From: a virus
Strand: one strand, 5' to 3'
Virus record (IMG/VR): IMGVR_UViG_3300045988_051499
Length of the DNA stretch: 64,000 bases
A program made the translations under genes and the position numbers. This document shows positions 1 through 64,000 of this stretch, in pieces. How positions within the stretch are numbered: the first letter of the stretch is position 1; each line of letters opens with the position of its first letter. The notes beneath the pieces are model-generated. The model made no database searches. It was given only the letters and a program-made list of their open reading frames with translations, and was not told where the DNA came from.

Positions 1-25
1 ATACTATGTCTAATTAAAACAATAC

Positions 26-250
26 TTACAACTCGCTTACTAATTTAATTACTAATTCTTTAAGGTGTTGTAACAATTCTTTCTTAGATTTCTCAGTAAT
101 ACAAAGACCCATTACGTCAGCTCTGTCTTCTAAGCAATCAATAAAAGAATCTATCTTAAACTTCCCTTCGTCAAATTGGATGGATTCTCCAAATGCGCTT
201 AGAATCTCTTCATCTGTAATTAATTCTGTTGTTGTAAATTCTACATTCAT
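26..250 (-). CDS. hypothetical protein
   Basis: 74-aa acidic ORF at the start of the co-directional minus-strand gene array; no motif recognised. Confidence 0.3.
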   Translation of the reverse strand: MNVEFTTTELITDEEILSAFGESIQFDEGKFKIDSFIDCLEDRADVMGLCITEKSKKELLQHLKELVIKLVSEL

Positions 251-252
251 AA

Positions 253-531
253 TTACTTGACGTTTGGTTCAACAAAAGATACTGGCTCATATAATTCCCA
301 CCCAGTTAGCCATATTGGAATGACTATAGTTTCTACAGCAATAACATCCCAAACAATGTTACCAATACACGCTTCATAGGTTACTCCCTCAATCTTCTTA
401 GTTTGATAGTTTGCCCAACCATAAGGTTCAGCTACAAACTTAGTTCCATCAGCTCTCTCAAAAGTCTTGCTGTCTGCACAAGAACTTAAAGCAATAATTG
501 CTATTAACAATAAACCAAATAATTTTTTCAT
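253..531 (-). CDS. putative lipoprotein
   Basis: N-terminal signal peptide ending in a lipobox-like LSSC (MKKLFGLLLIAIIALSSC). Confidence 0.4.
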   Translation of the reverse strand: MKKLFGLLLIAIIALSSCADSKTFERADGTKFVAEPYGWANYQTKKIEGVTYEACIGNIVWDVIAVETIVIPIWLTGWELYEPVSFVEPNVK

Positions 532-656
532 ACACTACTATATTTAATTAAAAATGATGCCCTAACTGCGCTCTCAGCATTACGCCTTGGACTGTAGGCA
601 CTGTTAGTAGGCCAAGGGGGCTCAGGTTTGGCATCACTACTATAGCCCCTTATTCG

Positions 657-2846
657 TTAATGAATCCAATGATCTGATACAGTAACATCTGCACCTAAAA
701 ATACATTAGGACAGAATGGTTTCCCTCCATCTATCATACATTTAACTAATACCTTAGATACTTCATCGGCAATAGATTCTGGGCATTCTAGATTAAACTC
801 GTCATGGACTGGAACACACATCTTAACAATGTTAAGAAGCTTATGCTCCTTAATCCAATTAAATAGTTTAATAGAGGAAAGTTTAAAACACATTGCTCCC
901 CTGTTCTGAATACGATAATTGATAGACTGCTTTTCAGATGCTGCTTTTCTCTGAAAATATCTCTTAACGTCTTGGACGGTATCACAGCCAGGAGAATCTC
1001 TCTTCATTTCTCTGTAATAATCCCAGAACTCTGGGTCATTGAACTTCTTAGAAATCCGCCAGAGGTCATCAATATCATATATATGTGCTCTATGCTTAGT
1101 TATAGGATTTAACAAAATATAACCATCCCTCATTACCGCCATTCTACAATAATCTTGATACTGTTTTACTCCAGGGAAACCCTTCATAAAGTTATCATAG
1201 ATTTCTTGAGCTTCTGACAACGGTAGACCCTTGTTATTAGCTATAGTATTTGCATCGCCTCCATAATTGATGGCAAATTCAATACCTTTAGCATCCTGTC
1301 TTTGGGCATGATATAATTTAGCTATATCCTCTATAGGGCAGTCTCTAGGGATAATATTCGGATAAGACATTTTAGCTACTAGACTATGAACATCCCCACA
1401 GCCATGTTCAAATAGTTCAATCATAGCCTCGTCCTTAGATACAGAAGCAATGATTCTACTTTCTTGAGACTGATAATCCGCAGAAATCCACTTATTACCT
1501 TTCTCTGCAGTAAAACATGCTCTAGTTTCCTTGTCATGAGGTAAATTCTGTAGATTAAGTTTATATACTCCTCCTCCAGAACTTACTCTAGCTGTATCAG
1601 CTCCTAGTGAGTGAAAATCTACATGGATTCTTCCAGTCTTAGGGTTAATTGCCTTCAACCAGTTTTCCCCATAAGTAGAAACCACTTTTGCAGCTTCCTG
1701 ATATTTTAGATAGATAGGAATAATCGGGAAATCTTTAGCCTGTGGAGCTAGAAGCTTAGCTTCAACAGATTTCTTTTCCTTCTTAGTTTGCTTATCAAAT
1801 GTCTTGACTTTAATTCCTAATAATTCAAATAACTTGATAACTTGTTGAGAGCTACTCCAGTTAATTGTGCACTTAGGCTTGGTATCAAAGCCATTAAATA
1901 AATCACCTTGATTATCTACCTTAGTAAATTGACTTATTACTCTTTTTCTATAAGCTTTAACCTTTCCGTCTGGTGTTTCAAGGTCTTCCTGAGGGCATCG
2001 GACATATTTCTCTTTTAGCAGTCTAGCTACTTCATCCTCTATTTCCATAAGATTATAAAATTCCAGTTCTGGGTATTTAATATCCCATCCATCATGCTCA
2101 TGTCTCTTTTCAGAATCCCATTGAACTACCCAATCGTTTAGTTCTTGCTCAGCATCCTTCAGCTTAACAAGGTCTTTAGCCATCTTATTTCTCCATTTTA
2201 CGACATCTAGATGAACACCGCAATGCTTGAAATAAGCAAGACTCTTGATAAACTCACACTCAAGTTTCATAGCAAGATTTAATTCTTGCTTAGCAAGCTC
2301 TATTTCTTGTTTTTCTTTAATGTCTTCTAGCCACATTACGTCTCCTGCAGCATAGACTACTACATCTTCAGTAAGACCATCATTTATAATCTTACCTCGA
2401 ACAGATTTATCTAAGTCATAGTTTAGATAATTCCATGCAGCTGCTTTCAAACTCATTTCTCTTATATTAGCTGGATAGCCTAACCAAAGTAATTTCTCGG
2501 CAATCATACCATCCCAGATATAATTTGGCCAAATATCCTGCACATATAAAAACCCTAAGTCAAACATTAAATTCCATCCAAGAAATACTCTATCAGACTC
2601 AAAATAATTCTTTATCTCAGCTTTCTCTTCTGCTGACATAGTTGTCCAGTCAAAGACAACTTGATTTTCTTTGCAACCTAGTTGCACAGTTAGTAACTCC
2701 TTAGTATGCGCATCTAATCCCTTAGTTTCAGTATCAAATTGAACTAAAGAAAGAGGCAACAATATTTTCATTGCCTCCTCGAAACTTACTTCTTTGTATT
2801 TTGTAGACACAAATAAAGTTTTATTCCGACTTACTAAATAAATCAT
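657..2846 (-). CDS. polA: DNA polymerase I family A with 3'-5' exonuclease domain
   Basis: 729 aa; N-terminal exo motif FDTETKGLD; Pol A motif A (ISADYQSQESRI), motif B (RQDAKGIEFAINYGG), motif C (VHDEFNLE). Confidence 0.85.
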   Translation of the reverse strand: MIYLVSRNKTLFVSTKYKEVSFEEAMKILLPLSLVQFDTETKGLDAHTKELLTVQLGCKENQVVFDWTTMSAEEKAEIKNYFESDRVFLGWNLMFDLGFLYVQDIWPNYIWDGMIAEKLLWLGYPANIREMSLKAAAWNYLNYDLDKSVRGKIINDGLTEDVVVYAAGDVMWLEDIKEKQEIELAKQELNLAMKLECEFIKSLAYFKHCGVHLDVVKWRNKMAKDLVKLKDAEQELNDWVVQWDSEKRHEHDGWDIKYPELEFYNLMEIEDEVARLLKEKYVRCPQEDLETPDGKVKAYRKRVISQFTKVDNQGDLFNGFDTKPKCTINWSSSQQVIKLFELLGIKVKTFDKQTKKEKKSVEAKLLAPQAKDFPIIPIYLKYQEAAKVVSTYGENWLKAINPKTGRIHVDFHSLGADTARVSSGGGVYKLNLQNLPHDKETRACFTAEKGNKWISADYQSQESRIIASVSKDEAMIELFEHGCGDVHSLVAKMSYPNIIPRDCPIEDIAKLYHAQRQDAKGIEFAINYGGDANTIANNKGLPLSEAQEIYDNFMKGFPGVKQYQDYCRMAVMRDGYILLNPITKHRAHIYDIDDLWRISKKFNDPEFWDYYREMKRDSPGCDTVQDVKRYFQRKAASEKQSINYRIQNRGAMCFKLSSIKLFNWIKEHKLLNIVKMCVPVHDEFNLECPESIADEVSKVLVKCMIDGGKPFCPNVFLGADVTVSDHWIH

Positions 2847-3081
2847 GTTGATAGATTTCGATGTTATTTATTTCAACATCTTTGGATTTGAACCTATTAT
2901 AAATAGCTTCTTCAACTGCACCTTTAATATCATCTTCATCTATTACTTCTACATCTACGAATAACCCTAATTCAACTCCTACTTCTACCTTAACCTTAGT
3001 AGGTAGTGGTTCATTGTAAGGTGCTCTAGGGTCATTAGCTGCACCCATTGGATAGTTATCTAAAGTCGTCATATGGGTCAT
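2821..3081 (-). CDS. hypothetical protein
   Basis: 86-aa ORF overlapping polA stop by 26 nt, typical phage packing. Confidence 0.3.
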   Translation of the reverse strand: MTHMTTLDNYPMGAANDPRAPYNEPLPTKVKVEVGVELGLFVDVEVIDEDDIKGAVEEAIYNRFKSKDVEINNIEIYQHDLFSKSE

Positions 3082-3379
3082 AAGTTAAAGGATCAACTAC
3101 TTCCCAATCATCTGCGTTTATATCTTCACCATCAAAAGGATAGTAAGTACAAGTCCTATCAGAAAAGTCATACATGATAAACTGGTCATGGTATGTAATA
3201 CCTACACCGTAACTACACATAAGAGCTTTCATATCATCAGGGATAGAACGCATAGCAGGTATTCCATCTCCAGAAATCATTGCAGGTATCTGCATAAATA
3301 TCACCAGATTGCTCTGAAATACTTTCCTTCTTACTACTTTTCCCTCTTGTAACTTAGACAATATTTCTCCGAATTTCAT
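3056..3379 (-). CDS. hypothetical protein
   Basis: 107-aa ORF in array. Confidence 0.3.
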   Translation of the reverse strand: MKFGEILSKLQEGKVVRRKVFQSNLVIFMQIPAMISGDGIPAMRSIPDDMKALMCSYGVGITYHDQFIMYDFSDRTCTYYPFDGEDINADDWEVVDPLTYDPYDDFR

Positions 3380-4224
3380 TACATTAAATTTTTAAGTTGA
3401 TTAGAAAATCTACGTCTTAATTTAGCTAAAGCTCCCTCCTTCATCTGTCTTATTCTTTCTCCTCCAACACCGTACATATCAGCTATAATTTTAGGATTGA
3501 CCGGAGCCATTCCTATACCAAATAGCATACAGATTAAATCATGCTCTCTAATTGTTAATTTAGAAAGTAGATTCTCTAGCTCTTTAGTTACATAGCTTTT
3601 ATTTACTTGTTCGTCAAGGGGATCTTCACCATCTGGAATAATATCACAGACTTGACTGTTTTCTTCATCTCCTCCTATGAAATCGTCCACAGAAACTAAC
3701 TTATTAGAAAACTGTGCTAGATAGTCAATTTGCTCCCTAGGAATATCAGTCATTTCTGATATTTCTTCGGAACTTGGATTTCTATCATGCGATTGCAAGA
3801 ATTTATTAGTTGCATCGAGTATACTTATTACCAATAATTGCTGAGACATTGGAAGACGAATTTCTCGTGCTTGCCAATATATAGAATTATAGATACTTTG
3901 TCTAATCCACCATACAGCATATGACAAGAATGTAACTCCTCTTTCTGGGTCAAACTTATCAATAGCTTTCATTAATCCTTCATTTCCACTAGAGATTAAA
4001 TCCATTAAAGGGATACCTCTATTCTGAAATTGCTTGGCGATAGTCACAACAAACCTAAGATTTGATTTTATGACTTGTTCTCTAGCAACATCATCTCCTT
4101 TTTGAGCCTCACAAATGAGACGAGTTACCTCAGTACTATCTAAGATCTTATATTTAGATATATCCCTGAGATAACTCGTCAACAGTGAGTCAGAACGGTC
4201 TGTGAAAATGATTTTTTTACTCAC
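3379..4224 (-). CDS. sigma-70 family RNA polymerase sigma factor
   Basis: region 2-like VTIAKQFQNRGIPLMDLISSGNEGLMKAIDKFDPERGVTFLSYAVWWIRQSI and region 4-like HTH ...ADMYGVGGERIRQMKEGALAKLRR. Confidence 0.65.
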   Translation of the reverse strand: MSKKIIFTDRSDSLLTSYLRDISKYKILDSTEVTRLICEAQKGDDVAREQVIKSNLRFVVTIAKQFQNRGIPLMDLISSGNEGLMKAIDKFDPERGVTFLSYAVWWIRQSIYNSIYWQAREIRLPMSQQLLVISILDATNKFLQSHDRNPSSEEISEMTDIPREQIDYLAQFSNKLVSVDDFIGGDEENSQVCDIIPDGEDPLDEQVNKSYVTKELENLLSKLTIREHDLICMLFGIGMAPVNPKIIADMYGVGGERIRQMKEGALAKLRRRFSNQLKNLM

Positions 4225-4459
4225 CTTCTTTTACAACCTGGGCTTCTGAAATTTCATCTTTAGGAGCATTAAGACCAATACGAATAGATAGTACTGATAT
4301 ATATGCTTCCATTGCTTTTAGTTGGGCGACTAGTAAGTCTTTATTAAGGCTGTCAACCTCCTTGAACTTATCCCCTAGGATAAAATCTCTGAGCTTAACA
4401 GCACGTTCATTAACTTCGTTAAATTCTCCCAACATTCTTTGAAATACAGCTTGTTCCAT
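4217..4459 (-). CDS. hypothetical protein
   Basis: 80-aa ORF in array. Confidence 0.3.
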   Translation of the reverse strand: MEQAVFQRMLGEFNEVNERAVKLRDFILGDKFKEVDSLNKDLLVAQLKAMEAYISVLSIRIGLNAPKDEISEAQVVKEGE

Positions 4460-4470
4460 TTGATTAATTT

Positions 4471-4683
4471 TTAATATTTACAAATGAATCTAGACCCGTA
4501 GGTTTCAAGGAAGTCCTTTTCTTCCTGTATTATCTCATAAATTCCAACTGTTACTAATGACAATACTAATCCTCCAAATATATAGACCAGAATAGTATTA
4601 AATATCCAAATATAAAGGTTCATAATTAATATCGTAAGAGTCATCGAGAATAGATACATTGGCGGTCTTTGTCTCACCTGCAT
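4471..4683 (-). CDS. possible small membrane protein
   Basis: 70 aa with two hydrophobic helices but overlaps the next gene by 86 nt, so doubtful. Confidence 0.2.
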   Translation of the reverse strand: MQVRQRPPMYLFSMTLTILIMNLYIWIFNTILVYIFGGLVLSLVTVGIYEIIQEEKDFLETYGSRFICKY

Positions 4684-5293
4684 CTAGTAGCCAATGATTT
4701 CCTTCGTGGATATGTCCACAAAAAGCATACTTTGGTTTCTTATCTATAATAGCCTTAGCCAAGACCTCATTTCCTGCATTTATAGGAGTAGAACTCCACC
4801 TACCAGGCGGAATCATACCACAATCATTTAATGCGGGAGCATCATGACTAATCAATATATCGCAATTTCCTGGGATATGTGAATAGATTTCTTCTAGTTT
4901 CTCATCAGAATACATGAAAGCCCAATTACCAAATTCATGGCAGGCCGGAGTTCCATAAATTCTATATACCTTTCCTTCATCACTTAGATAGTCTAGATGA
5001 GAATTATCAAGAAATTCAGCTTTTCCTTCTGTAGGAAATTTAATCACAGAGTTATTCCAGAGAAAATCCCTATTTTCAAAAACAAAATCATGGTTTCCAG
5101 CTGTAAATATTACTTTCTTACACGGCAATGATTTAATCCAATCTGCAAATACAGTCTTCAACCACTTCTCACACTGTGGCTTGTTTCTCTGCATATAAAG
5201 AGGAACAATATCTCCACATATTAAAACAAGTTCACATGGCTCTATATAATCAATTAGAAATCCATGTAAATCACTTATTGCACATATTTTCAT
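4598..5293 (-). CDS. calcineurin-like metallophosphoesterase
   Basis: MKICAISDLHG ... GDIV ... GNHDF ... GHIHEG phosphoesterase motifs. Confidence 0.6.
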   Translation of the reverse strand: MKICAISDLHGFLIDYIEPCELVLICGDIVPLYMQRNKPQCEKWLKTVFADWIKSLPCKKVIFTAGNHDFVFENRDFLWNNSVIKFPTEGKAEFLDNSHLDYLSDEGKVYRIYGTPACHEFGNWAFMYSDEKLEEIYSHIPGNCDILISHDAPALNDCGMIPPGRWSSTPINAGNEVLAKAIIDKKPKYAFCGHIHEGNHWLLDAGETKTANVSILDDSYDINYEPLYLDI

Positions 5294-5586
5294 ATCTTAT
5301 GAGCTAATCCGTAAACATTTTTAGTCCATCCATTCATATGCCCTTTGTTATTTCCAATAAGGCATCCTTTGTTTGAGTCTATCGCGTATACTTTATGAGT
5401 AACGCAAGCTCCTCTAACTTTACAAAATACTACATCTCCAACATTACATTCTTGCCACCTTATAGGAGTGACAAGATGCTTTTCATTGCTCTTATACAGA
5501 GGGAGCATTGAATTTCCTGGCTCGCTTGTTATAAACGATTCACCAGCCTCCAATCTCTGTATCTTTCTCAGTGTGTTTGGATTCAT
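5290..5586 (-). CDS. S24/S26-like peptidase domain protein
   Basis: GNSMLP motif resembling the GDSMxP catalytic Ser motif of LexA/signal-peptidase fold; 98 aa. Confidence 0.35.
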   Translation of the reverse strand: MNPNTLRKIQRLEAGESFITSEPGNSMLPLYKSNEKHLVTPIRWQECNVGDVVFCKVRGACVTHKVYAIDSNKGCLIGNNKGHMNGWTKNVYGLAHKI

Positions 5587-6139
5587 CAGAATATTTATTT
5601 AGTCCTTCTCTAGTCATATTAGGTACTATACTAATATAAACCTTTTCACCATCACGGTCATACGACCATATATGATTGTCTACTACATAGCTTAGAGATT
5701 TATCATATCTAGTATAGTCTAGAATAGCTTCCCAAGTAGCCATGCTGCCAGTAATACTATCCTTTTTATGTTTAGTAGCCCAGTTAAATATCCATAATAA
5801 ATGCCAAGTTCTGAAAAATGTTATACAAATCATCGGGTCCCATTCGTGTCTGGGACTGTCCCATTTATCCTTCCATCCTAATGCATGAAATCCTATATCT
5901 ATCACTGGACTATAGTAGTCTCTTCTTATGGGAAGTCCAAATGTCCAAAAGTTCTTTCTAAATAGAAAGTGGGCCTTGGGACGTTTAAAGTATTTTCTGG
6001 CTTTCCACCAGTGATACCATGGATTACGATACTCGTTCCAGCCAGGAGAAAGGAAAGGAATCTTACTATGAAAAAAGTACGACAGCTTGTAACGCAAACT
6101 GCCATACTTTTTACTAGTTAAATATTCTTTAACATTCAT
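5540..6139 (-). CDS. hypothetical protein (Trp-rich)
   Basis: 199-aa ORF; no motif recognised. Confidence 0.35.
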   Translation of the reverse strand: MNVKEYLTSKKYGSLRYKLSYFFHSKIPFLSPGWNEYRNPWYHWWKARKYFKRPKAHFLFRKNFWTFGLPIRRDYYSPVIDIGFHALGWKDKWDSPRHEWDPMICITFFRTWHLLWIFNWATKHKKDSITGSMATWEAILDYTRYDKSLSYVVDNHIWSYDRDGEKVYISIVPNMTREGLNKYSDESKHTEKDTEIGGW

Positions 6140-6392
6140 ATCCTCGTTTTGCTAGCTCTTTCTCCATTTCGTCTAAAATATCATCAATGATACAGTCAGT
6201 TAGACAATCAGAGTCAGGAAAGCCTAAGTTCCGCAGATGATAATCTATGTTATCTCCTACTTCATTAAGTATCATCCAACCTTCGATTTTCTCCTCTCCA
6301 TCTCTTATAAGTGTGCATATCACTTGGTCGATTAACTTAGGGATATTCACATCGTAGTTCTTAACTACCTCTACATTATAACTTATTATCAT
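6129..6392 (-). CDS. hypothetical protein
   Basis: 87-aa acidic ORF. Confidence 0.3.
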   Translation of the reverse strand: MIISYNVEVVKNYDVNIPKLIDQVICTLIRDGEEKIEGWMILNEVGDNIDYHLRNLGFPDSDCLTDCIIDDILDEMEKELAKRGYEC

Positions 6393-7756
6393 GCTTCGTC
6401 TTCAATATTAGTTTCACCTTTGTCAAGTTCCTTTCCTTCCTTATCTAGGAATTTAAAACATTTAAGCTTAAATGCCTCAGATTTCATATTCTCAATCTTA
6501 ATAACTATTCCCTCATGAGGTACTTTGTTATCGCAAGATGGCGAAGTTCGCTCCATATAGAATCTAGCGTCGTTAGCTAATTTCTCCATGAAATTTTCGT
6601 TCCAGTGCTCAGCTTCGTTAAGTTCTGGATATAAGCTATTGGCAGTACCATAATACCACTCTTCTACTGGGATAAGACCTACCTTAGCACACCATTGTTG
6701 AACTTCCCTAGCACTAAATTCGTGAACTACACCATCAACATTAGTTAATGTTACACGATATATTCGCACTTTAAAGTGCTTTTCGTGAGTATACTGTTCT
6801 CCTTCTTTAGGAGGCATACAGCCATAGTCATAATTCTTTTGGATATAGCCACCATTAGGTAAGAAACCAACGATTTCATAATATGCAGTCATACCTTTAG
6901 ACAAGCAAGGTTTAACTATTTTATCAGCTTCCGCCCAAACGTCACACCCGTAGAATCCAGGAGTAACATTCTTATTATAGAACTGATTCTTTATTACCGT
7001 TCTAGAAGCATACAAATAGTCATACTTATTGAACTCTTCTCCAGTAAGCCATTTAGCGATTTTCTGTTTCCAGTTCAGGTCTTGTTTACAAAGCACATAA
7101 GCTGATATACCAGAAGTTCCGTGAATTTTCTCAGTAATACTGATTAAATCATTTGGATGAATTACATTAGGACATTTCTTAATAAGAGTTGTGTCGTAGT
7201 GGAATCTAAATTGTTCATCAATGACCTTGCTGATTCCTTTGACCTTCTTCGTTTGGTTGTTACGTGGTGTGCCACCTTGTCCTTGCTGTCTCTTGGGAAT
7301 GTACTTTTTGTTAATCCAAAATTCTTTGCCTTCATGTTCTACAATATCAAATTCAATACCTGCCTCAACTTCAATCTCCTTATTAGTTACAGACATTATA
7401 TAGTTCTGAAACTGGACTACCGGAAGAATAAAGCCTTCAGATAGCTCATTCTTTAATCTGATAGCTTTTACTCTACCATTATCCTCAAACATACCAGTTT
7501 GTTCTGGGTCATTGTTTAATTCTTTATGACGATAAAGATTACAATATCTCAGAAAATCTGGATTTATACAACAAGCTGTTGGAAAATATACATATAGTCC
7601 TGGCTGAGAATCAATCCCAGTAATGATATTGAAACCATCAATGGTACAACACTTAAGTCTAGTTACTTCTGGGTTACTGTGTTGTCTAAAATTCTTAATT
7701 TCTACAATCTTTGCCAAATAATTGACATTGGCTTTCTTACTTTTTGATAACTTCAT
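6389..7756 (-). CDS. RNA ligase (Rnl2-like nucleotidyltransferase)
   Basis: motif I EKIHGTS matches the T4 Rnl2 lysine-adenylate motif EKIHGTN; 455 aa with extra N-terminal domain. Confidence 0.55.
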   Translation of the reverse strand: MKLSKSKKANVNYLAKIVEIKNFRQHSNPEVTRLKCCTIDGFNIITGIDSQPGLYVYFPTACCINPDFLRYCNLYRHKELNNDPEQTGMFEDNGRVKAIRLKNELSEGFILPVVQFQNYIMSVTNKEIEVEAGIEFDIVEHEGKEFWINKKYIPKRQQGQGGTPRNNQTKKVKGISKVIDEQFRFHYDTTLIKKCPNVIHPNDLISITEKIHGTSGISAYVLCKQDLNWKQKIAKWLTGEEFNKYDYLYASRTVIKNQFYNKNVTPGFYGCDVWAEADKIVKPCLSKGMTAYYEIVGFLPNGGYIQKNYDYGCMPPKEGEQYTHEKHFKVRIYRVTLTNVDGVVHEFSAREVQQWCAKVGLIPVEEWYYGTANSLYPELNEAEHWNENFMEKLANDARFYMERTSPSCDNKVPHEGIVIKIENMKSEAFKLKCFKFLDKEGKELDKGETNIEDEA

Positions 7757-7767
7757 TTCTTATATTT

Positions 7768-8094
7768 TTAAAATGGTTCTTCAGTAGTTTCTATAAATTC
7801 ACACATAAAGTTAGCATATACTTGAGCCTGAATCTCATTAAATTCATTATTGTAATAGAACTGGAAAACATGAAACAGCTCATGATAAAATGTATTCCTA
7901 AGCTGTTCATCACTCATAGAGACGTTTCCTTCATATTCAGACTTTACTGTTCTCGCTAATTTAATAGTGTTAGTAGCATCACAGAAATAACCGTAATCGT
8001 TATTTGGAAGAGAATCTTCTATGATTACGGTTATTTCTTGATTAGCTATTTTAAACTTGTCTGGGAGCTTTCCTCCATTATTCAATTTCATCAT
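7768..8094 (-). CDS. hypothetical protein with HExxH motif
   Basis: HELFH possible zincin-like metallopeptidase motif; 108 aa. Confidence 0.3.
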   Translation of the reverse strand: MMKLNNGGKLPDKFKIANQEITVIIEDSLPNNDYGYFCDATNTIKLARTVKSEYEGNVSMSDEQLRNTFYHELFHVFQFYYNNEFNEIQAQVYANFMCEFIETTEEPF

Positions 8095-8569
8095 AATACA
8101 GTTTGTACAGACTATTTAAATAATCCACAAACTCCTGTTTGTTTTCAAAAAGATTATCTACATCAGGAAGCTCTACCTTATTCTTTCTTCCATCGTTGTC
8201 ATAATATTCTATACGTATCTGAGATACGCTATGGCACATGATATCACACATTCCAGCGAATATCAGAATATCATTTTCAGATAGATACTCCGACAACCAA
8301 GGAAAATCTTTGTTTTCATCTACATGGTGCCCATATCCTGCAGAGTTCCATCCTTTCTCAGAAAATCTTCCGGAATACTTACTAACATATGATAAAACCA
8401 ATAGGAGAAGTTCGTCTTCTTCAAACGATTCTTTATCAAATTCAATAGTATCTCTCATGTAATCACCATCGTTTGCATCGCACTCCACATATACTATATA
8501 CAATTCCCTATTATTCGGAATAATGGAGTATTTAGCTTTCTTCAAAATATCAAACTTTTTGTATTTCAT
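8078..8569 (-). CDS. hypothetical protein
   Basis: 163-aa ORF. Confidence 0.35.
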   Translation of the reverse strand: MKYKKFDILKKAKYSIIPNNRELYIVYVECDANDGDYMRDTIEFDKESFEEDELLLLVLSYVSKYSGRFSEKGWNSAGYGHHVDENKDFPWLSEYLSENDILIFAGMCDIMCHSVSQIRIEYYDNDGRKNKVELPDVDNLFENKQEFVDYLNSLYKLYYDEIE

Positions 8570-8784
8570 CGAGTATCAAGTACAATAAAATTATCACACA
8601 TTTTTATAACATTCACTCTTATTCCTCCTTTTAAAGCTCGTGTATCACACACTTCATACTTTTCTTCTAGGAGAGAGGCGTCTTCTTTAGTAATCTTTAC
8701 CCAATAGACACCATTTTTCTGTTTAGAACCATTCCATATCAGATGCTTTACTAGCCAGATATAGCGCTTCTCTACATCATTCAT
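8566..8784 (-). CDS. hypothetical protein
   Basis: 72-aa ORF. Confidence 0.3.
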   Translation of the reverse strand: MNDVEKRYIWLVKHLIWNGSKQKNGVYWVKITKEDASLLEEKYEVCDTRALKGGIRVNVIKMCDNFIVLDTR

Positions 8785-9430
8785 TGTTAATAATAGATTT
8801 ATAGATTTTCTCAGACTCCTTTAGGAACAACTCTGATATGTTTTCGTCAGTAGTAAATTCCTCCATAAAGATTCTTCCGAATTTTATATTGATAATATTC
8901 ATAGAAGCCATAGCTTCTCCATAAACCCAATCCTTGAAACATACATTACTAGCTTCTATTCCAGTATATGTAAGTTTCCTGAGCATACATATAGAGCATA
9001 TTTTCTTACACTCTTTTCCTATCTCTACTAATTCAGTTAATTCATCAGGACTAGCCTCTCCTATATCTCCAATCTTACTTAAATAGGCTGAAAATTTGGA
9101 TTCTGACTCTCTGTCCTTGTAATACACAACAGAGTATACCCCACTAAATCGTGGGGCAGATTCTATGTCTAGAACAGCTATTTCAGAATCAGTAATAAAT
9201 ACATCGTCTATGTAATTAAAATAGACATTTCCTAGAAGGGTAGAATCTTCAAACTCAGTTGGGCATAACATTGCATATGCCTTTGTCCAGGTTTCCTCTT
9301 CTATATCCTGAACCTTGTGAGACGTATTAATCATTCCTATTTCGTATAAACTACACTCATCTGGAACTTGTAATTCCATATCGGCATAGTTACCTCCATA
9401 GTAATACTGTCTGTAGTTAATCTTTTTCAT
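8777..9430 (-). CDS. hypothetical protein
   Basis: 217-aa ORF. Confidence 0.35.
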   Translation of the reverse strand: MKKINYRQYYYGGNYADMELQVPDECSLYEIGMINTSHKVQDIEEETWTKAYAMLCPTEFEDSTLLGNVYFNYIDDVFITDSEIAVLDIESAPRFSGVYSVVYYKDRESESKFSAYLSKIGDIGEASPDELTELVEIGKECKKICSICMLRKLTYTGIEASNVCFKDWVYGEAMASMNIINIKFGRIFMEEFTTDENISELFLKESEKIYKSIINNE

Positions 9431-9432
9431 TT

Positions 9433-10632
9433 TTACTCATAGTCACGAATACACTTTAGAACAGGCTGTAATGGTGTTCCTTCATCAGATAGATAGAAAT
9501 ACTTAACAGTAGCCATCTTTCCAATAAGCTCTTTAAGTCTTTCTCTATACTGCTGCTTAAGCTCTCTAGAACCCATCGGCTTAGCCTTAAATTCTATACC
9601 ATCTTCAGTTATTAACGTAAAACACATATCCTCTTCTCGAAGACCTTCTGATAAGCCAGTAATTTCAAACTCTGCATCTTTATAGAATTTAAATTTAAGC
9701 ATATCATTAGTACGTTTTCCGAAGCCATACTCCTTATCAGGATTTCTACACACTACACCTTCCCAACCTTCTGAAACATATTGGTTGTGCAGTTTCATAA
9801 TATTCTCGTACCCAGAGACCTTTTCCTGCGGGACTATTTGCAATTGTAACTCACCCTCTTCCCAATCTTTATCTGGATTAAATCCAAGATTAAGTTCTTT
9901 CTGAAGCTGCTTAAGAATTTCAAGCCTATCAGAGAACTTCATACTAGGAATCATTATATCGTAAACATAATATTCAAGCCAGTCACAGTCAACTGCGTTT
10001 TTCTCAAGACGAGCTGCTCCACTGATTTGTTGGAGACTTTTGCCATGTCTATACAACTCTCCATCAAGAATGTAAGTGGGATGATTCCTGAAGAACTCAA
10101 GCAATCTCTCATTGTTTCGGATATGGCTTGTTGAATAGTCATAATTTCCCCCACCTCTGGAAGCAGATAGAATCTCACCGTCCTTATAGTAGAAGGAACA
10201 CCTAACTCCATCAATTTTTCTGCTAGCATACCAATACTTAACCTTATTGATTGAGGATTCCTTAACTTTATCTGCAGATTTTGCAAGCATGTGCTTTGCA
10301 AATCCATTCTGGTCGGTTTTAATGTCTCCATAAAATTCTTCCAATTGAGTTTCGCTATAAGTTTCGGGATCGTTCTCTAGCTCCTTGTAACCCTTATCTA
10401 AATATTTCTTAAGCTCAGACTTAAACTGCAACTCAAGTTGTTCTCTATGCGTTCTACCAGCTTTTCCTTTAGTAATGACTATTTCTGGTTGCTCTGTCAT
10501 CTTTCCATGTAGCTGTCCTGTAACTCTATTAATTACAAATCCAGCTTTTTCTTCATCCCACTGTTCTGTAGTAGATAAATATACAACTCTAAATTTGCCA
10601 GTTGAGGCTTTGCTTAACAAATATTTAATCAT
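9433..10632 (-). CDS. ATP-dependent DNA ligase
   Basis: motif I KIDGVR, motif III LDGELY, motif IV EGVVCRNP, motif V LKFKF. Confidence 0.7.
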   Translation of the reverse strand: MIKYLLSKASTGKFRVVYLSTTEQWDEEKAGFVINRVTGQLHGKMTEQPEIVITKGKAGRTHREQLELQFKSELKKYLDKGYKELENDPETYSETQLEEFYGDIKTDQNGFAKHMLAKSADKVKESSINKVKYWYASRKIDGVRCSFYYKDGEILSASRGGGNYDYSTSHIRNNERLLEFFRNHPTYILDGELYRHGKSLQQISGAARLEKNAVDCDWLEYYVYDIMIPSMKFSDRLEILKQLQKELNLGFNPDKDWEEGELQLQIVPQEKVSGYENIMKLHNQYVSEGWEGVVCRNPDKEYGFGKRTNDMLKFKFYKDAEFEITGLSEGLREEDMCFTLITEDGIEFKAKPMGSRELKQQYRERLKELIGKMATVKYFYLSDEGTPLQPVLKCIRDYE

Positions 10633-10846
10633 GAATAGTTACCTTATAATCATCATAGTCTAATACATCATCTAGTCCACTGTAGTCATATTCATTCTCG
10701 ATTAAGGTTTTCAAAAGCTCTTCATCGCTAACGAACTCTTCCTCTATATATTTCTTTAGCCATTCTTCCTGTAAATCTTCTCCTAATACAATATTTTTGT
10801 GTACTGTAATAGTGACTACTTTCTTTTTAAGTTCTTCTAGTGTCAT
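10625..10846 (-). CDS. hypothetical protein
   Basis: 73-aa acidic ORF. Confidence 0.3.
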   Translation of the reverse strand: MTLEELKKKVVTITVHKNIVLGEDLQEEWLKKYIEEEFVSDEELLKTLIENEYDYSGLDDVLDYDDYKVTIHD

Positions 10847-11211
10847 TTCTGATAGTCCTTAACTAAGTTCCACAAATCATCTATAGTATCAGTAGGAATT
10901 ATATTTCCGTCTTCATCATAAGCTTCATTAGGAAGACTATTTTTGAATAGTCCAGGCTTCTCAAATAACCACCAATTAACCCAGTCCACTCCTTCATCAG
11001 AGAACAATTCCGGAAGTACCGTATTTAAGAATCCCCAACCTAGTTCGGATATAGGAAGTTCAAACAAATCAATTCCAAAATCAGACCATCTATCCAATTC
11101 CTTAGAATAGTTCTGAGCATTTTCAATAAGCTTTACAAATCCTTCTTTAGTCATAGTAGTAATTATTTTAATATTCTTTTTGTAATATCTGTCTTCCAAC
11201 CGCAATCGCAC
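10843..11211 (-). CDS. hypothetical protein
   Basis: 122-aa ORF. Confidence 0.3.
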   Translation of the reverse strand: MRLRLEDRYYKKNIKIITTMTKEGFVKLIENAQNYSKELDRWSDFGIDLFELPISELGWGFLNTVLPELFSDEGVDWVNWWLFEKPGLFKNSLPNEAYDEDGNIIPTDTIDDLWNLVKDYQK

Positions 11212-11483
11212 TCCTCGGCTGCTATCTTAAATGATTCCTCTAGGTCTCCACTTTCCATATACTCTGCAATTAATATATCAGTGTCTACATCGTATTTATC
11301 AACAATTCTTTCAGTGACTATTTTAACTGCAACACCTTCGAGTTCGTCATAGATAACATCTTCCAACTTACTCATTAATTCATCCCATTCATCACTTAGT
11401 TTAGCTGTGGTAGACTTGCTGTCTTCTTCTCTCATAGCTTCTTCGAGTTCTAATATTTTAGACCTCAATTCCTCTTTAGTCAT
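11163..11483 (-). CDS. hypothetical protein
   Basis: 106-aa acidic ORF. Confidence 0.3.
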   Translation of the reverse strand: MTKEELRSKILELEEAMREEDSKSTTAKLSDEWDELMSKLEDVIYDELEGVAVKIVTERIVDKYDVDTDILIAEYMESGDLEESFKIAAEECDCGWKTDITKRILK

Positions 11484-11725
11484 GGTACTTTTAATACATT
11501 TTTAACAACAATTTCCTTTTTCATCTTACCAAATTGCTTCTCGATTTCTTCTGGAATATTTACTCGTATATCCATTAGGGAAGTTAGATACTTGACTTTG
11601 TCTCTTATATCATCAATAAAGTGATAATTAGTTTTGATTTGATTACTAATGTCCTCAACTCTCCGCATGAGACAAAGTATTAGGGCTAAGTTACATAACC
11701 CCAATACCATTAATACCCATATCAT
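11480..11725 (-). CDS. hypothetical small membrane protein
   Basis: 81 aa, N-terminal TM helix. Confidence 0.3.
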
Positions 11726-12303
11726 ACTCCAGTATGTCCAAATCCTCCTTCTCCTCGTTCAGTAGAAGGTAATTCTTCAACAACTTCCCATTCTATAGTT
11801 TCATGCTTAGCAATAACTATTTGGGCAATTCTTTCTCCATCAGTAATTCTAACTGGGACATTAGAAGTGTTCACTAATACAACTCCAATCTCTCCTCTGT
11901 AGTCGGCGTCAATGGTTCCAGGTGAATTAAGGACAGTAAGTCCCAATTTTAGTGCAAGACCGCTTCGTGGTCGAACTTGCGCCTCGTAACCCTTAGGTAA
12001 GGCTATAAACAATCCAGTCGGAATCAAACATCTACCTCCGGGCTTTATTTCAATAGTAGAAGCAACGGGAATACTGGGAACTCTTCTATTAGTAGGATTT
12101 CCTTCCTTGTCTACCACAAATGGACCATTTGGATCTTCAATTTTACTAATAGCTACAACATCAGCATCGAAAAAGAATTTTTCAGGCTTATTGTCTACTA
12201 ACTTAATTCTACTAAAGTCTCCTCTAATATCCATACCTGCTGATAAGGGAGTTTCATACTGAGGAAGTTGATGTCTTGATTTATTAATTATGAGTACTTT
12301 CAT
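11722..12303 (-). CDS. dut: dUTP diphosphatase
   Basis: trimeric dUTPase motifs [29 protein letters not shown]. Confidence 0.8.
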
Positions 12304-12838
12304 GTAATAAAATAAATTCAGTTAAATAAAATCTTGCATCTATAACACACTTAGGAACTAGTCCTTCTAGGCTTAAATTAGATCTTAGGGCATCTCTTAC
12401 AACAGTAGCCGATATACCTTCTTCTACCTGTTCTCTTGCCATGAGAGTCATTGATATATAACCCTTCAGCATAAACTTTGGAAACCATGTTGTAATAATT
12501 TCGTATCCATCGCTATAGTAGATATTAAAATGGGACTCTTTTATAATACTAACTATGTTAGCATATAAATAGAATCCCCAATCCTGAGAGTTATCAGACT
12601 CATCAGTCAAATCATTAAGAGGCTGAATGATACATCTACTAAGTAAACCTTCGTCCTCTAAGGCAGTTTCTAGTAATTTTATCCTAACCTTTATAGGAAT
12701 AGGATTACGCTTGTTTACTTTATCAGCACTACCAACTAACAAAAGAACCTTATCGTTCTCTGAACAAGCTTTTTTAATTAAAGCTAGGTGCCCATTGTGA
12801 ATGGGCTGAAACCTAGCTAAAATAACTCCATATTTCAT
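12284..12838 (-). CDS. nicotinamide/nicotinate mononucleotide adenylyltransferase (NadM-type)
   Basis: [14 protein letters not shown], the (H/T)xGH nucleotidyltransferase motif in NadM-like GRFQPxHxGH context. Confidence 0.6.
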
Positions 12839-13140
12839 TTCTGATCTTTTGGTTTTATCTCTGTTGTTTTAATTATTTCCCTAAAGTCGAGCAATTTCCA
12901 GTTCTGCCTCTTATACTTCTTATGGTCTTGTGAAAAATCTTTTAAATCAGATTTGTTACAGAACAAAGCAAAGGCATAATCAACAATAATCTCAGAAATC
13001 TTTTCATAATTCTGTTCCTTGTTTGTAGTCAGGTTGAGAATTACATCATCAATCTCTAAGTCTGGACAATTATACTTAGCTGGAATATAATTTTTGTCGT
13101 TGTAATATACACAAACGATGTTAGTAAATTTTCTTATCAT
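12835..13140 (-). CDS. hypothetical protein
   Basis: 101-aa ORF. Confidence 0.3.
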   Translation of the reverse strand: MIRKFTNIVCVYYNDKNYIPAKYNCPDLEIDDVILNLTTNKEQNYEKISEIIVDYAFALFCNKSDLKDFSQDHKKYKRQNWKLLDFREIIKTTEIKPKDQK

Positions 13141-13478
13141 ACACTTAATTCGTAGAGTCTTATTGGAGTAAATTCAAATATAAACCACTCTCCATCTGCA
13201 TCCTGGAACATACTAGAGTCCCAATCTATCATGGTAATTCTCTGTATTATCTTAGTCGGCTCACTATCAATAATTAGAGGAAGCCCAACCTTAAACGCTC
13301 CAGTTATCCCTTCGTACACTTTACCAGCACCTGACCTATGACTAACTTTAATCATTCCGTGCTTGGAGTGCAAGAGATTTTCTTCTTCTTCAGTAAAGTC
13401 CTTGAAGATATTCTCTTCAAGTCCTTTTATCAGAAGTTTCTTCCTTTCAATAATATCTTTAACCTTCAATTCTACCAT
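13137..13478 (-). CDS. hypothetical protein
   Basis: 113-aa ORF. Confidence 0.3.
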   Translation of the reverse strand: MVELKVKDIIERKKLLIKGLEENIFKDFTEEEENLLHSKHGMIKVSHRSGAGKVYEGITGAFKVGLPLIIDSEPTKIIQRITMIDWDSSMFQDADGEWFIFEFTPIRLYELSV

Positions 13479-13764
13479 ACACTACAGGATTATTTAATGC
13501 TTTCATTATCTCTTCTATGGTACAAGTATTAGCTTCACTGTAGAATGCCATTACTGGAGCTGCATCATTATCAATTAATACAGCAAATGGAGTATGTCTA
13601 GCGCTAAAACCTCCCTTAAGCTTGAAGGCGTTTTTACGTTCCTTAAACAAGCCTTCATGGTAAGTTTGTAATTCTACTAAAGGATATTTAGAAAGAACCT
13701 TTTTTAATTCGTCAACCAGATGTTGACTGTTATCATCATATGCAACCTTAAGAATCATTTCCAA
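13459..13764 (-). CDS. hypothetical protein
   Basis: 101-aa ORF just upstream of nrdG. Confidence 0.3.
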   Translation of the reverse strand: MEMILKVAYDDNSQHLVDELKKVLSKYPLVELQTYHEGLFKERKNAFKLKGGFSARHTPFAVLIDNDAAPVMAFYSEANTCTIEEIMKALNNPVVYGRIEG

Positions 13765-14258
13765 AAACGTGATGTTATGTCTTTAACTATGGGTTTTCCA
13801 CAGCTATTATCTATATGAAGCATAACTTGATTAGTTGTCTTACTATTTAAAGGCCCGTTTTCTTCAATATATGGACCTAGCTTGATATAATCGAAATGCT
13901 TCATATTCACGTGCTCTGATAGTTCTTGTCTACCTGAGTACCATGCCACTTTTAAATTCGGATAATAATCTTTAACAAAACTAGCTAACACATTTACTAA
14001 GTGAGGGTCAGAATCCCCTCCCATAAATGCTATACACGAAATACCATCTGTAATTAGTTCGTCTAGATGAATAATGTAATCATCAGAGAACCCCTGCGGA
14101 TATTCAATTAATGGTTTACCTATATCTTCGGCTAGGTATTGACTATGACATCCTTTACAATGACAAGGACAGTTAGATATATTTATAGCTAATGTAATCT
14201 CATCCGGAATTTCCTGAAAGACTACTCTGGCATCAACATATTTAAGCATACTCCTCAA
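13755..14258 (-). CDS. nrdG: anaerobic ribonucleotide reductase activating protein
   Basis: radical-SAM Cys cluster NCPCHCKGC plus GGDSDP; sits 2 genes from nrdD. Confidence 0.6.
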   Translation of the reverse strand: MRSMLKYVDARVVFQEIPDEITLAINISNCPCHCKGCHSQYLAEDIGKPLIEYPQGFSDDYIIHLDELITDGISCIAFMGGDSDPHLVNVLASFVKDYYPNLKVAWYSGRQELSEHVNMKHFDYIKLGPYIEENGPLNSKTTNQVMLHIDNSCGKPIVKDITSRFWK

Positions 14259-14907
14259 TCTTTTTAGTTTCTGTATCTAATATAAAAGGTCTTCTTACGT
14301 CTAAGCAAGCAAACTTGTCAGTAATAATGGGTTCTGATTCCAATTGAGTATGTCCAAATATTTGATAATATGTAGACTCTCTATCTCCTTCTCTGACATC
14401 GCTCCATACCATACTGCCTGTATTAGACCACCCTCCTCTCATACGAGATACTTCCCATAGGAAGCCAACTAGAAAGTCCTCAGGCTTAGTAATTAGGTCA
14501 GTAATAGTAAAATCCATACTCTTTAACCAATCATTAGTAACTCCAGCATGAGTATATAGAATACCTTCCGAGAAGTATTTGAGTTGGAATAGAGACTTGA
14601 AATTCTCAAACATTTCCTTAATTAGCTCTGCATTAGCGTAATCATACCTAGAAGCACTTCCGAAATCATAGCAATAAGCACAGTCGTGATTTCCAAGGAG
14701 TAGTATTACCTTATCGGGATTATCAACTTTGAATTGGATAATCTCTTTAAACTCCTCTATCGCATTCTCTCTAGTAATACCTTCATAACCATATGGGTCG
14801 AGGTAGTCCCCTAAAAAGACTACCTTATCCACACTATTAATCTTCTCTTTTGCTTTTCTCCAGAATGGTCTACCGTGAACATCTGGAATAATTAAAACTT
14901 TACTCAT
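14242..14907 (-). CDS. Ser/Thr protein phosphatase (PPP family, lambda phosphatase-like)
   Basis: DVHG, GDYLDPYG, GNHD metallophosphatase signature. Confidence 0.65.
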   Translation of the reverse strand: MSKVLIIPDVHGRPFWRKAKEKINSVDKVVFLGDYLDPYGYEGITRENAIEEFKEIIQFKVDNPDKVILLLGNHDCAYCYDFGSASRYDYANAELIKEMFENFKSLFQLKYFSEGILYTHAGVTNDWLKSMDFTITDLITKPEDFLVGFLWEVSRMRGGWSNTGSMVWSDVREGDRESTYYQIFGHTQLESEPIITDKFACLDVRRPFILDTETKKIEEYA

Positions 14908-14909
14908 TT

Positions 14910-17054
14910 TTAATTTACTTCTTTAGAATATGTTCTTTTCTCAGCTTCTATTCTTCTATCTTTACCAAAAGCAGTGATAGGTCTTAGATAGCCAATAATT
15001 CTGGTATATTGAGTAATATGTTCACTCCCACATTTAGGACATACCTTAATGGGAGCTTTCACAATATGTTTACAATCCTCGCACTTACTATTAGGAATAT
15101 TGAACGTGAAGTAATTAGTTCCTTGCTGAATAGCAAAGTCTATAAGCTTCAAGTATTGCTCCTTAGATAGATGTTCCTCCAAGTTAATGTGGGCTGCACT
15201 ACCTCCATCTGTATACTGATAAGTCTGCCTTCCATGAAGTATAAACTTATCTAATACAGATGTGTCATCATGGGCATTATAGAAATAACTATTGTATAGA
15301 TTCCTATCTTCAGGAACTTTATACCCGTCCTCCTTATCCCATCTATAATTTTTACCACCAAGTCCCTCTGCTGGAACAACTTCAGAATTAAATAGGAAAG
15401 GTCTTTTCTTATCGTAGATGGAATGAATCTTATTCTGCTCCTTAATAGTTCCGAGGATTAGTTGCAAGAACTCGAAATACTCTGGATTATTAGATACTTT
15501 CAGTCCTAGGAACTCAGCAGCTTCATTCAAACCATTTAAACCAATAGTACTGTATAGGTCTTTAATATTGATATATCCACCATTAGAAGAAGCAAACATC
15601 TTCTTTTCTTCCCATTCATAGAGCATAGTCTTATAAGTAATGTGATACTTGTAGACTCTATCAAGTATACCTATTAACCACCCTTTAAATTGGTTAGCTA
15701 CATCCTTAGACCATATTTTATGATTATAACATTTATAATAATCTTGTATAATTCTATTGATATTGAGAGTTATCACATTACAGCTACCAGTTTTGACCCC
15801 AGTCATACCAGAGGTAGGACTAAATGTATTCTCCGCCAATTCATTACGAAGTCTACAACACGAAGCTAGACTATCCGCACTATCAGAAATATAAGTAAAG
15901 AAACTATGACCTTGTGCATACATTTCTGCACACAAATCTTTGTATTCCTTATCTATAATATCTTTTCCATCATGCACCATAGCGAAAGTTTCAACTGGAA
16001 AGGTTAGTACCTGTTTCAGACGCAGCTTGTTGAACCAAGACATAAATAGTCTTTGCAACGTATCAATCGCACTCCACTCCGGTTTCGTTCCATCTGGATA
16101 GTAAAATTCTCCAAATAGAGATTCAAAATAGGTCTTATCATAGTACGAAACATTAGTGAAGGGAGATTGATAACTTCTGTTTCCAGCAGGTTGATTAATT
16201 CCCCAAACAAACTGTTTAAAAGCTTTAAGGATAGAGTCTTCGATAGTTCTCTTAATAAGAGAATGTTCCGAAGTACATATACAGTCGAGCTTCTCGTACC
16301 ACTTTTCTCCGTATTCAGCAATAATATAATAGTTAAGTGCAATAAAATAGCTACCTACAGCAACTGCTCCTTTACATTGAGAGGACAATAGAAATACTAA
16401 GTTAGTAACTTGTCCACTGAATGACTGCAAATCATTAGGAGGGCCAGGAGTAACTCCATCAATATTACCTACTCCCTCTAACATTAGGGGGTATAACGAG
16501 ACTGCCATACAATACTGTTTAAGTACTGACGTAGAAGCCTCATCGTGGGTATAAATAATATGACTGTCTAGGTCTTTAGAATATTGAGAAGAGAGTTCGG
16601 GATAAAGAAGCTTTAATTTCTTCTTCATACGATAGCGCTGAATTTCTCTGTTCTCGCGCTTTCTATCTTCACTCTCTAATGTAGCAACGTTCTTAGATAC
16701 AACATTAGCATTTCCATCTGTTTCAGATGAAGTAGCTGCATTTTCGGAACTATTAATATAGTTATCTTGGTAACTAATCTTAGCTATGATTTCTCTAAGT
16801 CTAGATTGTTCACTTCTATACTGAGAATATGCTGAGGCTACATCGTCGTAACCATAGTCCCTCAAGGTTTCTATTACTACGTCTTGAATCTCTTCTATAG
16901 TAATGCCGTCCCATAAATGCATATCAGCCACCATAGCTGTAATGACTTCTTTATTTTCTTCAGGACAGCAAGCATTAAATGCTTTAGATATTGCTTCTAC
17001 TATCTTATTACCGTCAAATTCCTGTAAACTTCCGTCTCTCTTTACTACTTGCAT
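14910..17054 (-). CDS. nrdD: anaerobic ribonucleoside-triphosphate reductase
   Basis: 714 aa; N-terminal ATP-cone; C-terminal Zn ribbon CEDCKH...CPKCGS and glycyl-radical motif RIIGYLRPITAF. Confidence 0.85.
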   Translation of the reverse strand: MQVVKRDGSLQEFDGNKIVEAISKAFNACCPEENKEVITAMVADMHLWDGITIEEIQDVVIETLRDYGYDDVASAYSQYRSEQSRLREIIAKISYQDNYINSSENAATSSETDGNANVVSKNVATLESEDRKRENREIQRYRMKKKLKLLYPELSSQYSKDLDSHIIYTHDEASTSVLKQYCMAVSLYPLMLEGVGNIDGVTPGPPNDLQSFSGQVTNLVFLLSSQCKGAVAVGSYFIALNYYIIAEYGEKWYEKLDCICTSEHSLIKRTIEDSILKAFKQFVWGINQPAGNRSYQSPFTNVSYYDKTYFESLFGEFYYPDGTKPEWSAIDTLQRLFMSWFNKLRLKQVLTFPVETFAMVHDGKDIIDKEYKDLCAEMYAQGHSFFTYISDSADSLASCCRLRNELAENTFSPTSGMTGVKTGSCNVITLNINRIIQDYYKCYNHKIWSKDVANQFKGWLIGILDRVYKYHITYKTMLYEWEEKKMFASSNGGYINIKDLYSTIGLNGLNEAAEFLGLKVSNNPEYFEFLQLILGTIKEQNKIHSIYDKKRPFLFNSEVVPAEGLGGKNYRWDKEDGYKVPEDRNLYNSYFYNAHDDTSVLDKFILHGRQTYQYTDGGSAAHINLEEHLSKEQYLKLIDFAIQQGTNYFTFNIPNSKCEDCKHIVKAPIKVCPKCGSEHITQYTRIIGYLRPITAFGKDRRIEAEKRTYSKEVN

Positions 17055-17055
17055 A

Positions 17056-17823
17056 TTAAATACCCATTACGTCCTTAATTAACAATGTCTTCTCGAATTT
17101 ATTTACTAAGTCTCTCTTATCCTGAGTAATCAAGTCAGTAAATGCGTTATACACGGTAAATCCATCTACAACATTGTCTGTTGTATAATACTTAGATTTT
17201 TCATCATAAAACAAATCTTTATAAACATCAATCGGAGCAGATTCAGCTAATTTTACAGAACCAAATCCCATGTTGATTTTAGAATTGATGCAGTTGTCAA
17301 CCCAGTGACCTAGGTCAGCATATATATCATCTTTCTTATACTCCATCTCTGAAAGTTTCTTAAGCATTAAGTTGGTTTCATCTGTCATCGATATAGCATT
17401 TCTTAAGAAGCTATAGTTAATAGCAGATTCTGGCTCTAGCTCAGAAACATTTAACATTTCTGGATTAAATACACACAAGTTTAGACAAGCCATATTTAAA
17501 GCTCCTACATAGAACTTAACTAATGGTTTACGAGTATCAAGGGCATAAATCATACTAATTACTCTTTTATGATTATCCCAAGCATATTCATCCGGCAAAA
17601 CACCTTGAATCCAAACTCTATTGTATATTACATCATCAAAATTAATCTCCCCATCTTTAGTAAGCGATATTTGGTCAGCAGGCTTAGCATTAATGATAAA
17701 ATTATCAGTCATTTTAGATACTCTGTCTATAAACGGAGTTACATAGGCTTCAGTAGTAAAATACTCTTTATCCTTAATTCTAGTTGCTTTCCCTTGCATC
17801 AATTGTTCAATCGTCAATTCCAT
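17056..17823 (-). CDS. hypothetical protein
   Basis: 255-aa ORF. Confidence 0.4.
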   Translation of the reverse strand: MELTIEQLMQGKATRIKDKEYFTTEAYVTPFIDRVSKMTDNFIINAKPADQISLTKDGEINFDDVIYNRVWIQGVLPDEYAWDNHKRVISMIYALDTRKPLVKFYVGALNMACLNLCVFNPEMLNVSELEPESAINYSFLRNAISMTDETNLMLKKLSEMEYKKDDIYADLGHWVDNCINSKINMGFGSVKLAESAPIDVYKDLFYDEKSKYYTTDNVVDGFTVYNAFTDLITQDKRDLVNKFEKTLLIKDVMGI

Positions 17824-17825
17824 AT

Positions 17826-18416
17826 TTAAACATTATTATAGTAAATCTCCTTTAATAGGAGGTCTAATCTAAAGTGTTCATCCAATGCTTTAACCCTATG
17901 CCTTAGAGAATACATAGCTAATTCTGCAAAACTCTCTAATTCTGGTTCTTTGTATGCTTTGGAAGGTGAAACTCGAAAATATTTGCGCCATAAGGGTTCA
18001 AATTTTTCCATTAGAGTATCTATTTCTCTTCTCGGAATGTAGCAAAAATACCTTGCCGAATCGAGGAATACTCCATTGAAATTATCTACTCCTAAATGAG
18101 TACTAGTATCATAATATACGTTTCCTAAATACATCATAGCCTGTAATAAAGACCTATGTACGAAAACAGAGTTAATACCTATATCTCTTTTAGTTTCTTG
18201 AAGAATCCAGAACTTGACATTCCGGTTTTCATCATAGAACCTAACTATTCCATCTGTAGGTTTTCCCGCGATGGATTCTTTTCTTCCGATTATTAGAGGA
18301 TTAACTAAGCTAAAATAGTTATAGAAATGATTTTCTATTACATCTTCAAGCACACAACCTCTGTTTGTATAGAAATTAATTCTAATCTGAAGTCCTGTTA
18401 TAGGAGTAAATTCCAT
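17826..18416 (-). CDS. hypothetical protein
   Basis: 196-aa ORF. Confidence 0.4.
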   Translation of the reverse strand: MEFTPITGLQIRINFYTNRGCVLEDVIENHFYNYFSLVNPLIIGRKESIAGKPTDGIVRFYDENRNVKFWILQETKRDIGINSVFVHRSLLQAMMYLGNVYYDTSTHLGVDNFNGVFLDSARYFCYIPRREIDTLMEKFEPLWRKYFRVSPSKAYKEPELESFAELAMYSLRHRVKALDEHFRLDLLLKEIYYNNV

Positions 18417-18480
18417 TTAATTGTTAATTAGTTGTTACACTTCCATAATTAAATTACGTTTAATATCTATTAAATATTGC

Positions 18481-18528
18481 TTATCTCAAAATAAAAAAGG
18501 AAGACCACCCTTAGGCAATCTTCCTTTT
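18481..18528 (-). terminator. rho-independent terminator
   Basis: perfect 10-bp stem AAAAGGAAGA/TCTTCCTTTT followed on the minus strand by TTTTTTATTTT; just downstream of gene 18550..19107. Confidence 0.5.
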
Positions 18529-18549
18529 AAACGTATATCTTTCAAGAAA

Positions 18550-19107
18550 TTAGGCTTCGATACCGAAAGCTAACCAAGTACCATTCTTGGTATTCTTAGA
18601 AGGAGTATATTGTGCAGTTGCTACTACTGCTTGTCCTTCAACAACATCCTTAGTTTTCACCAACTCAGCATTTCCTTTATACTTACCGCTCTTATACAAT
18701 TCTTTGATTGCGTTCTTAGCGTCAGCTTTGTTAGTATCAACTTGGCAAACAACAGTCTTAGTTTCTTTGTCAATCCACTTGTAGAAAGTCTTAAACTTAC
18801 GCTTTCCATCACCTTTAACATCGTCAATCTTGTACGGACGCTCACGAGTGTCTGCAACAGACGATTCAATAGTAATCAGATAACCAGCACCGGGGCAGTT
18901 CTTGCCTTTCTTAGCGAGATATTCAAGCATAAACTCTTTTACATCACGCTCAGTAATACCCTTAGTCTGTTTAGCTTTCCAATTTTTGTAAGCCTGAGTT
19001 GCATCACCATTTACATGGAATAATGTGCTTTCAACTTGTGCGATTGCTGCTTCTTTGCTTTCTGCTACTACTTCTACTTTCTTAAAATTCAAAATCGTTG
19101 TACTCAT
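18550..19107 (-). CDS. hypothetical Lys-rich protein (candidate abundant early protein)
   Basis: 185 aa; has its own terminator and a long AT-rich upstream region. Confidence 0.45.
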   Translation of the reverse strand: MSTTILNFKKVEVVAESKEAAIAQVESTLFHVNGDATQAYKNWKAKQTKGITERDVKEFMLEYLAKKGKNCPGAGYLITIESSVADTRERPYKIDDVKGDGKRKFKTFYKWIDKETKTVVCQVDTNKADAKNAIKELYKSGKYKGNAELVKTKDVVEGQAVVATAQYTPSKNTKNGTWLAFGIEA

Positions 19108-19288
19108 AATAAATAAAATTTTTAAACATAAATCATTAACATATAATCTGAAATTATTTTTCCGTATCTAATCAGTATTGTTTCCCTTACTGATGTAATC
19201 AATTATACTACATCATACATAGAAACCCTAATCTTCAAATGTTAATTTTATGTTAAAGGACGTTAAAATCCTCTTAACTAAAAATCTC
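19108..19288 (-). promoter_or_regulatory. AT-rich putative promoter/leader region
   Basis: 180-nt ORF-free very AT-rich stretch upstream of 18550..19107; no consensus assigned. Confidence 0.25.
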
Positions 19289-19642
19289 TTAAAATGGTAC
19301 ATAATTGTCGAGCAAAATCTGGAGCTGTTTGGGCATATCTTTCGGCTTAATACCAAAGTCAAGAAAAGTGGTACACCCATACATTAAATCCTCACAGATA
19401 GCCCCTAAAGACTTCAGAAAGGTATTTTTTTCTCCCCCCCTAAAATCTTTTCCGACTTTCAATAAAACATCATAACACGTTACCTTTTGACCTTTTTTCT
19501 TTAACTCATTAGTTATATAACAAGTAAGAGCAATACAGGCTAGTTTATCACCCATATTGCTCCCTAGGTAGTTTAAGGTAAAGTATTTTGAGTAAATTGA
19601 TGACAATTGTTCAAAGCTGATATTTTGAAGGTCGTTCATCAA
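19289..19642 (-). CDS. hypothetical protein
   Basis: 117-aa ORF. Confidence 0.35.
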   Translation of the reverse strand: MMNDLQNISFEQLSSIYSKYFTLNYLGSNMGDKLACIALTCYITNELKKKGQKVTCYDVLLKVGKDFRGGEKNTFLKSLGAICEDLMYGCTTFLDFGIKPKDMPKQLQILLDNYVPF

Positions 19643-20660
19643 GAGAATAGTCTCTATAACCTATCTGATAGGCTACATACTTCAAAAGAGTCTTGAACTC
19701 ATGAAATCCTTGTCGCAATTCCAAATAAGTAACTGGCCTAACCTTACTATAAAAGTTCGGAATGGTAGAAACTACTAAGTAATTAGCTTGCAATTTTGGA
19801 TTCTCCAAGTTATAGAACTTTTCAGCACACAACTTCAGAAGGTATAAATACATCGCAAACTCCCTACTATAGTGATACTTATTGATATTGGTATCAATTT
19901 CACTAACGATTTTTCCAATCGTCTTAATATCATTCACTACAATAGTGTTAGTTTCTGTATCTATTGTATAATTATCTAGTTTGGACTTCAGGTGTAAGAT
20001 AAACTTTTTTCCATTAGGGCAGGTCGCCTCCACGTCCAATAAAATAGCTTGCTCATTTTCAGAAATAGGTGTTTTAGTTATCCCTTCAGGATGTAAAAGT
20101 TTCTGCACTTGCTTATTGCTATTTAATGCTGATACACAAGACTTTACGATTTCTAGTGATTTGTTGTCAAGATATATAATTTCCTTATCTTGTGTTAAAT
20201 CAAATTCTTTTAGCTGTCTATTCTTCCAATAGTTAGTAGAAGCTTCAATCACAGATTTAGCTAGTTCCTTGGTAAGCTTTCCCTTATAATATTCGACCTT
20301 GTCTGATGCTTTCTTTACATCGTCAAATGTCACTTCTCCTTTTAGAAAAACGGGATAGAGTTCATTAGCCATTGCTCCTAACTTTGCAGTAGGTTTACCA
20401 ATGTCTTCTGACAGTTCAAAACTATCTGGCTGTAGCACCAATTCGTGTACAGCACTTCCAAGTTCCAGAGCAGAAGAGAAAGTATTTTTAAACCCAGTAA
20501 AGAATTTATCTGGATTACCATCCTGCCGAGGATTAATTAATCCTAAACGGGAATTACTAACGTATCCACTGTACTGTTCAGAAAAATATACCTTATCACT
20601 TATCTTCTCCAATCTTAGTGTGTCTAGCAGCGGCCTAAGCTTGATATCTTTTAATTCCAT
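19611..20660 (-). CDS. hypothetical protein (possible nuclease)
   Basis: 349 aa; weak D...E.K-like pattern (LLDVEATC...KFILHLKSK) only. Confidence 0.35.
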   Translation of the reverse strand: MELKDIKLRPLLDTLRLEKISDKVYFSEQYSGYVSNSRLGLINPRQDGNPDKFFTGFKNTFSSALELGSAVHELVLQPDSFELSEDIGKPTAKLGAMANELYPVFLKGEVTFDDVKKASDKVEYYKGKLTKELAKSVIEASTNYWKNRQLKEFDLTQDKEIIYLDNKSLEIVKSCVSALNSNKQVQKLLHPEGITKTPISENEQAILLDVEATCPNGKKFILHLKSKLDNYTIDTETNTIVVNDIKTIGKIVSEIDTNINKYHYSREFAMYLYLLKLCAEKFYNLENPKLQANYLVVSTIPNFYSKVRPVTYLELRQGFHEFKTLLKYVAYQIGYRDYSLDERPSKYQL

Positions 20661-21169
20661 CCTAAAGTTGCTAATTCTAATTCATATGCAAATCTAATTT
20701 CGTCAATATCTAAACTATAAATGCGGAATAAAGAATCTCCATTCTGGTTATGTGGCCTATCTATTAGCAATGCTGGAAGTCCAGAGTTTATTGCCATAGT
20801 CACATTACTAATACTGTCGTCGATTAATACATCGCATTTGCCTTTTATCAAGTCAGCCTTGTTTCCGTGCTGATAATACATTTGATAAATAGGTCTTATG
20901 GGTAAATTGTATTTAGCTAGACAATTTCGAGTATAAGTTTTACTGTTAATTCTTTTAGTCGCATAAATATGCGGCTCGAAATTCGGCTTTTCTAGCAAGG
21001 GTAAATTTTCCCAAAACTCCTTGTTGTAGCGAAGACTTACTACGTTTCGTGTAATTACGTGCTCGACTAAATCTGATTCTCTAGGGAATAGTGTTTTATA
21101 TGCTCCCCAGAAATCGAAGATTGTGTCATCCAAGTCTAACGCTATCCTTAATGGATTACATAAATTCAT
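20651..21169 (-). CDS. HAD-family hydrolase, 5'(3')-deoxyribonucleotidase-like
   Basis: HAD motif I ALDLDDTIFDF (DxDxT). Confidence 0.5.
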   Translation of the reverse strand: MNLCNPLRIALDLDDTIFDFWGAYKTLFPRESDLVEHVITRNVVSLRYNKEFWENLPLLEKPNFEPHIYATKRINSKTYTRNCLAKYNLPIRPIYQMYYQHGNKADLIKGKCDVLIDDSISNVTMAINSGLPALLIDRPHNQNGDSLFRIYSLDIDEIRFAYELELATLGWN

Positions 21170-21377
21170 TTATCTCAGATACGTCTCCTAAATATATTCC
21201 ATGTTTTTCAGCAAGTTCTATACAGAAATCATCATAATCCAGAAGATCATCTAAATCGTCGTATTTATTTATATACATACTCTTTATCTTCTCTTCGCAA
21301 TCCTCATAGCTTCTTGCTACTACTTTGCTAATAGTACAGACTTCGTCTGTATGCCATGGAAATAAATATATGTTCAT
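21156..21377 (-). CDS. hypothetical protein
   Basis: 73-aa ORF. Confidence 0.3.
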   Translation of the reverse strand: MNIYLFPWHTDEVCTISKVVARSYEDCEEKIKSMYINKYDDLDDLLDYDDFCIELAEKHGIYLGDVSEINEFM

Positions 21378-21622
21378 AACTCGATTACTTCAATAACGTT
21401 CAATCGCTTCTTTATTAATAGCTCTAGGTCTTCTCTATCTACGTAGATGAAATGACTTTTCTTCAAATCAGATAAAGTGGAATCAAACTCAAGAGAGAAT
21501 GCTTCCATTGTTCTCCAATTCTTTTTAGCTGTCCTTAAATAAAGAGCATATTCATCATCAAAGTCATTAACTATACAATTTTTAATCGTAGGAACTGGAC
21601 CTTTAACTATTAACTTTTTCAT
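21374..21622 (-). CDS. hypothetical protein
   Basis: 82-aa ORF. Confidence 0.3.
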   Translation of the reverse strand: MKKLIVKGPVPTIKNCIVNDFDDEYALYLRTAKKNWRTMEAFSLEFDSTLSDLKKSHFIYVDREDLELLIKKRLNVIEVIEL

Positions 21623-22164
21623 TTCTTAAGCAATTCATAAAAATATTCTATAGGTATTACAGCTACTTGACCCACGCTAGGTGCCCCGTTCTTTCCTGCC
21701 TTCTTCCAACATATACAGAACGGTTTAGATTTATCACTACAAGCGTCCCTAATGTCAAAATAGTTTGGCATATTTTGGGTAAACTTGGCTTGGATATTAA
21801 CTGGAAGTTCATTGTTCATATCAACAATATCTATTTTGTCAGCATCAGCCAGTTTGTTCTGGCTTCTACTAGATACACATCCTTCATATCCAACATCTCT
21901 CAATTTATGAATTATTTCTAACTCATATTGAGAACCTTTTTGTTTACTTTTCTTCGCTTGCTTACTTCTTCTAACTGCAGGATCTGCCCATTCAAAGGTA
22001 ATTCCATCTTTCGATTTAGCTCCAGAGCCAGGTTTATTAGCCCTAGCTTTAATAGAGTTTATCTCTAAGCCAGTTACTTCTGAGGCTTCTTCTATAGTTT
22101 CGAAGGTTTTCTTTTCTCCATTTTTAAATGTAGCTGTAACACTTGTATTAGTCTACTTTTTCAT
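21619..22164 (-). CDS. putative DNA-binding nuclease-like protein with in-frame TAG at codon 4
   Basis: track ORF 21619..21903 starts at TTG, but the same frame stays open about 85 codons further upstream to ATG AAA AAG TAG (TAG at 22153..22155); C-terminal part has weak PD-(D/E)xK-like pattern DIVDMN..ELPVNIQAK. Confidence 0.4.
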
Positions 22165-22214
22165 TCCGTTTATTCTATTTATTTTTTCATTAACTTTACA
22201 TCTCTAGGGTTTCT

Positions 22215-22409
22215 CTAGTCAATAACGAGTTGCTCATTTATAAAGTCCAATAAGTCTTGTGTATTTACACACGCTCCGGCTGGAAGCTCACACCTATATA
22301 CTGTCTGTCTAGGAAATTTGGATATTAGTGCTTCTTCGTCTCCAGAAATAAAGTTTTCTCCAGTATCATTAATTACTACGTAAAATACCATTTCTTTTAA
22401 ATTTGTCAA
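22215..22409 (-). CDS. hypothetical protein
   Basis: 64-aa ORF. Confidence 0.3.
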   Translation of the reverse strand: MTNLKEMVFYVVINDTGENFISGDEEALISKFPRQTVYRCELPAGACVNTQDLLDFINEQLVID

Positions 22410-23388
22410 TAGTTAACTTAATCAACTCCTGAGTAGCTTTTCTTCCATAGTCCCTATAGTAATCACTTATATCCTTAGCTCCTGTGTTTCTGGGAATCAT
22501 TGATACGATTAATTCTGGATGTTGTTTCCTAATCTTATTAGTAAAACGAACTCCAGTTAGGTCATTATCATATAGCAACACAATGTATTTGAATCTCTGC
22601 TTTAATTCTTCTAAAACTTTGTCAGAAACAAACTGAGTCTCAGAGTTGGGAGCTATAGCTGGTATTCCTAAAGAATATAAACACATTACATCTTTCATAG
22701 ACTTAGTTATTACTACCAGTTTTCCAGTCTTAGCTAATTGTTTATAGCCTTGAATAGTCTTAGTAGAAACATTACCTATGAATCTAAACTCCTTTCGTTT
22801 TGGCATATAAATACGCCATTGCTCGATGTTCTCTTTCTTCCCAAAATAATATCCATAGATAGGACTATGTTGGGCAGACTGTGCATATATATTTCCATTT
22901 AAGAATACAGTACTACAACTGTATACCTTAAACCTATGTAGAATATCTTTAGTAATACCAAAGCTTCCCCACCACTTCAACTCAGGTTCTGAGAACTCCT
23001 TAGCTTCTATTTGGATGAAGGTTTGTTTTTCTTCCTCAAATTTCGGCTGGATTTTTACTGCAATCTTCTTTACAGGAGAATCCTTAGTATATCCAAAGTC
23101 CTTAGCTATAATCTTTAAAGCAGTGTGATAGTTACAATTATACTTTTCCATAACTACCCCTTCGAATGTCAAACATTTTCCGGAAGCAAAGTCCTTAAAA
23201 TATAAGTTTCCAGATTTTCCTCTAAAGAAACTGCAAGTGACATGACTGTCACTACGCAAAGGAGACTTAAACAATCCTTTCTTAACTGGGATGCCCAGAT
23301 AATAAGTCATGTAAGTCTCCTCATTGTTTTTAGATAGAAGAAATTCCTTAGTAATTTTTGGTTCAAAAGTATAATCAAACATGGTCAC
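22369..23388 (-). CDS. DNA primase (TOPRIM domain)
   Basis: TOPRIM-like IVLLYDNDLTG acidic motif; Cys/His-containing N-terminal region. Confidence 0.5.
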   Translation of the reverse strand: MTMFDYTFEPKITKEFLLSKNNEETYMTYYLGIPVKKGLFKSPLRSDSHVTCSFFRGKSGNLYFKDFASGKCLTFEGVVMEKYNCNYHTALKIIAKDFGYTKDSPVKKIAVKIQPKFEEEKQTFIQIEAKEFSEPELKWWGSFGITKDILHRFKVYSCSTVFLNGNIYAQSAQHSPIYGYYFGKKENIEQWRIYMPKRKEFRFIGNVSTKTIQGYKQLAKTGKLVVITKSMKDVMCLYSLGIPAIAPNSETQFVSDKVLEELKQRFKYIVLLYDNDLTGVRFTNKIRKQHPELIVSMIPRNTGAKDISDYYRDYGRKATQELIKLTIDKFKRNGILRSN

Positions 23389-23422
23389 TAAGGAATTTAT
23401 GAATTACTCTACTAACAAATCA

Positions 23423-24118
23423 TTAGAGTAAGTCAGTGATGTCCAAATCATCTGCTGGAGCTTGGTCTACTCCTGCTACATCTGCAATTGGATCTTCTGA
23501 CTTCATTTCAGTAGGCTTAGCCTTCAGATATTTCTGACGTTCTCCTTCCTCATAGTCAGAGAAGAACAGCTTATCGCCAATATAGTTATCAGAAATGAAC
23601 GACTCACCCTGTTTGTTAATACCAACAATACGCGGTATATCAGCAACTACCTTACCGTCACGGTTTCTACCAATCAACTTCAACTTAGTCTCTGTTCCCT
23701 TCACCTTCTCAGTGATTGTAATCAAAGCCTTAGCTACATCGTCGAAGCTCTTAAACTTAGAGCTAGCTGCTTGCATCTTTTCGAATCCTGCAGGGTTAAG
23801 AACCTGCGCAGTCTGTTTAACTACAGCCATCAAAGTTTCGAAGTTGGAGGGCATCACTACCTTTCCACCATTCTTACTATCAAATTCTCGTCTCTCATCA
23901 TCACCAGCTTTCGGGAAGAATTGAGTTACTGAGAAGTAACCATCTTCGTTCTCAAAATTGATAGACAAAACTTTATAGTGGGCTGTTGGGTCCTTCTTCC
24001 CATCAAATTCCTTGATTTCGCAACCCATGAATTTTACATCATGGATATTCCAAGGGGTTAAAGGACGACGTGTGTTTCTTACTGCTGAGTCTGCTGATAT
24101 ACCAAAATTAAATGCCAT
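23423..24118 (-). CDS. hypothetical protein (replication-module, possible ssDNA-binding)
   Basis: 231 aa, acidic C-terminal tail DDLDITDLL typical of SSB-like proteins; weak. Confidence 0.35.
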   Translation of the reverse strand: MAFNFGISADSAVRNTRRPLTPWNIHDVKFMGCEIKEFDGKKDPTAHYKVLSINFENEDGYFSVTQFFPKAGDDERREFDSKNGGKVVMPSNFETLMAVVKQTAQVLNPAGFEKMQAASSKFKSFDDVAKALITITEKVKGTETKLKLIGRNRDGKVVADIPRIVGINKQGESFISDNYIGDKLFFSDYEEGERQKYLKAKPTEMKSEDPIADVAGVDQAPADDLDITDLL

Positions 24119-24120
24119 AA

Positions 24121-24696
24121 TTAATTCAAATTAAAATCAAATTTTTCTAAGTTTTTGTCATCTTCGTCTATGTTTAAATTATCTAATGCTTCTATATCGA
24201 GTTCTTTTTCGATATCAATTATCTCTTCCGGCACAGGATTTGACTCCTGTACCTTGTCTCCTATCAGATAATAAATTCCTTTATCCTCTGTAGGTTCCAA
24301 CTTAAAGACAGTACCGTAAGCAGAAAGCTTTTCGTTAGCAGCTCCTCTATAACTTACAGTATTACTTTTAGTCAGCTTGTTTCCAGCCTTAGTACCGAAA
24401 GCAGCATCGGTTCCAATAATAGGAACTGCCTTCTTATCCTTTTTCTTATACTTGATGTCTACACGACAATCTGCACAGACTTGTAACAAGTCTACTGCCC
24501 CTTGGGTCAAAATCAACTTGTTAGAATCAAGCGTAATAATAGGTTCAGGATTTTCATCTACCTTAGCAGATGAAGATTTACTACTTGCAGCTTTCTTAGT
24601 AGCTACGGTGTCAACATGGATTTCTTCTTTACCAATATAGGTGATTTCACCCGTTTGCTCATTCACATCATAGTGAAACAGTATGTCTAATTTCAT
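24121..24696 (-). CDS. hypothetical protein
   Basis: 191-aa ORF. Confidence 0.35.
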   Translation of the reverse strand: MKLDILFHYDVNEQTGEITYIGKEEIHVDTVATKKAASSKSSSAKVDENPEPIITLDSNKLILTQGAVDLLQVCADCRVDIKYKKKDKKAVPIIGTDAAFGTKAGNKLTKSNTVSYRGAANEKLSAYGTVFKLEPTEDKGIYYLIGDKVQESNPVPEEIIDIEKELDIEALDNLNIDEDDKNLEKFDFNLN

Positions 24697-25391
24697 TATT
24701 CCCCTTCGTTATAAGCGTCAATAACTTTAATAATCTCATCCAAATCATTATCAATTTCTAAGTCTTCAAACATTCCCAAAGAAGTCTTTGCTACACAGCT
24801 ACCATCATTGTTAGTGATAAGCTTATACTCCATTCTACCGGAGTCTCCTTCGTTTACTTTAGTAAAGAAGATATATGTAAACAAACCTTCCAAGGTTACT
24901 TTTTCAGACAGCAACTTACCAACAGTCTTGATAACATACTTAGGATTAACGTTGTCTCCAACATTTTCTGAGTGAGTCAAGAAGATCATTTTGCAATCCT
25001 CTCTCATCTTTTCTGAATATCTCAGAATTTCCATAGCGTGTTGAGCTAATTCACTAAACTTAGTATAACCAACTTCAGTTGCTCTATCAACGAACTCATA
25101 AGAGAGAACATATTGGAAGTCATCAATGATTACCTGCTTAATGTGCGGCATCATCTTATCAATAATTTGAAGAATTTTCAGTATTTGGTCCCACTTTGAA
25201 CTTACATAGTAGTTACCACTCACGTTCTTTCCTTCGATTTTGATGGGAATATACTTCTTCTTCCATGCACGGAAGGGAAGGGGTTTACCCGTAGTACTTA
25301 TAATAAAAGTAGTTTCGGGATTAAGATTTCTTAAACTTGTACTTTTTCCAGTACCTGATTCACCTACGATAGCAATTGTTTCAGCAGCCAT
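24696..25391 (-). CDS. AAA_24 / Sak4-like RecA-fold ATPase
   Basis: Walker A IVGESGTGKST at N-terminus, size about 230 aa typical of phage Sak4-like proteins. Confidence 0.5.
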   Translation of the reverse strand: MAAETIAIVGESGTGKSTSLRNLNPETTFIISTTGKPLPFRAWKKKYIPIKIEGKNVSGNYYVSSKWDQILKILQIIDKMMPHIKQVIIDDFQYVLSYEFVDRATEVGYTKFSELAQHAMEILRYSEKMREDCKMIFLTHSENVGDNVNPKYVIKTVGKLLSEKVTLEGLFTYIFFTKVNEGDSGRMEYKLITNNDGSCVAKTSLGMFEDLEIDNDLDEIIKVIDAYNEGE

Positions 25392-26485
25392 TATTCTAAT
25401 GCAAAATTAAAATTCGAATTTGAATTATCTAATTCTGTAATATCATCTAGCTCCTGTTCTACAATAGAACTATTATCTTCTAATATATAGTTTGGACTTG
25501 TATATCTCTCATAATCATAAATTTCATCGGGCTTCGGCAGCTCGTAGAACATATTAATCCATCCAAAGAAGTTTACTCCAACCTCAACATCGCAATCCCC
25601 GTATCGGTTCTTAAGTACCATAATACTCCTATAATAAGAGCCTAGATACTCAATATTGTAATGTTTATAAGTCTTCAATCCATCTCTGTGAGGATTATAC
25701 AATGCAATCATGATATTACAATCTTGCACAGTATTACCTGAATCCTTAGCATCGTGAATAGTAAACGCACTTTTGCCTTGTTTAAACCTCTCAATATTTC
25801 CTTGCTCTCTATTAGCTTGCTGTATTACTACAGGACTAATAAAACACTTATCTCTAAGAAAAAGAAGATAGCTAGACAACAAATCAATATCAGGCTTTGT
25901 ACCAACAAGACCAATATGGTCTACGACTACATTATAAATAAGATTAGGATTATTTGGAGTATAGACGAGGCGGGTTTCACTTTCAGAAAAGGTTCCCATT
26001 TCCTCCAACCTAGTTTTCAAGATGGCATATACCTTCTTCGGAGTTACCTTCTTGTCATAGATTTCTAACTTCTTACTAATCTTATCTATCCAAGGCATAC
26101 ATTGCTTAACTAAGTCATAATGCTCATCAGATAAAATATATTCTTTTTCTCTTGACAATATCTTCTTAAAAGATAGTTGGATTCCATAGGTCTCAAATAT
26201 ATATATGGATAACAGCTTAATATACAAAGCTACTTCTCCCATTTCAAGACTGAAATACAATACCTTAAAATCATCATCATCAAGATGTTCCATTAGTGGT
26301 CGATATACATAAGCATATAAGGCAAACGAAGTCTTACCTGCACCAGAGTTTGATAGAATTAAAGTATAGGTTTCCCTAGTAACTCCATCAATAATACTCT
26401 CTAGCTTAGGAAGTTTCATAGAAATACCATGATTTAGTCCCTGTCTACCTCTATCAATTTCATTGAGAAGTTTATCAGAAATCAT
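25391..26485 (-). CDS. DnaB-like replicative helicase (C-terminal RecA-like domain)
   Basis: Walker A SNSGAGKTSFAL, DnaB-like H4 motif IQQANRE, Walker B VVDHIGLV. Confidence 0.55.
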   Translation of the reverse strand: MISDKLLNEIDRGRQGLNHGISMKLPKLESIIDGVTRETYTLILSNSGAGKTSFALYAYVYRPLMEHLDDDDFKVLYFSLEMGEVALYIKLLSIYIFETYGIQLSFKKILSREKEYILSDEHYDLVKQCMPWIDKISKKLEIYDKKVTPKKVYAILKTRLEEMGTFSESETRLVYTPNNPNLIYNVVVDHIGLVGTKPDIDLLSSYLLFLRDKCFISPVVIQQANREQGNIERFKQGKSAFTIHDAKDSGNTVQDCNIMIALYNPHRDGLKTYKHYNIEYLGSYYRSIMVLKNRYGDCDVEVGVNFFGWINMFYELPKPDEIYDYERYTSPNYILEDNSSIVEQELDDITELDNSNSNFNFALE

Positions 26486-27087
26486 AGTAATCTCATAGAA
26501 TCGTAATTAACTCCGCCTTCATTCTTTAATGCCTCTAGTTCTTCCCACTTATGGTCTATTACAAAATTAGCTATTGTGGTACACAATATATTGTGTTCAT
26601 TAGCCCACTTAACTAACTCTATAATATGGTTATGAGTTTCTGGCTTCCATCTGATAGTTTTACCATAAAACCTATAGAAGTCTTCAATTGTATCAAATTT
26701 CTTAGATACGCTTTTCAGACCCACTTGTGTATTATTAACTATTCCAAATAATGGATAAGTATCCCACAATTCCTTACCTAAGTCGAATGAACACTTATAA
26801 AAGTCTTTCACAACTAACTTATTTAGAGGAACATCTAGTGGGTTAAATACAGACCCTTTCTCAGGAATCTTATAGGATTTATGAATAACTCCAGCATCGC
26901 GAAGTCCAGTTAACAGTTCTATTGTAAAACCACGAGCGCATACTCTAGAAGAGAAATACTCGTGGACAATTTCGGGTTCATCACCCTCTTGGGCGATAAG
27001 AAGAATTTCTAACAACAACAGCTCACTTGGGTTTATGCTATATTTTTCACAAAACAAAAGTTGCTGTTTCAGTTCAAGATTTTTCAC
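26482..27087 (-). CDS. hypothetical protein
   Basis: 201-aa ORF. Confidence 0.35.
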   Translation of the reverse strand: MKNLELKQQLLFCEKYSINPSELLLLEILLIAQEGDEPEIVHEYFSSRVCARGFTIELLTGLRDAGVIHKSYKIPEKGSVFNPLDVPLNKLVVKDFYKCSFDLGKELWDTYPLFGIVNNTQVGLKSVSKKFDTIEDFYRFYGKTIRWKPETHNHIIELVKWANEHNILCTTIANFVIDHKWEELEALKNEGGVNYDSMRLL

Positions 27088-27174
27088 GTGTACAAATTAA
27101 TAGATTTTCTACTAATCTATACACCAAGTCTAGTTTACTTGTTAAAGCGTTAAAACTTGGTTACGTGATAAACT

Positions 27175-27393
27175 TTAGTCCTCAACTTTTTCGCTGGCAG
27201 TTTCAAGAAGTACTGCATAGTCCTTCTTTAATTCCTTCAATTCAGCAGTAAGCTTACTAACTTTAGTTTCCAATGCTTTGCACTTCTTAGTCAAAGCAGA
27301 CTTCATCTCATTAAACTCTTTTTTAGTGTAATAAGTTTCCATAATTAAAAACGATAGGTAAAATTCTGCAATTTTTTCTTGTAAGGTTCCCAA
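27175..27393 (-). CDS. hypothetical coiled-coil protein
   Basis: 72 aa, heptad-like K/E-rich. Confidence 0.3.
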   Translation of the reverse strand: MGTLQEKIAEFYLSFLIMETYYTKKEFNEMKSALTKKCKALETKVSKLTAELKELKKDYAVLLETASEKVED

Positions 27394-28622
27394 GGCTCTC
27401 CATTAAGTAACTTTCGTAAGTTATCTACATCAATAGTAACATACTCGCTCTTTTGATGAGACTTCTTAAACCATTCTTGTTCAACGGTATCTTCTAGCAC
27501 CAATGTGAATATTTCAGAGTATTTAGAACCTTCTTTTCTAATGACCCTACCAGCGGCTTGAGTGCTTTTTGTGCTACTAGAGTCAACTCCAAGCATTATC
27601 CCGACCGATAGACCGGGACAATCAAAACCTTCAATAGCCAATTTACAGCTATTAATCACGCCCTTGTCTAGTAGGGCGAACTCCTCAAGTGTAATTCTGT
27701 TTTGTTTTTTACTTTCTTTGCCAGTGTAAACATATCCTACTCCTATCTTCTCTGCCATTGCAGTGTTAGCAGAGAATGTAATAATTTTCTTGTCTGCTCT
27801 GTGAGCAATAATCTCCCTAGCCACTTCTAATTTAGCCGGATGATTATGGATAAACTTTTTTCTAGCTTGTAAAGCTCTCATAAAAGCCGTAGAATGAAAG
27901 GTAATCTGCTTCAAAGCATTAGACAGCTCAGCTTTATCCGAACTACTACAAATCTGATTTCTGTAATTAAGCCTATTTCTGAGGCCGTCTTTACCAACCA
28001 TACTCATTGCGAGTCCAAAATCAAAGTTAAAGAATTCAAAATGTCTTATAAATTCCCTATTTTGCTCTCGATAGCTTTCGATGTCTTCTGCTGTGATAAT
28101 TACTTGATATTCAGTAAAATCAGATACCCAACCATTGGCTTTGGCTACTTCAATAGTTACGCTATCAACTACAGGGCAATATTTCTCGACTATAGTATGT
28201 CTACCGTCAAGTCTTTCCAGAGTAGCAGTTAGTCCAAGAATTAACTTGTATTTAACCTTACTAAATACAAATTGTAAAGTCTCAGCAGCAGTTCTATGGA
28301 TTTCATCAATGATTAAAAAGTCACATTCGTATCCATTCTTTGCTGTAGTATTTACAACTTGCACCTCTGTATTTAACCCTAGACCTTCCTTATCTAATAT
28401 ATCTATCCACTGATTCTTTAAAAGTTCCGTGGGGACTACTACCAATGCTCTAATAGTAGGATATTTAGATAGAACAGCCTTTAAACAATTAATAGCACAT
28501 CGTGTTTTACCAAAGCCTGTACAGGCTTCTATGGTGCCTCTTCCTTTATGTAATAACCAGGCTCTCTTACATTGCTCCTGTCGCTCATCACGAGTAACAG
28601 GAGTAAAGAGGTCTTTCATCAA
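27345..28622 (-). CDS. SF2 DEAD/DEAH-box helicase
   Basis: Walker A CTGFGKTR and DEAH box LIIDEIHR. Confidence 0.6.
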   Translation of the reverse strand: MMKDLFTPVTRDERQEQCKRAWLLHKGRGTIEACTGFGKTRCAINCLKAVLSKYPTIRALVVVPTELLKNQWIDILDKEGLGLNTEVQVVNTTAKNGYECDFLIIDEIHRTAAETLQFVFSKVKYKLILGLTATLERLDGRHTIVEKYCPVVDSVTIEVAKANGWVSDFTEYQVIITAEDIESYREQNREFIRHFEFFNFDFGLAMSMVGKDGLRNRLNYRNQICSSSDKAELSNALKQITFHSTAFMRALQARKKFIHNHPAKLEVAREIIAHRADKKIITFSANTAMAEKIGVGYVYTGKESKKQNRITLEEFALLDKGVINSCKLAIEGFDCPGLSVGIMLGVDSSSTKSTQAAGRVIRKEGSKYSEIFTLVLEDTVEQEWFKKSHQKSEYVTIDVDNLRKLLNGEPWEPYKKKLQNFTYRF

Positions 28623-29482
28623 TCTATATTCCTAGTGATGTCCCATCCTTTAAGTTCTGCAACTTTCTTGATTTCTTCCATCTTATCCTTCCATTGTTTA
28701 GCCTGGTTCTCGCATTGATTTTGGAAGCGATAAAGAACTTTGTTTGATAGCAGTCTGAGCTGATCACTAGTTAAGTTAGCATATTTATCTCGTTTCAATC
28801 TACACATAGATCTAAACTCAGCATAACTTAATCCAGTATCACAGATTTTCAGAGCTATAGAAGGATTCAAACGAAGTTCCTTACTTACTACTAACAGTCT
28901 GTTAACAGCTTTACCTGTCACTGGGTCTTTACGATACAAGTCTTTCTGCATTTCTTGCTGTGTAAACCACAGTCCCATTTTTACAATGAAGTTAAGCGTC
29001 AAATGAGAGTTGTCAAACAATCCCAAGGAATCTAAACAAGCATCCATAACTAAACTTACTGGTACTTCTCTAAACTCTACAGGGATTCCATTAAGAATTT
29101 CTCCAATTGGATAGACCTTAATAGCCTCATTAGTTAACACTTCCTTATTGTTTTTGATAACAGCTTTCAAGTCTTCCAAACAACGTGTGTTTGTGTATTG
29201 CTTTTCAGCTCTAAGCCATCTAATAAGAAGCTCTGCACGACATCTTTGTATTTGGTCGGACACAATTCCGAGTAATGTTACACGACCCGGATTCTTGGTA
29301 TCAGAGTTGTACAACATTTGTTCACAATGATTGTAGAATCGTCTCAGCTGGTCATAACCTGCGTCTACCAATTTAATTTCCTCCTGGACCCCATTTACCT
29401 TAGGTCCTTTCCATACATAGCTATTAACGTCGTTTGCTTTATCGCTCAAAGCCTCTCTCAGCTTATCTCCTAATACAGTCAT
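28619..29482 (-). CDS. hypothetical protein
   Basis: 287-aa ORF. Confidence 0.4.
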   Translation of the reverse strand: MTVLGDKLREALSDKANDVNSYVWKGPKVNGVQEEIKLVDAGYDQLRRFYNHCEQMLYNSDTKNPGRVTLLGIVSDQIQRCRAELLIRWLRAEKQYTNTRCLEDLKAVIKNNKEVLTNEAIKVYPIGEILNGIPVEFREVPVSLVMDACLDSLGLFDNSHLTLNFIVKMGLWFTQQEMQKDLYRKDPVTGKAVNRLLVVSKELRLNPSIALKICDTGLSYAEFRSMCRLKRDKYANLTSDQLRLLSNKVLYRFQNQCENQAKQWKDKMEEIKKVAELKGWDITRNID

Positions 29483-29527
29483 AAATTATTCTTTAAAAAT
29501 ACTTCATAGTTTATCTCCTTTTTAATG

Positions 29528-29851
29528 TTAATCTAATAATATTTGTCCATCTTCAATGATAGGCTTTTCATGAATAAATTTCAAGAAAATTATATTACTA
29601 TCCTTGTATGGAACAAAATCTTTACCATCGTACCATTTATCGATGCCTTCTTCTACGTATCTTAGTGAAACATAGCCGACATCTCCTAATTTCATAGAAC
29701 ACTGGTTCCAATTCGGGAATCGAACACACATTATATCCTTGTAATCTAGATTATCATATTCTAGCCTTTCAAAGACATAATTAGCGTATCCCATCCCGTC
29801 CTCACATTCAGCAACAAATTTGACATGGTAAGTTACTTCTTTGGTTTCCAC
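29528..29851 (-). CDS. hypothetical protein
   Basis: 107-aa ORF. Confidence 0.35.
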   Translation of the reverse strand: METKEVTYHVKFVAECEDGMGYANYVFERLEYDNLDYKDIMCVRFPNWNQCSMKLGDVGYVSLRYVEEGIDKWYDGKDFVPYKDSNIIFLKFIHEKPIIEDGQILLD

Positions 29852-30042
29852 ACTTCAAATGTATTAATATCCTCGAACTTCCTACAACCATAAGAAGCGA
29901 AGTCTCCTTGCAGCTTATCCATGTTAGGCAAGCAAGGGTAATTCTTACACCTAGTGCAGCTACGTTCAGGATGTTTGTAGTGAAAACCATCTTTGTCCTT
30001 AAACATTACTTCAGTAATAGGCATAATAATATTAATACACAT
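29833..30042 (-). CDS. hypothetical Cys-containing small protein
   Basis: 69 aa, CTRCKNYPC. Confidence 0.3.
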   Translation of the reverse strand: MCINIIMPITEVMFKDKDGFHYKHPERSCTRCKNYPCLPNMDKLQGDFASYGCRKFEDINTFEVWKPKK

Positions 30043-30380
30043 GAACCAGCAGTGCCATATTTAATGACATTCTGCTTCTTTTTTAAAGACTTATTAAGAC
30101 CTTCAATAGATCTATTTTTATCTTCAATTATGTTTCCATAATACAGTAACTGAACTCTACGAAGAGAATCCGTTTTTTCCCAACTCTTATTTATTAGTTC
30201 TAGATTAGTTATTCGCTTATTCAATAACGGAACAGTTTCAGACAACTTCTGATGCTCAGCAAATATCAGATTAGTTGTTTTTAGTTGCTCGCTGGTTATT
30301 GTAACGGTCGATGTATTCTGAGAAAAAGCACAAATTGATGCTATCAGAACTAGACATAATAGTAGATACTTTCTCATCAT
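30006..30380 (-). CDS. putative secreted/lipoprotein
   Basis: signal peptide MMRKYLLLCLVLIASICAFS. Confidence 0.35.
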   Translation of the reverse strand: MMRKYLLLCLVLIASICAFSQNTSTVTITSEQLKTTNLIFAEHQKLSETVPLLNKRITNLELINKSWEKTDSLRRVQLLYYGNIIEDKNRSIEGLNKSLKKKQNVIKYGTAGSCVLILLCLLLK

Positions 30381-30576
30381 ACTCTTTGTCTATATACTTA
30401 ATTTTCTCCACGATGGAATCGTTAACTATATAGATGCTATCTCTAATTATAGAATCCCTTACTATTTCCTGCACATTAGGTGGAGAAACTGTGGTTTCCT
30501 TCTTAGGTATTAGCAAATAAATAATTAACAATCCCATCAAGGCTATTAAGATATAGCAAAACTTAGTCCTGTTCAT
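30271..30576 (-). CDS. hypothetical membrane-anchored protein
   Basis: N-terminal TM helix. Confidence 0.3.
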   Translation of the reverse strand: MNRTKFCYILIALMGLLIIYLLIPKKETTVSPPNVQEIVRDSIIRDSIYIVNDSIVEKIKYIDKEYDEKVSTIMSSSDSINLCFFSEYIDRYNNQRATKNN

Positions 30577-31147
30577 TCAGATCAACGCCTATTGCCTTGG
30601 CTTTAGTTACCAGTTCAGCGCATTTAACTACATCTATACCTTCTTTAGCTAGATTCAAAGCTTGCTTCTCTTTATCAGAGAGATTTTTGATTTCATTTTT
30701 GAGGGCTTCTTTTCTTTCAAACCGAGCTTTCATTTGGTTATATCCCTTAATGATACGCTCTGGATTTTCTTTCAAGAAAGTAAGCTCCTGTTCCAAGAAT
30801 GCTTTTACCAGCACTTTACCTGCTACACCTCTAGATGTAGTATAAATAGCTGGACACTTTGGATCATGAAGAGCCTTATCGTAAGCCTTCTTCTGTCCCT
30901 TAGCCAAATCGAAGGTATCACTAGGATTACATACTGCAATACCAACGGTTACTACTCTACAGATTCTAGCATAGTCCGGATCATTTGTGCATATGTATTC
31001 ATCGGGAGCCACCCAACCTACTGCTAAGACACAATCATCCTCACTTACTTCAGCAGCCTGACTTAAAGCACAAGCTACAATTTTACGTTCTTCACCCTTA
31101 AAGTCTACAAATGAGTCTACCATGTACTCAATCACATCCTGTTTCAT
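30563..31147 (-). CDS. hypothetical protein
   Basis: 194-aa ORF. Confidence 0.4.
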   Translation of the reverse strand: MKQDVIEYMVDSFVDFKGEERKIVACALSQAAEVSEDDCVLAVGWVAPDEYICTNDPDYARICRVVTVGIAVCNPSDTFDLAKGQKKAYDKALHDPKCPAIYTTSRGVAGKVLVKAFLEQELTFLKENPERIIKGYNQMKARFERKEALKNEIKNLSDKEKQALNLAKEGIDVVKCAELVTKAKAIGVDLNEQD

Positions 31148-31412
31148 TTTCTACAATTTTAAAACCGTTATTAATTAAATATTCTTCGGGAGCAAATTGT
31201 AATTCAAAGAATCTATGCAAAGAGTACTTCTTCCTCTTACAACATAGTTGATTCTTTTTCAATACAATAGGTTTATTAGAAGAGTAGTATTTTTCTTCCA
31301 TTAGAGCAGCTCCCCAGCTCCATATTTGATATACTGAACTACAGTAGATAAACTTATCGTGCGTATGCACAATTTGTTTATCCTTCTCGTAAGTCCTCCG
31401 TGAGGTCGTCAT
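31128..31412 (-). CDS. hypothetical protein
   Basis: 94-aa ORF. Confidence 0.3.
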   Translation of the reverse strand: MTTSRRTYEKDKQIVHTHDKFIYCSSVYQIWSWGAALMEEKYYSSNKPIVLKKNQLCCKRKKYSLHRFFELQFAPEEYLINNGFKIVENETGCD

Positions 31413-31851
31413 AAAACACCTTTATAGTCTTAAAAATGAATTGATTCTTTTGAGTATTATAACAGTCATTCCAGCTACATTTCTGATAGTGAGATAGTAG
31501 TTCGGAAGCTTTTACGCCAGTATACACATTTCTGCAAAAGCTATCGTCATCATCACAATCTGCTGCGTTTATGGTGTACTTTCCAATAGAAATCGCATAA
31601 TGATAATGACTTCTCGCTACTTCGCTAAACTTTTCTTCTAGTTCATAATCCTCGTAAATAATGACTTTGAACTTGAATTTATCTCTACTTAGTAGCCTAG
31701 CTAGACAGTATGCTATATAGCAACACCCTCCACAATTAACGTCATATTCCTCATCTAAGAATCTACAAAGCTTATTCAGCCTCTCCGCTAGAATCTCCTG
31801 AATCTCCTGAGACTTCGAGTTTAATTTCCTCCTTTGCTTTTTTAAACTCAT
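31378..31851 (-). CDS. hypothetical protein
   Basis: 157-aa ORF. Confidence 0.35.
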   Translation of the reverse strand: MSLKKQRRKLNSKSQEIQEILAERLNKLCRFLDEEYDVNCGGCCYIAYCLARLLSRDKFKFKVIIYEDYELEEKFSEVARSHYHYAISIGKYTINAADCDDDDSFCRNVYTGVKASELLSHYQKCSWNDCYNTQKNQFIFKTIKVFYDDLTEDLREG

Positions 31852-32074
31852 CTAAGTACCTACCTAAAGTTATAACTTCATCTTTTCCGAACTTTTTTCT
31901 TACTGCATAATGGCGACATCGCTCTATAGCAGCTTCTAGGGGATAGCCATAGCCTTCCACTTTAAATTCTTTTCTCGGATTTTTCCCACCAATATCATAC
32001 AACAATTCCAAGTCAAACCTCGGAGAAGATTCACTAATGGGAGTAAGTCTGTAAAAAGGACCTTCAATTACCAT
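31772..32074 (-). CDS. hypothetical protein
   Basis: 100-aa ORF. Confidence 0.3.
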   Translation of the reverse strand: MVIEGPFYRLTPISESSPRFDLELLYDIGGKNPRKEFKVEGYGYPLEAAIERCRHYAVRKKFGKDEVITLGRYLDEFKKAKEEIKLEVSGDSGDSSGEAE

Positions 32075-32084
32075 TTTTATTTTG

Positions 32085-32894
32085 TTATTTACAAACGTCT
32101 ATTACAGTTAAGTTCTCGTTGCTGGGACGATAATTAATATCCCTATGAGAATTAGATACAATAACCTGGTCAAAATTATTACACATATTAATCAGACCTT
32201 TATCATTAACTGCGTGACATACGATTATGATAAACTTGCTATTTGGATATCTCTCTTTGAGAACCTTAAGCTCTCCTAGGAAAGTTCCTCCGGCATCACA
32301 CAAGTCATCAATGAACACAAATGTAGAATAGTAGCAATTCTTAGACTCCTCTATTTCAAAGGACTCAATTCTTCCAGTCTCTAGATTTCTTTCCTTTTTG
32401 AAGACTAAATAACCATAGTGAGAATAGTTACTTCCATATCTGTCCTTCGCCCCATGGTCTGGGAACACGATATTACTTTGGGCTGGAATCCAAGAGTGGT
32501 GTCCAAATTCCCAAGGTAAACATCTGTCACCAAGAAGATGAAAAGTTCTACTAGAATGTGCCTCAAGAACATATATGTTTCTATAGCCTAAGCTATTTAA
32601 CATATTACATACTACTTTCAAGGAGAATGGACGATTAAAACTCATTACTCTATCCATACGCATAGACATTAAATAAGTAATGTGTAAATCCCATTCTACT
32701 TCTTGTCTATCTAAAATATCTCCTACTTGCACTAAGAGGAATAAATCCTCAGTATTAGATATTCTACAAATGACATCAATAGATTCCTTTCTGTTTAATT
32801 CCTCAGTAAGGAAAAACTGAGGCTCTCCATCAGGAAATCTAGTAACATCGTACTTAATTTCACTGATTTCCTTGTTGATTAAGTTTAATTTCAT
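32085..32894 (-). CDS. ribose-phosphate pyrophosphokinase (Prs)-family protein
   Basis: VFPDHGAKDR (cf. Prs VSPDAGGAKR) and PRPP/phosphoribosyl-binding loop FIDDLCDAGGTF (cf. LVDDMADTCGT). Confidence 0.6.
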   Translation of the reverse strand: MKLNLINKEISEIKYDVTRFPDGEPQFFLTEELNRKESIDVICRISNTEDLFLLVQVGDILDRQEVEWDLHITYLMSMRMDRVMSFNRPFSLKVVCNMLNSLGYRNIYVLEAHSSRTFHLLGDRCLPWEFGHHSWIPAQSNIVFPDHGAKDRYGSNYSHYGYLVFKKERNLETGRIESFEIEESKNCYYSTFVFIDDLCDAGGTFLGELKVLKERYPNSKFIIIVCHAVNDKGLINMCNNFDQVIVSNSHRDINYRPSNENLTVIDVCK

Positions 32895-33324
32895 CTACTA
32901 CATATTTTAAGATTTCATAACTTTCTTCCAGACCTGCCCTATCATCTAGGAGGATATTGTAATAAGGTTTCTTAGATTTAGAGAATATAGAACTACTAAT
33001 GTTTGGAGCAGATAAAGTATTAGAAGTAATATTTGCTATTCCTAATCGCATACAAATTGTCTGCTTTGCCATAATTTTATAATCATCTTCATCAGTGGTG
33101 AATAAAATCATTTCAAAACCTAGAAGTGAGCATTCTTTAAGTAGTTCTATAACGCAACTATAATCTCCGCCAGTATTATGGTAATCGAAAATAGTATTAT
33201 CAAAATCGAAAGCGACTATTAGCTTTCCGTATTTATGATACTCTTCTAATAGTCGTTTCTTGCAAGCTTCTTTCCCAAAAGGATGATTAAAGTCCATGGT
33301 CAATTCTTTGTCTGATTTCTTCAA
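32860..33324 (-). CDS. HAD-family phosphatase
   Basis: HAD motif I VAFDFDNTIFDY. Confidence 0.45.
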   Translation of the reverse strand: MKKSDKELTMDFNHPFGKEACKKRLLEEYHKYGKLIVAFDFDNTIFDYHNTGGDYSCVIELLKECSLLGFEMILFTTDEDDYKIMAKQTICMRLGIANITSNTLSAPNISSSIFSKSKKPYYNILLDDRAGLEESYEILKYVVDEIKLNQQGNQ

Positions 33325-34837
33325 GAGAATATTCTTTCTTCAAGATACCATCTTCAAAGACAGTCTCTAAGCATCCCTCTTTTTCCTCCTCGATTGAGAC
33401 CTGGTCGGTAGCAGTATACTTCCCATCCAGACATTTATAGACAGCAATCAAACCTTTCAAAGAGTTCTTAGTACCATCATCAGTTTTAGGATGTTTGAAG
33501 ATTTCTTTCAATTCGCCATTTACTACGCAAGCAGTAGCCTTAATAGCAAACCCAAGACTATCTCTACTTGCATACTGATAGGAATATGAACCTACTCCCA
33601 GAACGAGATTACAAGCCGCCATATGAGCGTTTTCTAATCTCAAGTAGATTTGCTTTTGACGTTCTAGAGTAATAGAATCTCCATAAAGCAGACCAACCTT
33701 AGTGCTAGGATAACGGTAATCCTTTGAAGTAGTATTCCATCCGAAGATTTTACCAAGCATATAATATGCCCCATAATATTGACCTTCGGACACTTCAACA
33801 TACTCTGCATCGTCGTTAAACGGAGCATAGCAGCAATAATACTTACCTTCTTTCATTCTGGTATTGAAGTGAGGATTAGTTCTCAACCCGCAGATTATAT
33901 CTACTGGGTCTCCACTATCAGGACGGATTACTACTCTACCATCACGAGCCATAATGTCTTTCTTCAGCTTGGGCAAGAAATTTTCAATTACATTCCAGAA
34001 ATCCCAAGTATCAGATACAATAGAAACAAACCCAGAAGGATACAAATCATTAATTAGACGTTTGAAAGTGCCCAGCTCATCTTCCTCCCCTCCAGCACAC
34101 ATTACAGAGTGTTCTGTTGCTGGAACTGTAGCAGCAATCAATTCCTCGTCTGAATTAGCTCCATAATATTCTTCCAAAGCAGCAATAGCTGGAATAGTTT
34201 CACTTCCCACAAAAGAAGTCATATGCGCCATACCAGATATAATTGCGGCTTCCATTCCCGCCATACCTCGCATTGAGAAATCATGACAACAAAAACCAAG
34301 ATTTACATCTGTTGGAAAACCAGTCTTGCAAGCATGACGATGTAGCTCTTTCTTATAAAGCCTAGCTCTAGTAGCAGATGTGCATGGCATCCACAAGGTA
34401 CAGCTGATAATAGTCTCTAAGTAGTTAGTTAACCAAAAGAACTCGGGTAGAGTATTTGTAATGGTCATCATGGGAACCCGAATAGGGCACACAGAACCTT
34501 CAGGAAGAGCCTTTATGCGAATTGGTAGATACCCAAGGTCATATAAAGCTTCAATATGTCTGTACCCAACGGATTCAATACCAACAAAGTTGTTTACTCT
34601 ACGATAGAACATCTCCACAGCTTCCTTCTTTGGTAGATTAAAGAAGTTTTTCTCAAACTGTTTAATGAGATATTCTTTGATTAGGTATTGAATACCAAAT
34701 ACTACTGAACCTTCGGTTGCTTCTGGGAAGTATTTATTACTTCTAGGAGTCCAGTTACTATAAACTTGTTCAGTACCTTCGGGGTACATTCTGTGATGGC
34801 CCAACTTGTAACCATCTGTAGCATTAATTATTTCCAT
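33287..34837 (-). CDS. nicotinamide phosphoribosyltransferase (NAMPT/NadV-like)
   Basis: 516 aa; NATDGYKLGHH N-terminus, IRPDSGDP, VSDTWDFWN and EHSVMC regions co-linear with NAMPT. Confidence 0.8.
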   Translation of the reverse strand: MEIINATDGYKLGHHRMYPEGTEQVYSNWTPRSNKYFPEATEGSVVFGIQYLIKEYLIKQFEKNFFNLPKKEAVEMFYRRVNNFVGIESVGYRHIEALYDLGYLPIRIKALPEGSVCPIRVPMMTITNTLPEFFWLTNYLETIISCTLWMPCTSATRARLYKKELHRHACKTGFPTDVNLGFCCHDFSMRGMAGMEAAIISGMAHMTSFVGSETIPAIAALEEYYGANSDEELIAATVPATEHSVMCAGGEEDELGTFKRLINDLYPSGFVSIVSDTWDFWNVIENFLPKLKKDIMARDGRVVIRPDSGDPVDIICGLRTNPHFNTRMKEGKYYCCYAPFNDDAEYVEVSEGQYYGAYYMLGKIFGWNTTSKDYRYPSTKVGLLYGDSITLERQKQIYLRLENAHMAACNLVLGVGSYSYQYASRDSLGFAIKATACVVNGELKEIFKHPKTDDGTKNSLKGLIAVYKCLDGKYTATDQVSIEEEKEGCLETVFEDGILKKEYSLEEIRQRIDHGL

Positions 34838-34850
34838 TCTAAAAATTATT

Positions 34851-35375
34851 TTAATAACTAATTGTTAATAAACTTTTCATGCCTTTACCACTAGCTAAAT
34901 TCTTAAAACACTGAGTGATAAATTCCTTCGTTTCTGGATGGATAGCCCTAGGAGAATTTATATACTTAATCCACCAGTTATATTCTCCTTGAAAACTATT
35001 ACCGTTGTATACTTTACCAGCAGCCAGATAATCGCATACCAATTCTAGAGCATACTCTTTAGGCATCTTCACTGGAACACCGCCAATGTCTAGCTTAGTT
35101 ACCCAGTATTCATAATGGTGTGGATTTCTTCCTCTGTGATGTAAATAAGACCTAGAATATCCTAGAATTTCTTTTTCCTTGTTTAAGGGAGATGTGTCAT
35201 CATCGTAAAATTTTACAGAACGAGAGAACTCATACCATCCGAATTTAGATAAGTCGTGCAAGATGCCCTGTTTGTATAAACCTAACTGAAAACAGTAATA
35301 AGCTACCCAAAACTTATGTCTAAGTATTCGCCTAAGATGTTTCAGTGTTATACACATACATTTAAGAATTTCCAT
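34851..35375 (-). CDS. hypothetical protein (His-rich, possible metal-dependent hydrolase)
   Basis: 174 aa; HDLSKF...HHRGRNPHHYEYW. Confidence 0.3.
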   Translation of the reverse strand: MEILKCMCITLKHLRRILRHKFWVAYYCFQLGLYKQGILHDLSKFGWYEFSRSVKFYDDDTSPLNKEKEILGYSRSYLHHRGRNPHHYEYWVTKLDIGGVPVKMPKEYALELVCDYLAAGKVYNGNSFQGEYNWWIKYINSPRAIHPETKEFITQCFKNLASGKGMKSLLTISY

Positions 35376-35695
35376 ATCTTCTTCACTATTCTAGTTAGAA
35401 AATTATTTCCTCTTAGATTGAACTTATGTGTATATCCAGACAACTTATCTGGATTCCACACAGCATGAACTATATAGAATAAATATCCTACTGTGTATAG
35501 CATAATGTTCAGTACTGGGATAAATCCTAGGATTAGTATTACTAAAACTAGCCACACTGGAACTTTAAGGTCATAGTCTTCTTCTATAAGTGCCACACTT
35601 CTGCTATACCCATTGTAATAAACGGTTACATGGGTATCTTTCAAGATAAGCACCGTGATGATTACCATCACAGTGCATATTACTAGATACATCAT
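35348..35695 (-). CDS. hypothetical membrane protein
   Basis: 115 aa, 3 predicted TM helices. Confidence 0.35.
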   Translation of the reverse strand: MMYLVICTVMVIITVLILKDTHVTVYYNGYSRSVALIEEDYDLKVPVWLVLVILILGFIPVLNIMLYTVGYLFYIVHAVWNPDKLSGYTHKFNLRGNNFLTRIVKKIWKFLNVCV

Positions 35696-36519
35696 TTGTT
35701 ATTAGCTACATCTTTAAATAAGGTGGGAACCTGACCATAAGTAGGAAGTTTTCCATCCCACTTCTTAATCATATCCTGCTGAACTATGAGAACTGACAAA
35801 GATGCTGAAATCTTTCTATTATATTCAGCTTCTGCATCACCCTTAATCTTAAGAGCTTCTGCCTCTCCTTGTGCAGCTGCTACTTTCTTTTTAGCTTCTG
35901 CCTCAATAGTCTTAACTTCATTCTCTGCCTTCAAAGCCTGTTGAATTGCAGCATTCTTAGCATCAATAGAATTGACTAGCGTCTGTGGATATTGAAGACC
36001 AGAAGTCATTTGTTCAAGCTGAAAATTCTCAGCCAAGAGTTCCTTTGACAGTCTATCTTCTATAGACTTCTCAAACTCCTCACGTTTACTTACTAGTTCA
36101 TCAGTAGTATAGTTATTCAGCTGAATGCGAAAAGCATTCTTTACGTAATTATACAAAGTAGTGTTAATTACCTCTACAATATCTTCCTTTCTATACTTCT
36201 TAAATACTTCTGGTGATTTCCCGTCAACAATCTTCAAAGAAATTGTAGGGTCTACAGTAAATGATGATCCATCTTTAGCATTAATACTGAAAGGAGGATA
36301 GTCCACAGTCTGTACGAATGTAGGATATTCATATACAGCCGTAGTAACAGGATTGTACCATACCGCACCAGTAACAAGAGACACATCGTCTACTCCTTTA
36401 CCATCTCCGTATAGATTTACCTTGATGCCTTCATAACCAGCATCAATTCTCTCATAGCCACAACTAGATAAGCCAAACACTAAAGTTAATACGCACAAAA
36501 TCTTAATAATTGTCTTCAT
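35692..36519 (-). CDS. SPFH/band-7 domain lipoprotein
   Basis: signal peptide plus lipobox LSSCGY; C-terminal Ala/Glu-rich prohibitin-like segment QALKAENEVKTIEAEAKKKVAAAQGEAEALKIKGDAEAE. Confidence 0.5.
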   Translation of the reverse strand: MKTIIKILCVLTLVFGLSSCGYERIDAGYEGIKVNLYGDGKGVDDVSLVTGAVWYNPVTTAVYEYPTFVQTVDYPPFSINAKDGSSFTVDPTISLKIVDGKSPEVFKKYRKEDIVEVINTTLYNYVKNAFRIQLNNYTTDELVSKREEFEKSIEDRLSKELLAENFQLEQMTSGLQYPQTLVNSIDAKNAAIQQALKAENEVKTIEAEAKKKVAAAQGEAEALKIKGDAEAEYNRKISASLSVLIVQQDMIKKWDGKLPTYGQVPTLFKDVANNK

Positions 36520-36715
36520 TTTCCTTATTTAAGTAATGTTTCTTAATATATTTGAATATCCTATAAACTAAACTTGGGATTGCCACTAGTAATAGTAACA
36601 ACCCCAAGATATTTGCAGCATACAATGATTCGGATAATAACCATAAGCTGATGTTGTAAATTACAACGATTAATAGAACGGCAACAAATGCCTTAATTAA
36701 GTTTTTCTCGACCAT
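36503..36715 (-). CDS. hypothetical small membrane protein
   Basis: 70 aa, two TM helices. Confidence 0.3.
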   Translation of the reverse strand: MVEKNLIKAFVAVLLIVVIYNISLWLLSESLYAANILGLLLLLVAIPSLVYRIFKYIKKHYLNKENEDNY

Positions 36716-36956
36716 AGAATAATATATTCTCTATTGCCGCTTTTATTATACCATAGTAGTACATTATCCTCTGTAATATCTACATACGGGTCATAATAAA
36801 TATACGCGGCAAACATTATGCACACAATTATAAACGCAATCATGATTTATCGAGTTTTAATAGACCCAGGTCTGGTAGTTGCAGCCTGAAAGTCTTTTCC
36901 TTGTTTATCCCACCATGCTTGCTTTGCTTTTAACCAAGCTACTTTTTTCTTATACT

Positions 36957-37973
36957 TCATTGTTCGGAAATTATTACGATACGATTAAATTCATTATCTC
37001 CAAATTCAGTGGTAATTCCACATCCCTTAACAACCAATTTATCCTCTGGAGCACCATAGCTAATCAGAGCCTTCTTCATAGATTCTGCCCTAGCTACAGC
37101 AAGGTTATTATTAAACTCTTCTGGACCTTCTTCCGAAGCATATCCCTCAATCACATAAGTTTTTCCACTATTAGAAATATAGGAAGCTAGTTCTGAGACA
37201 GCCACATTGGAAGTTTTAGAAATCTCTGAAGAATTTTGAAGGAATTGAATTTTTGGAGTCAAAAGCTCTACTTTAGTAATTTCGATTGTGTCCGTCTTAA
37301 CAATTTCTATTGGTTTACGAGCCATAAGTTCCTCATTCTTGGCTCTCAACTCATTAATAGAAGCGTTTAGGCTTTCAACCTCGGCATCACTATACAACTT
37401 CATAATTGGAAAGTCCCCCTTGCTAGACTTAAAGCGATAGGTAGCACCAATATAGACGTTAAACTCATGATTCAGAGGAGAAGTCTTGGGAAGTAACATA
37501 TACTCAGGAGTAACATTTAATGCCCATCTATTAGAGATATTAAAGTTACATCTAACGGCTCCACGGGCGGATACATTATTATAGACATCTCCATAAGTAT
37601 GATACCAACCAGCACCAACGATTAGTATAGGCTCAAACAGACGCCTATCTCCGTTATATCCACATATCAGGTTAGTAAGATTGGTAGTAACGTTAGCTGT
37701 CAAATTATGTGAATCAAAGAATGTTTTATTTCCTTGGTTCATTCCAGCCATCATGTCTAACTCCAAGCCAAAGATAGGAGTAATCTCCTTACCAATAGCA
37801 ATGTTTACTAGTACATCATTTGGTTCAGCCCAACTTCTTGAGTTGTCCCAAGTTGTGGTACCTACATTACCAGAAACATACCAGTTATCTTTCAAACTTC
37901 CAGTTTCAACAACTTGTGCGCTAGCAAACACGCACATTAAACACAAACAAATAATACTAAAAATTTTCTTCAT
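36957..37973 (-). CDS. OmpA-like outer-membrane protein
   Basis: signal peptide; beta-rich N-domain; C-terminal OmpA peptidoglycan-binding signature NNNLAVARAESMKKAL. Confidence 0.6.
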   Translation of the reverse strand: MKKIFSIICLCLMCVFASAQVVETGSLKDNWYVSGNVGTTTWDNSRSWAEPNDVLVNIAIGKEITPIFGLELDMMAGMNQGNKTFFDSHNLTANVTTNLTNLICGYNGDRRLFEPILIVGAGWYHTYGDVYNNVSARGAVRCNFNISNRWALNVTPEYMLLPKTSPLNHEFNVYIGATYRFKSSKGDFPIMKLYSDAEVESLNASINELRAKNEELMARKPIEIVKTDTIEITKVELLTPKIQFLQNSSEISKTSNVAVSELASYISNSGKTYVIEGYASEEGPEEFNNNLAVARAESMKKALISYGAPEDKLVVKGCGITTEFGDNEFNRIVIISEQ

Positions 37974-37989
37974 AATTCTATTAATTAAA

Positions 37990-38424
37990 TTAATCCCACC
38001 AAGACCTCATACGTTCAAACTTTAGTTTGTTGTATAAGTACCAGGCTTTTTCTCTTCTCAGATAATCTTTAAGGATTGGAGTATTCCAATCGAGATCAGC
38101 AGCCTTAGGGTGGAATCGATTCCAATTTTTAGTATTTATGTGTCTATCTACAAATCCCTTTGACCCAGGTCTAAAGTCATGGTGATACGCAGAATCTATT
38201 TCTAGCACAATATCTAATAGCTTTAGTGCTAGATTTAGCTCTTTTTCGACACGTTCATTGCCTTCCGCAATTCTAGATACCTTAAAGTATTCATACATTC
38301 TAATTAGGGCTTGTTTCTCTAAAGAGAGAACAAATCCATAATCGAATGGATAAAACTTCATAGCTTCTTTGATAAGTTTCTTATTCTTATTCTTTCTTAG
38401 TTTCATATTCCTGACTTGCTTCAA
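37990..38424 (-). CDS. hypothetical protein
   Basis: 144-aa ORF. Confidence 0.35.
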   Translation of the reverse strand: MKQVRNMKLRKNKNKKLIKEAMKFYPFDYGFVLSLEKQALIRMYEYFKVSRIAEGNERVEKELNLALKLLDIVLEIDSAYHHDFRPGSKGFVDRHINTKNWNRFHPKAADLDWNTPILKDYLRREKAWYLYNKLKFERMRSWWD

Positions 38425-38830
38425 CTGCTAATTTATCTGCGAGATTATTCATCTGAGAAAAGAAGTCTGAACTTGAAGTATGTCCTTTCACCCAACAAAA
38501 ATCTATATTAGGACAAAATTGCTTTGCCTTATTTAAGACCTTGTCGTATAAATTCCATAACTCTACGTTCTTCTTTCTTTTCCATCCTTTAGTAGCACAT
38601 CCTATGACGTACTGAGAATCTGAGTAAATAGTCAGAGATTCGATTTTACGACTTACTGCATTTAGAGCATAAATTACTGCTAACAACTCACATTTATTAT
38701 TAGTAGTATTAGGAATCATCTTACTAAATTCATAGGCTTTTTCCCCATCAATTACGAATACAACTCCTACTCCTCCTGTGTCTCTAGACGAGCTAAAAGC
38801 TCCATCAGTGAACACTTCTAGCCTGCTCAT
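38387..38830 (-). CDS. rnhA: ribonuclease H
   Basis: VFTDGAF (Asp), ELLAV (Glu), IYSDSQYV (Asp), WVKGHTS...N.AD RNase HI catalytic pattern. Confidence 0.7.
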   Translation of the reverse strand: MSRLEVFTDGAFSSSRDTGGVGVVFVIDGEKAYEFSKMIPNTTNNKCELLAVIYALNAVSRKIESLTIYSDSQYVIGCATKGWKRKKNVELWNLYDKVLNKAKQFCPNIDFCWVKGHTSSSDFFSQMNNLADKLAVEASQEYETKKE

Positions 38831-39218
38831 CAGCAGTATTTACTCTCATGTTAGTTCCGAGTAATATTGCTATCTTTAGCAAATCGTCTTGATTGTCACA
38901 AAATATATTATCTAAAATATAGTTTGCATAATCAACAATTCTAACTCTCTTTCCTATAGCACCATATTTTTCGTTAAGCCATTTAAGCTGAGGAGCAAAA
39001 TCTTCTAGGTCGTCCCCTAAATGCCGTAAAGCCTTCCTAATAGGAACAGGAAACCACATTTTCTCCTTTATCCAGTCTAAATGACAATAACCAAACGCAA
39101 ATGCTCTACTTAAATCCTTCTGAATAAACTCGTCTAACTCGAAATTTCTCTCATGCCTACCAGCTTCCTCGAAATCATCTTTCAAATCCTCACAAAAAAT
39201 CTGATTAAATTCAATCAT
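38805..39218 (-). CDS. hypothetical protein
   Basis: 137-aa ORF. Confidence 0.35.
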   Translation of the reverse strand: MIEFNQIFCEDLKDDFEEAGRHERNFELDEFIQKDLSRAFAFGYCHLDWIKEKMWFPVPIRKALRHLGDDLEDFAPQLKWLNEKYGAIGKRVRIVDYANYILDNIFCDNQDDLLKIAILLGTNMRVNTADEQARSVH

Positions 39219-39609
39219 AACTCCAAGTTTCTAGGCAAGCTATAAGTTCCAGCATCCCATATCTGCAAATAACCTTGAATGGTCCAGTAGCTATAGAAAG
39301 ATAAGGACTTTTGTTGTCATTGTACAGCTTCATTACTTCTCTTAGTAGTACGCTAGCATTTCTGGATAGTTCGTAAAGAGTGGGAACTCTGTGTTCGTTC
39401 GGACCTACATACATTTTCCATGTACTTTTGCCTATACAGCGACCCTCGTCATCATATTCTCTATGACTCTTGTCCCACTGCATATACTCCAGAACCTTAT
39501 CAAAATCAAAGTTCTCCATAATGCTTTTGTATTGTTCCTCCAATGGGGGACAATCATCCCTTGTCAGGACTGTTCTCTTTGTTTTGCTCATTTTTGTAAC
39601 AATTAACAA
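39211..39609 (-). CDS. hypothetical protein
   Basis: 132-aa ORF. Confidence 0.35.
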   Translation of the reverse strand: MLIVTKMSKTKRTVLTRDDCPPLEEQYKSIMENFDFDKVLEYMQWDKSHREYDDEGRCIGKSTWKMYVGPNEHRVPTLYELSRNASVLLREVMKLYNDNKSPYLSIATGPFKVICRYGMLELIACLETWSYD

Positions 39610-39895
39610 GATTCTGTAAGTTGGACAACTTATCAGTTCTTACACTGACCAGTAGCCCACCCTTACGTAAGTTGTAACTAAGTTTAATTCCGCAATGATT
39701 TAGAATTTCGATAAACTCTCTCAATGCGCTTCCCTTTAACACATTTCTGTAGACTAGTTTCTGACCATCTTGATATCCTGCTCGATAGTATTCATTCGCA
39801 ACATCAGAAATAAGCCATCGCTTAATAGGAGATACCCTACTTAAGAGTTCATTGACTCTGGTTGCGATAAAATCCATATTACTGAATACTATCAA
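39554..39895 (-). CDS. hypothetical protein
   Basis: 113-aa ORF. Confidence 0.35.
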   Translation of the reverse strand: MIVFSNMDFIATRVNELLSRVSPIKRWLISDVANEYYRAGYQDGQKLVYRNVLKGSALREFIEILNHCGIKLSYNLRKGGLLVSVRTDKLSNLQNLVNCYKNEQNKENSPDKG

Positions 39896-40052
39896 TTACA
39901 AGACTATCCACACCTAGAGTGTCTACACTCATTGTGTCAGCAACTTCTTTAACGATTGCGATAGAATCGTTTTCTGGAGCCTGAGTCTTTGTATTACCTG
40001 CACAAGCAGACATCAGTGCAACCATTCCGAAAAGCAATAGTACTTTCTTCAT
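39879..40052 (-). CDS. small lipoprotein
   Basis: 57-aa ORF below the track threshold: MKKVLLLFGMVALMSACAGN... signal peptide plus lipobox Cys. Confidence 0.4.
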   Translation of the reverse strand: MKKVLLLFGMVALMSACAGNTKTQAPENDSIAIVKEVADTMSVDTLGVDSLVIDSIQ

Positions 40053-40089
40053 TTTTCTTAATTTAAATTAGTTAATAATCATTTTATCT

Positions 40090-40146
40090 ATCAAAAAAAA
40101 AGAGTGGTTCCAGTATCTGTGCTTCACCAGATACTTTCCCCACTCC
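40090..40146 (-). terminator. rho-independent terminator
   Basis: hairpin GAGTGG-TTCC-AGTATCTG...CAGATACT-TTCC-CCACTC followed on the minus strand by a T9 run (plus A9 at 40093..40101). Confidence 0.5.
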
Positions 40147-40527
40147 TATCACTCCGAAGAGCTTGTACCATTATTAGGTTGGTCAACCTCCCTCTTCATC
40201 TTGTTGAGAATTTGGGATAATAGTCACCAAGTTTAAAGATTACTTGTAACTGAAGCAAAAGGCTAGAATCCCGAAGGGATTCCGTAACTCCTTCAACACG
40301 TGGTTGACGAGCTATGTAGGAAGCTAACGCGCAGGCAAAGATGAAGCCGTAGTCAAAGACCTAGCTACACTAACAAAGACTAAGACAAAGACTCTCAATT
40401 AGAGAGTAGGTTGTAAATTTTTGTGTAGCCAGCGAATAAAGATTAAATCCATGCGGATTTAAGAATATACTGTTCATAATTATTCCTGTTAAGTATGTTA
40501 TGTTAGCTTCCTACGGAAGTCCTCTAA
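40147..40527 (-). other. structured ORF-free region (candidate ncRNA / 3' UTR / ori-like iterons)
   Basis: 380 nt without ORFs and GC-richer than surroundings; GNRA hairpin GAATCCC-GAAG-GGGATTC; palindrome GGTTGGTCAACC; four CAAAGA(C/T) direct repeats at 40339..40400; hairpins CCTCTA..TAGAGG and CTTCC-TAC-GGAAG. Confidence 0.3.
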
Positions 40528-41439
40528 TTACTTAGAGGAAGAGTCGCCTTGTCTCCTAATCTCTTCGAAAATATCTAAAAGATTCTTAGGCAAAGCGATT
40601 TTTAGTTTGGAAATACGTTCCATTTCAGAAGTTTTCCAACTATTGAAACGACTTCTCAACTCTCCTAATTCGGAGGTATATTTGTCGTATTTTGCTTTAA
40701 ATTCAGCCATTTTCTCACGATACTCTTGTTCTTGAGTGTTAGAAAGTTTATTAACCTCCTCCTTAAGCTCAGCTTTAAGAGCATTTAACTCCTTCTCGTA
40801 AGAACGATAGGTGTCTTGAAGAGACATGAACATATTGTCCACTTTTTCTACTTCGATGGTAGGGTCTTGGTAGTAGAGAATTAAATCTCTTCCAGAGCCT
40901 TCCTTATAGATAGGACAATTCTCAGCTGCATGAACTTCTTTTCGTGCTTTACTAAAGGCTCCTTTTGGATGAATATACTTTCCATAGGTAGAAGCAAACG
41001 CCTCTAATCTTAGGAATTTATTTCTCTTGTTAATATCCCACGACTTTATGATAGTCTCTTCAGTCGGAGAAGGTAGAGCTTCTGGATACTTAGGCTGCTC
41101 TGGCAGTCCTATTCCCTGACTTTCTGCCCAATCATCAAGCATAGTAGCAGATACTTTGCCAATCATTCCTTCTTTCTCTTTAATAGCTTCTCGTACCCAA
41201 GCACAAAAACTATTCATGGCAGCGACCTTTTCCAAATCATCTTTTATAAAGTCAAGGGACTTTTGTCCTACTGTCATTAACTGCTTTTCTCCTCCACCGA
41301 TAGAGGCTACAGATACTTGAAAGAATTTCACATTATTCAAGCGTTCCTGTGCTGCTTGAATCATTTCTTGTGCGATGTTCGCATAGAAGTTTGCTGACGT
41401 AGAAGTCAACCCTTCATTTCCAAAAAATACACTGTTCAT
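40528..41439 (-). CDS. hypothetical coiled-coil protein
   Basis: 303-aa ORF. Confidence 0.4.
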   Translation of the reverse strand: MNSVFFGNEGLTSTSANFYANIAQEMIQAAQERLNNVKFFQVSVASIGGGEKQLMTVGQKSLDFIKDDLEKVAAMNSFCAWVREAIKEKEGMIGKVSATMLDDWAESQGIGLPEQPKYPEALPSPTEETIIKSWDINKRNKFLRLEAFASTYGKYIHPKGAFSKARKEVHAAENCPIYKEGSGRDLILYYQDPTIEVEKVDNMFMSLQDTYRSYEKELNALKAELKEEVNKLSNTQEQEYREKMAEFKAKYDKYTSELGELRSRFNSWKTSEMERISKLKIALPKNLLDIFEEIRRQGDSSSK

Positions 41440-41630
41440 ATTAGTTACGTTTTGTTAGTTTATCCACAACATTAATTATTGATTCTTCTCCTGCTATAAA
41501 TCCATCACGATGAACATTTCTAAGTAAACTCTTCAGAGATTCTAATTCTTCATCTGACTTTAGAGTATTTTTTCTATATATTTCAATAAGTTCTTCTATA
41601 TATCTTTCCATATTATTGATATTAAATTAG

Positions 41631-41716
41631 TACCCGAAGTGGGACTCGAACCCACACGCCCATTACTGGGCATCAGAGCTTAAATCTGACGTGTCTACCA
41701 ATTCCACCATTCGGGC
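41631..41716 (-). tRNA. tRNA-Leu(TAA)
   Basis: hand-folded cloverleaf: acceptor GCCCGAA/TTCGGGT, anticodon arm TCAGA-TTTAAGC-TCTGA, long variable arm, T arm GTGGG-TTCGAGT-CCCAC, A73. Confidence 0.8.
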
Positions 41717-41802
41717 ATAGTAATTAGCTATACTCACGTACCGCTAATCAACTTACTATAATAACAGTACAAGTGTTAAATTCAAAGTTAAAAACCGTTA
41801 AC

Positions 41803-42117
41803 TTATTTAAACTGCAAACAAATGTTAATAAATTTATCGACATCAGTTCCGCAATCTACATAATTCGGAGTGTTAGCTTCGAAGTATTTGAGAACGGCCT
41901 CTGTTCCAAAAAGTCCTATCTCTTCGAAGTCATACCCCTCACCGTGAATATCCGATGTAGGCATATTTGGTCTGAATACTAACCAGGCTGTACCAGGAAA
42001 TTCACAACACGTACAAACAGTCAATCCACTTTCTCTTAGTTTATCTAAGATTTGTGGACTAACTGTTTTCAATACGACACAATTATCCGAGTTCTGCAAG
42101 TCGTTGTCTGATTTCAT
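41803..42117 (-). CDS. hypothetical protein
   Basis: 104-aa ORF. Confidence 0.35.
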   Translation of the reverse strand: MKSDNDLQNSDNCVVLKTVSPQILDKLRESGLTVCTCCEFPGTAWLVFRPNMPTSDIHGEGYDFEEIGLFGTEAVLKYFEANTPNYVDCGTDVDKFINICLQFK

Positions 42118-42457
42118 CTTCGGACATACTTTCCATTTTCTCGGACTGTTTCTTAGCCAGCAGTTCAGTCAGGCGTGCCTTCTCAGCTGCCTTATCTTTA
42201 GCTGCTTCTCTAGCGGCCTTGTCTTTCAGCTTATCAGTGATAACATCTTTCACAATATTGAACTTTAACTCCAGTTCGCTATTGCTAGGAGTATCATTAG
42301 TTATGAAAGATTTTCTAGGACTCTTGGCTAATTCCTCGTCATAGGACACTGCCAGTCTGTCCAATGCAGGCAGACTTAAGTCCCACAAATCTTCCACACT
42401 CAAATTACCTTTACTAGTTGCAAAGCGCAACTTCATTTTAGACGCTTGTTTGTACAT
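42083..42457 (-). CDS. hypothetical Lys/Ala-rich protein
   Basis: 124-aa ORF. Confidence 0.35.
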   Translation of the reverse strand: MYKQASKMKLRFATSKGNLSVEDLWDLSLPALDRLAVSYDEELAKSPRKSFITNDTPSNSELELKFNIVKDVITDKLKDKAAREAAKDKAAEKARLTELLAKKQSEKMESMSEDEIRQRLAELG

Positions 42458-42459
42458 AA

Positions 42460-44475
42460 TTAGAATTTAATTTTAAATGGTTTATTATCGACTTTAACTA
42501 CAACCTCGTCGTGAGACGTACTAGAGAATCCTAGTCCACTCAACTGGTTATCGTTGTATTCTGCTTTAGCTCTAGAGCCAATAGCTTCGAATACTCTCTT
42601 ATGATCTTTTTCGAGATCGGGTCTCAGATATTCATTGAAGAATCCTCGAACTGGGTCAGGATTTTTACATCCATCAATCATGAAGAATAGGTGCTTGTTT
42701 CCTATTTCATTACCTTCCCAATAATTTGGAGAATACATGATGCAAGAAACAGTTTGGAAACGCATAGTATCAATGCCCCACTCGTTCATAGACTTATATG
42801 AGGTTGCACCTTCGGCAATTACCGGACTTAGGGTTATATTACCAATAGAATCTACCTTGATAGTTGCTACCGTAATATATTTTCTGTCTGGCACCATCTT
42901 ATCATAGTTGAACTTATGAAGCTCTCCATTGATTTCGATTTCTACCTCGAATCCAAAGTCTATATGCTCTCTTTTGCAGAAGTTATGCACTCTCACTACA
43001 TATTGACCTGCTCTGAGTCTAGATTGGTCAGTCCAGATAATATTCTCAACTGCATCTCTGGTTTTACCAGAACCAGCGTTCATATCTACATCTAGTGTAC
43101 CACCAGTTAATCCTCTCTTGTGTCCGTAATAGATTTCATTACCACCAGGTTCTGTTACATGGAGGTCAAGGTCATCATAGTTAAACCAGTGTAGAGAACA
43201 CCTTAGGAATCCATTTACGTTACCACCTGCTGCTTTCACTTTCTCCTTAAATGAATCCGCCATAGAGCCATTATACACCCAAGCGAAGTTATTCTTCCAT
43301 TTGAACAGCTGACCTGCATCAGGGTTCTCTGGAGCAGTTAGGGTAACAAAATTAGGAATATGCTTATTCTCAACAAGAATTTGCACATCCTTAGAGTGCG
43401 GCAATACATTAGTTACAAACTCCGAAATTGAGATTTCAGTAGCTTTGGTATACTCTTTAGGATTAACCATTGAGGTCTCTTTTAAAGAGTCAAATATACC
43501 TCCTTTCATACGTGAACGAGTATCTCTATTTACGAACAGAACGTCGTTTACAGAAATATCTTCTACACGAGCATGACGGCGAGGAAGGGCATCAGTTAAC
43601 CCAAGTTCTTCAACCTTCTTCTGAGCAGCCTCAATTTGTTTCTTAGTAATAAGAGCAGTAGGTCTCTTATAGTTAGATGGAGCCATAATGTTCTCATAAG
43701 ACTTAACAGCTCTTTCCAGGTCCACACCATTACTTAAGTCAATCAGTAGAGTTCCCATAGCTGTATTTCTAATCTTAGCTATTGGAGATTTGAAGTTAAA
43801 CCAACAATAGTTAGTGCGAACCTCTGGTGAGAGATTATCGGCCTCAAGCATAGTTCTTCTGAACTCTTGCAGAGTCTTTAGGAACTCCTCTCCGCGATAG
43901 AGATTATTATCCTCTATCAACTCAATTACGGTTTCTACCGCACTTAGTTTAAGCTCGGAAAGAGAGCGTTCAAAGACACCAGCTCTAGCTCTAACATCTC
44001 CGCGATAACCTGCGGCAGAATCGAAATGATGTACTCTCTTGTTGAATTTAAACTTGTTAGGAATAGTCACGTACAAGTGAGTCCAAGTTCTAGTAGTTCC
44101 ATCAGGAAGAAGTTGCACATTATGGTCACAACCGTGAAACTCATTAACATCCTGAATGAATATATCTCCTATTCCAGCTTCCTTAACGAGCTTAGCTAAA
44201 TCAGATGCGGTCTTTTCATAGCCAGGAGTGTGAACATCATCCCAGAAGGTTTTCACCTTGTAGGTTTGAGGGTCTATAGCGACTACCTTACCATAGTGAC
44301 GTATGAAAGACTTACAAGCATTACAATTGTGATCTTGCCGAATTGTTTCGTCCTCAAAGGAGAGAAGATAACTCATCCACAAAAGGTCTTTGTCTACATT
44401 AACTACAAATAAATTATCTGCAATCATAGCATTGAAAGCAGACTCTACATCTTTCTTGAAATCTTTAAAATTCAT
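42460..44475 (-). CDS. large conserved-looking hypothetical protein
   Basis: 671 aa; no catalytic motif recognised by eye. Confidence 0.45.
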   Translation of the reverse strand: MNFKDFKKDVESAFNAMIADNLFVVNVDKDLLWMSYLLSFEDETIRQDHNCNACKSFIRHYGKVVAIDPQTYKVKTFWDDVHTPGYEKTASDLAKLVKEAGIGDIFIQDVNEFHGCDHNVQLLPDGTTRTWTHLYVTIPNKFKFNKRVHHFDSAAGYRGDVRARAGVFERSLSELKLSAVETVIELIEDNNLYRGEEFLKTLQEFRRTMLEADNLSPEVRTNYCWFNFKSPIAKIRNTAMGTLLIDLSNGVDLERAVKSYENIMAPSNYKRPTALITKKQIEAAQKKVEELGLTDALPRRHARVEDISVNDVLFVNRDTRSRMKGGIFDSLKETSMVNPKEYTKATEISISEFVTNVLPHSKDVQILVENKHIPNFVTLTAPENPDAGQLFKWKNNFAWVYNGSMADSFKEKVKAAGGNVNGFLRCSLHWFNYDDLDLHVTEPGGNEIYYGHKRGLTGGTLDVDMNAGSGKTRDAVENIIWTDQSRLRAGQYVVRVHNFCKREHIDFGFEVEIEINGELHKFNYDKMVPDRKYITVATIKVDSIGNITLSPVIAEGATSYKSMNEWGIDTMRFQTVSCIMYSPNYWEGNEIGNKHLFFMIDGCKNPDPVRGFFNEYLRPDLEKDHKRVFEAIGSRAKAEYNDNQLSGLGFSSTSHDEVVVKVDNKPFKIKF

Positions 44476-44556
44476 AATCTTTATTCGTTAAATATTTGAT
44501 TGCATAATATAATAGTTAGACCAGTCATAACTGCGGTCTCAAAACCCATTACTTCC

Positions 44557-44823
44557 CTAGTTACTAATAGTATTGTTCCCATCAGAACTATTACTAGTAA
44601 TCTTACTAATTCCTTTTTCCACCATTTCATGCTCTAGCTTCTTCAAAGTTTCTACACTCTCCTCATTGAACTTATCCACTCCCAGCTCACTAATCTTATA
44701 TATCATAAGAATTTGGTGAAATCTTAGATAAGGATATTGGTCAATGATTTGACTCAATCTAGTTAATATCTTGAAATTAGCTTTCTTTCTAAATTTGATA
44801 GCTTCTTCAATTTGAGCTTCCAT
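44557..44823 (-). CDS. hypothetical protein
   Basis: 88-aa ORF. Confidence 0.3.
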   Translation of the reverse strand: MEAQIEEAIKFRKKANFKILTRLSQIIDQYPYLRFHQILMIYKISELGVDKFNEESVETLKKLEHEMVEKGISKITSNSSDGNNTISN

Positions 44824-45301
44824 ATTTATTAAGTATATCTAATTCCAATTCCTTAACTTTACTTTCATACAAGGAATCCTCAGCGTAGCCAATTCTGTCT
44901 AGGAATTTGTAATAATCCTCTTCTGGGTTATACTTACTAAGGATAAATTGCTTATAAGCGAACACACAGCTTATCCAACTATCGAACTTGAAGTAAGACA
45001 TTGTTCTGGAGTTATACAACCCGAACAGATTGTTATTGTCCTTACAAAGTTTCGATTTAAAATTGCCAGATTCCAGAACAGCCTGAGCTGTTATAATTGC
45101 TGGATTTGGAAAATCGTAATGCTTCAAAGTATTGTACAATACTTCTTCGTTTACTTCATCCAATAAGTAGAATGGATGCTCTGGCAGCAATACCATTTCC
45201 TCCTGTTTCTGATTGAAATGTATCAGATGATGCAAAGAATAACCAGTTGCAAATCCGAATACAATACTAATCATAAGGATAATTAAAACTTTCTTTTTCA
45301 T
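44807..45301 (-). CDS. membrane-anchored peptidoglycan hydrolase (glucosaminidase/FlgJ-type domain)
   Basis: N-terminal TM; AQAVLESGNFKSKLCKDNNNLFGLY matches the glucosaminidase family core (A..ESGWG...NNLFGI). Confidence 0.6.
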   Translation of the reverse strand: MKKKVLIILMISIVFGFATGYSLHHLIHFNQKQEEMVLLPEHPFYLLDEVNEEVLYNTLKHYDFPNPAIITAQAVLESGNFKSKLCKDNNNLFGLYNSRTMSYFKFDSWISCVFAYKQFILSKYNPEEDYYKFLDRIGYAEDSLYESKVKELELDILNKYGSSN

Positions 45302-45455
45302 AAAACTTCTTCTTCTATTAATCTAATATCCCAGTAATTTTGAGTTACCGCCCATTCTATAGCGTCTTTCTTCTCTAGAAAAAGAGGAGAGATCTTCTCA
45401 TAGTTTATAGGGACTTGCCCGTCATATGCCGTGGGAATTGAAATATAATATACTT

Positions 45456-45758
45456 TCATATCTCAATTGAATTAATAAATCTCGCATCATTAGCTAATTG
45501 ATATACAGTAGTATTTAGCTCTGGCACATAGACTATATAGTAGTAATCAAAGAATTGATTATTATCCTCAAATCCTATGATTACTCCTTTTCGTCCTCCA
45601 TCTACAATGCAGTCTCTATACATATATTTTGCAATATCTTGACGGATTCCGTCATGATTTATTACAGCCTGCAATGCAGAAAGTCCGTAGTAAGATGTAT
45701 TTACACCCCTTATCTCATGTCCAAGCAAATCTTTATCAAAAGGAGAACTTACTATCAT
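45456..45758 (-). CDS. hypothetical protein
   Basis: 100-aa ORF. Confidence 0.3.
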   Translation of the reverse strand: MIVSSPFDKDLLGHEIRGVNTSYYGLSALQAVINHDGIRQDIAKYMYRDCIVDGGRKGVIIGFEDNNQFFDYYYIVYVPELNTTVYQLANDARFINSIEI

Positions 45759-46078
45759 AACAATACTTTAGTTAGGTCCTCTACAGTTAGATTAGCTATC
45801 TTCGATAATTCACAGATTTGGTTTGAGAAATCTAGCCTTGTTTTAAGTTCTAAATCCCTCCATTGCCGTACCTCCTCTCGACTCTTTCTAAGTTCTTCTT
45901 GTAAGTAGGATATAGCCGCCCTTGCTGACTTTAATTGCTCTGTAGAACAAACGACAAAGTGCTTAGCTCCCTTCTTATTTGTAGAAGGAAGAGCGGCCTC
46001 AGCCTCTTCAATACTATCGAACTGTCCTAAGATAAAAGGAATATTATTACATTCCTTAATTAAATAGTACTTACTCAT
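45755..46078 (-). CDS. hypothetical protein
   Basis: 107-aa ORF. Confidence 0.3.
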   Translation of the reverse strand: MSKYYLIKECNNIPFILGQFDSIEEAEAALPSTNKKGAKHFVVCSTEQLKSARAAISYLQEELRKSREEVRQWRDLELKTRLDFSNQICELSKIANLTVEDLTKVLL

Positions 46079-46295
46079 CTTTAATTCCTAGATAATCCTT
46101 TAATAATTGAATGTTTCCTTCTCTCAAATGCCGAATAAAAGCCTCCCTTTCTCTCTCAAATAGCAGAATTTTACTCTCTAACAGGTCTATTCGTCTTTGT
46201 TGATTTTCCTCGTATTCTTCAATAGCGTCAGAAATTGCTTTAAGTATAGAAGATTCCTTCATAGCGCTACTCATTGTAGAACTCTTCGTCCCCAT
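46071..46295 (-). CDS. hypothetical protein
   Basis: 74-aa ORF. Confidence 0.3.
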   Translation of the reverse strand: MGTKSSTMSSAMKESSILKAISDAIEEYEENQQRRIDLLESKILLFEREREAFIRHLREGNIQLLKDYLGIKDE

Positions 46296-46692
46296 TATCG
46301 TCGCCTATAGGATTCTCCCATCCGTACTTTACAGCAGTAGCCTTAAACAAAGGCAACCCATACATAGCATAATTCTCTTCAGGATAATTCTCTAAGCCCT
46401 CTTCTAGAACTTGATTCCATCTTAGTACCACGTAGAACATTAGGCTAGCTGAAATGCCTCTCTGGTCTAGAGCCTTCTCAAAACCAAACTCTACGTCAGA
46501 CTTAAGTTGCTCTAGGATATTCCCTCTAGTCCATTCCTTAGGCTCTGGATAAGGCTCATCACCATCGTACTTGAAGCCTATTTTTTCTAACTGCTCTTCT
46601 GTTAAAAACTTTGCTAATCTAGAACCGAAACGGTCATCGAGAACTACGGCATAGTCTTTGTAATTGTCTAAAATCTCATTTAACGTTTTCAT
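46267..46692 (-). CDS. hypothetical protein
   Basis: 141-aa acidic ORF. Confidence 0.35.
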   Translation of the reverse strand: MKTLNEILDNYKDYAVVLDDRFGSRLAKFLTEEQLEKIGFKYDGDEPYPEPKEWTRGNILEQLKSDVEFGFEKALDQRGISASLMFYVVLRWNQVLEEGLENYPEENYAMYGLPLFKATAVKYGWENPIGDDNGDEEFYNE

Positions 46693-46695
46693 TTT

Positions 46696-47016
46696 TTACA
46701 TATCTTTTAGGTAAATATTTTGAGGATATTCCCCGAATACTGATAGAGTTACAGCACAAATCCATACCCTGTCATTGTAATTCTTACTTTTGCATAAGTA
46801 AGTTGCTCCACATTCATCCTCCTCAATTTTAGACAACGTTATCTTAGCTGCAGCTGGGTCAACCATCTGCAATCTAACAAACTTATTATCTAGAGAATCA
46901 AGAAGTTCATCTGCACCACCAACCATTGCTAGTTCCTCTGGTGTTCCGTCGTAATCTGGCCACCAATAGAACCAGACTCCTCCAACCTTTACAAACTCAA
47001 ATGTTTTTCTCATCAA
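46696..47016 (-). CDS. hypothetical protein
   Basis: 106-aa ORF, TTG start. Confidence 0.3.
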   Translation of the reverse strand: MMRKTFEFVKVGGVWFYWWPDYDGTPEELAMVGGADELLDSLDNKFVRLQMVDPAAAKITLSKIEEDECGATYLCKSKNYNDRVWICAVTLSVFGEYPQNIYLKDM

Positions 47017-47030
47017 TTATTAATTATATT

Positions 47031-47066
47031 AAACAAAAAATACCCCAACAACTTCCGCTGCTGGGG
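47031..47066 (-). terminator. putative rho-independent terminator
   Basis: imperfect hairpin CCCCAGCAGCGGAAGTTGTTGGGG followed on the minus strand by TATTTTTTGTTT, directly after tRNA-Glu. Confidence 0.4.
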
Positions 47067-47073
47067 TACATAG

Positions 47074-47145
47074 TAACGCCAACGGGATTCGAACCCGTAT
47101 GGCAGGCGTGAAAAGCCTGAATCCTAACCATTAGATGATGGCGCT
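47074..47145 (-). tRNA. tRNA-Glu(TTC)
   Basis: acceptor AGCGCCA/TGGCGTT, 3-bp D stem as in E. coli tRNA-Glu, anticodon arm CAGGC-TTTTCAC-GCCTG, T arm ACGGG-TTCGAAT-CCCGT. Confidence 0.7.
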
Positions 47146-47148
47146 ATC

Positions 47149-47823
47149 CTACTGCACAATCAAGCTATAAGCTTCTTGCAACAGTTTAATAGTTGGAACC
47201 ATACGGTTATCAACAACTATTATTTTATAAATGTTCAGAATTTCTTTGTAGGTTAAAGATGTACAAGTTAGAAATATCTGCACATCTTCGTTTACAGAAC
47301 CATTTGACAATCCCAAATCTACTTTAATCATACTGGGTAATGTTCCAATCTGAGAAATGTCCCAAGTAGATTTAGTTCTCCTGAAAACTTCCCGCTGTTT
47401 GGAAGTAAGTTGCTTTTCTTTCAATCTAGACTCAATAATAGTACCATCAAACGTTAACGAACCTCCATCGGTATTACTATTATTTAATGCTAGCTGAATC
47501 TTCTGAACTGCAGAGTCTTTAGGTTTTGGCTTAAGTTGCACTCCTTCCTTCAAGCCCTTAATAATCTGCAATGAAGGAATAAAGTCTTTTATTTGAGTTG
47601 CATTCCACACAAGAAATTTTCCAGGACTATCTTTAACAGTAACTATATACTTAGTCCCTCCGTTCAATGGAATAATCACTTGTAAGTCTGCATCACTCAT
47701 TTTACTTAAATGGTCTGATACTCTAACTTTGACGTTTCCAATGACAAAGTAGCGAGAAACAGTTGTTTCCGCTTCGATAATCTCAGTAGCAGTTGCTACT
47801 AAATACTTTTCCAATCTAGTCAT
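47149..47823 (-). CDS. hypothetical protein
   Basis: 224-aa ORF between tRNA-Glu and tRNA-Thr. Confidence 0.4.
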   Translation of the reverse strand: MTRLEKYLVATATEIIEAETTVSRYFVIGNVKVRVSDHLSKMSDADLQVIIPLNGGTKYIVTVKDSPGKFLVWNATQIKDFIPSLQIIKGLKEGVQLKPKPKDSAVQKIQLALNNSNTDGGSLTFDGTIIESRLKEKQLTSKQREVFRRTKSTWDISQIGTLPSMIKVDLGLSNGSVNEDVQIFLTCTSLTYKEILNIYKIIVVDNRMVPTIKLLQEAYSLIVQ

Positions 47824-47850
47824 AAAAATTAATCTAATTTAATGGTTAAG

Positions 47851-47923
47851 ATCCCCCACTCGGATTCGAACCGAGGTCTCGAGATTACAAATCACGTGTT
47901 CTAACCAACTAAACTACAGGGGA
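47851..47923 (-). tRNA. tRNA-Thr(TGT)
   Basis: acceptor TCCCCTG/TGGGGGA (two G-U pairs), anticodon loop TTTGTAA (one U-U in stem), T arm CTCGG-TTCGAAT-CCGAG. Confidence 0.65.
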
Positions 47924-47930
47924 ATAAATG

Positions 47931-47967
47931 CCGAGACTGGGGGATTCGAACCCCAACCTTCACAGTG
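47931..47967 (-). other. tRNA 3'-half-like fragment
   Basis: minus strand CACTGTGAAGG-TTGGGG-TTCGAAT-CCCCA-GTCTCGG-CA: variable, T arm and acceptor 3' strand with no 5' half; abuts tRNA-Asp. Confidence 0.4.
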
Positions 47968-48039
47968 CCGAGAGTACCAGACTCGAACTGGTGACCTTCG
48001 CATAGACAGTGCACTATTCTACCACTGAACTAACCCTCG
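47968..48039 (-). tRNA. tRNA-Asp(GTC)
   Basis: acceptor CGAGGGT/ACTCTCG; D arm TAGTTCAGTGGTAGAATA nearly identical to E. coli tRNA-Asp; anticodon loop CTGTCTA has unusual T37 and a G-A mismatch closing the stem; T arm ACCAG-TTCGAGT-CTGGT. Confidence 0.6.
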
Positions 48040-48050
48040 GTGTAACTGGA

Positions 48051-48602
48051 TTACTCCAGACTAATTAAACCCTTCTCTAACATAATATGGTGATTCGGAC
48101 ATAACCATACTAAATTATTCTCGTTGTTAATCTCCTTAATAAGAGTGTCTTCGTCAAATTCTAATATTCCTTTAAGATGATGTACTTCAAGTATTGCATC
48201 AAATTCATGATTATGACAATATTGACATACTTTCTCACGTTCGGAACTTTCTAATACTCTACGAGCATTAGTCCTTATTTCTTGACATTTAGATGATAAG
48301 TACTTCTGCCCAGATGTATAATAACCTAATGTTTTGTTACCAATTCCATTAAGTTCTTCCCAGCAACTACGACACATTTCTGAATCTTTATGCTTAGGTT
48401 TACCACATCTAGGACATATCTTGTTTTCATCGTGCTTTATCCTACCTCTATTATTGTAAGAAGCAGCACACGAATGACTACAAAACTGTTTCTTCCTCAC
48501 ATCTGCGACCCTCTGATTATCTAGTACTTCGATTACCTTACCACATTCCTTACAGTGGTTAGGATTCTCATAATACAATTTAAGAGATTGTTCTCGATTC
48601 AC
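48051..48602 (-). CDS. HNH homing endonuclease
   Basis: Zn-ribbon Cys pairs and C-terminal HNH motif EVHHLKG...CPNHHIMLEKG; embedded in tRNA cluster. Confidence 0.65.
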   Translation of the reverse strand: MNREQSLKLYYENPNHCKECGKVIEVLDNQRVADVRKKQFCSHSCAASYNNRGRIKHDENKICPRCGKPKHKDSEMCRSCWEELNGIGNKTLGYYTSGQKYLSSKCQEIRTNARRVLESSEREKVCQYCHNHEFDAILEVHHLKGILEFDEDTLIKEINNENNLVWLCPNHHIMLEKGLISLE

Positions 48603-48751
48603 AGATAAGTTTAATTAATTTTAATGACAGTGTGATATGCAAGCCATTACACCACAGCCTCGATATTTAATCCCAGTACCATATTTCTCTGAGGATTTTT
48701 ACTTGTTGTTTGATTTGTTCAGAAATTTTCTACATATTATTTACAGTGTTA

Positions 48752-48824
48752 GTTGGGAAGGGCAGAGTTGAACTGCCGTCTAGAAATTATCAGTTTCTTG
48801 TTCTAACCGTTAAACTACATCCCA
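48752..48824 (-). tRNA. tRNA-Ile(GAT)
   Basis: acceptor TGGGATG/CTTCCCA (one mismatch), anticodon arm AGAAA-CTGATAA-TTTCT, T arm GGCAG-TTCAACT-CTGCC. Confidence 0.65.
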
Positions 48825-48849
48825 ATCGGTTGAGCTATAGCCCTGTCAT

Positions 48850-49411
48850 GTGGACCTAACGGGAGTCGAACCCGTGTCCAAACAACCCTTATTACAAGGA
48901 TAACGTGCGTCTCATTTTTATTACATCAGCTAGTGAGTTCTAGCATTTAGATAGTTTTATTAGAAGAGCTGGATTCTTTACAGTAGAGGTGAACCAGCAG
49001 TCCTCCTACTAACTAATTTACAAACTACCAAACTGGGGGGCTGACTAGAAGTCATTCTTCCACCACTCCATTTACGTTGGAGAACGTCTATTTGTAGCCC
49101 ATAGATAGGCAGTGGAGATTTCAGCTCTACTAACCTTTGGCTTTCAAGTTAATGCATCTAAGCTTCACTGTAACCTGTAGGTACTATGATTCTTCCCTGA
49201 AGGTCTCGTTATAACACTTAGATACAAACCTCTTCTGTTTCTAGGTCTCTCCAGTAACCCGACTTGATTAATAGTGTCTATTAATAAGCCAGCAGCTTAG
49301 GCTGCCATTCTTACAGGTGCAATTTCTGCAGTTATTTGTTTTCTTCGTTTAAAGAGATTGCGCTCTACACGTCCTTATAATTCGTAATCGCCTGTCAAAT
49401 CCAAGTAGGCC
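48850..49411 (-). ncRNA. ssrA: tmRNA (ssrA), one-piece, unusually long
   Basis: 5' GGGCCTACTTGGATTTGACAGGCG (cf. E. coli GGGGCUGAUUCUGGAUUCGACGGG); 3' TTTGGAC-ACGGG-TTCGACT-CCCGT-TAGGTCC-A (cf. E. coli UUUCGGAC-GCGGG-UUCAACU-CCCGC-CAGCUCC-A-CCA); acceptor 7 bp with G3-U70; tag ORF GCA GAA ATT GCA CCT GTA AGA ATG GCA GCC TAA (AEIAPVRMAA) at 49296..49328 with resume codon 84 nt from the 5' end, out-of-frame TAA 2 nt upstream as in E. coli, and stop codon in a hairpin loop GCAGC-CTAA-GCTGC. Confidence 0.7.
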
Positions 49412-49454
49412 CATGTTCCAGTTTATCTCTGATTAGAAAACTGGAGAAAAGAAA

Positions 49455-49712
49455 TTATAGCATTATAGTTGAGCCAGGAGGCAAAATTGTGACCTTACAA
49501 GTAAGCAAACGACGCGTATCCTCAACAGTAAACAGCTTAGGATAGCATAGACCGCTACGCCCACCAATGATAATTAAAGCATCTCCGTACCTCTGAACTA
49601 TAGTTCCAGGCTCCATTTCCTCGTCACAGAACCAATTTACAATCTCAGCTACATCTCCATCTTTCATATTTGTAAGATGTGTTGTGATTGTCTTATTAAT
49701 TACTTTTGCCAT
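49455..49712 (-). CDS. hypothetical protein
   Basis: 85-aa ORF. Confidence 0.35.
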   Translation of the reverse strand: MAKVINKTITTHLTNMKDGDVAEIVNWFCDEEMEPGTIVQRYGDALIIIGGRSGLCYPKLFTVEDTRRLLTCKVTILPPGSTIML

Positions 49713-50274
49713 GTAAACACTGTTTTAATATTTCCTTAGTAACTACTCTATCAGCTTCTCTAGATAGCTTATCCAACTTTTCTAAGTCAAACTCGCTAGA
49801 CTGGAACTTAAATTGAATCCAAGTTGGTTCACTAGGTCTATAGTCTAAATAAGTCTCACACTTATCAGTTCCCAAAACCTCATGCACCATAGCTAATATA
49901 CGTTCACCAGCAGCTTTAGTTTTTACGAATCCAGATAAATCATATCCAACACCTCTAGAACTCCAGTATTCTCCTTCCTCTGGACGAATGTCTTTTGGTT
50001 CCCAATGCCAGGCAGAAACACCGGACCTAGGATGAGCAATACGATGAGCATACTCCATTACGGATTCCGAATTTGGATCAGAAGGATTCTCTGGATGAGA
50101 GCCATATTGCACTATGCCTTTTCCGTTATCACTTCTTATTTCGAATGTTAGTTTACAATGTCTGCAAGTTCCAGAGGTAACTCCTCCGCAAGAGAAACAA
50201 CCACTGGTCACAGAATCACATCCACAATTAGGACAACCCCATTCCTTAAATTCTGAGAATAATATAGATAACAT
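49696..50274 (-). CDS. hypothetical Cys-rich protein
   Basis: 192 aa; N-terminal CPNCGC...CFSCGG...CRHC cluster. Confidence 0.35.
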   Translation of the reverse strand: MLSILFSEFKEWGCPNCGCDSVTSGCFSCGGVTSGTCRHCKLTFEIRSDNGKGIVQYGSHPENPSDPNSESVMEYAHRIAHPRSGVSAWHWEPKDIRPEEGEYWSSRGVGYDLSGFVKTKAAGERILAMVHEVLGTDKCETYLDYRPSEPTWIQFKFQSSEFDLEKLDKLSREADRVVTKEILKQCLHGKSN

Positions 50275-50567
50275 TAGTAATTAGGTTTAAATTCTACTTC
50301 CTTTAATACAACATACATCTTACCATCCTTCTGTTCTATACAACCATTGGCCTGTAGAAAATTAATTATAAAGTCCATAGGAATGTGGTAATTGTCAGTT
50401 ACAAGCATACTGCCATCAATATGATAGCGTTCTTTTCTCTCTAATCTAGTGGGATTACCATTTATAGTAATCTCACCAGAACATTCATTATCCTTATCTG
50501 GTTTAATTCCCTTTATGTAAATAGAATAACCAGCTTCAGCTAAATAAACTTGTTGTATTACACTCAT
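50274..50567 (-). CDS. hypothetical protein
   Basis: 97-aa ORF. Confidence 0.3.
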   Translation of the reverse strand: MSVIQQVYLAEAGYSIYIKGIKPDKDNECSGEITINGNPTRLERKERYHIDGSMLVTDNYHIPMDFIINFLQANGCIEQKDGKMYVVLKEVEFKPNY

Positions 50568-50989
50568 AGTTTTGGAACATCAGAACGGTTATCATGATAG
50601 CCCTCGTCCCCAACAAGTTGGGCTAAACAACCGTGCATATAAGGAACAAGTTCGGGTTTCTCCTTATAACACCTGTATAGCATCCAACTCATGCTCATAG
50701 AGTTTCCACTATGACCATTATCAAAGTACGGAAGTTTGTCTTTGATAGCCTCAATCAGCTCAAATAAGCTAGGATATTTCTCATAGAAGGCTTTACATTC
50801 CTCTAGACTCATTTCTTTGAAAAACTCAGAGAATGATAGGGCTTGCTTTATACAAGCCATTTCATAACCAAATAGGTCATTTTCTTCAAATGTACCATCA
50901 CCAGCTTCAACGAACAAACGATTGAAACGTTCGATTCTCTCCTGAAATTCTTTCGGAAGAGATTCCTTTGTAAGATTCTTGAAATCCAT
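50564..50989 (-). CDS. hypothetical protein
   Basis: 141-aa ORF. Confidence 0.35.
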   Translation of the reverse strand: MDFKNLTKESLPKEFQERIERFNRLFVEAGDGTFEENDLFGYEMACIKQALSFSEFFKEMSLEECKAFYEKYPSLFELIEAIKDKLPYFDNGHSGNSMSMSWMLYRCYKEKPELVPYMHGCLAQLVGDEGYHDNRSDVPKL

Positions 50990-51020
50990 AATCTAATTTT
51001 AATTGTTAAAAATAACTTAG

Positions 51021-51093
51021 TAACGGGAGTCGGATTCGAACCGACGACCTTCAGGTTATGAGCCTGACTAGCTACCTCTGCTATCATCCCGCG
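51021..51093 (-). tRNA. tRNA-Met(CAT), elongator or Ile2-type
   Basis: anticodon arm TCAGG-CTCATAA-CCTGA perfect; T arm GTCGG-TTCGAAT-CCGAC; acceptor CGCGGGA/TCCCGTT with C1-U72 mismatch; D arm offset by 1 nt. Confidence 0.6.
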
Positions 51094-51096
51094 ATA

Positions 51097-51282
51097 TTAC
51101 AAATGCTTTTTAATTAGTTTACAATGATTATACTCTCCTCCCCAGCTAATAGGAAACTCTTTTTCCTTAGCCTCTTTATACTTCTCTGCCTGTTTCTTGT
51201 CTAAGAAGATTTGGCAATCAGTTTCATAATTTTGAGGAGCATTAGCTGGGTGATAATTTACTACAACTACATATACTTTCAT
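51097..51282 (-). CDS. hypothetical protein
   Basis: 61-aa ORF. Confidence 0.3.
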   Translation of the reverse strand: MKVYVVVVNYHPANAPQNYETDCQIFLDKKQAEKYKEAKEKEFPISWGGEYNHCKLIKKHL

Positions 51283-51302
51283 AATTTTTTAAATAAAGTT
51301 TG

Positions 51303-51375
51303 TGGACACGCAGGGACTCGAACCCTATCTTCCGGTGTGCAAAACCAGCGCTCTAGCCATTTGAGCTAACGGCCC
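51303..51375 (-). tRNA. tRNA-Ala(TGC), atypical acceptor
   Basis: D arm GCTC-AAATGGCTA-GAGC, anticodon arm CTGGT-TTTGCAC-ACCGG, T arm TAGGG-TTCGAGT-CCCTG, G3-U70 present, but acceptor pairs 5-7 are mismatched; 3' end GTCCACA. Confidence 0.5.
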
Positions 51376-51904
51376 ATTTTTGGGATTTTCTTTTTAATTG
51401 GTGACATACCCATAAATTTCCACTGTTAAGATTCCACAACTTAACAACACCAGATAAGTTTTTTTTGTTTGAATCATGTTCTAGTAGCATAAGTCCGCAA
51501 CCATGCTACTCTCTCAGTTCATCGACTATCGTATCAGAAAAGGTCTTTATGATTCCGCAGGGACTGGCTTCAACTTAAACCCCGAATGGATTTTTACCTT
51601 GCCAGGTCAGGATATTATTACGTTTCTAGCACTCTGAATTGATTTAGCCTGTTTAATCTTATAATCACGAACTACTTCTTTCATATAAGAGTTAAATTCC
51701 TTCATGTCTTTCCATGAAATCTCATTAGCTAGTTTTGGAGTTTGAAACATTTTGTACTTTTCTAATAGGTCTTTCATTTCTCTCTTTAGTTTTCAAAGCA
51801 TTTTCACACGCTTGTTTCTTCATTACATATGGACAATCACAATTTCCACTGTAGTACCAACAACAATAATCACACTGATGCATAATCTAATATAAGGTCA
51901 ATAG

Positions 51905-51976
51905 CTGGGGCACATGGACTCGAACCATGATTCTTTGATTAACAGTCAAAAGTTCTGACCTTTGAACTATACCCCA
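51905..51976 (-). tRNA. tRNA-Asn(GTT)
   Basis: acceptor TGGGGTA/TGCCCCA, D arm GTTC..GAAC, anticodon arm TTTGA-CTGTTAA-TCAAA, T arm CATGG-TTCGAGT-CCATG. Confidence 0.8.
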
Positions 51977-52220
51977 ATAGTTAATTTTCTCCACGGGTGT
52001 AGATAAGTACCCCTTTGGTACTTACCTTTTAGTAGTATCTTTACTCTAGACCTCTATAAGGAGGCGGAATAGTTCCAGAAACTAACCATGTATAGCTCTT
52101 AGAACTCTGTTCAAAATACCACTTAGCAGCTTTCTTCACAACATTAATTACTTTCTTCATAACATCAAAGTTTAAAATTGTTAATAATTAATCTAATTCA
52201 GAGCCACAAAAGGAGTTTCG

Positions 52221-52299
52221 TTGCGGAGGTAGGATTCGAACCGTTTATGACGATTTCTAGGTTATGAGCCTAGCGAGATGACCACTTCTCTACTCCACG
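52221..52299 (-). tRNA. tRNA-like, CAT anticodon, initiator-like C1-A72 but disrupted T arm (possible pseudo-tRNA)
   Basis: acceptor CGTGGAG/CTCCGCA with C1-A72 mismatch; D arm GAGA-AGTGGTCA-TCTC; perfect anticodon arm CTAGG-CTCATAA-CCTAG; T-loop TTCGAAT present but flanks AACGG/CCTAC do not pair and about 6 extra nt sit before it. Confidence 0.35.
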
Positions 52300-52724
52300 A
52301 TATTGGCAGCTACTTTACATCCGCTACCCAGGGATGCCTCTATCACCAGTGAGGCACGGACTATTCTAACCGTATAGCACGACTGGTTGGTAACGTCTCC
52401 AGACACGGCATTTAGACTGAAAATGTCGAAACAGTGATTTAAAGATTAAATAGGCTCTGGAAGATATTTCCAAATGTAGCCATACTATGATTTGGTTTTA
52501 TTCTTACAGCATCCTATAATATGACTCTATGCAGATTTATTGTCAGTAATTCCGTTATTAATTAACCATTCCTAAGCTTCTCTGGAACCAAAGAATACCT
52601 GTATAAAATTACCTGCTAAGTCATACTAAGCAATTAACTTTGCGTTACTTTTTCTAATTTTTATATTATTTGCCTTCAAAACTTTGTAAATAGTGTCTTT
52701 ACAGCACCCTATTTTTTCTTGTAT

Positions 52725-53081
52725 CTAAGAACTAGTATATCCCAATCTAGCTAATTCTACAATTTCACTATGATTGTATAGAATAGTGCCATCTCCTCCT
52801 TTAGAGGCATTGTACCCATTAGAACCATAAGTTCCTAGCTCTTTTATCCAATAGATTTCTCTTTCAGATAATTCAGAGTTACTATCTACATATTCCAATT
52901 CCTCTATCATAAAGTTCTCAACACCATACTTATTCATGGCATCATATAAAGGTCTTTTGTTGCATCTTTCTTTCTAAAAGTCATAACAATGTTCCTTCCA
53001 GCGCTCTTCTATAGAAGTAGTAGTTTTTCCTACGTATCGCTTGCTATTAATTAAATTTGTAATGCAATAAATATATGCCAT
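52725..53081 (-). CDS. GIY-YIG homing endonuclease with in-frame TAG
   Basis: MAYIYCITNLINSKRYVGKTTTSIEERWKEHCYDF-TAG-KERCNKRPLYDAMNKYGVENFMIEELEY...EIYWIKELGTYGSNGYN is co-linear with the I-TevI catalytic domain; single in-frame TAG at 52974..52976 with no frameshift. Track splits it into 52974..53237 and 52725..52937; the first ORF's N-terminus is spurious translation of the adjacent tRNA. Confidence 0.5.
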
Positions 53082-53101
53082 ATTTTTAAATTTAAAATTA
53101 G

Positions 53102-53186
53102 AATCCGTGGAGGGATTCGAACCCTCATTAAAGATTTCTCTTTTCAGTTTTGCAGACTGATGGCTAAACCATTCACCCACACGGAT
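53102..53186 (-). tRNA. atypical tRNA, GCA (Cys) anticodon with class-II long variable arm
   Basis: 85 nt; perfect acceptor ATCCGTG/CACGGAT, U73, anticodon arm TCAGT-CTGCAAA-ACTGA, 17-nt variable arm with stem AAAGA/TCTTT, T arm GAGGG-TTCGAAT-CCCTC. Confidence 0.5.
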
Positions 53187-53187
53187 A

Positions 53188-53490
53188 TTAAGATTTAAAG
53201 TACTTCTCTCTAAATGGGATATTAAATAATGAATCATTAATATCCTTATCAGTTATTTCCCTACCTAGAGCCTTCTCCGCACATTCGCTACAGATAAACA
53301 CATGGTGGTCTGGATAATAATCTTTACCTCCCCCTTTGTAATAAGAGGAGAATTTCTTTGCAGCTTCTTTTTCAAAATTGGTTAGCTTAAAGTAATTTAT
53401 TATCTTGTTCCAAACCTCATCAATAAACATTGGAGAGTTATGGTCTCCATAATAAAATTCTTTATTACATACTGTACACTTTATTTTCAT
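53188..53490 (-). CDS. hypothetical zinc-ribbon protein
   Basis: 100 aa; CTVCNK...CSEC. Confidence 0.35.
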   Translation of the reverse strand: MKIKCTVCNKEFYYGDHNSPMFIDEVWNKIINYFKLTNFEKEAAKKFSSYYKGGGKDYYPDHHVFICSECAEKALGREITDKDINDSLFNIPFREKYFKS

Positions 53491-53505
53491 AAAACTTAAA
53501 TTTTG

Positions 53506-53577
53506 AGTAGGTAATGAGAATCGAACTCACATCCTCGGCATGGCAAGCCGATGCACTAACCGTTGTGCTATACCTAC
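53506..53577 (-). tRNA. tRNA-Gly(GCC)
   Basis: perfect acceptor GTAGGTA/TACCTAC, D arm GCAC..GTGC, anticodon arm TCGGC-TTGCCAT-GCCGA, T arm GTGAG-TTCGATT-CTCAT. Confidence 0.85.
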
Positions 53578-53582
53578 AAATG

Positions 53583-53657
53583 TGCAGATAGAGAGACTCG
53601 AACTCTCCCCTTCAGATTGGAAGTCTGACGTGCTCAAACCATTAACACCACATCTGC
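53583..53657 (-). tRNA. tRNA-Gly(TCC)
   Basis: acceptor GCAGATG/TATCTGC, anticodon arm TCAGA-CTTCCAA-TCTGA, T arm GAGAG-TTCGAGT-CTCTC. Confidence 0.75.
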
Positions 53658-53694
53658 ATAAGGAGAGTTATACGATACTCTCCTAAACGCTATC

Positions 53695-54036
53695 TTAAGA
53701 TAGTAATTCCTGTGCCTCAATCTCGCCGATTATTTTAGTAACCGCAATCTTGAACGGATTTCCCTTAGTCTTGTCAAACAGATGTACATCACGTACCTCG
53801 TCAACCTTGTCAGGAACATTCACCTTTCTTTTCCCTCTCTCTATGGTCTTCCAAGTGATGACTTCGCACCGTTTCACGTCATAAACGCTATCGTTGCGGT
53901 CTACATAGACCCTGAAGAAGTTCTTCTTATGCTTCACAATCTCAACTCTTTTAAAGTTTTTGATGTTAGCATGAAATTTCAAATCGCATTTTCCGTTAGG
54001 TAAGAAAATCAATTCTGCCATAATGATACTCCGCAT
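53695..54036 (-). CDS. hypothetical protein
   Basis: 113-aa ORF. Confidence 0.35.
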   Translation of the reverse strand: MRSIIMAELIFLPNGKCDLKFHANIKNFKRVEIVKHKKNFFRVYVDRNDSVYDVKRCEVITWKTIERGKRKVNVPDKVDEVRDVHLFDKTKGNPFKIAVTKIIGEIEAQELLS

Positions 54037-54157
54037 AGTCGGAGATTCAAAGTTAAACTATGTTAATTCCAGTCTTTCGTCTGGCACTCCACCTCGTTTT
54101 AACCAATAGCTACTGTTCTTCACTACTTGAGCTAAGCTCTAAACTGGGATAAAGGTA

Positions 54158-54541
54158 TTATTCTATATAAATAAATGGTTTTCCAAATTCTTGCCTGAAA
54201 GACTCAAGCCAGCCTTCCATTTCCTCATCACTATCAAAATAGATAGACTCATCATGTCTCTCAGAGAACTCTAGAATAATATGCGGCTTCTGGTATACTA
54301 TTCCATCCTTGTAGAAGGACGTTCTCTTACTAATTGATTCGAGCATCCCTTTCTCAGAGTAAGTCCCAAAGCATGGGTCTAGAAGATACCAATAATCAAT
54401 ATGCCTTTTCCAGAATAAAAATTTGGTATCCGCTATTCTATGCTTCCATTCTGGATGTTTTCTAGTTTTAAAAACTAGTATCCTCTTTATTAAATTTCCA
54501 TTAATATATTTATCCATAATTAATCCCAATATTCTGGACAA
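54158..54541 (-). CDS. hypothetical protein
   Basis: 127-aa ORF. Confidence 0.35.
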   Translation of the reverse strand: MSRILGLIMDKYINGNLIKRILVFKTRKHPEWKHRIADTKFLFWKRHIDYWYLLDPCFGTYSEKGMLESISKRTSFYKDGIVYQKPHIILEFSERHDESIYFDSDEEMEGWLESFRQEFGKPFIYIE

Positions 54542-54936
54542 TCATCTGTCGTTAATAATCCTTTCTCGCATAGACCTCCATCATAGAATATACATGATGA
54601 GCATGAAAGATTGTCCCTGGACTCATATTCCTGAATACCTTCCTGGATATCTTTCTTAGCCTTATATCTATCTTTTCTATTCTCTTTCTTATATTCGTAC
54701 TGCATCATCTTACTTCTGTAGGGAGAAGTGCAATTCTTAAGCATTTTGGCATACTTGGAATCATTAAGAAAATCCGTAATTGATTCACAAACTCTAACCG
54801 AACCGAAAGTAAATCGTGTTCTATAATCCTTAATTCCTTTTATTGGAACATAAAATTCCTTATAAGAATTGTAGATTTTTTTAGCTCTAGAAATCCACTT
54901 TCTTTTAGAAAGCTCTCTTCTCAATTCTCTATCCAT
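54520..54936 (-). CDS. hypothetical Cys-rich protein
   Basis: track ORF 54520..55083 trimmed to internal ATG (MDRELRR...) because its first 49 codons are spurious translation of tRNA-Cys (..FVGSNPTL..); C-terminal CSSCIFYDGGLCEKG...DCPEYW. Confidence 0.35.
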   Translation of the reverse strand: MDRELRRELSKRKWISRAKKIYNSYKEFYVPIKGIKDYRTRFTFGSVRVCESITDFLNDSKYAKMLKNCTSPYRSKMMQYEYKKENRKDRYKAKKDIQEGIQEYESRDNLSCSSCIFYDGGLCEKGLLTTDDCPEYWD

Positions 54937-54956
54937 AAGCAATAAGATTAGTGTAG

Positions 54957-55030
54957 AATCTAGAGTGGGATTCGAACCCACGAAACACGGTTTTGCAGAC
55001 CGTTCCCTTAGACCGCTCGGGCATCTAGAC
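54957..55030 (-). tRNA. tRNA-Cys(GCA)
   Basis: acceptor GTCTAGA/TCTAGAT, U73, anticodon arm ACGGT-CTGCAAA-ACCGT, T arm GTGGG-TTCGAAT-CCCAC. Confidence 0.8.
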
Positions 55031-55057
55031 ATAAAGGGGAGACTAGCTCCCCAAGTT

Positions 55058-56470
55058 TTATAGTACCAAAGAGTTGTAAGCACCTCTACGATACAGAGAC
55101 GGTTTACTATTTGGATCTTTAATCCAGTAGTAATTAATTTCGTTGCCGTCTTTAGTAACTACGATTCCTAGTTTCTTGTCAATCGCAATAATTTCGTCAT
55201 CATAGAAGTCATCTCCAACTGCCAGATTTGCGAACTTAATATCCGAAGATACATAGTAATATGACAGATTGTGGAAATTGTGGCGGCGATATTCATAATA
55301 CTCGTTAAGAGCTTTTCTTTCCTCAACAGTACAGTTATCCTCATCGTCTACAATGGGCTTTGGCATCGGATTGTTGAATCTCTCAACAGCTTTGGAGAAC
55401 TCTTCAATAGAGAATTTATTCTTATCAGCAGAAATCTCACCAGCATATGCATAACCTCTAATGCAGGAATAGTCATACTCATTAGTTACTACGTTGAAGA
55501 AGCCTTTAGCTCTTCTCAATCCTTCTATACCGTGAATATTGACCTCATTAACTATAGTTTTGAGAATATCAATAGTAGATATAGTCAAAGAATCAATGAA
55601 ATCAAGCAAATCTTGACGAGCTTCCGGCACTTGAAGTGCGTCGTCCAGATATTCGTTCACAACCTTCAAATCCAAGTTGCCAAATTCCTTGACATAACGG
55701 ATTCTAGACGGACGTCCTACCATATTCTCATTGATGGTCATAGCATTAGTAGTAAGCAGGAAAACCCTGCGATACTTAGAGTTGTAAACACCGTCCATGA
55801 TTTGCAAGATAGTAGAATCCGATTCACTGAAATTCTTTTCAAATTCATCCAAGAACAGAATGCAATCTCCTTCAATACCAGAAAGGAACTCAATCATAGA
55901 TTGATTATGGTCTCCCATATCCTTTACGATAATGATGGGCAGATTTAGCTTGTTAGCCAGTTCCTTAGCAGTAACAGTCTTTCCAGTGCCCTTTGTACCA
56001 GTAAGCATAATTCCGAGATTGCCTTCTGTAGCGTGATACGTCTTAATTACATGGTCAATAAACTCGTTCTGCAAACCATACATTTTGTACGGGAATACAA
56101 ACTTATCCGCATATCTGTCTAGGTGATAACCTGTCATTGTCAGACAAATACTGTAGATTCCAACTGGGAGAGACTGCTCAACGCTATAGCCTGAGCTTAC
56201 CTGGGTATATGTAGACCCAGAACACATCCAAACTTTGTTCATTTTTTCTTTTTCTAAGTTACTTAAAACAGATGCCTGTTTGAGACATCCTACTAATTGA
56301 TTAGCTATAGAATCTATAGCTTCTTTGTTATCAGTTTCCTCTGAGAGTCTTTTTACAAACCACTCTTTAGAACGGGCAACTATTTGCTCATCAGTCTCAT
56401 TTTCAGAGATTGTTTCAGCAAATTCATGGTAGATACTAGTCAGCTTACCTTCTAATTCTTCTACGGTCAT
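55058..56470 (-). CDS. AAA+ ATPase
   Basis: Walker A GIMLTGTKGTGKTVTAKELANKL, Walker B ILFLDEFE. Confidence 0.6.
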   Translation of the reverse strand: MTVEELEGKLTSIYHEFAETISENETDEQIVARSKEWFVKRLSEETDNKEAIDSIANQLVGCLKQASVLSNLEKEKMNKVWMCSGSTYTQVSSGYSVEQSLPVGIYSICLTMTGYHLDRYADKFVFPYKMYGLQNEFIDHVIKTYHATEGNLGIMLTGTKGTGKTVTAKELANKLNLPIIIVKDMGDHNQSMIEFLSGIEGDCILFLDEFEKNFSESDSTILQIMDGVYNSKYRRVFLLTTNAMTINENMVGRPSRIRYVKEFGNLDLKVVNEYLDDALQVPEARQDLLDFIDSLTISTIDILKTIVNEVNIHGIEGLRRAKGFFNVVTNEYDYSCIRGYAYAGEISADKNKFSIEEFSKAVERFNNPMPKPIVDDEDNCTVEERKALNEYYEYRRHNFHNLSYYYVSSDIKFANLAVGDDFYDDEIIAIDKKLGIVVTKDGNEINYYWIKDPNSKPSLYRRGAYNSLVL

Positions 56471-56472
56471 TA

Positions 56473-56637
56473 GTAATCCTCCTCGTTATGTTCATTAGTT
56501 ATGAGAGAACGAGCCTTTTCCATACCAGATTCGTAAGCCTCTGTAACAAACACCATGGCAGTTTTTAGGTCCATTTGACCCATGGAATTGCCATTGTCTA
56601 CCATTTCCTGAATAATTTCACTTAACTCTTTCATATT
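56473..56637 (-). CDS. hypothetical small protein
   Basis: 54-aa ORF (MKELSEIIQEMVDNGNSMG...) below the track threshold; immediately upstream of the AAA+ ATPase gene. Confidence 0.25.
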
Positions 56638-56656
56638 ATTTAATAAATAAAAGTTG

Positions 56657-56738
56657 TAGGGTAGGAGGGACTCGAACCCTCACGCCTTGCGGCACTAGAT
56701 CCTAAGTCTAGCGCGTCTACCAATTCCGCCACTACCCC
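56657..56738 (-). tRNA. tRNA-Leu(TAG)
   Basis: near-identical D region to E. coli tRNA-Leu (GTGGCGGAATTGGTAGACGCGCTAG), anticodon arm CTAGA-CTTAGGA-TCTAG, long variable arm, T arm GAGGG-TTCGAGT-CCCTC, A73. Confidence 0.85.
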
Positions 56739-56743
56739 AACTG

Positions 56744-57205
56744 TTAGGTTGCTTTTATTTCTTTAGCAACCTTAACCATTTCGTTATATTTCTCTACTAC
56801 CTTATTAAAGTCTTCCTCAGATATTTGAAAAACTTTGTGAGAGTTTCCATACCACTCTTCTTGACCAGGAAGCCACGTTATATTAATATATCTCTTCTTT
56901 TCTAATTCCATATGTACCTTAGATGAATCAATATAAACTGAATAGGCATCCTCTTCGATTCTACTACTTCGTGGATCTGTTGGGTCGGATGTAAGTCTGA
57001 AAAACATTGTTGACATACCATTAAAGTCTATCTTGAAACACTTTCCTATATAGCTTTTAAGTAGTGCTTTATGTCTATTGTCGCTGTCTACCTTCTCTTG
57101 GTGTCTCTTCAGTTCTTCTTCCTTAACATATTCATTATACTCTCTTAGAGTGCTGTCTGGATGCTTATCCAGATATTCTTCTATAGGACTCTTTCTTCCC
57201 CACAT
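56744..57205 (-). CDS. hypothetical protein
   Basis: 153-aa ORF. Confidence 0.35.
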   Translation of the reverse strand: MWGRKSPIEEYLDKHPDSTLREYNEYVKEEELKRHQEKVDSDNRHKALLKSYIGKCFKIDFNGMSTMFFRLTSDPTDPRSSRIEEDAYSVYIDSSKVHMELEKKRYINITWLPGQEEWYGNSHKVFQISEEDFNKVVEKYNEMVKVAKEIKAT

Positions 57206-57206
57206 A

Positions 57207-57623
57207 TTATACTACTTTAAGATGGCAATAAATACTAAATTCTGGAATTGGAATCCAAGTTGCAATACCATTGCTATCTACTGGTTTACCCTTGTTGATT
57301 GTACAAATAGTGATATGAGGTTTAGCATTTGCACAAGGCAGATATTGGTCTCCCAATTCTACTCCAAAAGCTATTGCTTTCTCAGAAATCCCTATTTTGT
57401 TTACAATTAATCGAAAATTACCATCTATACGATATTGTAGGTCATTAGCCATCTTTTCTTCATGTTGATTTTTATGGAGAAGAGTGCAATGATCTAAATA
57501 AATAGTACTTCCTCTTTGGAACACCAGATTGCAAATGATGGGATTTCCAATGATAACTTGCATAAGTTTGTTTCTAGTTGGTTCATCTAAGAACAATCCA
57601 AAATACTGATAATTCATACTCAA
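57207..57623 (-). CDS. hypothetical protein
   Basis: 138-aa ORF, TTG start. Confidence 0.35.
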   Translation of the reverse strand: MSMNYQYFGLFLDEPTRNKLMQVIIGNPIICNLVFQRGSTIYLDHCTLLHKNQHEEKMANDLQYRIDGNFRLIVNKIGISEKAIAFGVELGDQYLPCANAKPHITICTINKGKPVDSNGIATWIPIPEFSIYCHLKVV

Positions 57624-57638
57624 AAATTTAAATATTTG

Positions 57639-57711
57639 TTGGGAGTGCCAGATTCGAACTGACGACCTCTGGGCTATGCACCCAGCGAGCTGACCACTGC
57701 TCTAACTCCCA
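57639..57711 (-). tRNA. tRNA-Met/Ile(CAT) with unusual anticodon loop
   Basis: perfect acceptor TGGGAGT/ACTCCCA, D arm GAGC-AGTGGTCA-GCTC, anticodon stem CTGGG/CCCAG (three G-C pairs as in initiators but 1-72 is paired), loop TGCATAG has G at position 33. Confidence 0.55.
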
Positions 57712-57771
57712 TAGATTAATACATTGTCCTAGGCTATACCAATCTATACTATCTATCTTCCGATAAACAGA

Positions 57772-57815
57772 TGTGGACCTAGAGGGCTTTGAACCCCCGA
57801 CCTTCTGATTATGAG
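57772..57815 (-). other. tRNA 3'-half-like element (anticodon loop CTCATAA to acceptor 3' strand)
   Basis: minus strand CTCATAA-TCAGA-AGGTC-GGGGG-TTCAAAG-CCCTC-TAGGTCC-A-CA; overlaps the stop codon of the HNH gene; last 10 nt identical to the tmRNA 3' end. Confidence 0.45.
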
Positions 57816-58357
57816 TCTTTCTTTCTTATTCCTTGAATAATTCTACGAGTTAATCCAAAATGTTGCGCAACTTTCTCCCAATTCTTAAGTATTTCATACT
57901 GCTCATTTACTTCTTCTAGAGAGGGGTAATGTTTATCAGCATCTCTGCATTCCTTAGAACAGTATATCTTACCCTTAGATTTAGGAAATCTTTTGCCGCA
58001 TACTGGGCATACAGACCCAGTCATATTTTCAAAAGACGTTTTATCTTTAGCTTCAGTATTAACTAAATCCTCTACTTCGTCCATTCCCAAGTGAGGATTA
58101 TGTACTTCTCTATGACAATTAGCGCATAGAAGTTGACATTTATCTACTTCCTCTTTAAGCCTTTCTAGACTTGTATTAGATAAATGTCTCATATCTAACT
58201 GAAACTCTTTCTCATCTGGATTGATATGGTGAAATTCTAGAACAGCTATGTTTCTATCATAGCCACATAGTTCACATTTACCACCACGAGATTTTATTAG
58301 CTCTAATTTGCGCTTTAAACCTCTTAACTTTTGTGTATTATAATCATTGTAATTCAT
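57809..58357 (-). CDS. HNH homing endonuclease
   Basis: CELCGYDRNIAVLEFHHINP...CANCHREVHN HNH motif; track ORF (57809..58465, TTG) trimmed to first ATG (MNYNDYNTQK) because the upstream part overlaps a tRNA-like structure. Confidence 0.6.
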   Translation of the reverse strand: MNYNDYNTQKLRGLKRKLELIKSRGGKCELCGYDRNIAVLEFHHINPDEKEFQLDMRHLSNTSLERLKEEVDKCQLLCANCHREVHNPHLGMDEVEDLVNTEAKDKTSFENMTGSVCPVCGKRFPKSKGKIYCSKECRDADKHYPSLEEVNEQYEILKNWEKVAQHFGLTRRIIQGIRKKDS

Positions 58358-58430
58358 ATACAAATATATATGAAAATAATCATAATACCAAATGTTTTGG
58401 TGCAAAATTAAAAATTCAATCCAGAAGTTG

Positions 58431-58507
58431 TAGGGACGGTGGGGTTTGAACCCACGTGCGACCAACTACCCTTTCTACAAGGTATAAGCTTGAGGGGATA
58501 CGTCCCT
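58431..58507 (-). other. tRNA-like element lacking a D arm (acceptor plus T arm minihelix with internal hairpin)
   Basis: perfect 7-bp acceptor AGGGACG/CGTCCCT, T arm GTGGG-TTCAAAC-CCCAC, A73; internal hairpin CCCT-CAAG-CTTATAC-CTTG-..-AGGG with a 7-nt anticodon-like loop; no D stem can be formed. Confidence 0.35.
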
Positions 58508-58525
58508 ATCTGACTCATAATTAGT

Positions 58526-58553
58526 TGCTCTGACCTGGCTGAGCTATAGGTCC
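58526..58553 (-). other. tRNA 5'-half-like element (acceptor 5' strand plus D arm)
   Basis: GGACCTA-TA-GCTC-AGCCAGGTCA-GAGC-A; acceptor strand perfectly complementary over 7 nt to TAGGTCC of the 3'-half element at 57775..57781, about 720 nt away on the other side of the HNH gene. Confidence 0.4.
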
Positions 58554-58631
58554 GATTTAGTCTCACTATCGTAGGACTATAAGCTCCCAACGTCCGACTG
58601 GCTACGGAAGGTTATTTACCGGTCTAATAAC

Positions 58632-58904
58632 CTATTCTACTGTTAGTTCCTGTTCGCAGACATATTCAACTAGCAATTCATCATTACCAAATACCATAAT
58701 CTGCAATACCACAATTTCCGGCCCATCCTTACTTAGTCTTGGTCTACTAGAGAATGCATATTCTGACATAGGAGACCTAGAATGAAATCTTACGAATTTA
58801 CTTCTAGGATGAGACCTCTGGATTATTCCGCTACTGGGAGTATTTAGAGATACTTTACTAGTTATCTCCCCAATATTGAAAGAAGTTACGTTAAGCATAA
58901 GCAC
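58632..58904 (-). CDS. hypothetical protein
   Basis: 90-aa ORF. Confidence 0.3.
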   Translation of the reverse strand: MLMLNVTSFNIGEITSKVSLNTPSSGIIQRSHPRSKFVRFHSRSPMSEYAFSSRPRLSKDGPEIVVLQIMVFGNDELLVEYVCEQELTVE

Positions 58905-59100
58905 TTATTGATTGACATTTAAATATTATAGTTTTACCAATAATATCATCAGGCTTTATATTAAACTTAGAAAACTCCTCAACCAGCTCATTCATATCTT
59001 CTACAGAATATGTCTCTCCAATAACTCTCATATTATCTAGAGAAGTTTGGAAATTCTTTAGTAGTTCTGTAAGTAAACAGCTATTAATTATCACTTTCAT
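58891..59100 (-). CDS. hypothetical protein
   Basis: 69-aa ORF. Confidence 0.3.
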   Translation of the reverse strand: MKVIINSCLLTELLKNFQTSLDNMRVIGETYSVEDMNELVEEFSKFNIKPDDIIGKTIIFKCQSISAYA

Positions 59101-59101
59101 T

Positions 59102-59260
59102 TTACTATGATTTGCTCTTCAGGTTTTAACTTAGCTGGAGCATCAGAGTGTAATTTACCACATCTTACACACCAACAAACTCCAAATGAATTTTCTCTCA
59201 CTTTACATCTGCCTTTCTCACAGATTTTAACTACTTTTCTGTAATTCTCCTTATCCATAA
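59102..59260 (-). CDS. hypothetical Cys-rich small protein
   Basis: 52-aa ORF below the track threshold; Cys-rich zinc-ribbon-like sequence (CEKGRCKV...CWCVRCGKLH). Confidence 0.25.
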
Positions 59261-59419
59261 TTATATAATTTAGAAATACAGCCTTACTACCCCTATGTTC
59301 CTAGTTATTCTTTAGCTAGCTTTAGATTATTACTAGGTAATACCGCAACGGATTTATTCAGCTGACTTTACCGCCTCTTGGTATGCAAGGCTAGGTCTCC
59401 CTAGCGAAGCTGTATTTAG

Positions 59420-59491
59420 TTGGGCTACCAGGACTCGAACCTGGACTCTCAGAACCAAAATCTGATGTGACTACCATTACACCATAGCCCA
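59420..59491 (-). tRNA. tRNA-Gln(TTG)
   Basis: perfect acceptor TGGGCTA/TAGCCCA, anticodon arm TCAGA-TTTTGGT-TCTGA, T arm CCAGG-TTCGAGT-CCTGG. Confidence 0.8.
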
Positions 59492-59554
59492 GTTTAGCTT
59501 AACTATTCTCTCGAACCGTTAAGCCCATATTTACCATGAAAAACACACAATGCG

Positions 59555-59631
59555 TGGGACGAGGCAGGATCGAACTGCCGCTATCGTCCTGGATTTTCAG
59601 TCCAGCGCTCTACCTACTGAGCTATCGTCCC
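59555..59631 (-). tRNA. tRNA-Phe(GAA)
   Basis: perfect acceptor GGGACGA/TCGTCCC, D arm GCTC-AGTAGGTA-GAGC, anticodon arm CTGGA-CTGAAAA-TCCAG, 9-nt variable region, T arm GGCAG-TTCGATC-CTGCC. Confidence 0.8.
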
Positions 59632-59637
59632 ATGTAA

Positions 59638-59877
59638 TTAGATACTCAAATCTAATACTTTTTTGTTCCACCAGTTAGTTAAATCTTGTAAAGAAAACTT
59701 AAATTCTTCCTCAAATTTTTCTACCGGAACAGTTTCATCTCCTAATTCTATTGCCCATCTCCAGCAAGCTTCTGTTTCAGCTACGTCAATAGGCTCTTCC
59801 ATTAACCAAGTATCATCCATAAGCATATCAAGAAATGACTTATGAAGAGACTTAAAGATTTCAATTCTTTCTTCCAT
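59638..59877 (-). CDS. hypothetical protein
   Basis: 79-aa acidic ORF. Confidence 0.35.
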   Translation of the reverse strand: MEERIEIFKSLHKSFLDMLMDDTWLMEEPIDVAETEACWRWAIELGDETVPVEKFEEEFKFSLQDLTNWWNKKVLDLSI

Positions 59878-59893
59878 AACAAATTTTATTAAG

Positions 59894-59978
59894 CGGAGGT
59901 AGCTGGATTCGAACCAGCGGGACCCGAAGGCCCTCCGTCTTAGCAGGACGGTGGTTTAAGCCACTCACCCATACCTCC
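59894..59978 (-). tRNA. tRNA-Ser(GCT)
   Basis: perfect acceptor GGAGGTA/TACCTCC, G73, anticodon arm CCGTC-CTGCTAA-GACGG, long variable arm AGGGCCTTCGGGTCCC, T arm GCTGG-TTCGAAT-CCAGC. Confidence 0.85.
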
Positions 59979-60040
59979 AAATTGCGAAGGGGCTTTTGTT
60001 ATACTTTACTATTGAAATTGTAAAGCCCCTTCGCTGTGAA

Positions 60041-62014
60041 TTACTTCACTTCTTCAAACTCAGTTGTTTCAGCTTTCTTCTCCTCCAACTCTTTCTTGCC
60101 GAGAACACTTTTCAGTGTATCAGCGAAAGGTATAGAGCGAAGCAAGTCGAACGCAGGATTCAAGTTCTCAGCAGTTTTAGCCATGAAGTTACCAGCGGTA
60201 TTCTCGTTACCATAAACAGTAACCTGTCCAAGGTGAACGTGTTCAAACATCTGAGCAGATGCTTCTGCAATACCTGTCAACTGGTCAACTGTCTTGTACT
60301 GAACCACCATTTCAGGAGTCAAGCCAGATTCAATCATCTTCTGGACTGCCAGAGCAGGAGCCATTTCAATAGCCTGGACTTTATCAGCCTCAGCCATCAA
60401 AGATGCTCTCTTACCCTCAGCTTCAGCAAGCAGTTTCTTTCTTGTACCTTCAGCTTCGGCTTCTAGCTGCAACTTTGTAGCATTCGCTTTAGCTTCTGCT
60501 TCTTTCAGAATTTCAGCAGCCTTAGCTTCTGCTTCAAGTACAGCTTTCTGCTTAACAGCTTCTGCTTCAATCGTGATACGTTCCTTCTCCTTTTGAGCAG
60601 GAACAATCGTCTCAGCATGAAGCTTAGCTTCCATAGCCAATGCAGCTGCTTCGTTTACTTCCAGTTGCTTTTCTTGCTTAGTTTTCTCGATAGTCATTTG
60701 AGCTTCTACCTTAGAAGTTCCTGCTACCTTTTCAGCTTCAGCCTTAGCTTTCTCGGCCTCTCCCTTAGCTTTAGAGACTTCAATTGTGGCATTTTGTTCT
60801 GCCACTCCTGCAATCTTATCAGCTTCAGCTGCCTTTACACGCTTGTCTGACTCATACTTAGCAACTGCAGCTTCCTGTTCGTTAATTGCCTTTTGCGTCT
60901 CAGCTTCCTGTTTTTGTTTAGCCTGAGCAATACGAGTTTGTTTCTCTGCTTCTGCTTCTGCTTTCTTAGAGTCAGCTTCTGCTTTAGCCTTAGCTACATT
61001 AGCCTCAGCCAGTGATTCAGACTCTGCTCTGTTAGAATCGGCTTCTGCTTGAGCTTTAGCTATAGCTGAAATTTTCTCAGCTTCTGCTTTAGCTTTCTCT
61101 GATTCCGCTGCAGTATTAGCTTTAGCAATATTGGCAGCTTGTTCAGCTTTCTGATTAGCAATACCTGATTGCTTATTCTTCTCAGCTTCTGCAAGTTTGA
61201 TTTCCTTCTCCTGGTTAATCTCTGCCACACGAACCTCTTGCTCTTGTCTAGTCTGAGCAACAGTAGTTTCACGCTCTTTCTCAGCGTCTGCTACAGCAAT
61301 TTCACGTTGCTTGTTGGTTTCTGCAATCTGAATATCTCCTTTCTTTTTCTCTTCTGCAATGTCAGCCTGTGCCTGAGCAAGAGCTTTAGTTGCAGCTTTC
61401 TGACCTAGATTCTTGATATAGTTTGCATCATCCGAAATATCGGCATTGTTAATGTTGATAATACTGAAACCTACCTTATTCAACTCGGTCTCAATATTCT
61501 CCTTAGCTTTGCCGATAAACTTGATTCTGTCAGCGTTAATTTCCTCAATCGTCATCGTAGCCATCAAGCTTCTCACTTCACCAATGAGAATATCCTTGAT
61601 TTGGTCTGAGATTTCAGAAGTTTTAGCTGTTAAGAATCTACTTGCAGCGTTTTGCATTAATGTTTGAGTAGTTCCAATACCAGTGGTCAATGTTACAGGA
61701 ATAGTTACCTTAATCATTTGACTGGAAACACCAGTAACATTTACTTGAATTTGGATAGGTTTCAAGGACATTTTAGCCCAGTCTTGAATGACAGGCATTA
61801 CGAATGTACCTCCGCCGTGGATGATTTTAGACGGCAGTATAACTTCCTCCGTTTTACCAGTCTTCTCGTTAACTACCTTCTTCTTTCCTGCCTTACCAAA
61901 TACTACCAGGATTTCATCACTAGCACACTTACGATACCGAGACAAAAGTCCGATAAAAGTTACAACTACTAAGAGTACAATAACACCCGCTACAATAAGA
62001 GTTTCTGTTGTCAT
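60041..62014 (-). CDS. SPFH/band-7 (flotillin/YqiK-like) membrane protein with long Ala/Glu/Lys coiled-coil
   Basis: N-terminal TM helix, SPFH domain, then about 350 aa of EAEAKA-type repeats. Confidence 0.65.
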   Translation of the reverse strand: MTTETLIVAGVIVLLVVVTFIGLLSRYRKCASDEILVVFGKAGKKKVVNEKTGKTEEVILPSKIIHGGGTFVMPVIQDWAKMSLKPIQIQVNVTGVSSQMIKVTIPVTLTTGIGTTQTLMQNAASRFLTAKTSEISDQIKDILIGEVRSLMATMTIEEINADRIKFIGKAKENIETELNKVGFSIININNADISDDANYIKNLGQKAATKALAQAQADIAEEKKKGDIQIAETNKQREIAVADAEKERETTVAQTRQEQEVRVAEINQEKEIKLAEAEKNKQSGIANQKAEQAANIAKANTAAESEKAKAEAEKISAIAKAQAEADSNRAESESLAEANVAKAKAEADSKKAEAEAEKQTRIAQAKQKQEAETQKAINEQEAAVAKYESDKRVKAAEADKIAGVAEQNATIEVSKAKGEAEKAKAEAEKVAGTSKVEAQMTIEKTKQEKQLEVNEAAALAMEAKLHAETIVPAQKEKERITIEAEAVKQKAVLEAEAKAAEILKEAEAKANATKLQLEAEAEGTRKKLLAEAEGKRASLMAEADKVQAIEMAPALAVQKMIESGLTPEMVVQYKTVDQLTGIAEASAQMFEHVHLGQVTVYGNENTAGNFMAKTAENLNPAFDLLRSIPFADTLKSVLGKKELEEKKAETTEFEEVK

Positions 62015-62029
62015 CTTTAAAAATTCTTT

Positions 62030-62557
62030 TTAGTTAAAATAATACTTTCCATTCTCAAATTTTGAAATTCTCACTTTGTCCCCGTTTTTATACGTCTTAT
62101 GCTCTTCTTCAGCATAAGCTGACAATTCTTGAAGCATTCCATTTATCTCAACTAAGATAACAGAACTACCACCAGAAATATCATTAGGGATAGTGATTGT
62201 TCCAATTCTCCCAACTAAGGCTTCACCCTTTTCAGGAATAACTTGATGTTGGAGTTTTAAACAAAGTTTATATAAGTAGTAAAGTATAACCACAAAAAGA
62301 ATACCGCATATTAATGCGATTAAATAATCGTACCATTCTATAGAATGAGAAACGGAATGCTTAATACAAAGCCATCCACTTGCTCCCATTACAAAATGTA
62401 CTAGTCCTTTAAAAGAGACAATATCACTCACATCCATGTCCAATTCTCCATCTAAATCTACATCTAAGTCAGTGTCGCCACCAAACCAAGAGAGTATGAA
62501 CTGAACAATAAAAATGCCATACGAAATGGCTGCTAAGAGATAATAAGTTTCGCTCAT
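62030..62557 (-). CDS. NfeD-like membrane protein (SPFH partner)
   Basis: three TM helices then C-terminal OB-fold-like beta segment GTITIPNDISGGSSVILVEINGMLQELSAY; adjacent to SPFH gene, the usual NfeD arrangement. Confidence 0.45.
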   Translation of the reverse strand: MSETYYLLAAISYGIFIVQFILSWFGGDTDLDVDLDGELDMDVSDIVSFKGLVHFVMGASGWLCIKHSVSHSIEWYDYLIALICGILFVVILYYLYKLCLKLQHQVIPEKGEALVGRIGTITIPNDISGGSSVILVEINGMLQELSAYAEEEHKTYKNGDKVRISKFENGKYYFN

Positions 62558-62772
62558 TGTAATTTACATAACCCTCCTTGAGTCGTATTATGAAGTACGT
62601 AATACACTCTCCCAGGAACGGAGACTCTATAGACATTCATGTGACTATTAGGGTCGGTATATACCTTTATAACCGAAAAATGATTTCGGTCTTCCCTAGA
62701 AGTAAACGAACAACAGACTGCCGTAACTATTGCTACAACAGCCATCATACAAATTAATCTAATTCTCTTCAT
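62554..62772 (-). CDS. hypothetical small secreted/membrane protein
   Basis: 72 aa with N-terminal hydrophobic segment. Confidence 0.3.
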   Translation of the reverse strand: MKRIRLICMMAVVAIVTAVCCSFTSREDRNHFSVIKVYTDPNSHMNVYRVSVPGRVYYVLHNTTQGGLCKLQ

Positions 62773-62795
62773 AAGTTTTTAGTTATTGATATTTG

Positions 62796-62868
62796 CATAG
62801 GATAAAGGATTCGAACCCTTACCTTCGGTTTTGGAGACCGACGTGCTAACCGTTAACACCAATCCTAT
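62796..62868 (-). tRNA. tRNA-Trp(CCA)
   Basis: perfect acceptor ATAGGAT/ATCCTAT, anticodon arm TCGGT-CTCCAAA-ACCGA, T arm AAGGG-TTCGAAT-CCTTT. Confidence 0.8.
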
Positions 62869-62877
62869 AGTTAATTG

Positions 62878-62966
62878 CGGAAGGACAGGGATTCGAACCC
62901 TGGGGACGTTTTACCGCCCGACGGTTTTCAAGACCGTTGCATTAAACCTGACTCTGCCACCCTTCC
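62878..62966 (-). tRNA. tRNA-Ser(TGA)
   Basis: acceptor GGAAGGG/TCCTTCC, G73, anticodon arm ACGGT-CTTGAAA-ACCGT, long variable arm CGGGCGGTAAAACGTCCC, T arm CAGGG-TTCGAAT-CCCTG. Confidence 0.85.
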
Positions 62967-63062
62967 AAAGGGCTAACCAATTAGTTAGCCTAACATACAT
63001 CCAAGAAGCAATAATACACAGAATATAGCTAGAATACACCAGCCTATAGCCTGGACTGCTCC

Positions 63063-63542
63063 TCAGCCAAATACACAAATCATAGAAGAAATAAAGAATA
63101 CTGCGCCACCGACTACACTTATCCATCCGCCAGCATCTTCATCGTCTTTAGATAGTTTTCCTCTTCCAGTTATTAGTAAAAATAGAGATATTCCTAGCAG
63201 TAGTATACCTATTACGACTCCAGCTATCTCCTTATATAGTAATTTCCATACTACAATAGTTATCGCTGTTTGTCCTAGATTAGATTCAGATATTCTTATA
63301 GCCGAATCTTCAACTGCTTTTAGTGTCTCATTTACTGCAACTCCAATCTCCTTTCCGAGACTTGCATATTCAGATACTTCTTTGATTTCTCCTTTTATAG
63401 CCTTCTCGGTAGTTATTTTCTCGATTTGGGTTCTCGTCTCTCCAGGCAACCTATCATAATCTTCTTGAGATATGGTTATTTGAGAGAATGAGGCTACACT
63501 CATAAAGAGCATAGCCACAATAAGCATTAAAAATTTCTTCAT
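63063..63542 (-). CDS. hypothetical membrane/secreted protein
   Basis: signal peptide and C-terminal TM helices. Confidence 0.35.
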   Translation of the reverse strand: MKKFLMLIVAMLFMSVASFSQITISQEDYDRLPGETRTQIEKITTEKAIKGEIKEVSEYASLGKEIGVAVNETLKAVEDSAIRISESNLGQTAITIVVWKLLYKEIAGVVIGILLLGISLFLLITGRGKLSKDDEDAGGWISVVGGAVFFISSMICVFG

Positions 63543-63799
63543 TTGTTTAGTACTCTTCTTTTAACTATTCCTGTTCCATTGCACATACTACATGATTCGG
63601 TATCACAAAGAGCACCTGGACCTAGTGTAAGGATGCCTAATACAACTCTAGACCCAGCTGACATCTTTACTTGACCAATTCCATCACAATTTGGGCAATA
63701 TATCTCTTCATACTTTATGGTATCAGTTTGATTGTGATTTACTACCTTATCGTGTGTGCATGAGGCAAGCAATAGTAGAATTACAATTAGTCTAGCCAT
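63539..63799 (-). CDS. putative Cys-rich lipoprotein
   Basis: MARLIVILLLLASC lipobox; CPNCDG...CSMCNG. Confidence 0.35.
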   Translation of the reverse strand: MARLIVILLLLASCTHDKVVNHNQTDTIKYEEIYCPNCDGIGQVKMSAGSRVVLGILTLGPGALCDTESCSMCNGTGIVKRRVLNK

Positions 63800-63999
63800 T
63801 CAAATTCTCCTACATTGAAGTGTCTGGCAAAACAAGCTTCGAATACGAGTTTGCCAAACTGAGTTGATACATATTTGGCAATCTCCTCAGATTTGCACGC
63901 AAGCAACCCGACAGCGGAACCGGCCGCGCCGACGCCATAGCCAGAACCGAAACAGCCGAGACCCGCAATGCCGCCACTAACCGCGCGGCCGCCCACCAA
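63787..63999 (-). CDS. glycine-zipper protein (partial; N-terminus may lie beyond the window)
   Basis: Gly/Ala-rich GxxxG repeats; GC-rich codons explain the local GC jump. Confidence 0.3.
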   Translation of the reverse strand: MVGGRAVSGGIAGLGCFGSGYGVGAAGSAVGLLACKSEEIAKYVSTQFGKLVFEACFARHFNVGEFEWLD

Positions 64000-64000
64000 C

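What the first reader, a model, noticed from the sequence alone, without database searches (positions are those of the whole stretch)
21619..22164. Second in-frame TAG: ATG AAA AAG TAG followed by about 175 stop-free codons
The ORF caller starts 21619..21903 at a TTG, yet the same frame runs open for about 85 more codons upstream with no ATG, GTG or TTG, back to ATG-AAA-AAG-TAG (TAG at 22153..22155). In 30-35% GC sequence, about 85 consecutive sense codons would occur by chance well under 1% of the time, so TAG is probably decoded here too. The product, an N-terminal putative DNA-binding region plus a C-terminal nuclease-like region, resembles the mobile-endonuclease class of the GIY-YIG case. 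Two independent in-frame TAGs in one window strengthen the case for recoding or suppression.
Basis: seen in the sequence. Interest (0 to 1): 0.7.

Follow-up and report, generated by a model that had tools for sequence, protein, structure and literature searches.

The report
Conserved amber codon gating phage nuclease
The in-frame TAG is real and is read as glutamine by suppressor tRNAs of this amber-recoded gut crAss-like phage; unusually, this one stop codon at the very start of a DNA-junction nuclease gene is kept in nearly every relative examined, which suggests it works as a switch on when or how much nuclease is made.

Summary
ATG-AAA-AAG-TAG (TAG at 22153-22155, minus strand) is followed by 177 sense codons, with no ATG/GTG/TTG for the first 83.

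The window comes from a ~188-kb Zeta-group crAss-like phage of the human gut. Near-identical genomes carry two amber-suppressor tRNAs just beyond the window. Their late genes are full of in-frame TAGs (15 in the terminase) that alternate with CAA/CAG, so TAG means Gln. This recoding is already published.

The gene is intact. Its product has an N-terminal NUMOD-like DNA-binding domain and a C-terminal Hjc-type (Holliday-junction-resolvase-like) PD-(D/E)XK nuclease. It always lies directly or almost directly downstream of the primase gene, so it is a core gene, not a mobile endonuclease. The 83 codons upstream of the TTG are under strong purifying selection (28 synonymous, 0 non-synonymous changes against one relative).

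The new point is that the early gene block is otherwise almost TAG-free, yet this gene keeps one TAG at codon 3-6 in about 98 of the 99 loci from relatives whose start I read, down to 47% identity. In one lineage it has moved to codon 10. None of 68 TAG sites in the terminase is invariant. The best reading is a selected amber gate that ties nuclease synthesis to the phage's code switch. That role is inferred, not shown.

The parts
21619..22164 (-). Complete nuclease gene: 181 codons (M-K-K-[UAG]-177 aa) plus TGA stop
   Evidence: Homologues of 181-185 aa share this start. dN/dS is 0-0.2 over both halves.
22162..22164 (-). ATG start codon, preceded by an A-rich leader
   Evidence: The M-(A/G/V/R/S)-K-K-type N-terminus with an ATG is conserved in all relatives.
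22153..22155 (-). In-frame amber codon (codon 4), the conserved 'gate'
   Evidence: TAG at codon 4/5 in 49 of 49 distinct DNA sequences. Also found at codon 3, 5 or 6 in further lineages. Relocated to codon 10 in L098/L099.
21982..22152 (-). N-terminal DNA-binding domain (residues 1-57 after the TAG), NUMOD-like
21622..21936 (-). C-terminal Hjc-like PD-(D/E)XK nuclease domain. Predicted catalytic residues: E77 (21922-21924), D108 (21829-21831), Q121 (21790-21792), K123 (21784-21786)
21901..21903 (-). TTG used by the mechanical ORF caller; an internal Leu codon (L84), not the start
   Evidence: Starting here would remove the DNA-binding domain and catalytic E77.
22369..23388 (-). Primase (Toprim) gene; the nuclease gene lies directly or almost directly downstream of it. 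In most relatives its stop overlaps the nuclease start
   Evidence: Pfam Toprim_2. Synteny. Overlap seen in L002.
22215..22409 (-). 64-aa ORF inserted between primase and nuclease in this sub-lineage only; it ends in TAG, with a TAA 11 codons later
19611..20660 (-). Exonuclease (PHROG 412, exonuclease VIII-like), a conserved downstream neighbour in the recombination module
52446..53081 (-). GIY-YIG endonuclease gene with six in-frame TAGs (low coordinates 52974, 52725, 52626, 52572, 52527, 52485). This is evidence from the window itself that TAG is decoded
   Evidence: The Pfam GIY-YIG match (E 6e-13) spans the first TAG.
59419..59491 (-). Phage tRNA-Gln(TTG), the closest relative of suppressor tRNA supB(CTA) found just outside the window in relatives

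Best explanation
The gene is an intact, conserved core gene of a ~188-kb amber-recoded (TAG = Gln) Zeta-group crAss-like phage. Translation starts at ATG 22162-22164. The UAG at codon 4 is decoded, most likely as glutamine, by phage-encoded amber-suppressor tRNAs. The product is 181 aa: a NUMOD-like DNA-binding domain fused to an Hjc-type PD-(D/E)XK nuclease, probably the phage's branched-DNA or Holliday-junction nuclease. I put this part at about 0.9. The further step is inferred, at about 0.55. The gene sits in the early/replication block, which is otherwise nearly TAG-free, and most often starts within a few bases of the primase gene's stop (in L002 the two overlap). Without a suppressor tRNA, a ribosome would release the tripeptide Met-Lys-Lys and make no nuclease. 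Full-length enzyme would appear only once, and only as far as, the suppressor tRNAs are active. The amber codon would therefore be a selected translational gate, acting as a timer and/or attenuator. T4 reaches a similar result for endonucleases embedded in early transcripts with hairpins that hide the ribosome-binding site.
For: Shown:
- The anatomy, and no alternative start for 83 codons.
- Purifying selection on the TAG-to-TTG stretch: 28 synonymous and 0 non-synonymous differences against L002, dN/dS 0-0.2 against more distant relatives, with synonymous sites near saturation.
- TAG is decoded in this phage. The window's GIY-YIG gene has six in-frame TAGs. Contigs with an identical nuclease gene (L082/L016, L092/L011) carry supA and supB with CTA anticodons, and supB is present in 17 of 17 relatives. 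supB resembles the phage tRNA-Gln.
- The terminase has 11-31 in-frame TAGs in all relatives, and TAG columns alternate mainly with CAA/CAG.
- Within this gene family, sporadic extra TAGs fall exactly on Gln65 and Gln98.
- Metaproteomics has shown TAG = Gln in crAss-like phages (PMC9523058, abstract seen).
- The gate is conserved. TAG is at codon 4/5 in 49 of 49 distinct sequences, against 296 CAA/CAG and 3 TAG at the gene's other Gln sites. It is at codon 3-6 in the further lineages L147-L150, in MT835492.1 (47% identity) and in 23 of 23 loci of the P0110 lineage.
- As a null comparison, 0 of 68 TAG-bearing columns in the terminase are invariant across 46 sequences, and only about 12 of 55 are invariant even among 17 close relatives.
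- The gate has relocated. In L098/L099 codon 4 is GAG and a new TAG sits at codon 10, a Ser/Lys position.
- Synteny is conserved.
- Fold and catalytic residues.

Precedent: in-frame recoded stops have been proposed to delay a homing endonuclease that lies in an early gene (Borges et al. preprint). T4 silences endonuclease genes translationally on early transcripts (PMC2988022).
Against: - The window itself holds no suppressor tRNA. The best match to its right end is only 93% identical, so the presence of supA/supB in this exact genome is inferred.
- There are no expression, proteomic or timing data.
- The P0114 group (six of the 120 listed protein clusters) has no Gln/TAG near the start in the protein sequences. 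The DNA was read only for P0114 (MAKKKLELNESV). Its contig was called with TAG as sense, so that phage is probably also recoded. The gate is therefore dispensable.
- supA lies in the early-block orientation, so suppression might already be on early, which would favour attenuation over timing.
- The conservation statistics are not corrected for phylogeny.
- The third catalytic motif is Q-x-K rather than E-x-K.
- Junction cleavage has not been tested.
Confidence: 0.85

Rival explanations
1. Ordinary recoded codon. The TAG is read as Gln by the suppressor tRNA but is just one of hundreds of TAG codons in a code-15 phage and has no regulatory role. Its conservation reflects shared ancestry or a local mutational or context constraint.
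For: The whole clade is amber-recoded. TAG swaps freely with CAA/CAG elsewhere. Sporadic TAGs occur at other Gln sites of this gene. The P0114 lineage lacks the TAG.
Against: The TAG is retained in 49 of 49 distinct sequences plus four further lineages, through saturated synonymous divergence, whereas 0 of 68 terminase TAG columns are invariant. Where it was lost at codon 4 it was regained at codon 10, a non-Gln position. The residue itself is not conserved (Glu or Leu where the TAG is absent), so the codon is conserved rather than the amino acid. The surrounding early block avoids TAG. Overlap with the primase gene is not the cause: the TAG persists where the primase stops before the ATG (L053/L054) and where a 64-aa ORF intervenes.
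Confidence: 0.3
2. Mini-ORF plus downstream initiation. ATG-AAA-AAG-TAG is a three-codon leader ORF, and the nuclease is initiated separately just after it at a non-canonical codon or by re-initiation, without suppression.
For: In some lineages the codon right after the TAG is TTG or GTG (L150, L226-type), and standard-code callers start there (the 'MNTSV' proteins).
Against: In most lineages, including the window, the next codon is ACT, GCT, ACA, CTT, GTA, GCA, TTA or GAC, none of them a canonical start, and none is conserved. Some variants carry further in-frame TAGs at Gln65 or Gln98 and so need suppression anyway. The phage demonstrably decodes TAG. I know of no bacterial precedent for start-codon-independent re-initiation (own knowledge).
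Confidence: 0.05
3. Pseudogene or truncated gene. A nonsense mutation inactivated the gene, or only the 94-aa product starting at TTG 21903 is made.
For: A standard-code ORF caller gives only 21619-21903.
Against: dN/dS is about 0 upstream of the TTG. The TAG is conserved rather than sporadic. The TTG product would lack the DNA-binding domain and the invariant E77. There are no frameshifts or other stops in about 100 loci.
Confidence: 0.02
4. The gene is a free-standing mobile homing endonuclease like the GIY-YIG gene, and its TAG limits its toxicity as proposed for intron endonucleases.
Against: The gene keeps the same position, between the primase gene and the genes upstream of the exonuclease, in all 21 loci checked, with divergence that tracks its neighbours (primase 49-100% identity, nuclease 50-100%). 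This is the opposite of the patchy distribution of homing endonucleases. The best structural matches of the catalytic domain are Holliday-junction resolvases.
Confidence: 0.08

Closest known systems
Amber (TAG to Gln, 'code 15') stop-codon recoding in crAss-like phages, especially the Zeta group (Yutin et al. 2021, PMC7886860; Peters et al. 2022, PMC9523058; Zeta-group survey 2025, PMC12386605)
   Same: Genome of about 185-190 kb with PolA closest to crAss-like phages. Large tRNA array. CTA-anticodon suppressor tRNAs. Late block full of in-frame TAGs and a replication block compatible with the standard code.
   Different: In the passages I read, those papers treat TAG as a bulk property of late genes. 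None of those passages mentions a single, position-conserved amber codon in a replication-block gene.
Recoding as a regulator of late or lytic genes, including in-frame stops in a group I intron endonuclease inserted in an early gene of Agate phages (Borges et al., bioRxiv 10.1101/2021.08.26.457843)
   Same: The same logic: a nuclease gene lying among early genes cannot be translated until the code switch occurs. The window's GIY-YIG gene fits this directly.
   Different: That case is a mobile endonuclease with statistically enriched TGA codons. This case is a core, syntenic nuclease with exactly one stop codon fixed at codon 3-6, kept across 47-100% identity and relocated once. That is site-specific evolutionary evidence rather than codon enrichment.
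Translational silencing of endonuclease genes on early transcripts in phage T4: RBS-sequestering hairpins for I-TevI/II/III, segB and mobE. PMC2988022 also lists Barth et al. 1988 on the regulation of gene 49 (endonuclease VII); that gene 49 is controlled in the same way is from my own knowledge, not from the passages read
   Same: A similar functional outcome: a DNA-cleaving enzyme encoded inside early or middle transcripts is made only late.
   Different: The mechanism differs. T4 uses RNA structure plus late promoters; here the block would be a stop codon relieved by a suppressor tRNA. There is no sequence relationship.
Archaeal-type Holliday-junction resolvases Hjc/Hje, and phage homologues such as the Thermus phage 15-6 Hjc (PDB 1gef, 1ob8, 1hh1, 2wcw, 7bgs)
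   Same: PD-(D/E)XK fold with aligned E...D...(E/Q)-x-K residues.
   Different: It has an extra N-terminal NUMOD-like DNA-binding domain and a basic linker. It has Gln instead of Glu in the third motif. There is no Pfam Hjc match. The sequence-level match to PDB Hjc is only marginal (E about 0.3).

Membership tests
Amber-recoded (TAG=Gln) crAss-like phage, Zeta group | In-frame TAGs in conserved late genes such as the large terminase | tested here: met
   The terminase-like 786-aa gene has 15 TAGs in contigs that carry an identical nuclease gene, and 11-31 TAGs in all relatives down to 68% identity. The test was done on relatives because the late block lies outside the window.
Amber-recoded (TAG=Gln) crAss-like phage, Zeta group | [quoted passage not shown] | tested here: met
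   supB(CTA) is present in 17 of 17 relatives. supA is CTA in about half and TTA in the rest. None lies inside the window itself, so presence in this exact genome is inferred.
Amber-recoded (TAG=Gln) crAss-like phage, Zeta group | TAG is equivalent to Gln codons | tested here: met
   TAG columns alternate chiefly with CAA/CAG. Extra TAGs in this gene fall at Gln65 and Gln98. supB resembles tRNA-Gln(TTG). Direct proof of the inserted amino acid is not possible with these tools.
Amber-recoded (TAG=Gln) crAss-like phage, Zeta group | Phylogenetic placement within Crassvirales/Zeta (TerL tree, signature genes) | tested here: inconclusive
   PolA's best hits are crAss-like phages at 45-52% identity. 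No tree was built.
Hjc-type Holliday-junction resolvase (PD-(D/E)XK) | Restriction-endonuclease-like fold closest to Hjc/Hje | tested here: met
Hjc-type Holliday-junction resolvase (PD-(D/E)XK) | Catalytic E ... D ... E-x-K residues | tested here: inconclusive
   E77, D108 and K123 are invariant and align with Hjc E12, D42 and K57, but the position of E55 is an invariant Gln (Q121).
Hjc-type Holliday-junction resolvase (PD-(D/E)XK) | Significant sequence-profile membership | tested here: inconclusive
   No Pfam Hjc hit at E <= 1. PDB profile hits to Hjc have E 0.27-1. PHROG 244, labelled 'RusA-like Holliday junction resolvase', matches at E 4e-10.
Hjc-type Holliday-junction resolvase (PD-(D/E)XK) | Dimeric enzyme that cleaves four-way junctions | not testable with these tools
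   Needs biochemistry.
Free-standing homing endonuclease | Sporadic presence or variable insertion site among close relatives | tested here: not met
   The gene sits between the primase gene and the genes upstream of the exonuclease in all 21 loci examined, across 50-100% identity.
Free-standing homing endonuclease | NUMOD/IENR-type DNA-binding module | tested here: met
Pyrrolysine or other context-dependent UAG decoding | Pyl machinery, or a conserved downstream RNA element or context | tested here: not met
   ARAGORN's label 'tRNA-Pyl' is only its name for a CTA anticodon, and supB is tRNA-Gln-like. The codons before and after the TAG vary: AAG, AAA, GTA, ACA or AAT before; A, G, C or T as the first base after. 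Pyl genes were not searched for.

The most novel reading that the evidence does not exclude
The amber codon at the start of this nuclease gene is a dedicated, positively selected translational gate. It is one stop codon, placed where premature termination costs only a tripeptide, and it couples production of a branch-cutting nuclease encoded among early genes to the phage's own switch of genetic code. If so, it is site-specific evolutionary evidence that stop-codon recoding is used for gene regulation: the codon is conserved while the amino acid is not, and it was regained six codons downstream after loss. It would also offer a one-codon experimental handle for testing that hypothesis.
Probability: 0.55. 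Interest if true: 0.6.

Novelty: new variant of a known kind. Interest (0 to 1): 0.5.

Why it matters
That gut crAss-like phages read TAG as glutamine is established. Whether this recoding regulates genes is still a hypothesis, resting mainly on the enrichment of recoded stops in late and lysis genes. This gene gives a sharper kind of evidence. It has a single amber codon in an otherwise standard-code early block. That codon is kept across very deep divergence while ordinary TAG sites turn over quickly, and in one lineage it has moved rather than been lost. A one-codon change (TAG to CAG) in a cultured Zeta phage, or in a reporter, would test the idea directly.

There is also a practical consequence. 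Standard-code pipelines truncate or miss this protein (JGI calls of 152-165 aa), and database 'Q' residues can hide TAG codons.

Tried and rejected
- Sequencing error. Rejected: identical TAG in independent assemblies.
- Frameshifting on A-AAA-AAG. Considered and rejected from the sequence: the long ORF is in frame with the ATG, and the -1 and +1 frames hit stops within a few codons.
- Other early genes with an ATG...TAG...long-ORF arrangement. A scan gave 18 candidates. The helicase case (TAG 28632) is not conserved and lies upstream of the true ATG. The rest have a canonical start 1-28 codons after the TAG, against 83 for the nuclease gene. Only the helicase and two other cases (TAGs at 45323 and 6173) were displayed, and only the helicase was compared across relatives; the others were not examined individually.
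- An apparent in-frame TAG in the exonuclease gene of L100. This is over-extension by the gene caller.
- A relative with a suppressor tRNA but no recoded late genes, which would have made this gene the suppressor's only target and explained the 'non-functioning suppressor tRNAs' of PMC12386605. Not found: every accessible relative has a heavily recoded terminase. The 'no suppression' genomes of that paper are not in the searchable collections.
- IMG/VR relatives of the TAG-less P0114 lineage. None found, so whether that phage recodes its late genes rests only on the caller's use of TAG as sense.
- Look-up of the window protein 63063-63542. Not on record.
- ARAGORN finds no tmRNA at the Rfam tmRNA hit.
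- Pfam gives no significant family for the nuclease.

Full report
**1. The observation**

On the minus strand the sequence reads ATG (22162-22164), AAA, AAG, TAG (22153-22155). After the TAG come 177 sense codons, ending at TGA 21619-21621. The mechanical ORF list begins the ORF at TTG 21901-21903. The 83 codons between the TAG and that TTG contain no ATG, GTG or TTG.

From the strand's base composition, a stop-free run of 83 codons has probability about 0.001, and a run of 177 about 6e-7. No other coding-strand ORF of at least 100 codons in the window has such a start-less leader.

An independent GenBank scaffold from Mexican faecal samples (MT836281.1) is 100% identical over the whole gene, TAG included, while the flanks differ.

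**2. What the window is**

All genes lie on the minus strand. They encode replication and nucleotide-metabolism functions: PolA, DNA and RNA ligases, NrdD, helicases, primase, Nampt and 19-21 tRNAs.

PolA's nearest relatives are crAss-like phages at 45-52% identity. Matching contigs are 180-193 kb long. Size, PolA, GC content of about 36%, the large tRNA set and amber recoding all fit the amber-recoded members of the 'Zeta' group of crAss-like phages (PMC7886860; PMC12386605).

**3. Is TAG decoded in this phage?**

Yes. Four lines of evidence support this.

- Inside the window, a GIY-YIG endonuclease gene (52446-53081) is intact apart from six in-frame TAGs. The Pfam GIY-YIG domain match (E 6e-13) runs straight across the first of them.
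- About 6-8 kb beyond the window's right end, relatives carry two suppressor tRNAs. These include the contigs whose nuclease gene is 100% identical to the window's (IMGVR_UViG_3300007184_000001 and 3300029245_000003). supA lies in the orientation of the replication block. supB lies just after the first gene of the divergent block.
- supB(CTA) is present in 17 of 17 relatives and clearly resembles the phage's own tRNA-Gln(TTG).
- The divergent, late block is full of in-frame TAGs. There are four in its first gene, 15 in the 786-aa terminase-like gene, and 11-31 in that gene in every relative down to 68% identity. Across relatives, TAG columns alternate mainly with CAA/CAG.

A more distant, 121-kb relative (MT835492.1) shows the same split. 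Most large ORFs in its plus-strand replication block have no TAG, and none has more than five. Its minus-strand block carries up to 128 TAGs in one ORF.

All of this is the published phenomenon. Proteomic proof of TAG = Gln in crAss-like phages exists (PMC9523058, abstract).

**4. Is this gene translated through the TAG?**

The stretch between the TAG and the TTG evolves as protein. Against L002 it shows 28 synonymous and 0 non-synonymous differences (dS about 0.9). Against more distant relatives dN/dS is 0.06-0.2, with synonymous sites close to saturation.

A protein started at the TTG would lose the whole N-terminal domain and the invariant Glu77.

Database homologues are 181-185 aa long and begin MKKQT..., MAKKQT..., MKKKQL... 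and similar. The 'Q' is the gene caller's translation of TAG: the look-up reports that the DNA does not translate to the protein under table 11, and the DNA shows TAG.

Proteins that begin further downstream (JGI 152-165 aa; 'MNTSV...' forms) are most simply explained as standard-code calls that start after the TAG, sometimes at a TTG or GTG that directly follows it. I inferred this from the protein sequences and from other loci rather than from their own DNA.

**5. The unexpected part: the TAG itself is conserved**

- In 71 loci holding 49 distinct DNA sequences, TAG sits at codon 4 or 5 in every one. The gene's other Gln positions hold 296 CAA/CAG and only three sporadic TAGs, exactly at Gln65 and Gln98.
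- Further lineages agree. M-R-K-K-TAG and M-K-TAG occur in L147-L150. M-G-K-T-TAG occurs in 23 of 23 loci of the P0110 lineage, whose terminase is only 68-74% identical to the window clade's. M-V-K-K-TAG occurs at 50% identity. M-S-K-S-N-TAG occurs in MT835492.1 at 47% identity.
- The flanking codons vary, and so does the base after the TAG, so no fixed sequence context is being preserved.
- Overlap with the primase stop codon, seen in L002-type genomes, is not the cause. The TAG persists where the primase ends before the ATG (L053/L054) and where a 64-aa ORF intervenes, as in the window.
- As a null comparison, 68 alignment columns of the terminase from 46 distinct relatives (minimum identity 65%) hold at least one TAG, and none is TAG in all sequences; the maximum is 91%. 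Even among 17 close relatives, about 43 of 55 TAG columns in four late genes are polymorphic with CAA/CAG.
- In one lineage (P0048; L098/L099) codon 4 has become GAG and a new TAG sits at codon 10. Other homologues have Ser or Lys at that position. Extra TAGs in this family occur at about 3.5e-4 per codon, so a chance gain within the first ten codons is unlikely (roughly 0.3%, a post hoc estimate).
- The P0114 group (six of the 120 listed protein clusters) has no Gln/TAG near the start. I read the DNA only for P0114, which begins MAKKKLELNESV. Its contig was called with TAG as sense, so that phage is probably also recoded.

The amino acid at the site is evidently unimportant, since Glu or Leu replaces it where the TAG is absent. 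What is conserved is the stop codon.

**6. What the protein is**

An AlphaFold model built on 25 homologues has mean pLDDT 86.

- A profile search of the PDB aligns the invariant E77, D108, Q121 and K123 with Hjc E12, D42, E55 and K57.
- PHROG 244, annotated as a Holliday-junction resolvase, matches at E 4e-10.

The gene order DnaB ... p231 - primase - nuclease - small ORFs - orf172 - exonuclease is kept in all 21 loci checked. Divergence of the nuclease tracks that of its neighbours. This is therefore a vertically inherited recombination or replication-module gene, not a mobile homing endonuclease, although it shares a DNA-binding module with that class.

**7. How it most likely works**

Shown: the phage decodes UAG, the gene is intact and under purifying selection, and the stop codon is conserved.

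Inferred: early in infection, or whenever suppressor tRNA is scarce, ribosomes starting at the ATG terminate after Met-Lys-Lys. That start most often lies within a few bases of the primase gene's stop, and in L002 the two overlap. Full-length nuclease is then made only when, and only in proportion as, supA/supB compete successfully with release factor 1.

This would delay or limit an enzyme that cuts branched DNA until replication intermediates have to be resolved for packaging. T4 reaches a similar result with hairpins that sequester the ribosome-binding site on early transcripts of its endonuclease genes (PMC2988022). Borges et al. proposed the stop-codon version of this idea for an intron endonuclease in Agate phages.

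I cannot tell timing from attenuation. supA lies in the early-block orientation, so suppression might begin early.

**8. Novelty and verdict**

A single, position-conserved and once-relocated amber codon in a core early-block nuclease gene was not described in the papers I could search. It is a modest but real extension: a new variant of a known kind. It matters mostly because it gives the 'recoding regulates expression' hypothesis a clean, testable case.

Limits:
- There are no expression data.
- Suppressor tRNAs were seen only in relatives; the window ends about 6 kb short of them, and its right end matches the best relative at only 93%.
- The conservation statistics are not corrected for phylogeny.
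- The function of the nuclease is inferred from its fold.

Noticed in passing
window 48848-49412 (-), inside the ORF-free gap 48603-49454: Rfam tmRNA (RF00023) match covering the full model, 70.4 bits, E 2.4e-25. ARAGORN does not call a tmRNA there. A phage-encoded tmRNA in a stop-codon-recoded phage could matter for ribosome rescue. The Zeta-group survey does not mention one.
   Followed up: partly
L078:2906-2976, L079:2307-2378, L080:203-273, L081-L097 at about 6900-8270 (about 6-8 kb beyond the window's right end): The supA suppressor-tRNA locus varies between otherwise similar genomes. The anticodon is CTA (amber) in about 8, TTA (ochre type, expected to read UAA and UAG) in about 9, and one genome (L093) has a shifted loop that reads as TAA. 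TAA is the phage's main stop codon (62 of 98 ORFs), so an ochre-type suppressor is unexplained.
   Followed up: partly
window 52446-53081 (-): The GIY-YIG endonuclease gene (211 aa) lies between tRNA-Met and tRNA-Cys and has six in-frame TAGs, not one. About half of its Gln-equivalent codons are TAG, as in late genes, although it lies in the early block.
   Followed up: partly
window 22215-22409 (-): A 64-aa ORF lies between the primase and the nuclease gene in this sub-lineage only; in most relatives the nuclease start lies within a few bases of the primase stop or overlaps it. The ORF ends in TAG, with TAA 11 codons later, so it would gain an 11-residue tail when TAG is suppressed.
   Followed up: no
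window 51303-51375 (-) and 58431-58507 (-): Two extra tRNA-like Rfam hits are missing from ARAGORN's default output. With relaxed settings they read as tRNA-Ala(TGC) and tRNA-Ile(TAT). Neither is a suppressor.
   Followed up: yes
L196, L204, L216, L220, L221 (terminase loci of relatives): In some relatives the terminase gene is interrupted by insertions of 0.3-1.2 kb containing TAA/TGA stops. This fits the high intron and intein density reported for this phage group.
   Followed up: no
Database proteins P0001, P0078, P0106, P0107 and the 'MNTSV...' forms: Public gene calls for this family are inconsistent. Standard-code pipelines truncate the protein to 152-177 aa. Code-15 callers write Q for TAG and can fuse neighbouring ORFs (P0001, 240 aa). 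A 'Q' in such databases can therefore hide a stop codon.
   Followed up: yes
window 21619-22164 compared with MT836281.1 (L001:8620-9165): The nuclease gene is 100% identical between the two assemblies, while the 50-250 nt on each side carry six substitutions. This may reflect recent recombination or sweep of this segment, or chance.
   Followed up: no

Follow-up and report, generated by a model that had tools for sequence, protein, structure and literature searches.

Depletion of NAD+ is among the commonest strategies with which bacteria counter phages, and the chief response known from phages is NARP1, in which a phage-encoded PRPS-like gene (Adps) and a NAMPT-like gene (Namat) are neighbours, as in SPbetaL1, Bas63, Fado and ICP1 (Osterman et al. 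2024; PMC12774641; PMC13586617). The weak point of NARP1 is its requirement for unmodified ADP-ribose (ADPR), and extended versions of the locus have been described. Vibrio phage Gary carries a validated Adps-Macro-Namat operon, NARP1-AP, whose small phosphatase Adpp turns ADPR-1''-P into ADPR and overcomes aRES (bioRxiv 10.64898/2026.01.28.702374), and in mycobacteriophage DyoEdafos an accessory gene is inserted in the NARP1 locus, the product of which, the RyR-domain glycosidase RyDEP, acts on 2'/3'cADPR and converts this defence-derived ADPR derivative to linear ADPR for Adps (bioRxiv 10.64898/2026.05.28.727677). NARP2, the NadV/NatV system of Vibrio phage KVP40, combines a NAMPT-family enzyme with an NMNAT in one phage genome; in the published survey, NARP1 and NARP2 never occur in the same phage. 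A bacterial NrtR-regulated NadM-Nudix / NadV / Prs cluster, reportedly described by Rodionov and by Huang in 2008, likewise leads from ADPR and nicotinamide to NAD+, but here ADPR is split to ribose-5-phosphate, followed by PRPP, NMN and NAD+, and both Nampt (GMGGALLQ) and Prs are canonical.

The window analysed here, a 64-kb stretch of DNA from a 185-192 kb human-gut phage lineage not represented by the NARP1 phages named above, holds a comparable locus, which differs from NARP1 in having a third gene between the two and in that Namat comes first. The four open reading frames listed in an earlier, sequence-only reading were recovered at their coordinates, all on the minus strand. The features are as follows:

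33287..34837, minus strand: predicted Namat, a nicotinamide ADP-ribose transferase, NAMPT-like, 516 aa; operon gene 1, containing NATDGYKLGHH and IRPDSGDP
34730..34744, minus strand: Namat selectivity-clamp loop (SCL) region RSNKY, aa 32-36, aligned with R37-T-S-R40 of SPbetaL1
33560..33598, minus strand: Namat selectivity-clamp helix (SCH) motif GVGSYSYQYASRD, aa 414-426, corresponding to the published Namat consensus
32860..33324, minus strand: HAD-like middle gene as first called, 154 aa with a TTG start
32860..33297, minus strand: predicted capless (C0) HAD-superfamily phosphatase, 145 aa, ATG start; the TTG at 33324 is an alternative (154 aa)
33193..33207, minus strand: HAD motif I, DFDNT
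32938..32973, minus strand: HAD motifs III (KKPYYN) and IV (LLDDR)
32085..32894, minus strand: predicted Adps, an ADP-ribose pyrophosphokinase, PRPS-like, 269 aa; operon gene 3, containing FIDDLCDAGGTF
32388..32399, minus strand: Adps catalytic beta-hairpin KKER, by alignment the equivalents of ICP1 Lys185 and Arg187
32280..32312, minus strand: Adps ribose-binding DD and PP loop IDDLCDAGGTF, aa 195-205, aligned with ICP1 D212-D213-I-C215-D216...F221
12284..12838, minus strand: stand-alone NadM/archaeal-type NMN adenylyltransferase-like protein, 184 aa (PF01467)

Since the homologues of the middle gene are 143-145 aa long and their alignment begins at the ATG at 33297, this most likely is the true start, giving the 145-aa product. 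The HAD gene starts with an ATG that overlaps the 3' end of the Namat gene by 11 nt, and the ATG of Adps is placed 35 nt within the 3' end of the HAD gene, junctions which show a tight (translational) coupling of the three genes. The identities of the genes, the integrity of their motifs and their conserved linkage are shown by the data.

The sequence-only reading had placed NadV/NatV salvage (NARP2-like) beside NARP1 (Adps plus Namat), and the sequence-level tests run back the latter. By sequence, the NAMPT homologue (PF04095 and PF18127) is a Namat: SPbetaL1 Namat is its best PDB match (9W5X/9W5W, 488 bits; 49% identity), followed by human NAMPT (227) and Xcc Nampt (198), whereas for a KVP40-like NARP2 Nampt the ranking is reversed (Xcc 289, human about 220-230, Namat 167), and in a tree the window's protein stands in the Namat clade, which is split from the NARP2-type Nampts with 100% bootstrap. 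The published SCH consensus of Namats, GSX-phi-X-phi-X-phi-TRD with aromatics at positions 3 and 7 (PMC12774641), is matched by GSYSYQYASRD of the window, Ser replacing Thr at position 9, and by 99 Adps-linked homologues among the loci collected here, whereas the corresponding stretch of NARP2-type Nampts reads GMGGGLLQ..RD (Nampts generally GMGGxLLQ). In the SCL, Arg, Lys or Tyr at the third position provides stacking, and where Lys or Tyr stands there, the fourth residue stacks; the S-N-K-Y of the window, which aligns with T-S-R40 of SPbetaL1, agrees with this pattern through its Lys followed by Tyr, and a Lys-then-aromatic SCL has been described for the Bas63-type Namat, although this loop is a weak discriminator because it is variable. 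Of the Nampt-like catalytic core, D13, Y15, F189, R192, H245, R306, D308 and R399 are kept in the alignment, D215 being the one exception. The window's protein differs from SPbetaL1 Namat in that the nicotinamide-binding Asp215 is replaced by Glu (GSETIPA), as also in crAss-like relatives, and in that some 35 aa are inserted into a loop found disordered in the crystal structure of SPbetaL1 Namat.

As to the PRPS-like gene, it had been stated that sequence cannot separate Adps from Prs. This is now only partly true, since two structural papers of 2026 provide sequence signatures (PMC12774641, PMC13586617), most of which are present here. The protein matches phrog_619 (E 2e-51) and scores 58 bits against TIGR01251, under the cut-off of 113 for canonical Prs, which puts it in line with verified Adps (ICP1 98, SPbetaL1 106, BPS10C 70), unlike E. 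coli Prs (423). Loss of the C-terminal alpha11-alpha12 module is described as a defining Adps signature (PMC13586617), and the window's protein lacks it, ending with ...LTVIDVCK where E. coli Prs is about 23 residues longer in the alignment. Equivalents of ICP1 F18, R87, H121, D161, K185 (essential in ICP1 Adps), R187, D212, D213, C215, D216 and F221 are kept; F18, R87, H121, D161, K185, D212 and D213, the acceptor-site and catalytic residues, also occur in Prs and are thus necessary but non-discriminating. Within the PP loop, A218, A219 and S220 of ICP1 are replaced by G, G and T, like in canonical Prs, and F223 by G; SPbetaL1 Adps departs from ICP1 in this region, too. Identity among Adps is about 24-31%, and in a tree with only one Prs outgroup and weak deep nodes (36-44%) the protein nests between the ICP1/Gary-like and the SPbetaL1 groups. 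A Namat gene is found in the immediate vicinity of 97% of Adps-clade genes, and in the window both lie in one operon with overlapping frames. All in all, the Prs homologue looks like the verified Adps.

The stand-alone NMNAT-like protein has to be considered in this context. It carries an HxGH motif (RFQPIHNGH, 12788..12814) and ISATVVR (12395..12415), and its best PDB matches are MJ0541 (E 1e-9), the M. thermautotrophicum NMNAT and Francisella NadM; all scores stay under the curated NCBIfam cut-offs (best NF002243, 57 bits versus 127). Its gene co-occurs with the HAD operon on 45 related IMG/VR contigs, a point in favour of ordinary PRPP-dependent nicotinamide salvage (NadV-type, NARP2-like), in which Prs would provide PRPP, NAMPT would form NMN and the distant NMNAT would complete NAD+, the HAD gene being incidental. 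The Prs-like GGT of the PP loop fits such a salvage as well, the family HMMs phrog_619, phrog_448 and NF006629 do not tell it apart from NARP1, and in vitro Namat enzymes still use PRPP with about half the activity of Nampt (PMC12774641). We nevertheless consider it quite improbable. Its NAMPT homologue would have to be one that bears the Namat adenine clamp and groups with verified Namats, outside the clade of the KVP40-like Nampts, and its Prs one that, as verified Adps, falls under the canonical thresholds and is devoid of the regulatory C-terminal module; the NMNAT has no Nudix domain, in contrast to NatV, and is unlinked, being located in a nucleotide-metabolism block 20 kb from the operon, and the published survey separates the clade linked to Adps from that linked to Nmnat. 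Because of the Namat clamp and clade and the Adps-like Prs homologue, the core of the locus very probably is NARP1, a pathway already known, rather than NadV/NatV salvage. The NMNAT may add an NMN -> NAD+ step as an auxiliary route.

Since NARP1-AP shows that NARP1 operons have a slot for a phosphatase, interest in the locus centres on the middle gene. The sequence-only reading had seen no described role for it, which still holds for HAD enzymes, but no longer for the phosphatase slot as such. A Pfam search gives no assignment for the protein. The HAD-superfamily Rossmannoid fold is assigned with confidence, and the catalytic set of motifs I (DxDxT), II (T/S), III (K) and IV (DD) is complete (D31, D33, T35, T67/68, K110, D118, D119): motif I provides the nucleophile Asp31 and the acid/base Asp33, motif III Lys110 and motif IV Asp118-Asp119, all of them invariant in two alignments. 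It is predicted to be an intact capless HAD phosphatase. Substrates of HAD phosphatases are notoriously difficult to call from sequence. The closest solved relative and nearest structural neighbour is BT0820 (PDB 2OBB), which is uninformative on function because it is itself uncharacterised, with no known substrate and no literature found; membership in the BT0820 family (NF046079) was rejected, as the score of 20.4 bits is far under the curated cut-off of 165.

As in NARP1-AP, the NARP1 operon of the window consists of three genes, a small one of phosphatase type among them, but its accessory protein has a HAD fold with an aspartyl-phosphate mechanism instead of a Macro domain, and no homology to Adpp is detectable: the HAD protein contains none of the Pfam Macro domains PF14519, PF01661 and PF20016, and an HMM of Macro Adpp has 0 matches in the 64-kb window or in 82 viral HAD loci. 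The Adps-HAD-Namat layout of Aeromonas phage PhAER-3 and of loci L077, L080, L081 and P0262 matches that of the Adps-Macro-Namat operon of Gary. In a single locus, L218, a Macro-Adpp homologue and the HAD gene share one operon, which argues against simple redundancy and for a distinct HAD substrate. From RyDEP the HAD protein differs in being a predicted phosphomonoesterase.

HAD genes of this family share the locus with both Namat and Adps in 72 of 78 IMG/VR viral loci and 30 of 59 bacterial-genome loci, samples which lean towards close relatives and are phylogenetically non-independent; among evenly spaced distant representatives of the family, all five informative ones have Adps and/or Namat as a neighbour. 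At least four gene orders are seen (N-H-A, A-N-H, A-H-N and H-A-N), spread over phages of Bacteroidota, Bacillus, Aeromonas and Tenacibaculum and over bacterial chromosomes, and in Lak megaphages, where the operon is split, the HAD gene stays beside Adps with Namat about 225 kb off. DUF5662 and other neighbours are conserved only within the window's own lineage. The family is not exclusive to NARP1, as 23 of the 59 bacterial loci (about 40%) as well as the homologues in Ralstonia/Burkholderia jumbo phages have no NARP1 genes nearby. In Mucilaginibacter, the HAD gene is part of an NrtR / NadM-Nudix / Nampt / Prs cluster, which suggests an independent link of the family to ADPR, via other chemistry that also starts from ADPR and nicotinamide. 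We hold it likely that the HAD protein is a functional part of the pathway and, given its position between both genes and its travelling with the pathway in very different phages and bacteria, it probably is a new accessory that feeds NARP1.

Enzymatic activities of all proteins of the locus, and above all the substrate of the HAD protein, we infer. Adps would pyrophosphorylate ADPR (ADP-ribose + ATP -> ADPR-PP + AMP), Namat would join ADPR-PP with nicotinamide to give NAD+, and the operon would allow the phage to replicate in hosts with NAD+-cleaving defences (Thoeris, DSR, SIR2-type and others). Upstream of Adps, the HAD enzyme would dephosphorylate a phosphorylated ADPR, which Adps is unable to use, to plain ADPR, taking the part that the non-homologous Macro-domain phosphatase Adpp plays in NARP1-AP. 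To this reading as a whole, a NARP1 operon with a HAD enzyme that clears phosphorylated ADPR for Adps, we assign a probability of about 0.5, and the chances that the substrate is some phosphorylated form of ADPR seem to us about even. ADPR-1''-phosphate, arising from aRES/RES-type NAD+ phosphorolysis or from decay of ADPR-PP, is the leading candidate by analogy to Adpp, a choice that should be taken as tentative.

The linkage evidence would be identical if the HAD enzyme acted, within a NARP1 core, on another phosphorylated ADPR than the aRES product, such as 2'-phospho-ADPR from NADase cleavage of NADP+, the product of an undiscovered NAD+-cleaving defence or, as metabolite repair, ADPR-2''-P or ADPR-1''-P from decay of the labile ADPR-PP/ADPR-cP. 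ADPR-PP spontaneously becomes ADPR-cP and is turned into ADPR-P by apyrase, the open active site of C0 HADs is suited to bulky nucleotide-sugar substrates, and the locus with both phosphatases suggests non-redundant substrates; however, no observation tells the possible phosphate positions apart, and the near-exclusivity with Macro as well as the match to the host phyla of aRES favour ADPR-1''-P, which makes this alternative rather unlikely. Less likely still is that the HAD protein helps by way of a by-product, either as 5'-nucleotidase on AMP, as phosphatase/pyrophosphatase on PPi that pulls Namat, or as NMN phosphatase. AMP inhibits ICP1 Adps (about 35% activity remains at 500 uM), AMP and PPi are shared by NARP1 and the Prs/Nampt route of Mucilaginibacter, and some HAD enzymes are nucleotidases or pyrophosphatases, to which can be added weak BFVD matches to phage 5'-nucleotidases and two family members fused to a nucleoside 2-deoxyribosyltransferase-like domain, pointing to nucleotide or ribose-phosphate chemistry. 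On the other hand, pyrophosphatase and AMP-consuming enzymes already are plentiful in hosts, loss of AMP or NMN would be wasteful to the phage, the known pyrophosphatase-type HADs carry cap domains, and the positional analogy to Adpp would be left unexplained. Finally, the gene could be a passenger without a role in NAD+ reconstitution, for example a nucleotide-pool phosphatase that is syntenic in some phage lineages, considering the family members apart from NARP1 genes and the exchange of the HAD gene as a cassette, independent of its neighbours. A linkage that recurs in several gene orders, in unrelated phage families and bacterial phyla, that persists in the distant members and in the split Lak operon, and that involves overlapping reading frames, while the remaining neighbours are not conserved, renders this very improbable.

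The clearing of phosphorylated ADPR by the HAD enzyme is a simple, testable hypothesis of an enzyme and its substrate, and it would fill a gap: Macro Adpp is catalogued only in phages of Gammaproteobacteria, the published list containing no phages of Bacillus, Bacteroides or Prevotella, yet aRES reaches its highest frequencies in Bacillota (10.4%) and Bacteroidota (4.7%), and the phages with the HAD gene in their NARP1 operons include those of Bacillus, Bacteroides and Prevotella (crAss-like, Lak). If true, this would be a non-homologous replacement within a counter-defence pathway, abundant human-gut phages would be carriers of an extended NAD+ reconstitution system, and the finding would be relevant to predicting phage host range and to phage engineering. 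A bolder and rather doubtful idea is that the input of NARP1 is served by adaptors of three classes with distinct mechanisms, Macro Adpp, RyDEP and the HAD enzyme, the last acting on a phosphorylated ADPR species beyond the range of Macro Adpp. This substrate could then be the product of an undescribed NAD+-cleaving defence in Bacteroidota or Bacillota, the stand-alone NMNAT could reverse the Metis-type cleavage of NAD+ to NMN and AMP, and the gut phage lineage might be able to restore NAD+ starting from breakdown products of three classes; serving bacterial ADPR-recycling clusters as well, the HAD enzyme would be a general, overlooked enzyme of NAD+ repair. Members of the HAD family are often annotated as "phosphoheptose isomerase" (PHROG 1238), a widespread misannotation that would be corrected if the proposed function is true.

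The three consecutive minus-strand open reading frames, which the sequence-only reading had described as an NAD+ salvage or reconstitution cluster, were found at the coordinates it gave, and all of the peptide motifs it quoted are present in the window:

33287..34837, minus strand, NAMPT homologue (putative Namat), 516 aa
32860..33324 as called, gene taken as 32860..33297, minus strand, HAD-like middle ORF
32085..32894, minus strand, Prs homologue (Adps-like), 269 aa

Since the homologues of the middle ORF (143-145 aa) align from the ATG at 33297, we consider 32860..33297, coding for 145 aa, to be the HAD gene. Its start codon overlaps the final 11 nt of the NAMPT-like gene and that of the Prs-like gene is found within the HAD gene, 35 nt from its 3' end, an arrangement to be expected of a single translationally coupled operon. 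Promoter and terminator scans (with a sigma-70 consensus, which is not applicable to Bacteroidota) yielded no more hits than expected from shuffling and were uninformative; the operon call therefore rests on the overlapping reading frames. The gene of a DUF5662 protein with His-rich motifs (PF18907, E 1e-28; window 34851..35375) precedes Namat by 13 nt and probably is co-transcribed with it. This protein, an SPFH protein and the downstream ORFs were rejected as extra operon members, because they are kept solely in the window's own phage lineage. The close IMG/VR relatives of the window are contigs of 185-192 kb, and the Prs-like gene is 100% identical to that of MT836666.1, an unannotated human faecal phage contig. 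Comparing MT836666.1 10055..11659 with window 32860..34837, the HAD gene matched only as two pieces (62% coverage, 94% identity) and the Namat match was confined to residues 1-433, though the contig is otherwise identical; a frameshift, an indel or a further cassette variant could be responsible at the Namat/HAD junction.

Profile comparison, proposed by the sequence-only reading as one check, was of limited use: verified Namats and NARP2-type Nampts both give hits to PF04095, phrog_448 and NF006629, and Adps and Prs both to phrog_619. As PHROGs and NCBIfam separate neither pair, we turned to motifs, reciprocal PDB scores and trees. The top PDB relatives of the NAMPT homologue are the SPbetaL1 Namat structures 9W5X and 9W5W (488 bits, versus 227 for human NAMPT and 198 for Xanthomonas Nampt), and a KVP40-like NARP2 Nampt gives the reverse ranking (Xcc 289, human ~220-230, SPbetaL1 Namat 167). 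A selectivity clamp specific to Namat has been described (PMC12774641); the window protein carries it as GSYSYQYASRD, a pattern fitted by all Adps-linked homologues in the collected loci (n=99), and NARP2 Nampts as well as one bacterial Nampt have GMGGxLLQ..RD at this position. Its variable clamp loop, S-N-K-Y, agrees with the described pattern, in which Lys precedes a fourth residue that stacks. In a neighbour-joining tree, Adps-linked proteins including that of the window are divided from two NARP2-type Nampts with 100% bootstrap, the window clade being positioned between the lineage of SPbetaL1 and that of the ICP1/Gary-like proteins. The three specific tests are concordant, and judged by its sequence the NAMPT homologue is a Namat; the NadV/NatV (NARP2-like) reading suggested earlier is not supported, in view of this separation and of the missing GMGGxLLQ motif. 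Unlike the SPbetaL1 enzyme, the window protein has Glu213 in place of the nicotinamide-contacting Asp215 (window 34187..34207, aa 211-217), a change common to its crAss-like relatives, and an insertion of ~35 aa at about aa 318-355, the Tyr/Cys-rich LRTNPHFNTRMKEGKYYCCYAPFNDDAEYVEVSEGQYYGAY, in the loop for which the SPbetaL1 structure shows disorder. In three further crAss-like contigs (L223-L225, the context of HAD protein P0100) Namat appears as two ORFs, a 151-aa NAMPT_N and a 379-aa NAPRTase, reflecting a gene that is split or frameshifted.

On the TIGR01251 profile the Prs homologue, with 58 bits, falls below the cut-off of 113, as do the verified Adps of ICP1 (98) and SPbetaL1 (106) and the Adps of Bacillus phage BPS10C (70), compared with 423 for E. 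coli Prs. Aligned with the same four proteins, it lacks the C-terminal alpha11-alpha12 module, whose absence is a defining signature of the Adps family (PMC13586617), and also the N-terminal extension of Prs. The equivalents of F18, R87, H121, D161, D212 and D213 as well as the essential Lys185 are kept, RMDR stands where Prs has RQDR, and Cys215, Asp216 and the adenine-lid Phe221 are common to the window protein and ICP1 Adps, but the other PP-loop positions read G-G-T, the same as in canonical Prs, so that the loop favours neither enzyme. In the Adps tree, which has one Prs outgroup and weak deep nodes, the Bacteroidota-phage clade (93% support) lies between verified Adps lineages. The protein looks like an Adps, with a predicted activity to match. 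According to the original NARP1 survey, 97% of Adps-clade genes adjoin a Namat; taking this together with the clamp motif, the PDB scores, the tree, the TIGR01251 score and the absent alpha11-alpha12 module, we put the probability that the locus is NARP1, one of the two options considered by the sequence-only reading, at roughly 90%, the enzymatic activities being predicted ones. The core of the operon hence belongs to an already known pathway.

The key result is the conserved linkage of the HAD gene to the NARP1 genes. All three genes were present in 72 of the 78 IMG/VR loci obtained by the HAD-alignment search (HAD and Adps in 2 more) and in 30 of 59 bacterial loci, taken from genomes and MAGs, these samples being weighted to close relatives and the loci phylogenetically non-independent. 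NARP1 genes were found neither near HAD in 23 of the 59 bacterial loci nor beside the family members of Ralstonia/Burkholderia jumbo phages. The family comprises 858 representative clusters at 50% identity; seven representatives were drawn at regular intervals from the ranked list, of which two had contigs too short to judge, and in all five informative ones Adps and/or Namat was directly adjacent. Four gene orders were seen: Namat-HAD-Adps (Crassvirales phages cr126_1, cr111_1 and DAC15/17), Adps-Namat-HAD (Bacillus Wphvirus phages BPS10C, Zuko and ~50 others), Adps-HAD-Namat and HAD-Adps-Namat, the last in chromosomal modules of Paenibacillaceae. The bacterial three-gene loci include chromosomal scaffolds of Flavobacteriia (L169-L179), Saprospiraceae, Paenibacillus (P. 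psychroresistens, L199) and Cohnella (L187); a chromosomal NARP1 module has been reported in Paenibacillus foliorum (PMC12774641). Lak megaphages contain all three genes in a split operon, with HAD and Adps adjacent and Namat ~225 kb away (in Prevotella phage Lak-B2, at 420.7-422 kb and 195.7-197.2 kb of the record), so that the tightest linkage of HAD is that to Adps. In two NARP1 operons (L228 and L232, the contexts of P0150 and P0240) NADAR-domain genes (PF08719) adjoin HAD, in one of them together with a NUDIX gene; as far as we searched, the literature has no description of these additional ADP-ribose-processing accessories in NARP1.

What the HAD enzyme might do is suggested by other insertions in this pathway. 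The defence aRES cleaves NAD+ to nicotinamide and ADPR-1''-phosphate, which is unusable by Adps; in 15% of NARP1 operons a Macro-domain phosphatase, Adpp, converts this product to ADPR, the pathway being named NARP1-AP, with the order Adps-Adpp-Namat in Vibrio phage Gary (Osterman et al., bioRxiv 10.64898/2026.01.28.702374). Likewise, one NARP1 locus contains an inserted RyR-domain glycosidase, which converts cADPR signals to ADPR (bioRxiv 10.64898/2026.05.28.727677), so that input adaptors are indeed recruited into such operons. We propose that HAD is another one, which would dephosphorylate a phosphorylated ADPR and thereby supply Adps with ADPR. In Aeromonas phage PhAER-3 and four further loci (L077, L080, L081 and that of P0262) HAD occupies exactly the Adpp slot. 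An HMM for Macro-Adpp, constructed from six published proteins, recovered its positive control Chazly21 gp177 and matched nothing in the window or in 82 viral HAD loci. All entries of the published Macro table are phages of Vibrio, Pseudomonas, Acinetobacter or Pseudoalteromonas, with none of Bacillus, Bacteroides or Prevotella, and the phyla in which aRES is commonest are Bacillota, with 10.4% of genomes, and Bacteroidota, with 4.7% (bioRxiv 10.64898/2026.01.28.702374). Outside NARP1, four Mucilaginibacter genomes (L190-L192, L200) carry HAD at the end of a cluster of NrtR, NadM-Nudix, Nampt (GMGGALLQ) and Prs. This cluster corresponds to the classical ADP-ribose-sensing regulon of bacteria, which recycles ADPR and nicotinamide by a chemistry unlike that of NARP1; ADPR as input is the feature shared by both HAD contexts.

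The substrate proposed here may nevertheless differ from the aRES product. One locus of ~150 (L218, MAG contig DAORGW010000032.1, ~4121..6192) contains both phosphatase types, a Macro-Adpp homologue (126 bits) with Adps and HAD in one operon, which rules out strict mutual exclusivity and suggests that the two are not simply redundant. This leaves room for 2'-phospho-ADPR derived from NADP+, or for ADPR monophosphates arising from labile ADPR-PP or ADPR-cP. As AMP inhibits Adps (PMC13586617), a nucleotidase is conceivable too. The supply of ADPR to Adps is the role we favour, and the operon would then work like NARP1-AP; since the Macro-domain phosphatase defining the latter is missing, we do not count it as a member. 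The earlier remark that HAD has no described role in the pathway still holds: the searchable literature yielded no paper linking the two. A Pfam-keyed survey limited to Macro accessions would miss this gene. The finding is not categorically new; it extends, with good support and in a way open to direct test, a field of much current work, and its carriers are abundant human-gut phages.

In RefSeq phage records (e.g. NC_055884.1 gp045, NC_023501.1 BPS10C_011) and in phrog_1238 the HAD family is labelled "phosphoheptose isomerase", a propagated misannotation, as it conflicts with the HAD fold and motifs. A conserved DYHxxGGxY loop, Y112, Y113 and R120 of the HAD are candidate contacts of the ADP moiety. 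Literature searches on BT0820, the nearest solved HAD (2OBB), returned nothing. Fusion partners of the longer members give only a weak hint to function: GIY-YIG in one, none in the rest, and PF15891, a nucleoside 2-deoxyribosyltransferase-like domain, in two (P0201 and P0228), on whose phage-like contigs no NARP1 genes are visible. Three proteins of 210-225 aa (P0005-P0007), 98-100% identical to ~79% of the window HAD, also match an AAA ATPase (PF00004) and may be fused genes or else arise from faulty assembly or gene calling in related contigs. Gene-by-gene mosaicism was observed between window 32085..34837 and L029, L018, L033 and L021: in L029, Namat, Adps and everything downstream are 99-100% identical in nucleotides and the HAD gene just 78-84%, and in L018 only Adps is replaced (29-65% identity; flanks >90%). 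Single operon genes are exchanged among co-circulating phages, as expected under diversifying pressure.

A separate cytidylyltransferase-fold ORF lies within a nucleotide-metabolism block (9433..17054):

9433..10632, ATP-dependent DNA ligase
11722..12303, dUTPase, overlapping the NMNAT by 20 nt
12284..12838, minus strand, putative NMNAT, 184 aa, with HxGH and ISxTxxR
14242..14907, calcineurin-like phosphoesterase
14910..17054, NrdD, anaerobic ribonucleotide reductase with ATP-cone

Its assignment as a NadM-type NMNAT agrees with these motifs and with its closest solved relatives, archaeal NMNATs and Francisella NadM (E down to 1e-9), but it scores under the curated cut-offs; a Nudix domain is absent. 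In the original NARP1 survey NARP1 and NARP2 never occurred in one phage; in the window phage a Namat-clade enzyme and an NMNAT coexist, and NMNAT and the HAD operon share a contig in 45 IMG/VR cases. Since Namat keeps its PRPP-to-NMN activity (PMC12774641) and the Metis defence cleaves NAD+ to NMN and AMP, beyond NARP1 repair, one may speculate that the NMNAT gives a second route of NAD+ reconstitution.

Follow-up and report, generated by a model that had tools for sequence, protein, structure and literature searches.

An enlarged one-piece tmRNA gene within the tRNA array of a large human-gut phage

A tmRNA gene in a phage tRNA region

The window, the whole 64,000-nt stretch analyzed here, derives from IMG/VR record IMGVR_UViG_3300045988_051499 and covers the one-strand replication and tRNA region of a large human-gut phage with a genome of ~185–190 kb. 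It contains 19 tRNA genes called by ARAGORN and three recognized by Rfam only, in agreement with the large tRNA array noted in the first-pass annotation, and beside them a tmRNA (ssrA) gene, with tRNA-Ile(GAU) as the next array gene on the same strand (Table 1). Family members L001 and L004 share the gene order tmRNA, tRNA-Ile, Asp, Thr, Glu, and in viral contigs of 95–200 kb the tmRNA gene occupies an internal position, flanked on either side by conserved tRNA genes; the gene belongs to the viral genome and not to a prophage–host junction. The tRNA region is rich in recombination and carries homing-endonuclease genes, and RNA ligase and NAD+ salvage genes are also phage-encoded. PolA and primase have their nearest counterparts in crAss-like or Bacteroidota phages. 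Judged by its replication proteins, which are closest to crAss-like phages of Bacteroidota, the phage appears to be distantly related to crAss-like phages.

Several other leads were discarded or empty. A 671-aa protein proved to be widespread in large phages and undiagnostic for the lineage. Two fecal contigs that match from the 3′ end of the tmRNA gene onward had raised the possibility of an att site there, which resolved into a divergent tRNA-Ile segment and an assembly break, the contig junction at 48848 being the variable tRNA-Ile segment. A promoter and terminator scan returned nothing beyond chance.

Table 1 Features of the tmRNA gene and its downstream neighbour. Positions refer to the window; nt numbers count from G1 of the tmRNA.
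Feature	Position	Strand	Basis or remark
tmRNA (ssrA) gene, G1 to discriminator A, 562 nt	48851..49412	-	Rfam RF00023 and sequence reading
Acceptor stem, 5′ strand GGGCCUA (nt 1–7), includes G3	49406..49412	-	pairs with nt 555–561; MFE fold
Helix 2, 5′ strand (nt 19–46)	49367..49394	-	pairs with nt 505–534; fold and covariation
PK1 region (nt 47–75)	49338..49366	-	stem AGAG/CUCU invariant
UAACU, out-of-frame stop triplet plus 2 nt, abutting the resume codon	49330..49334	-	layout in 53/53 alleles
Tag frame, GCA resume codon through AEIAPVRMAA to UAA (49297–49299)	49297..49329	-	open in 53/53 alleles
Helix 5 hairpin GCAGC-CUAA-GCUGC, stop codon in loop	49292..49305	-	covariation
Additional hairpin after helix 5 (nt 123–152), part of extra length	49261..49290	-	covariation
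Expanded domain A (nt 160–300), long-range closing helix UGGAGA/UCUCCA	49113..49253	-	compensatory variants
Variable module V1 (nt 186–260), 75-nt end-closed hairpin	49153..49227	-	MFE -22.0 kcal/mol, z = -3.9
Variable module V2 core (nt 303–326), candidate small H-type pseudoknot GCC/GGC + UCUAU/AUAGA	49087..49110	-	read by hand
Compact conserved pseudoknot CGUU-CUCC-AACG-UAAAU-GGAG (nt 327–347)	49066..49086	-	covariation
Hairpin UGG...UGACU-UCU-AGUCA...CCA (nt 351–379)	49034..49062	-	stem variants and covariation
Expanded domain B (nt 384–463), helix GGUAGUUU/AAACUAUC enclosing V3	48950..49029	-	covariation
Variable module V3, H-type pseudoknot GUAG(G)AGG/CCUCUAC + GCUGG/CCAGC	48958-49019	-	shuffle test
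Hairpin GCUAG-AACUCA-CUAGC (nt 469–484), just 5′ of helix 2 3′ strand	48929..48944	-	covariation
Helix 2, 3′ strand (nt 505–534)	48879..48908	-	fold and covariation
T-arm ACGGG-UUCGACU-CCCGU (nt 538–554)	48859..48875	-	Rfam alignment and covariation
Acceptor stem, 3′ strand UAGGUCC (nt 555–561)	48852..48858	-	fold and covariation; discriminator A at 48851
tRNA-Ile(GAU), next same-strand array gene	48752..48824	-	26 nt downstream of tmRNA; ARAGORN and Rfam

The first-pass annotation had read the locus as a one-piece tmRNA and named a covariance-model search and the co-folding of the two ends as checks. RF00023 matched 48848–49412 with 70.4 bits (E = 2.4e-25; gathering score, 47) across the whole model (positions 1–374 of 374), and all ten divergent relatives passed the threshold with 73–99 bits. 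The ends read 5′ GGGCCUACUUGGAUUUGACAGG and 3′ GGAC-ACGGG-UUCGACU-CCCGU-UAGGUCC-A, and in the MFE fold of the window allele the acceptor stem, T-arm and helix 2 of the tRNA-like domain all form in the standard order. Every sequence feature originally listed was found again, while the coordinates given with them (49411–48850) were off by 1 nt; G1 lies at 49412 and the discriminator A at 48851. A two-piece, circularly permuted tmRNA was rejected, as RF04321 reached only 23 bits against 47 and the termini pair in the standard order. Covariance model, fold and the covariation described below identify 48851–49412 on the minus strand as a one-piece, standard-order tmRNA. The CCA end is unencoded in all 53 alleles that we compared, and the window gene is followed by CAU.

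Conservation across a phage family

These 53 distinct alleles came from ~80 viral contigs, mostly of 95–200 kb, range in length from 513 to 601 nt and show sequence identities down to ~53%. With at least 53 alleles in ~80 contigs, the family is well populated and represents an abundant human-gut phage type. We assessed covariation over all 53 alleles for a 17-helix core with 500 shuffles. Changes on both sides of a pair were found for 38 pairs, compared to 22.3 expected and with none of the 500 shuffles reaching 38, support that may be overstated because the sequences share descent and the structure was partly derived from them. Paired cells amounted to 93.5% as opposed to 87.4% in shuffles (0/500 reaching 93.5%), and slid controls had only 37–50% of cells paired. 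Automatic helix enumeration was too noisy with 23 alleles and better with 53.

The tRNA-like domain is the most regular part of this core. Its acceptor stem is 99.7% paired with compensatory changes in three of seven pairs, the T-arm is paired in 100% of cells with three of five pairs compensated, and helices 2–3 contribute eight compensated pairs. The third acceptor pair, annotated at the outset as the G3·U70 alanine identity pair, is present and is G·U in every one of the 53 alleles.

For comparison with bacteria, we used a sample of at least 120 tmRNA loci from a genome scan. Among the matches listed from these loci, none resembled the phage RNA closely enough to suggest a bacterial source or the host tmRNA, and similarity to the sampled Bacteroidia tmRNAs was barely detectable (E = 0.005, confined to the 5′ third). 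These data bear on whether the gene is merely a drifting passenger, captured from a host and without a role in infection. Its location in a tRNA region that is rich in recombination and contains homing-endonuclease genes would suit such a passenger, as would relative L050, whose tmRNA copy lacks the 3′ acceptor strand and indicates that loss or breakage of the gene is possible. However, the tag frame, G3·U70, the T-loop and the 38 compensated pairs are maintained down to ~53% identity, the Rfam threshold is exceeded by each of the ten divergent members tested and no bacterial tmRNA among the matches listed is close enough for recent capture. We therefore consider a passenger highly improbable.

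The tag reading frame

As initially annotated, a GCA resume codon (nt 84–86, 49329–49327) follows an out-of-frame UAA plus 2 nt and opens a ten-codon tag, GCA GAA AUU GCA CCU GUA AGA AUG GCA GCC UAA (AEIAPVRMAA), with its stop codon in a hairpin loop. The allele comparison supports this frame. UAA or UAG, two nucleotides and a GCN or GGN resume codon occur in 53/53 alleles, in all of which the frame is open with a length of only 27 or 30 nt, whereas the alternative two frames contain stops in 43/53 and 42/53 alleles. Helix 5, which presents the stop codon, is paired in 98.4% of cells with two compensated pairs; the last Ala codon varies synonymously between GCC, GCU and GCG, and the stop between UAA and UGA. 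Altogether, 13 tag peptide variants were found, ending in RMAA (51/53), RMVA (one) or RLAA (one). Their N-terminal half is highly variable, while Arg occupies position -4 in all 53 alleles. An apparent in-frame TAG in variant tags, which hinted at stop-codon recoding, arose from misalignment, and ATYSEVRMAA is what the exact sequences encode.

The tag had been termed non-canonical, which overstates its deviation. It has the usual length and a C-terminal Ala-Ala, and tags ending in -MAA, such as GENNFAMAA, exist in Bacteroidota, to which all five -AMAA tags among the bacterial matches listed belong. Given these short -MAA tags, AEIAPVRMAA is less exotic than claimed. The Bacteroidota pattern G...(Y/F)A(L/M)AA is also approached by other phage variants, with GNTEVRMAA and GETEGFRMAA resembling GENNFAMAA and GESNYAMAA. 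What stands of the original wording is the conserved Arg at position -4, where the sampled Bacteroidota tags have Ala; it appears to be a specific feature of the phage family. Tag style also supports a putative Bacteroidota host for this uncultivated phage lineage.

An expanded and modular body

At ~50% above the length of bacterial tmRNAs, the phage RNA carries ~200 extra nt, which lie, as first noted, between the tag and the 3′ tRNA-like domain. Two explanations had been offered, extra pseudoknots or an intervening sequence, and only the former holds, extended to stem-loops. A search of 48700–49560 gave no match to an intron or ribozyme family at E up to 10, no RNA family matched the extra sequence at this cutoff, and the longest ORFs within the gene have 20–25 aa, with none of ≥26 aa, which speaks against an intron or ORF as the extra sequence. 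A group I intron in the TψC loop was likewise rejected: the T-loop UUCGACU is continuous, Intron_gpI gave no match at E up to 10 and an uninterrupted T-arm means no intron. Moreover, at least four sites share the excess. The extra length thus consists of an added hairpin and of enlarged, partly interchangeable stem-loop and pseudoknot modules, and is neither an intron nor a single insertion.

Upstream of the tag, PK1 corresponds to the functionally most important pseudoknot in E. coli tmRNA. The window allele shows no evident second stem for it. Other alleles have a longer PK1 stem (AGAGUUGG/CCAACUCU) and a 3-bp pairing between loop and downstream sequence that, by eye, covaries (GUA/UAC versus GCA/UGC; A2). 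In the additional hairpin after helix 5, eight of 11 pairs are changed on both sides, for example from A-U to G-C in nine alleles. Domain A contains a GACCU...AGGUU hairpin, whose loop AGAAACAGAAG is invariant, as well as module V1 and a hairpin UAACUU/AGGUUA, all enclosed by a helix that also occurs as AGGAGA/UCUCCU, GGAGAA/UUCUCC and GGAAGG/CCUUUC, with five of six pairs compensated. An end-closed hairpin occupies the V1 site in every allele group, although other alleles contain unrelated hairpins of 29–51 nt. At the V2 site, GCC/GGC is replaced by ACC/GGU in relatives and larger, unrelated modules are found in other alleles; as the window structure is indistinguishable from shuffles, we assign its core only tentatively to an H-type pseudoknot.

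Further downstream, the compact pseudoknot at nt 327–347 has two compensated pairs per crossing helix and 95–97% of cells paired, with CUCCA/UGGAG changed to CUUCA/UGAAG in some alleles. Stem variants of the nt 351–379 hairpin include GACC/GGUC, GACU/AGUC and CUGAC/GUCAG (three compensated pairs). The closing helix of domain B is 97.4% paired, one pair varying among G·U, G-C and A-U, and encloses V3, the pseudoknot score of which was above 95/100 shuffles for the window allele and 100/100 for the L003 type (AAGCGGA/UCCGCUU + GCUAGAU/AUCUAGC). Finally, GCUAG/CUAGC at nt 469–484 is replaced by GCUG/CAGC or GCCAG/CUGGC, with two compensated pairs, and some alleles contain one or two insertions of an 11-bp hairpin module.

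RNase III excises rRNA IVSs, and the variable modules, notably the V1 hairpin, could similarly be intervening sequences that are excised post-transcriptionally to leave a shorter or multi-piece mature RNA. V1 is indeed a long end-closed hairpin, unrelated hairpins of 29–75 nt occur at exactly the same site, the 11-bp module comes in one or two copies in some alleles and natural two-piece tmRNAs demonstrate that breaks in that region are tolerated (PMC11915505). Excision nevertheless seems very unlikely to us, considering that no intron or ribozyme family matches, that the module stems are short and interrupted and that the excess is distributed over many sites, with even the shortest alleles retaining 513 nt.

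A further reading, which we regard as rather doubtful, is that the exchange of modules in the pseudoknot body and the variability of the N-terminal tag half are non-neutral and reflect selection on the phage tmRNA itself. Such selection could stem from escape from an anti-tmRNA factor of the host or a rival phage, from phage-specific partners binding invariant single-stranded motifs (such as AGAAACAGAAGAGGU) or from module excision yielding a multi-piece RNA. If true, ribosome rescue would be a contested step of phage–host conflict in gut Bacteroidota.

Proposed role in ribosome rescue

For phage tmRNAs, the usual proposal is upkeep of the hijacked translation machinery during infection (PMC4131195, PMC7162821, PMC9004378). 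The present analysis demonstrates the identity of the gene, the fold of its RNA, the tag frame, conservation throughout the family and a modular build. We think it likely that this is a genuine, intron-less one-piece phage tmRNA that serves ribosome rescue and tagging with host SmpB; expression, processing, charging, SmpB use, tagging and benefit are what we infer, as is the manipulation of rescue or tagging suggested in the first-pass annotation. The RNA would be transcribed together with the phage tRNA array, trimmed by tRNA-processing enzymes and provided with its CCA end by a CCA-adding enzyme. Host alanyl-tRNA synthetase would charge it with alanine through G3·U70 and, together with host SmpB, it would enter ribosomes stalled on broken or non-stop mRNAs. 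Translation would then resume at GCA, append (A)AEIAPVRMAA and terminate at UAA, freeing the ribosome and marking the truncated protein for host proteases by its C-terminal -MAA. The likely benefit to the phage is that rescue would be kept running when host transcription, mRNA integrity or tmRNA supply is compromised, which would fit the self-sufficiency theme of 20-plus tRNAs, RNA ligase and NAD+ salvage genes. Should infection depend on the tmRNA, this RNA would offer a handle on how large phages maintain translation.

No SmpB gene was found in the window (about one third of the genome) or, in relatives, in a neighbourhood of up to 14 kb surrounding the tmRNA gene; on this basis, the phage RNA would have to compete for host SmpB. 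In a separate SmpB scan of viral contigs, matches were dominated by E. coli prophage ends adjoining smpB. Competition could also be the purpose of the RNA, in that it would out-compete host tmRNA for SmpB and stalled ribosomes, attach a different tag and thereby alter the fate of tagged proteins, for instance because another protease or adaptor is chosen, degradation is slowed or host proteins are selectively recycled. Besides the lack of a phage SmpB in the sequence covered, such re-programming could explain the invariant Arg at position -4 in place of the Ala of sampled Bacteroidota tags and the highly variable N-terminal half across 13 peptides. A precedent is mycobacteriophage DS6A, the tmRNA of which is little more than a tRNA-like domain (PMC4131195) and resembles a shown tmRNA inhibitor, perhaps titrating SmpB (PMC4131195, PMC11915505). 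Both RNAs are encoded by phages, neither has a phage SmpB gene close by and either could compete for SmpB of the host, but the RNA described here has a full, conserved tag frame and body. Since the tag retains ordinary length, resume-codon context and a C-terminal hydrophobic-Ala-Ala, with -MAA endings natural in Bacteroidota, interference appears unlikely and host-SmpB-dependent rescue remains our preferred reading.

Relation to known tmRNAs and detection

Several traits are common to the phage RNA and bacterial one-piece tmRNAs (RF00023): a tRNA-like domain that includes G3·U70, the T-arm and a long helix 2; a GCN/GGN resume codon preceded by a stop triplet and 2 nt; a 9–10-residue tag that ends in hydrophobic-Ala-Ala and has its stop codon in the helix-5 loop; and a pseudoknot-rich body. 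The phage RNA differs in the hairpin added after helix 5, the enlarged multi-helix domains, the interchangeable modules, the missing CCA, a PK1 that is weak in the window allele and the absence of an adjacent smpB. The sampled bacterial tmRNAs measure 345–405 nt as compared to 513–601 nt in the phage family. A size this far outside the range of the sampled bacterial RNAs shows how strongly the pseudoknot body can grow and be rearranged next to a constant tRNA-like domain and tag. Genes beyond 500 bp are also known from intron-containing tmRNAs, which carry a group I intron in the TψC loop and of which the smallest known form has 545 bp (PMC11915505); in the phage gene, by contrast, nothing interrupts the T-loop, and it is the pseudoknot body that holds the excess.

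To our knowledge, phage tmRNAs are rare and none has a demonstrated role. They are present in ~2% of phage genomes (PMC9004378) and have also been catalogued elsewhere (PMC4131195, PMC7162821). Examples include Bxz1-like mycobacteriophages, Wildcat, Bacillus phage G, huge phages and the marine phage Melnitz (two-piece), which have in common with the present case a complete tmRNA in a large phage with many tRNA genes. Phage tmRNAs are thus already known, and what is new is an expanded variant in a human-gut, crAss-related lineage, with a size well above the usual range.

ARAGORN, which served those surveys and provides tmRNA detection in Pharokka and most virome pipelines, moreover misses this family. 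Proposed as a check of the original annotation, the program left the window tmRNA uncalled, a failure that we traced to the length of the RNA and did not count against the gene, and it detected only three of the 53 alleles, each with a wrong tag. Phage tmRNA surveys are therefore expected to undercount this oversized class, and covariance-model searches would be worth adding to them. The other viral tmRNAs that we encountered were of normal size, with 378 and 406 nt.

An expanded tmRNA in a phage tRNA array

The minus strand of the window carries a one-piece tmRNA gene (ssrA) with the 5′ end GGGCCUACUUGGAUUUGACAGG and the 3′ end GGAC-ACGGG-UUCGACU-CCCGU-UAGGUCC-A. The Rfam tmRNA model RF00023 matched it end to end at 48848-49412, covering the whole model (positions 1-374) with 70.4 bits (gathering score, 47 bits; E = 2.4e-25). 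In the MFE fold, nt 1-7 (counted from G1 at 49412) pair with nt 555-561, and the T-arm and long helix 2 also form, so both ends are predicted to co-fold; a failure to do so was named in the first-pass annotation as refuting the tmRNA. A permissive Rfam scan of the region gave 23 bits for the permuted-tmRNA model, where 47 are needed, and no other relevant RNA family; the biggest ORF within the gene has 25 aa. ARAGORN, proposed as a check in the first-pass annotation, called no tmRNA in either the whole window or the region alone. That annotation had found the right locus, with coordinates shifted by one base. On sequence grounds, we regard the gene as a real tmRNA.

Four IMG/VR pattern scans (exact 3′ end, degenerate 5′ end, internal motif and tag end) retrieved about 80 viral contigs of 95-200 kb. 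With boundaries set by acceptor-stem complementarity, 65 copies could be delimited, yielding 53 distinct alleles of 513-601 nt with identities to the window allele down to about 53%. All ten of the most divergent members tested (516-599 nt) scored above the Rfam threshold end to end (73-99 bits). Because the 33 bacterial tmRNAs in sampled genome loci measure 345-405 nt and two other viral types 378 and 406 nt, large size is a trait of the whole family and not of a single sequence. ARAGORN found three of the 53 alleles, each 515 nt, and missed several others of 513-522 nt; the tag it reported in those three was internal and implausible. The array order is kept (tmRNA, then tRNA-Ile, Asp, Thr and Glu), and sequence comparison shows a conserved place in the phage tRNA array.

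Features of the window, the tmRNA and related contigs (nt, tmRNA numbering; L numbers, loci from related viral contigs; A2, alignment of the 53 alleles)
Feature	Location	Strand	Detail
tmRNA gene	window 48851-49412	-	562 nt; sequence reading and RF00023
Added hairpin 3′ of helix 5	nt 123-152		8/11 pairs compensated
Domain A	nt 160-300		closed by long-range helix UGGAGA/UCUCCA
Module V1, within domain A			end-closed hairpin, 75 nt in window allele; z = -3.9
Compact conserved pseudoknot	nt 327-347		compensated changes in each crossing helix
Hairpin between compact pseudoknot and domain B	nt 351-379
Domain B	nt 384-463		closed by GGUAGUUU/AAACUAUC; encloses module V3
Final hairpin	nt 469-484
11-bp hairpin module	A2 columns ~461-520		GGUUUGGAAGC-GUCA-GCUUCUGAACC; L197, L200, L204, L209, L212, L222, L234
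Sigma-factor-like protein	window 3379-4224	-	phrog_351, E = 1e-56
RNA ligase	window 6389-7756	-	phrog_968
NMNAT-like cytidylyltransferase	window 12284-12838	-
PRPP synthetase	window 32085-32894	-
NAMPT	window 33287-34837	-
tRNA-Asp	window 47967-48039	-
HNH endonuclease ORF	window 48051-48602	-	inside tRNA array
tRNA-like sequence	window 51303-51375	-	Rfam 39.5 bits
Second HNH-like ORF	window 57809-58465	-	further along tRNA array
tRNA-like sequence	window 58431-58507	-	Rfam 31.7 bits
SPFH/Band 7 domain protein	window 60041-62014	-	657 aa
RAGATH RNAs	L037 147-254; L061 10331-10435; L197 3086-3183; L222 4815-4912; L202 444-516

Conserved core and variable modules

A core of 17 helices with 98 pairs, two of the helices crossing each other, was written onto the A2 alignment. 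Within the limits set by sequences related by descent and a structure partly derived from them, the core was paired in 93.5% of cells against 87.4 ± 0.2% in shuffles, 38 pairs had changed on both sides against 22.3 expected and the covariation score was 0.215 against 0.121, with 0/500 shuffles reaching any observed value. Slid controls gave 37-50% pairing and 6-14 compensated pairs. Despite these limits the margin is wide, and many of the changes replace several bases at once. G3·U70 is present in all 53 alleles. PK1 is the sole canonical element whose pseudoknot form was not established for the window allele. At the level of sequence and predicted structure, the gene is shown to be conserved with, PK1 aside, every determinant of a working tmRNA.

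For the roughly 200 nt of extra length, the first-pass annotation had offered extra pseudoknots or an intervening sequence. The excess is distributed over several structured modules with stretches of strict conservation between them (among these, AGAAACAGAAGAGGU, GUUAGUA and AGCUGAUGUAAUAAAA), so the extra 150-200 nt consist of enlarged parts of the RNA body and of stem-loops or pseudoknots added to it. This bears out the former option and not the latter; no intron or ribozyme family matched in the region at E up to 10. Excision of the variable modules from the RNA is less well supported. The helix closing domain A is kept in essentially all alleles, with compensatory variants AGGAGA/UCUCCU, GGAGAA/UUCUCC and GGAAGG/CCUUUC. 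At the V1 site, the end-closed hairpins of other alleles are unrelated and span 29-51 nt. The variable module V2 may form a small pseudoknot in the window, where its structure was indistinguishable from shuffles. For V3, H-type pseudoknots of wholly different sequence are predicted in the window allele (5/100 shuffles as good) and in the type represented by locus L003 (0/100). The extra 11-bp hairpin of some alleles, inserted once or, in L200, twice, repeats an AGUUUGG motif and precedes a conserved AGUUUGGUAGUUUGU segment.

The tag reading frame

In all 53 alleles, UAA or UAG plus two bases directly precedes the GCN/GGN resume codon, the same spacing as in E. coli tmRNA (UAG-UC-GCA). The tag frame is open throughout and always 27 or 30 nt, while stops interrupt the other two frames in 43 and 42 of the 53 alleles. 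Sixteen nucleotide versions encode 13 peptides (GNTEVRMAA, ATYSEVRMAA, AEIAPVRMAA, AERSDVRMAA, AERSDYRMAA, AEIDYNRMAA and singletons), which end in RMAA in 51 alleles and in RMVA and RLAA in one each. The final Ala codon varies synonymously (GCC, GCU or GCG), and the tag stop is UAA or UGA. Restricted length, an open frame beside interrupted ones and synonymous last-Ala changes are together the signature expected of a translated frame under selection, which substantiates the earlier reading of AEIAPVRMAA as the window's tag. That the tmRNA is a passenger without function is less well supported.

The same tag had been called non-canonical. In our bacterial sample, all five -AMAA tags are from Bacteroidota (GENNFAMAA, GESNYAMAA, GDYNYAMAA and GEDSYAMAA), and several phage tags match their initial G, nine-residue length and -MAA end. 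At position -4, however, the Bacteroidota tags have Ala and the phage family an invariant Arg, which by this comparison is the family-specific feature; the tag is otherwise less exotic than the label implied. Two unrelated, normal-sized viral tmRNAs bear long, unusual tags: GNVYNNMEVSGLLATSKVAA in a 406-nt form (L039, L047 and L049) and GNIFNKLSAVGLIRTEENISVA in a 378-nt form (L055).

Phage source and proposed function

The nearest relatives of the window's PolA are from crAss-like phages (45-52% amino-acid identity), and primase homologs come almost entirely from crAss-like and other Bacteroidota phages; a third protein was not diagnostic of lineage. Accordingly, we take the phage to be an uncultivated one from the gut, with a Crassvirales-related replication module and probably a Bacteroidota host. 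Of the public phage records, only unannotated contigs from human feces are near-identical to the window; most related contigs measure 175-192 kb. A strict crAss-like phage would not be expected to encode the sigma factor. At about 35% G+C, the window has all but one of its ORFs of at least 150 aa on the minus strand. Among its products are DNA polymerase I, primase, DnaB-like and other helicases, a Sak4-like annealing protein, DNA ligase, anaerobic ribonucleotide reductase and dUTPase. NAMPT, PRPP synthetase and the NMNAT-like protein together resemble a phage set for NAD+ salvage or reconstitution. The RNA ligase may repair tRNAs, as it shares a genome with 20-plus tRNAs and the tmRNA. ARAGORN called 19 tRNA genes and Rfam three more; two tRNA-like sequences uncalled by ARAGORN may be degenerate or unusual tRNAs.

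Phage tmRNAs are known from Bxz1-like mycobacteriophages, Wildcat, DS6A (just a tRNA-like domain) and Bacillus phage G (PMC4131195), from huge phages (PMC7162821) and, by ARAGORN detection, from 402 of 18,146 phage genomes (PMC9004378). Our literature search found no paper linking a tmRNA to crAss-like phages. A 2025 tmRNA database places introns in the TψC loop only and separates intron from standard forms by a 500-bp size cut-off and a score cut-off (PMC11915505); judging by that size cut-off, standard forms of such length would be uncommon at the least. The novelty lies in an expanded, modular form of a known kind of RNA, carried unannotated by a lineage of gut phages.

An E. coli SmpB query, validated at 194 bits against Pfam SmpB, picked up no homolog, whether among window ORFs or among those of the phage loci, which extend as far as 14 kb around the gene, and none of the 53 alleles encodes CCA. 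The RNA would therefore depend on host SmpB and on a CCA-adding enzyme, unless these are encoded elsewhere in the genome. Following the established trans-translation pathway, it would be processed like a tRNA, receive CCA, be charged by AlaRS via G3·U70 and enter stalled ribosomes with SmpB, where (A)AEIAPVRMAA would be added and the ribosome freed at UAA. The -MAA end is most likely a degradation signal, as in Bacteroidota. The most economical purpose would be to sustain ribosome rescue during infection, in keeping with the remaining self-sufficiency modules of this phage and with what has been proposed for tmRNAs of phages (PMC7162821, PMC9004378). Interference with host trans-translation, or an altered fate of tagged products, is less well supported.

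Mosaicism of the tRNA/tmRNA region

Alleles differ by whole-block replacement, as do their flanks: L004, a related locus, shares 99.7% identity with the window on the downstream side of the tmRNA but only about 75% on the upstream side. Seven relatives that otherwise are near-identical lack a block at ~47968-48624 holding the HNH ORF and tRNA-Asp, a pattern suggestive of a mobile homing-endonuclease insertion. Given these block swaps and the missing HNH block, the region is a recombination-rich zone. In L001, a contig otherwise 99.5% identical, the tRNA-Ile(GAU) segment at window 48664-48847 is swapped for a divergent tRNA-Ile allele (L001 2787-3000), which accounts for the precise end of public contigs at the 3′ terminus of the tmRNA. 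In locus L050 (IMGVR_UViG_3300045988_063986, from ~7390), a window-type tmRNA has a replaced 3′ acceptor strand (...CTCCCGTT|GGCGTTAC), and sequence corresponding to window 47099-48857 is missing, a downstream loss of about 1.8 kb. This copy is, from its sequence, either a broken tmRNA or the product of a deletion whose junction falls inside the T-arm/acceptor boundary, so the gene is not indispensable in every genome. In relatives, but not in the window, RAGATH-34 RNAs and a RAGATH-1 hammerhead ribozyme scored above Rfam thresholds at distances of no more than a few kb from the tmRNA.
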